Origin: Promethearchaeota archaeon
GTDB lineage: Archaea; Asgardarchaeota; Lokiarchaeia; Sigyniarchaeales; SOKP01
Assembly: GCA_011364925.1 (NCBI GenBank)
Contig: RDOA01000066.1
Coordinates: forward strand, 1 to 14,647
Length of the DNA stretch: 14,647 bases
Reading direction: 5' to 3'
Each line of letters starts with the position of its first letter. Positions within the stretch are counted from its first letter, which is position 1. The translations under genes and the position numbers were made by a program. Positions 1 to 14,647 of the stretch are shown here, piece by piece. Below the pieces are notes generated by a model. The model worked only from the letters and a program-made list of their open reading frames with translations, did not search any database and was not told the DNA's origin.

Positions 1-1
1 A

Positions 2-772
2 CCAAATGTCACGTCTGGAACTCCAGAAGCATTGAATTTAGAAAATTTATTAGAAGCTACTATAGCTGTAGATTATGTGTACAGATTAGTTAAGTATTTC
101 CTAATATTGGGTAAAAAGTCAAAATCTTACATTATACTAATGCAAATTTCCATGCAAATGAGCCTTTTGTTAGCTATGGCCAGGAGTTATTATGGAGCAA
201 CCAAAGCTTTTTCAGAAGGAAGCCCTATTGGTGACGCACTAGGACCAATGGTTGCTGGGAGATTCGTGCGAAATGTGTCTCAACGAGATGATGTTGAAGC
301 ATCAGAGATTGCAAAGGATACAATCCTTCAAGAAGTGGATTTTGAAGATAGAACTGTATATGTTGTTAGGGCTAAAGGACCAAGAGGTACGGTCGGGAAA
401 CCCGGTACGGTCATAAAAAAATTGGTTGAAGAGCATGGAAATTCTATTGAAAGAATAATCATGATCTCTGCAGGTTTAAAATTATCGCGTGATAAAACTG
501 GATCAATTGCTATTGGCGTGGGTGCGGCTATTGGTGGAATTGGAGTCGAAAAAAATTATATTGAAGATTCGACCACAAAAAAAGGAATTCCAATCGATAC
601 GATAATTTGCCGAGAATCCTTAGAAGATGCCATTACAACCATGAAACGACCCATTACTCAATCAGTATCTGATATCGTCGAAAAAATAAAAATGATAATA
701 CGATTACGAACTCAAAAAGGGTCTAAAGTCATTGTCGCTGGTATTGGAAATTCCATAGGTATTGGTATATAG
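2..772 (+). CDS. DUF1512 family protein, C-terminal part (5'-truncated by window edge)
   Basis: Frame is open from position 2 (PNVTSGTPEALNLENLLE...), so the TTG at 32 is probably not the true start. Motifs PIGDALGPMVA, VRAKGPRGTVGKPG, GVGAAIGGIGVEK and terminal GIGNSIGIG match the archaeal DUF1512 family as I recall it. Confidence 0.82.
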   Translation, partial: PNVTSGTPEALNLENLLEATIAVDYVYRLVKYFLILGKKSKSYIILMQISMQMSLLLAMARSYYGATKAFSEGSPIGDALGPMVAGRFVRNVSQRDDVEASEIAKDTILQEVDFEDRTVYVVRAKGPRGTVGKPGTVIKKLVEEHGNSIERIIMISAGLKLSRDKTGSIAIGVGAAIGGIGVEKNYIEDSTTKKGIPIDTIICRESLEDAITTMKRPITQSVSDIVEKIKMIIRLRTQKGSKVIVAGIGNSIGIGI

Positions 773-856
773 TCTATATGGTCTTTTTTGATTTATATTT
801 AAATTGTTAAGATTTATATATCAATATTTTTATAGGATATGCTTTTGAATTTGAAA

Positions 857-1381
857 TTAATCTCTTTTTAAATCATATGAAGTTTTTATCTGGTATCCTT
901 CAGGAATTTTATCTTCTTTATATGGAATCTCTTCTAATTCAAACCTAAAACCAACAATATCTTCACCCTCTAACATGTACACTGGTGGCACATTTGGACG
1001 AAGAATTTCAGGATCTATATATTGAGTCCAATCAACGCGTAATTTAAAAAGAGTTTTTAAGCCTTCTTGTTTAAAAATTTTTGCAACTTCTTTTATATCT
1101 TTGACATGAAAATTAAGATTATGAATCCCAGGACCTTTCTTTTTTAGATGATCTGCCCATAGAGTCCCCTCTTTTATCGGTTCAATAAATTGTAGAATTA
1201 CATTTCCAAGTTGTACATGTACAACTTTCACTGCTGGGCTCTGAGATAAGTAATTAGCTACATCTTCCTCAACTTTTTTTGCTCCAAATACTCTATTTAA
1301 AAATTCAAATGCCTTATCTGCATCTGGAACTACAATTTCTATATGTACTAACGGCGAAACTTCTACTACCATAATATTCAC
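857..1381 (-). CDS. VOC (glyoxalase/bleomycin resistance) family protein, methylmalonyl-CoA epimerase-like
   Basis: HIEIVVPD...LQFIEP...HLKKKGPGIHNLNFHVKDI...FELEE gives the His/Gln/His/Glu metal-ligand layout of methylmalonyl-CoA epimerase-type VOC proteins. GTG start. Confidence 0.8.
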   Translation of the reverse strand: MNIMVVEVSPLVHIEIVVPDADKAFEFLNRVFGAKKVEEDVANYLSQSPAVKVVHVQLGNVILQFIEPIKEGTLWADHLKKKGPGIHNLNFHVKDIKEVAKIFKQEGLKTLFKLRVDWTQYIDPEILRPNVPPVYMLEGEDIVGFRFELEEIPYKEDKIPEGYQIKTSYDLKRD

Positions 1382-1510
1382 TTAAATTATTTATTTTAAT
1401 ATTATTATATTTAACAATCATGGTTATAAGAATCTTTTTCAACATCATTTTAGATCGTCTCAAGTACAAAATGTTTCAATGAAAATTCATTCAAAGAAGG
1501 TTAAACTAAG

Positions 1511-1537
1511 ATTGTCATTAGAATTTCTAATGACAAT
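1511..1537. repeat. Perfect inverted repeat, 13-bp arms with 1-nt spacer
   Basis: attgtcattagaa-t-ttctaatgacaat read directly from the sequence. Confidence 0.9.
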
Positions 1538-1539
1538 TT

Positions 1540-1559
1540 TCCAGTATCTAGATACTGGA
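1540..1559. repeat. Perfect 20-bp palindrome
   Basis: tccagtatct|agatactgga, 2 nt after the preceding inverted repeat. Confidence 0.9.
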
Positions 1560-1822
1560 GATAGCGCCGATCTTTTCGAACAAATCTTGTTCTGGCGTTT
1601 TTTTCGTTAGATCGGATAAATTAATCTTCCGTTTTCTAGATTGAATAGGTTCTGGAACGGTTTTAGGCAAAAAATCATGTGATATCAATATCTTATATTT
1701 TAACCACCAAAAGTTCGAAAAAGCACCTAATATCACCTAAAATACTTCATTATAACAATATGAGTTTTATATTTCTTTTTACCACCAAAATCAAAATTTT
1801 ACCCCTATAATTGAACTAAATC

Positions 1823-1830
1823 TTTATAAA
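1823..1830 (+). promoter_or_regulatory. Candidate archaeal TATA box for the solute-binding protein transcript
   Basis: TTTATAAA. Typical archaeal spacing would put the start near 1850-1855. AT-rich context makes chance matches likely. Confidence 0.35.
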
Positions 1831-1845
1831 GAAAATTGTCTGAAT

Positions 1846-1939
1846 ATTTATCATTACTAAGCGTTATCCCAATCTGAAGATCTACTTTTTTAGATTAGAT
1901 CCAAAAAGAAAGTTGGATTTAGGCTTAGTAATGATAAAT
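1846..1939 (+). promoter_or_regulatory. Candidate structured 5' leader or small RNA (three-way junction) upstream of the solute-binding protein gene
   Basis: Perfect 17-bp closing stem atttatcattactaagc (1846-1862)/gcttagtaatgataaat (1923-1939). It encloses two hairpins, 1871-1880/1887-1896 and 1897-1904/1913-1920, whose non-Watson-Crick pairs are all G-U on the + strand. Confidence 0.55.
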
Positions 1940-1970
1940 CTAAAATAAAATAAGTATTATAAAAGAGGAA

Positions 1971-4496
1971 ATGAACATGTTAAATAATAAGCGACGTTAT
2001 TCTGTAATGATACTTTTGCTCTTTATCGTCAGTATATTAGCATTTTTTCCATTCAATACTCGCGCTCAAATTCCCCCACCGCTGACCGAATTTACTTATG
2101 GAATGGATTACTATCCCGATTCAATAGATCCCATTGATACCTATGGAAATGATGTAATTGACCAAGTGGTCGAAACATTATTCTACTACGATTTATCCGA
2201 TCCTGAGTTGAAAATCATCCCAAAATTAGCAGAATGGTGGGATGCCGAAAATGAGATATTAGGAGAATGGTCGAACGAGAATACAACATATACGATATCC
2301 TTGAAGTCGGGGATCGTATTTCACGATGATACACTATTTAATGCTGAAGTAGTAGTATGGAATTTCGACCGAATTTACGCATTCTTAGAAGAAAATCCTT
2401 ATTCTGTGACGTACAGCTTCTATTATTGGCCGGATCAAACACGAATTATTGAAAGTGTAATCCCAATCGAGGATGATGTTGTACAATTTGATTTAAGTCA
2501 ACCTTTTGCCGCCCTTGACGCACTTTTATGCTTTTCTGGTTCTACCATGCTTTCATCAAATTCATATCCCGAAGATGGAGAATTAGTGGGAACTGGCCCT
2601 TTCATCTATGATGGATTTTTTGACCATGAATTTGCATATGATGAATACAAATTCCATGCTAATGCAAATTATAGAACAGGACCGCCATCCATCGATCTCC
2701 TTACATTTAAAATCATCCCGTCCAGCCGCTTTCCAGATTATCGTCCAGATCGGACGGAAGTAACTCAAGCATTGCTCAATGGAGACGTGGATTACATTAA
2801 AAGCCCCGATTTCACTATGTTCTCTGAACTTGAATACGATCCGGAAATTATACTCGTAGATGCGGGCACAACAGCAAGTTCTTTTTACTTTGGAATGAAT
2901 AATCAATTAATCCCGGATTACATGAGAGAAGCAATTTCATATGCCCTTGATTACGATAGAATCATTCAGGAAGTTACACTAGGTGAGTCTGTAAGATCCA
3001 TGTCTCCAGTTCCGTTAGGAATAAGATACGCTAATTGGGAACTTAATGTTCCTGGAATTGGATCGTATGAAGACAATATTATAAATGCGAGGAACGCTCT
3101 AATTGACTCCGAATTGTATGAAAATCTGCCTCCTCCCGACTTTGATGAAGAAAATAATATGGCTTGGCAAGCATTAGCTGAATCTGAAGAAACGGCTACA
3201 GGGGTATATAGTTTTTCTCATCACTGGGGTGCTGATGATTATCGAATGGCATACTTATATATATTACAAGATTCACTTTCCCAGATTGGAGTAATGATAA
3301 ATGATGACGAAATAGATTGGTTTACATTTTATGAAAGACTTACAACACCAGAACTTCGGAATGAATTGAATCTCTATTATCTTGGCTGGGGATTTGATTA
3401 CAATGATCCTAGTAATATGCTGAATAGTCTATATACATTTGATGGAGAAATAAATGGAGGGCAAGTATATGATGATGATATAGATCAAGCACTAGCAAAT
3501 GCCATGATGAATGTAAACCCGATAGATAGACAACGAATTTACAATCGGATTCAACAAAGACTTATAGAAGAGATATATGCTTCATGCTGGTTATATGTCC
3601 CCAGAAATTTTGATGCTTATAATGTAAAATTCATGGGCTTTCAACCGAATCCAATGGAAAAAGTCGATCTTTATCATGTAACCCTTAGTGACAATCTACC
3701 TCCTACTATAATTCACGATACCATTCCCGACGAAATTAAAATAAGCTATACGCGATCTCCACAAATCATCGGTAGTATAAAGGTGTATGATCTGTCAAAG
3801 ATTCTCTCTGTCACTTTTTATCCCTCAGATGATCCTGATCCCGGTTTTTCACTAAGTACAACCTATTTCGAGGGTGAGTATGGTGGAACTACCGTGTATT
3901 TCAGTGAAACTACTGTAATGACCACCGAATCTCTCGAGCGTGGGTCCCATATGCTAAGTCTCTTGATTGTAGATGATAAATGGAACGTTCAAGTTAAAAG
4001 CTTCACAGTAAATGTGTATCGTCAAGCGGATTTAAAACTCCGTGGTGAGTTTGATTATCTTGAAAAAGAAACGGTAAAAATATCTGTTGTCGCCCTAGCT
4101 TTTGATCGAGAAGAAAACTTCCTGCTAATACCCTCAGAAGACATCGATTTTACCGTACATTTACAAATTGTTGACTATAATGGCGTTATTAAGGTGCCAG
4201 ACCAAATCATGCAATATGATTCCAACGGTTTTTTCCACTGGGACTCGAGTGATACCATTCATACCTTAAAAGATATGTTTCCAAAGGGTATCTACATCGT
4301 ACAAGGATGGGTTGAATTTACCGATGCCTCTTATTATGAAGGCGGAAATGATGTAATTCAATTCCATATTGACCCTCCAACAAGTGATACGCCTATTTTC
4401 CAGACCTACCTCGTGATATCTGGTTTTATTGGAGTATCGCTGTTAAGCCTTGTATGCATTTTCTTGTATCTACGAGAACGCCGTCACCGTTGTTAA
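1971..4496 (+). CDS. ABC-type peptide/nickel (family 5, DppA/OppA-like) solute-binding protein with extra C-terminal beta-rich domain(s) and C-terminal transmembrane anchor
   Basis: N-terminal signal peptide (KRR + hydrophobic stretch + TRA|Q). Family-5 motifs VVETLFYY, IIPKLAE, LKSGIVFHDDTLFNAEVVVWNFDR, VGTGPF, MREAISYALDY, GWGFDYNDP, RQRIYNRIQQ. About 230 extra residues follow, then a hydrophobic helix and basic tail RERRHRC. Purine-rich aagagga precedes the ATG. Confidence 0.88.
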   Translation: MNMLNNKRRYSVMILLLFIVSILAFFPFNTRAQIPPPLTEFTYGMDYYPDSIDPIDTYGNDVIDQVVETLFYYDLSDPELKIIPKLAEWWDAENEILGEWSNENTTYTISLKSGIVFHDDTLFNAEVVVWNFDRIYAFLEENPYSVTYSFYYWPDQTRIIESVIPIEDDVVQFDLSQPFAALDALLCFSGSTMLSSNSYPEDGELVGTGPFIYDGFFDHEFAYDEYKFHANANYRTGPPSIDLLTFKIIPSSRFPDYRPDRTEVTQALLNGDVDYIKSPDFTMFSELEYDPEIILVDAGTTASSFYFGMNNQLIPDYMREAISYALDYDRIIQEVTLGESVRSMSPVPLGIRYANWELNVPGIGSYEDNIINARNALIDSELYENLPPPDFDEENNMAWQALAESEETATGVYSFSHHWGADDYRMAYLYILQDSLSQIGVMINDDEIDWFTFYERLTTPELRNELNLYYLGWGFDYNDPSNMLNSLYTFDGEINGGQVYDDDIDQALANAMMNVNPIDRQRIYNRIQQRLIEEIYASCWLYVPRNFDAYNVKFMGFQPNPMEKVDLYHVTLSDNLPPTIIHDTIPDEIKISYTRSPQIIGSIKVYDLSKILSVTFYPSDDPDPGFSLSTTYFEGEYGGTTVYFSETTVMTTESLERGSHMLSLLIVDDKWNVQVKSFTVNVYRQADLKLRGEFDYLEKETVKISVVALAFDREENFLLIPSEDIDFTVHLQIVDYNGVIKVPDQIMQYDSNGFFHWDSSDTIHTLKDMFPKGIYIVQGWVEFTDASYYEGGNDVIQFHIDPPTSDTPIFQTYLVISGFIGVSLLSLVCIFLYLRERRHRC

Positions 4497-4530
4497 TGAC
4501 TAAAAGTGTAAAATATAAATCAAATTCAAA

Positions 4531-4549
4531 TTCTTTTTTTTTTAATTTT
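4531..4549 (+). terminator. Oligo(T) archaeal terminator candidate
   Basis: T10 run (4534-4543) about 40 nt after the stop codon of the solute-binding protein gene. Confidence 0.5.
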
Positions 4550-4667
4550 CAAATTCGGACGAATATCAAGTCTAATTTTTAGTTTTTTTTCCTTAAATCA
4601 AGATTTCTATTATTATCAAACTATTTGAGTCTACTCCTCTGAGGAGTCTCCTCCATTTCAGATTGTT

Positions 4668-4933
4668 GGATGTGGCTGAGTATTGTCAATTTCTTGGAAA
4701 AATAGAAAAATTCTTCTATAATCCATTAGCTTCAGATTGCGTCAAAACTACGAGGCATTTTTTGTTTTGCTCTCCTATACTTCCCCCATTAGGGTCTTTT
4801 AATGGAATTATTCACTTAAAAATCGCTTACTCGTTAATGATTAATTGGTCGTTAACATATGTAAGCAATTTTTCGTAATCGTTCTTATTATGAATTACAT
4901 GAATCCATACTCTAGGCATGAGCTCAGCCACCC
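4668..4933. other. End-paired multi-hairpin intergenic element (candidate ncRNA, MITE or decayed gene)
   Basis: gtggctgagt (4672-4681) pairs with gctcagccac (4922-4931). Long internal hairpin at 4818-4873 plus several shorter stems. Confidence 0.4.
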
Positions 4934-4985
4934 TCTATATTAAGTTGTTTTTCTTTAATTTTAAAATTTAAATCTACTATTTCGC

Positions 4986-5876
4986 TTATGCTTGTTCAAA
5001 CTTTGCTTGTTTTTGAGAAAGCAAAAAGGAGCTGATGACAATTAGGATAAATCCAACTATTACGAAGATTATTGAAAGAATGCTTGCTGGTACCGCTAGG
5101 AATATCAAAAAAAAAGCTATTAAGGGTATAATTTGAATAGGAACGTTAGTTAACGGGGCTAAAACATTCGCTTGTCCATACTTAAGGGCGATTTGACCAA
5201 TCGTAATTCCAATAGTCATTATAACGAGTAGAAATATGCCAATAATAATTCCAAAGATAATTTCTGCTCCTACAATAATTCCATTGATTAAATGAGTGAC
5301 TACAGTAGTTCCAGGGCTAGCCCAAATAGTATTAATAGATAAAATTAACCCCGCTTCTATTGCGAGTATCACCCCTTTATAATTGGCGTACTTTCTATGC
5401 AAAATCTCTAAACTAATTGCTAAACTTAGAATAATGGTTGTAAAAATAATTAATCTCAATATAAAACCAGTGTCCAAAATATTAAAAACAAATACATCAA
5501 TTGATAATTCGCTCAACCCAATCAACATAATACCAGCGATCATAAGCAATATTCCTAATATTTCTTCTTTTCCTAGTCTTTCCTTTAAAATTTTAACAGA
5601 GCCTACTGCTAATACGATTAAACCAGCGGCCATAAGGCCTGGAACAAGAGCGGGTCCTATAAAAATAATAGATACAAAATAGAAAACAAGTGCACCCAGA
5701 ATAACTTGTAAAATCAAACCCAGAATCCACAAGGGGCTTTTGACAAGACTTATCATAAATCTTGGATCTTTAGAATGTTTATTAATAACATGTTTTTGAA
5801 TAAGAACTCCGATATTTACGACAATACCGGCAAAGAGCGCAAATATTATTCCTAAAATGTAAGTTAAATCCGCCAT
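4986..5876 (-). CDS. DMT superfamily membrane transporter, NIPA (Mg2+ transporter)-like
   Basis: About 9 hydrophobic helices. GVLIQKH, SLVKSPLWILG, GPALVPGL and KILKERL follow the NIPA/DMT pattern. Confidence 0.75.
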   Translation of the reverse strand: MADLTYILGIIFALFAGIVVNIGVLIQKHVINKHSKDPRFMISLVKSPLWILGLILQVILGALVFYFVSIIFIGPALVPGLMAAGLIVLAVGSVKILKERLGKEEILGILLMIAGIMLIGLSELSIDVFVFNILDTGFILRLIIFTTIILSLAISLEILHRKYANYKGVILAIEAGLILSINTIWASPGTTVVTHLINGIIVGAEIIFGIIIGIFLLVIMTIGITIGQIALKYGQANVLAPLTNVPIQIIPLIAFFLIFLAVPASILSIIFVIVGFILIVISSFLLSQKQAKFEQA

Positions 5877-5992
5877 GGCTAATTTTTACCTTATTGGATT
5901 GAAAGGATAAGAGAATATATATTCTATTCTTTTTTATTCTTTTTGTATTTTCGTAATTACTTGGTGTTAACAATAATTTCCAAGACAGATTA

Positions 5993-6868
5993 TTAAATTT
6001 TTTCTCGAAAGAACTCAACTAAAGATGTGAAATCTTGTTTTTCTTCTTTTGGAGCTGAATATTTGAGATTCTCTTGCAATTCATCAATACTTTTAACTCC
6101 ACTTAACACAACAGAGACTCCCTTAAGAGAATTTACATAATTAATACACTGGGCTGATGTTATGTCATTAGGTATTTTCCGCTTAAGACTTATCCCACCA
6201 GTTTGATACTTTGCTATACTTGTTGTTCGATTACGCGTCATGAGTCTTCCGGCAGCCAAAGGTTTAATTGCGATTAATCCTACTCCCTTTTGTAAACATG
6301 TTTTTAGTAGTTCAGCTCTATTGGGTAAATAGTGGTTGGCTAAATTGAAAGGAAACATTATAGTATCGAATTTTCCAGTATTCGCTGCCTGGTTTGCAAT
6401 ATTTATGTCGTGAGTGCTTAATCCTATGAATTTTGCTTTTCCTTCTTTCTTAAACGACTGAGCTAATTCGTACAATCCGTTCTTATCATAGAGTTTAGGT
6501 ATATCGGTTAAACCAACGAATTGGATGTTGATGATGTCTACACAATCAATATCGAGGATATCGAGTATTTTTGGAAATTCAAGTTTACACTCCTCGATCT
6601 TTCTTGTTTTTTTCGGTCTACCCTCGCTGTCTTTCGTCCCTAAGTGCCCCGCTATTACAATTTTATTCCGATGACTTTTTAATGCTACAGCTATTTTTTC
6701 AAGATAATTCTGAACAGTAAAAAGAATGTCGAAATAATTTATCTTGTTTGTTATGGCATAGTTTACTACATCTGAAGCTGTTTCTTTTGATTGATGGAAC
6801 AAAAATTCGGTTCCTATTCCAATCTCACTGACTTTTAGGCCAGTATTTCCTAAATCCTTATAGTTCAT
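5993..6868 (-). CDS. Aldo/keto reductase family protein
   Basis: MNYKDLGNTGLKVSEIGIGT, INYFD, KKEGKAKFIGLSTH, FDTIMFPFN, GVGLIAIKPLAAG, VVLSGVKSIDELQEN. ATG at 6868 preferred over TTG at 6877. Confidence 0.9.
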   Translation of the reverse strand: MNYKDLGNTGLKVSEIGIGTEFLFHQSKETASDVVNYAITNKINYFDILFTVQNYLEKIAVALKSHRNKIVIAGHLGTKDSEGRPKKTRKIEECKLEFPKILDILDIDCVDIINIQFVGLTDIPKLYDKNGLYELAQSFKKEGKAKFIGLSTHDINIANQAANTGKFDTIMFPFNLANHYLPNRAELLKTCLQKGVGLIAIKPLAAGRLMTRNRTTSIAKYQTGGISLKRKIPNDITSAQCINYVNSLKGVSVVLSGVKSIDELQENLKYSAPKEEKQDFTSLVEFFREKI

Positions 6869-6959
6869 TAAGATCAACTGAAACTCTTGCTATAATTTTC
6901 ATTATAAGGTAAAATGAATGATCCCAGGCTTAATATTTTCTGATTTCTCCTAAAGAAGA

Positions 6960-7496
6960 CTAATGTATTTTTTCTTCTGTATATCTTTCGAATAGAATTT
7001 CAGTTATTTCTTCAAAAGCCTTCTCGACATTTTGACCCGTCTTAGACGATAATTCTATAAAAGCAGACAAATTATACTTTTTAGCGGCTAAAATTCCTTC
7101 GTCTCTAGAAACTGCTCTAAACTCTTTTAAATCCACTTTTGATCCAATTAGCATTATGGGAATATCTCCAGAATATTGTCGGATAATTTGAGTCCAATCG
7201 GGTAAATGATCTAAAGATAAACGATTTGTTATATCGTATAAAAAGAACGCAGCATTTGCACCTTTACAATATTGATGTAAGAGAAATCTAAATCGTTCTT
7301 CTCCGCCAAAATCCCATATTTGTAATTTTACTTTTTTTTCATTAAAGTTAGTGGTCTTAGAATAAAAATCAACCCCAATAGTCAGTTTAAGATCTTCTAA
7401 AAAGAATCCCGATATGTATCTAATAGTAAGGGACGTTTTTCCAACTGCAGCATCGCCTAACATCATGATTTTCCAAGTAAAATCGTAGTTAGCCAA
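6960..7496 (-). CDS. Rab-like small GTPase (Ras superfamily, Asgard type)
   Basis: G1 GDAAVGKT, G2/RabF1 TIGVDF, RabF2 KLQIW, G3 DFGGE, RabF4-like YCKGA, RabF5-like FLYDIT, G4 SKVD, G5 SSK. No C-terminal cysteine. TTG start. Confidence 0.93.
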   Translation of the reverse strand: MANYDFTWKIMMLGDAAVGKTSLTIRYISGFFLEDLKLTIGVDFYSKTTNFNEKKVKLQIWDFGGEERFRFLLHQYCKGANAAFFLYDITNRLSLDHLPDWTQIIRQYSGDIPIMLIGSKVDLKEFRAVSRDEGILAAKKYNLSAFIELSSKTGQNVEKAFEEITEILFERYTEEKIH

Positions 7497-7668
7497 ATCA
7501 CTTAACCCGTATTGAATAGTGGTTGTTTTTTTAATTATTTATTTAGATATTATATATTGATAGCTATAACTTAATTAATAATATTTATCTTTGTTAGATT
7601 TATTAAATATTTGTTTTTATTTATCTTTCTACACATTTAAACATTTTATTACGATTGATTTTCTAAAC

Positions 7669-8322
7669 TTAGGATAATAGTATGAGTATGTTCAATGTAA
7701 AATGAGCAATAGAACTTGGAAGAAGGGAGTTTTTAAAAAGGATGAAAGTTAACGCTAACAAAACGGCAAATGAGAAGTAATAGCCAAAAAAAGTAATTAT
7801 TGTTGATAAAGGAACTAAAAAAGGTGGAATGTGATAAAGTGTGAACATTATCGACGAAAATAAGACAGAATACAACAATTTTATCTTCTTATGTGTTTTT
7901 TTAATAAGAAAGCCTCGAAAAAAGCCTTCTTCACATGGAGCAACGATTACTATTTGAATCGCGATGAGAATTATTAATTGTAAAATAGAGGGATTAAGAG
8001 GTGTAGTGGAAATGGCATTGTTTATACCCTCTTCTACAAATTGGGACCCAAATAATAATAATACTAGAAAATTTAAAAAAAAGGATATGAGATAGCCACT
8101 AAGAAAAAAGAATGCGATACCAATTAAGACCCCTGCTATAATCTTTAAAAGCACTTTCTTTAATGTTGTTGCTTTCCTTTGAAAACCTATCTCTTTTAAT
8201 TCGTCTAAAATTGATTTTTTTTCAATTTTGGAGGCAATTAAAGTGGGAATAATAATCAAAAGAATCTCGAGAAATGAAAGACTAATCAATACTATTGGAT
8301 CTTTTCCTAAATCAATAGCCAT
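7669..8322 (-). CDS. CPBP (Abi/Rce1-like, type II CAAX) intramembrane glutamic endopeptidase
   Basis: EEGFFRG (EExxxR), FTLYH (FxxxH) and AHFTLN (HxxxN) motifs within a multi-TM protein. Confidence 0.9.
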   Translation of the reverse strand: MAIDLGKDPIVLISLSFLEILLIIIPTLIASKIEKKSILDELKEIGFQRKATTLKKVLLKIIAGVLIGIAFFFLSGYLISFFLNFLVLLLFGSQFVEEGINNAISTTPLNPSILQLIILIAIQIVIVAPCEEGFFRGFLIKKTHKKIKLLYSVLFSSIMFTLYHIPPFLVPLSTIITFFGYYFSFAVLLALTFILFKNSLLPSSIAHFTLNILILLS

Positions 8323-8416
8323 TTTTATTCAAGTTTTCTAATGATTTGAAATAAAAAAATTATAAAATTTAATCTCTCATTGTTATTATAATTGATTCTC
8401 ATTGTTTTAATTCTTA

Positions 8417-9688
8417 ATGACAATTAGAAATAAACCTTCGAATTACTCGAGTAATATCTCTTCAAATAGAACTACTCCATCAAATGATTCAGGGTTTACT
8501 AAAGAACAGCTAATCCTAATAAATTTGAAAGATTTAGCACAGGAATATTTAGAGATCGAGCAATTTAAGCAAAGATTTGCTAAAATTTTACTCCAAAACC
8601 AAGATTCCTTAGATTTCGAGGAGTTTTTAAAGTATCCAAATTACGATATAAAAGAAAATCTGCTAAAAAAGAAAGTTGCAGCGTCTAATATAAGAGGTTT
8701 GAATGTAGTAAGTGTAGATGGAAGCTCTGTTGTAAAAAAGTTCATGAATGTGGATTTTTCTTTTTTGAAAGCAATTGCGGTAAAATATTATTTTTATGAG
8801 AATGAATCTTCTAAAATCGATTACTTTCCTGATCTTGGGGGATTTAATAATTATAATGTCTATGGAAGTTATTTAAATCGCGAAGAAAGTGCGGTAGATG
8901 CAAAGATTTCAATAGATATGACATTTATGGAAATTAACCTTTTGAATAAACTGATCGAAAGAAAAAGCGATATTGATCTTATCATTATTGATGGGTCAGT
9001 AGTAATAATGCCGATAAACTTAATCTTTGCCAAGGATTCTGAGATTTCAAAGAACTACGACAAGCTATTAAAAGAATACCAAAAATTGTATTTTAATTGC
9101 AATGAAAGGGGAATAATACTAATTGGTTCTATAAAAGATACAAGAACTTCAGCGTTAACCAACTTGATAAGGAGTTCTATTCAGATGCTAAAACCTAGCG
9201 CTACGAACTTAACAGACTTTATAAAAATCAATTATCCTCAGATACTAGATTATTTTTCTGATTTAGATTTATTCAACAGAGTATTACACAAATCAGAAAG
9301 GAGTTGCATTTTTAATTGCAAAAAGGACCTTGAGAAGATTAGAGACACAGGAATAAAAAAAGAAATACCCTATTATTTTCCTCAAAGTTTTTACGCGTTC
9401 TATCTTAAAACTACAATCTACGACACACCATGTAGAATCGAGTTTTTTATGAACGAAAAACATTCGCTAAAGGAGGCTTCAGAAAAGGCTGACCTAATTT
9501 CTTCAATTCTCTTACCGATTTCCAGTTTTAATGAATTTTACGGTTTACCAATACCTCAAATAGAAGCTCATAAACGAGCTGTATTTAAACCTCACGAGAT
9601 TAATTTATTATTTAATAATTTGTCTCGGACATTGAATTATTATGGTGTATCGTTGTTAGAAAAACGAAGAACAAGAAGACCCTTTTAA
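8417..9688 (+). CDS. nurA: NurA-family nuclease
   Basis: VVSVDGS, LIIIDGS, LIGSIKD and C-terminal YGLPIPQIEAHKRA match the NurA catalytic Asp/Asp/His layout. Confidence 0.85.
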   Translation: MTIRNKPSNYSSNISSNRTTPSNDSGFTKEQLILINLKDLAQEYLEIEQFKQRFAKILLQNQDSLDFEEFLKYPNYDIKENLLKKKVAASNIRGLNVVSVDGSSVVKKFMNVDFSFLKAIAVKYYFYENESSKIDYFPDLGGFNNYNVYGSYLNREESAVDAKISIDMTFMEINLLNKLIERKSDIDLIIIDGSVVIMPINLIFAKDSEISKNYDKLLKEYQKLYFNCNERGIILIGSIKDTRTSALTNLIRSSIQMLKPSATNLTDFIKINYPQILDYFSDLDLFNRVLHKSERSCIFNCKKDLEKIRDTGIKKEIPYYFPQSFYAFYLKTTIYDTPCRIEFFMNEKHSLKEASEKADLISSILLPISSFNEFYGLPIPQIEAHKRAVFKPHEINLLFNNLSRTLNYYGVSLLEKRRTRRPF

Positions 9689-9690
9689 AA

Positions 9691-10383
9691 TTATATCTTT
9701 TCTAGTCTATTCAAAACTATATCTTCAAAAAAAATATGGGTTTTCTTTAAAATTTTGTTCTTAAATCCAAGATGTGCTAATGAGTTTAGAGTATCTTCAA
9801 ATTTAGTAGCGCTCGAACTAACATAATAGATATAGAAGCTCTGAGTCACATTTAAAAAAGGTACAGCTTGCGAGCAGAATTCTAAGAAAAGCTCAAATCC
9901 CTTCTCTCCTCCGTCCCAACTTTTATCTTCACCTCTTTTTATTACCAAGTTACCATTTACTCTTAAAGAGGGTAAATAGGGGGGATTAAATATAATTACA
10001 TTGAATGTATTTCTGAGATTATCGGGAAAACTTCTAAACAAATTAGAGTGGATGAAAGTGATACTCTGGTAGAAATTGTTAAGGCGTTCATTTAATTTAG
10101 CACATCGTATAGCATTTTTTAGAATATCTGAAGCAAAAATGTTTGAAGAAAAATTCGTGATTTGATTTTTCATCTTGGTTAAGTATAAAGCGATGATTCC
10201 CGTTCCAGTCCCCATATCTAAAACATTTTTGACGCTTTTAACATCTAATCCATCAAAGTATTTTTCATTAATATTTTCCTTAAAGTAATCAACAATCAAG
10301 AAAGAATCATCAGATGGAGCGTAAACATCCTCAAAGGGACATTCGAGGATTATGTCATGAAAGTTACTTATTGTTCTCAACAC
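9691..10383 (-). CDS. HemK2/PrmC (N6AMT1/Mtq2-like) release factor glutamine methyltransferase
   Basis: VYAPSDDSFL, VLDMGTGTG, IIFNPPY, WDGG motifs. Follows ksgA, as in other archaea. Confidence 0.88.
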   Translation of the reverse strand: MLRTISNFHDIILECPFEDVYAPSDDSFLIVDYFKENINEKYFDGLDVKSVKNVLDMGTGTGIIALYLTKMKNQITNFSSNIFASDILKNAIRCAKLNERLNNFYQSITFIHSNLFRSFPDNLRNTFNVIIFNPPYLPSLRVNGNLVIKRGEDKSWDGGEKGFELFLEFCSQAVPFLNVTQSFYIYYVSSSATKFEDTLNSLAHLGFKNKILKKTHIFFEDIVLNRLEKI

Positions 10384-10394
10384 CTTGAAAGAAT

Positions 10395-11252
10395 TTAATT
10401 ATATAACCAATTAAAGATCAACTTACTCAGCTCAATAATTTCTTCTACTTTAAATTGCGCGATTTTTTTATCGTTGAATTTGGCATTTTTTATGACATTA
10501 TAAATCTCTTGTTTAGATGAAAACCCAATTTCTTCTTTTTTAAGAAATAACATTATGCCATTAATCAAATTCTTATTTTTATACGGCATTAAACCGGCAA
10601 CAAATTTTAAGAAGAATTTTCTTTGGTCCTCAATTAAAAGAAAAGGGTTAATATTTTCTTTAGGCTTTACGATAATTAATGCTAATTCAATCTTAGGAGT
10701 TGGAATGAAGCAAAATTTAGAAATCTTATGTTTTTGAATAGGTTCCATGAACGCATTAAAACTAACCGTTATTCTCGAAAAATTTTTGTAGGTATTTTTA
10801 AAAAAAATACGTTCGGCAATGGTATTTTCAATTATTAGAACTCCTCTGGCAGGTTTTTCTTTGTAAAATACTTTTTCGAAGATAGCTCCTGTAATTGAAT
10901 AAGGAATATTAGAGATTACGATATCATGATGAGGGATTTGCGCTTTCAAAATATCTTGGTTAAACAATTCAAGATTTTTAACGCTTCTAAATTTCTCTGT
11001 AAGAAAGTTATACAATTTAAAATCAATTTCAAAAGCGTAAATTTTGTTTCCTTGCCCTATTAAACCTTCAGTTAAAGCACCTAAACCCGGTCCGATCTCT
11101 AAAACTACTTCATCTTCTAAAAGGTGAGATTCCGAGAGTATCTTTGATACAATATTCTTATCGATAAGAAAATTCTGTCCTAAACGTTTATTTGGCTTTA
11201 TACCAAGCTTTCTTAAAATAAGATGTGTCTCTTGGCTGTTCATACTGTTCAT
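10395..11252 (-). CDS. rsmA: 16S rRNA (adenine-N6,N6)-dimethyltransferase KsgA/RsmA/Dim1
   Basis: LGQNFLID, VLEIGPGLGALT, AFEID, ISNIPYSIT, FIPTPK. 4-bp ATGA overlap with the upstream DUF655 gene. Confidence 0.95.
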   Translation of the reverse strand: MNSMNSQETHLILRKLGIKPNKRLGQNFLIDKNIVSKILSESHLLEDEVVLEIGPGLGALTEGLIGQGNKIYAFEIDFKLYNFLTEKFRSVKNLELFNQDILKAQIPHHDIVISNIPYSITGAIFEKVFYKEKPARGVLIIENTIAERIFFKNTYKNFSRITVSFNAFMEPIQKHKISKFCFIPTPKIELALIIVKPKENINPFLLIEDQRKFFLKFVAGLMPYKNKNLINGIMLFLKKEEIGFSSKQEIYNVIKNAKFNDKKIAQFKVEEIIELSKLIFNWLYN

Positions 11253-11908
11253 TCATATTTTTGAGTCTTCGAGAATAAGTAATACTTCACGCCTTCACGC
11301 TGTAATTCTTTGATTATTCTTAAGGCAATCTGTTTTGCGGGTTGTGACATACTGGTTCGATCAGAGATATCTTTAAAAGTGGTAAATTTCTGTCTGTTTC
11401 TCGCGTCGATTATTTCCCACATATGTTTCTGACCAACTCCAGGTAATAATTTCAGAGAATGCATTCTGGGTGTTATTGAAGTAGAATTGTTGAAGAAGTT
11501 TATGAACTCCTCCTCGTAATTTAACACTTCTGCTTCAAGAAGAGGTAGAATTAAAGCTTTTGAAGTGTTAGTTAAATCATTGTAATCTATTTTTTTAATG
11601 ACATCTCCTAATTTATTCTGCTTTAGGAATTCTTCATATGTATTTTTCTCTTGAACCTTTATGTCTGAGTCTCTATTACATTTAACCTCATAGAGAACGA
11701 AATCTGGAAAAGTTAGAACTTGAGCGATTGGTATTTTAGACCAACTAGGCTTATCTTCTTCAGGATGACCATGTAGCAATAAATCTAAAATAATAAGTTC
11801 TCGAAATTTTTTTATAAATTGCTTTTTTACCCCAGGTTCTCTTCTTGGATATCTGGGTCTCTGAGAAAGCCTTCTGTTTCGGTCTCGATTTCTTTCCATA
11901 CCTACCAA
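11249..11908 (-). CDS. DUF655 family putative RNA-binding protein (HhH)
   Basis: IDYNDLT, FINFFN...ITPRMHSLKLLPGVGQKHMWEII, FKDISDR, KYYLF. Conserved position between rpoF and ksgA. Start may be ATG at 11899. Confidence 0.88.
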   Translation of the reverse strand: MVGMERNRDRNRRLSQRPRYPRREPGVKKQFIKKFRELIILDLLLHGHPEEDKPSWSKIPIAQVLTFPDFVLYEVKCNRDSDIKVQEKNTYEEFLKQNKLGDVIKKIDYNDLTNTSKALILPLLEAEVLNYEEEFINFFNNSTSITPRMHSLKLLPGVGQKHMWEIIDARNRQKFTTFKDISDRTSMSQPAKQIALRIIKELQREGVKYYLFSKTQKYE

Positions 11909-12063
11909 TCTTCTTCTTATTTACGTTCCAGATGTGCATAATGTAAAATTATTTTAAATTTCCTTTTTTAACAAGGATTACTCATTAAAATTTAAAAGAA
12001 TTCGAATTTATAAATTCTTCGTTGTATATTACACATTGTATAAAATTCTTTATAAATATACGG

Positions 12064-12429
12064 TTAGGATGATTTGAGTTCTTCTATTTGAGCTAGAAGG
12101 TCTTGTAATTGTTCATCATTTAGGGATTTTCCCGCAAAACTCTTCTCTAATATCATCCTAAGTTCTGGAACTGTGTGAGGATCAATATTAACAATGTTTA
12201 TCGCATAAGGCTCTTCTATTTCATACTTATCTATAAGTAGCTTTTGAATCTTGATTGCATCTTTCTCGCTCATTTTAGCAAACTTATTAACATAATTATA
12301 TGTTATTTCTTGAAAATGAGACAGTCCTTCTTCACTGTCAATTTCCTCGATTTTCTCTTTCACAGTTTCCATGATTTTTTTAACTTCAGGTATAGAAACA
12401 GTTTTTTCGTTTACTTTTCTTCCAGACAT
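12064..12429 (-). CDS. rpoF: DNA-directed RNA polymerase subunit Rpo4 (RpoF/Rpb4)
   Basis: VSIPEVKKIM, QEITYNYVNKFAK, AINIVNIDPHTVPELRMIL. Directly downstream of rpl21e, as is typical in archaea. Confidence 0.92.
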   Translation of the reverse strand: MSGRKVNEKTVSIPEVKKIMETVKEKIEEIDSEEGLSHFQEITYNYVNKFAKMSEKDAIKIQKLLIDKYEIEEPYAINIVNIDPHTVPELRMILEKSFAGKSLNDEQLQDLLAQIEELKSS

Positions 12430-12446
12430 GTCAATCTCTACATTTT

Positions 12447-12764
12447 TTAATTTTGTGATTGTTGAACAGATCCCTTATTAGCTCGTAAGTGTTCCTTGCC
12501 AACAATTAGCAATTTTCTAGAATTACCTAATTTAACTTCAATTTCGTAGCATCTTCCTCTCGTTCCTTTGACCGTTCCAGTTAATCCATGATATCTCCTA
12601 TGTGGAAACCCTCTTTTGTGTTGCGAGGGGTCAGTGATAATGTCCACTTTATCATTGACTTCATAATCAATTAAATATTTCTCTACTGAACCAAGTCCTC
12701 GATCTCGTACTTTTTTTCTATGTCTTTTACGAGTTTTGTTTCGGTAACCTTTATGTAATGTCAT
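12447..12764 (-). CDS. rpl21e: 50S ribosomal protein L21e
   Basis: KGYRNKTR, DKVDIITDPSQHKRGFPHRRYHGLTGTV, KLLIVGKEHLR. Confidence 0.96.
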   Translation of the reverse strand: MTLHKGYRNKTRKRHRKKVRDRGLGSVEKYLIDYEVNDKVDIITDPSQHKRGFPHRRYHGLTGTVKGTRGRCYEIEVKLGNSRKLLIVGKEHLRANKGSVQQSQN

Positions 12765-12877
12765 GCGTTTCTGTAGCCTTTATCTAAATTAATTAGTTTT
12801 TAATAAAAAAATCTAGTTTTGATAGTATGTGTTACTTAATTTATTTATTTTTTGATTTAGTCTCATTTAATAGTTAG

Positions 12878-14233
12878 CTAAGATATCTCTAGAACATCTA
12901 AATTTTTACATTCAATAGGAAATCCGAAAATTTCTGTAAAAGAAGGTGTTGTTCTTCCATCGTCACCATTAATAATTTCCTTAATGTATGTCCCGCCCTG
13001 AGCTTCCACCACGAATTCAAAAACTTTAGGCTTTATGAATTTTCCCATTATTTGAAATACTTTTTTTTCTCGAATCTTATCAGCACGACGATGAGAAACC
13101 CTATTTGGAGTTCTTTGTTTGATTTTTTGTGTCCCAAATATGCTTTTTAACTCGTTTAATTTAACTTCAAATTTTTCTTTGGTTATTCCTTCTGACGAAA
13201 ATACTAAAGCTCTATAGACTTTTTTTGTGTTTTCTGCATTAAATTTCAGTTCTTTGACTTGTGCCTTATTACTATATCCTAAGTTAGTGATTTTTACTTT
13301 GTTCTTGTTTCTTTTATTTACTTTTTTCTGCAGTTTTTCTAAATTTAAAGTTCTAATCTGAGGATTTCTTAGCTCTAAAATAAAAGGTCTCCCTGTTCCC
13401 AACATTTTCACATCAATATCCTCCCTTCCTGCACCATGAAATCTTGAGCTCTCAGCCTTTGCCTCCTTTAGAAAATCAGGGCTAATTAGTTCTTCTACAC
13501 TAGTTTTATATTGCTTTCCTGAAAAATTGCATGATTCACATCCTTTCCCTCTACATAACCTGCAATCCCAATGAGTTTGTGGAATGCCTCGAATAAATTT
13601 ATTGTATCTTCCTTTAATAAAAATAGATCTTATCAGTAAATTGACTTCTGATGATGTAAAATTAAGAGTAAAGATTACTGTAATATCGGGATTCGCGAAT
13701 TCTGGAGGTTTGCTTAGAATATTTGAGACCTCTTTTCCGACTTCTCTGTTAAAATGATTTTTAAATGATTCTGCATCAAGTAAGTTAAAATGAGCTTTAA
13801 AATTATCTTCTCTATTAACGATTTGTGAGTTGAGCGCGGTTCCTACGAGGATATTATTAAACTCCAGATTGTGTAAGTTCTGTATGGCTATTTTTGCATA
13901 ACTAGAAATGTTATTAAAAATATCGTTACATAAATAACAATTCTCAGATGAATTTATTGTAAAGCTATTAAAGCCTTCTCTTTCTAGAACGCTTCTAGCA
14001 GGGATAAACTTAGCTTTTTCTCCAAGCAATTTCAAAATGTTTATAGCTTCCTCATGTTCTTCGTTCTTTGATAAATACTTTCTGTGATATTCCATAGTTA
14101 GTGCTAAAAGAAGAGATTTACCTCTATCGTAGTTAGTGGTGTTCGTCCCGAGCAATGAAAACATTCTACCTAAACAATGAAGGCAAATGTAATACTCTTG
14201 GTAAATCTCTAAAATTTTTTCAAAAATAGTCAT
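12878..14233 (-). CDS. pus10: tRNA pseudouridine(54/55) synthase Pus10
   Basis: N-terminal CLHCLGR/CYLC zinc motifs, FNREVGK, GRYNKFIRGIPQTHW, catalytic FHGAGREDIDVKMLG, QRTPNRVSHRRAD, GGTYIKEII. Confidence 0.96.
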   Translation of the reverse strand: MTIFEKILEIYQEYYICLHCLGRMFSLLGTNTTNYDRGKSLLLALTMEYHRKYLSKNEEHEEAINILKLLGEKAKFIPARSVLEREGFNSFTINSSENCYLCNDIFNNISSYAKIAIQNLHNLEFNNILVGTALNSQIVNREDNFKAHFNLLDAESFKNHFNREVGKEVSNILSKPPEFANPDITVIFTLNFTSSEVNLLIRSIFIKGRYNKFIRGIPQTHWDCRLCRGKGCESCNFSGKQYKTSVEELISPDFLKEAKAESSRFHGAGREDIDVKMLGTGRPFILELRNPQIRTLNLEKLQKKVNKRNKNKVKITNLGYSNKAQVKELKFNAENTKKVYRALVFSSEGITKEKFEVKLNELKSIFGTQKIKQRTPNRVSHRRADKIREKKVFQIMGKFIKPKVFEFVVEAQGGTYIKEIINGDDGRTTPSFTEIFGFPIECKNLDVLEIS

Positions 14234-14280
14234 ACTTCTTTAACATAATTAGGTTTTACATTTGTTTTAAATAATCCTTT

Positions 14281-14291
14281 AAAAAAAAAAA
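14281..14291 (-). terminator. Oligo(T) terminator candidate after the MFS gene
   Basis: A11 on + strand (T11 on - strand) about 20 nt past the MFS stop codon. Confidence 0.45.
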
Positions 14292-14311
14292 TATAGATTT
14301 TTAATAATTTA

Positions 14312-14647
14312 TTATTTTTTTTCCCATTCATAATCGAGTTTTACGAGAAATCTCGTAAAGAGATAAGCTACTATAAGAATTATAGAACATATTGGCCCCC
14401 ACACAACCAAACCAATAGAATAGGTTAAAGATCCAACCATAATGTCTGGTAAAGAAAGGACAATTCCGATAATTAGAGGACCAAGGGCTTGGAAAGCATT
14501 GAGGATTAAACTTGGGAATCCTTCGTAGACTCCTGCTCTTAACTCACCTGAACGTTTCTCGTCATCTTCAGCTATATCTGCTTTATATATGTATGGGAAG
14601 TGATTCCATCCTGCGAGTGAAGCTGCTACTATAAGAATAAAGATGAT
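14312..14647 (-). CDS. GPH/MelB-like MFS transporter, C-terminal 111 aa (5'-truncated by window edge; not in ORF track)
   Basis: Hand translation: IIFILIVAASLAGWNHFPYIYKADIAEDDEKRSGELRAGVYEGFPSLILNAFQALGPLIIGIVLSLPDIMVGSLTYSIGLVVWGPICSIILIVAYLFTRFLVKLDYEWEKK*. The ADxxxDDExRxGxxRAGxY loop is the glycoside-pentoside-hexuronide signature. Confidence 0.85.
   Translation of the reverse strand: MIFILIVAASLAGWNHFPYIYKADIAEDDEKRSGELRAGVYEGFPSLILNAFQALGPLIIGIVLSLPDIMVGSLTYSIGLVVWGPICSIILIVAYLFTRFLVKLDYEWEKK

Follow-up and report, generated by a model that had tools for sequence, protein, structure and literature searches.

The locus and its features

The window, that is, the whole stretch of 14,647 nucleotides analysed here, belongs to a 3.9-Mb Lokiarchaeia genome (G000) and contains, between a predicted promoter and the gene of a family-5 solute-binding protein, a 94-nt element bounded by a perfect inverted repeat. 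The features of the locus are the following:

1777-1790, + strand: upstream box 1, an imperfect copy of the palindrome TTTTAC-NN-GTAAAA and putative regulator site, with the same or a similar box in L026, L027, L029, L032, L050 and L182
1797-1810, + strand: upstream box 2, an imperfect copy of the same palindrome, which begins 26 nt before the TATA box, a spacing common to L155, L156, L007 and L050
1823-1830, + strand: TATA box TTTATAAA with A-rich, BRE-like bases just upstream, fitting the consensus from homologous leaders
1846-1862, + strand: P1 5′ arm (RNAfold), which straddles the predicted start and carries ATCATTA, found at the same place in L028, L023 and L227
1852-1854, + strand: predicted transcription start (C1852/A1853 step), from TATA spacing statistics and PMC5316973
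1863-1871, + strand: single-stranded junction J1/2, with unpaired probabilities of 0.78-0.99 at 1863-1870, overlapping ATCCCAAT (1866-1873)
1872-1895, + strand: P2 hairpin (1872-1880/1887-1895; RNAfold) of 9-10 bp with two G-U pairs
1896-1921, + strand: P3 hairpin (1896-1904/1913-1921; RNAfold) of 8-9 bp with one G-U pair and a purine-rich loop, stacking directly on P2
1923-1939, + strand: P1 3′ arm, which closes an inverted copy of 1846-1872 extending inward to 1913 (85% over 27 nt)
1965-1968, + strand: GAGG, a possible ribosome-binding site outside the structure, common to the closest homolog
1971-4496, + strand: family-5 solute-binding protein gene (PF00496, E 1.8e-43), with signal peptide, C-terminal extension and membrane anchor

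The original prediction had described P1, the junction, P2, P3, the TATA-type box and the ATG, all of which were confirmed in position. Its distance of 31 nt from the element to the ATG is correct for ATG 1971, counted from 1939; ATG 1977, on the other hand, is more likely the true start codon, and is preferred because the alignment with the closest homolog (P0003, locus L048; 56-58% identical) begins there. Named relatives of the protein come from Lokiarchaeia/Promethearchaeota. The genome encodes seven more family-5 members, and permease genes are found elsewhere, none of them adjacent. Some relatives of the gene (P0128, P0003 and P0129; G061:C144, G018:C163 and G107:C96) are very long, with frames of up to ~3,600 codons, and carry family-5 binding domains in tandem arrays of two to four, in some cases as fusions with beta-helix (NosD-like) or family-6 binding domains. 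A five-codon upstream ORF (1931-1948) has its AUG within the 3′ arm of P1.

A very stable three-way junction

Both the minimum free energy (MFE) and the centroid structures calculated by RNAfold for positions 1846-1939(+) correspond to a three-way junction of -34.6 kcal/mol (z -8.78), a stability that none of 200 shuffled sequences equalled. The closing helix P1 is formed by 17 pairs (1846-1862/1923-1939), all of them Watson-Crick in the MFE structure as originally predicted, and a lone unpaired G1922 is left between P3 and P1. The register first proposed for the inner hairpins (10 bp for P2 and 8 bp for P3) becomes the MFE if only the inner part is folded; the full-length fold shifts the P2 and P3 pairs. 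The three G-U pairs (1876-1891, 1879-1888 and 1898-1919) can wobble on the + strand only, and the inner hairpins fold only as sense RNA, in keeping with the strand bias that had been claimed: the minus-strand fold retains P1 and loses both of them. When the interior is taken alone, a window picked post hoc, its z-scores as RNA are -3.1 to -3.5 on the + strand against -0.4 to -1.05 on the - strand, and -1.2 and -0.4 when folded as DNA. The probabilities of P1, P2 and P3 are ~0.99 or more for transcripts starting at 1796, 1846, 1853 or 1856, both at 37 and at 15 °C, and with the predicted starts at 1846-1856 the fold model has the transcript paired from its first nucleotides. The three-armed RNA fold is real, very stable and non-random.

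At the genomic level, no perfect inverted repeat with a spacer of 3-400 nt in the 3.9 Mb of G000 is longer than P1, the sole one of at least 16 bp, and the best 100-nt window over the element (-35.1) beats all 21,129 intergenic windows with a GC content of 35% or less. The element is present in a single copy (BLAST, nhmmer and covariance model), and its P1 arm occurs elsewhere in the genome always with at least two mismatches and never as a pair. An unbroken Logan contig of 3,127 nt from run X1, possibly the source sample itself, spans the element with zero differences, and an assembly error is not an obvious source of the element. Runs X3, X4 and X6 gave no close contig over the element; a contig of X3 (2.9x) that matches 1664-1831 with one difference, followed by 37 unlike letters, offers a hint only. 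Strong folding is also found in intergenic windows at C52:28226, C66:7066 and C4:301 of G000, whose sequences are unrelated. A cluster of five RATCYRAA-like half-sites in the element, the densest in the genome, was dropped as circular, the pattern having been derived from the element itself. As a side observation on this assembly, which is rated 100% complete, ARAGORN without intron search detected only 11 tRNA genes; many of the missing ones may have introns or be unassembled.

Promoter and predicted start of transcription

The TATA-type box that had been noticed upstream of the element, TTTATAAA, is the only TATA-like match within 200 nt before the start, and is now backed by an upstream box at a fixed spacing of 26 nt, which also occurs at three other promoters of G000 (C101:11957, C101:14125 and C101:4119). 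The palindrome, intact in several homolog leaders and also present in L158, often occurs as a tandem with copies 20-21 nt apart and 26 nt before a TATA, and is a candidate site for an activator of a Lokiarchaeial regulon so far unstudied. A sigma-70 promoter scan does not apply to an archaeal host.

The start of transcription is predicted at 1852-1854 because TATA words in G000 peak 29-31 nt before the ATG (40 words at -30, where the background is 14), because in two C101 genes with the same box and TATA the distance from TATA to ATG is 29 and 31 nt, and because an 8-bp TATA box is centred ~27 nt upstream of the start site (PMC5316973). Such a start lies inside the 5′ arm of P1, which would leave ~10 pairs in the RNA and ~7 of the 17 perfect pairs untranscribed. 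The chance of further perfect pairs beyond the transcript is 2.5e-4 for seven pairs and 0.009 for four, so that, if the predicted start holds, the full repeat would not be explicable by RNA pairing, which points to an origin at the DNA level. A second TATA-like word (1765-1772), located at the end of a 248-bp piece described below, could give rise to a longer transcript holding all 17 pairs. On the minus strand, a TATA-like word (1963-1956) is found 28 nt from the arm, versus 27 nt on the plus strand, and lacks an A-rich BRE; this mirrored arrangement is probably due to chance.

A start-region word shared by homologous genes

The 5′ half of the element resembles other leaders of the gene family. 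The word ATCCAAT is present on the sense strand of 18 out of 96 non-redundant homolog leaders, versus 2.6 expected, and on the antisense strand of a single one; the expectation takes the leaders of G000 as background, and kin among the homolog leaders are not independent. The enrichment was seen in a first set (10/33 leaders, 0.9 expected) and replicated in leaders fetched after the motif had been chosen (8/63, 1.7 expected), whereas ATCATTA failed to replicate in the later set (5 versus 3.1). Carriers among family-5 binding-protein leaders include L047, L048, L182, L185, L227, L276 and L302. In seven of the 96 leaders ATCCAA lies 31-36 nt after the start of the TATA, which places it at the start site, an arrangement found in almost none of the background leaders, which is to be read as a pattern chosen after looking. 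These data make ATCCAAT a candidate initiator or initially transcribed element specific to family-5 binding-protein genes.

The element itself bears a one-base variant of this word, ATCCCAAT, 111 nt before the ATG, as compared with 112 nt in L048 and 110 nt in L182, and words similar to the 5′ arm of P1 occupy the same position in L028, L023 and L227, the last one with just 16 nt to its ATG. The 5′ half of the element thus looks like ordinary start-region sequence of the gene family, as far as such short words can tell, and the 3′ half repeats it in reverse complement over 27 nt (85%), with a second ATCCAA.

A fold without close relatives

Rfam 15, scanned with E-values up to 1, gave no match at the element, in line with the claim that it belongs to no recognised family, and a single chance match to SNORD45 elsewhere in the window. 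A covariance model, whose reach is limited by its being built from this one sequence, detected nothing in 134 family genomes, nor in ~150 loci of homologous genes and BLAST matches. BLAST of the element against 153 genomes of the order returned 18 short matches, and those inspected fell in coding or unrelated DNA and are chance hits. Exact arm-pair patterns were absent from metagenome, genome and viral collections, no close relatives came out of the search for related loci, and a literature search found nothing on Asgard riboswitches or MITEs in the collection covered.

The leaders of homologous binding-protein genes tell the same story. Among 112 of them, the longest perfect repeat does not exceed 13 bp and is mostly of 7-10 bp, versus 17 bp here, and of 37 leaders that were folded just one (L030) approaches the stability of the element. 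This leader (G036:C189) shows a different structure, a perfect 11-bp plain hairpin right after ATCCAAT, with z about -6. The leader of the closest homolog (L048) folds no better than its shuffles (z -0.67). A 14-bp closing stem can be drawn in it at an equal distance from the ATG, but L048 was rejected as a structural homolog, given this z-score and a pairwise alignment without significance, which 80 out of 1,438 unrelated leaders score equally well. Of the covariation check proposed in the original prediction, the 112 leaders were collected, and no structural homolog on which covariation could be computed was found among them. The nearest relative found has ~57% protein identity, and the comparison reaches no closer than that. 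The element is most likely lineage-specific and recent.

A rearranged intergenic region

The DNA adjoining the element shows traces of recent movement. A 248-bp piece (1524-1771) recurs with 96% identity in another species, at an unrelated locus (G024:C176:4329-4576, L154), where its right end is a TATA 31 nt before another gene, and the same left end is seen in a contig of run X6. Within it, a fragment of 62 codons resembles the C-terminal end of a WD40 protein (L157). Neither terminal repeats nor a transposase were seen for the piece, which looks like DNA that moved recently. A palindrome at 1508-1540 has its centre exactly on the left end of the segment, and is probably a product of the junction; a second palindrome (1540-1559) abuts the first one, lies inside the segment and is present in G024 too. 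Of the 40 intergenic windows with the strongest structure in the genome, three flank this binding-protein gene. On its 3′ side, the region 4668-4933 is also structured (-69.3 kcal/mol for 280 nt on the + strand and -67.9 on the - strand); it is single-copy in G000, and that part has no match in 134 family genomes. From these sequence comparisons, the intergenic region appears as a patchwork that has been rearranged recently.

A leader with no sign of switching in the fold model

The competing pairings from which a two-state fold had been deduced are present as described, but a two-state fold is not borne out: they form a rod inside P1 that lies 4.2 kcal/mol above the MFE and is populated at ~1% (pair probabilities of ~0.01 or less for starts at 1796, 1846, 1853 and 1856, at 37 or 15 °C). 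Forcing either fold leaves the accessibility of GAGG 1965-1968 and AUG 1977 identical in the equilibrium model, no U-tract or terminator follows P1, and the spacer past 1939 is A-rich, so that no expression platform emerges from this model. The predicted start at 1852-1854, within P1, would leave most of the element in the RNA, although not all of it. A ligand-sensing, riboswitch-like leader as originally proposed is not borne out by these results: with the tests that could be run, neither a family match, nor conservation among homologous leaders, nor an expression platform was found. Of the broader claim of a new cis-regulatory RNA or small RNA, what stands is an undescribed, sense-biased structure, with no Rfam match and placed between a promoter and a binding-protein gene, whereas ligand sensing and switching are not supported. 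A structured leader is the likeliest reading of the element.

Origin of the element and alternative explanations

We consider, with a probability of roughly 0.5, that a local inverted duplication gave the binding-protein mRNA a static structure at its extreme 5′ end, specific to this lineage. The start region (~1846-1872) would have been copied in reverse ~40 nt downstream by template switching during replication or a similar process. Template switching is known to produce perfect stems in one event and to homogenise their arms (PMC8794818, PMC8604942), and an inverted duplication of this kind would yield the perfect arms in one step, regardless of the transcript boundary. P2 and P3 could derive from smaller events of the same kind or from selection for pairing. 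That all three G-U pairs favour the sense strand suggests, weakly (one chance in eight), a selection on the RNA that a purely neutral duplication would not need. Transcription would begin near 1853, and the first ~10 bases would pair with 1923-1932, closing an always-folded three-way junction that leaves no free 5′ end. The likeliest effect would be the shielding of the mRNA from 5′-to-3′ decay at a constant expression level, a stabilising role that we infer only, and the structure may also be almost neutral. Translation would begin 38-45 nt downstream, at a GAGG/AUG unaffected by the fold, and regulation of the gene would more likely take place at the DNA level through the two upstream boxes.

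Other explanations start from the DNA as well. The arms could be two copies of the start-site motif acting as inverted sites for a repressor bound at the start and ~75 bp downstream, through looping or as a roadblock, the fold being a mere by-product. The repeat does straddle the predicted start, its inverted copy has its own ATCCAA at a spacing about as in L047 and L276, and the recurrent placement of ATCCAA after the TATA, post hoc as it is, would fit; but the homologs carry the motif on the sense strand only and not as inverted pairs, operators seldom need 17 identical bases, and the inner hairpins form in the sense RNA only, which makes this reading unlikely. Somewhat less likely still is the lone remnant of a MITE or other mobile hairpin with 17-bp ends inserted at the start site, the fallback of the original prediction. 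Perfect terminal inverted repeats, a leader that exceeds those of several promoters of this type by 70-90 nt and the recent patchwork nearby speak for it; yet the single copy in G000, flanks without direct repeat or target-site duplication, the failure of four runs to show any empty-site joint of credible length, the absence of exact arm pairs from the collections searched and a 5′ half resembling native promoter sequence all speak against, and the fallback is not supported. An invertible switch, in which inversion of the 60-bp interior between the 17-bp repeats would make a surface protein phase-variable, is highly improbable. Leader switches working by DNA inversion are known in Clostridioides difficile, the perfect repeats lie between a promoter and the gene of a membrane-anchored surface protein, their extent is a property of the DNA, and the flipped interior adopts a different fold (-30.8 versus -34.6). 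However, the window has no recombinase gene and G000 contains one tyrosine recombinase and no resolvase-family match, the X1 contig shows one orientation and no strand-change joint (contigs, it is true, drop rare variants), and similar short T-runs occur in both orientations.

At the RNA level, the junction displaying the family motif could bind a metabolite or a protein and control the gene. The location before a binding-protein gene, an asymmetric three-way junction with P2 and P3 stacked, wobbles proper to the sense strand and a junction overlapping a conserved, sense-strand-specific word speak for this, but aptamers show conservation of both structure and sequence (PMC8241225) and this one was found nowhere else, the scarcely populated rod leaves the ribosome site and AUG equally accessible with no U-tract after P1, and homologs have the motif without a common fold, sometimes 16 nt from the ATG. 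Such a sensor is quite improbable, and the same doubt applies to its evolutionary version, a newly born regulatory RNA in which the inverted duplication would have caged AUCCAAU in the open strand of the junction to be read by a metabolite or an RNA-binding protein. More doubtful than either would be an independent small RNA, some 87 nt long and driven by the 1823 promoter, with the gene read through or separately promoted. It would have its own promoter directly upstream, closed ends and the most stable low-GC intergenic window of the genome, but no U-rich terminator follows 1939, no second TATA with a usable spacing precedes the ATG, and the sequence is unconserved among the 134 family genomes searched.

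Comparison with known systems

The proposed static leader can be placed among known structures; the element is a real feature of undescribed sequence but known kind. Its three-way junction recalls the hammerhead ribozyme, with a CUGAAGA (1874-1880) that fits the CUGANGA core, but this candidate was rejected in view of the lack of a GAAA in register after stem II, of a stem III or UH site, and of any Rfam match. Motifs of SECIS elements, C/D boxes or k-turns, bulge-helix-bulge introns and integron attC sites, compared by eye, did not fit either. With MITEs and REP-like mobile hairpins it shares a size of ~100 bp, perfect terminal inverted repeats and an intergenic location, but it is single-copy, lacks a target-site duplication, and no partner transposase end was found. 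Three-way-junction riboswitches (purine, TPP) and the fluoride riboswitch of Thermococcus kodakarensis, in 2021 still the sole natural riboswitch with experimental proof in archaea (PMC8241225), are also comparable in their leader position before a transport-related gene and in the three helices around one junction, whereas the element has no Rfam match, no conserved aptamer in relatives and no expression platform.

If the newborn-RNA reading were true, the locus would be a snapshot of a riboswitch-like element arising in one step from promoter sequence, and any ligand sensing would be notable, with native archaeal riboswitches being almost unknown. As a one-off leader structure, the element is a minor feature, which shows that a perfect-looking RNA fold can occur without sign of conserved function. 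More transferable are the ATCCAAT word and the palindromic box 26 nt from the TATA in Lokiarchaeial family-5 genes, which offer testable handles on Asgard regulation.

As to its origin, the closest parallels are the inverted repeats produced by template switching (PMC8794818, PMC8604942), which also combine a long perfect stem restricted to a single lineage, an imperfect inward extension and nested short reverse-complement repeats; unlike in the cited cases, there is no ancestral sequence for the element and the event is not reconstructable. As to its working, the element differs in some respects from mRNA leaders with a single stabilising hairpin, being a three-way junction, unconserved, hosted by an archaeon and with a start that is only predicted. 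The type of such 5′-terminal stabilising stem-loops is the leader of the Escherichia coli ompA mRNA. Like them, the element is very stable, its predicted beginning coincides with the first nucleotide, and the ribosome site downstream is left free, so that, by analogy, it would work most like a 5′-terminal stabilising structure.
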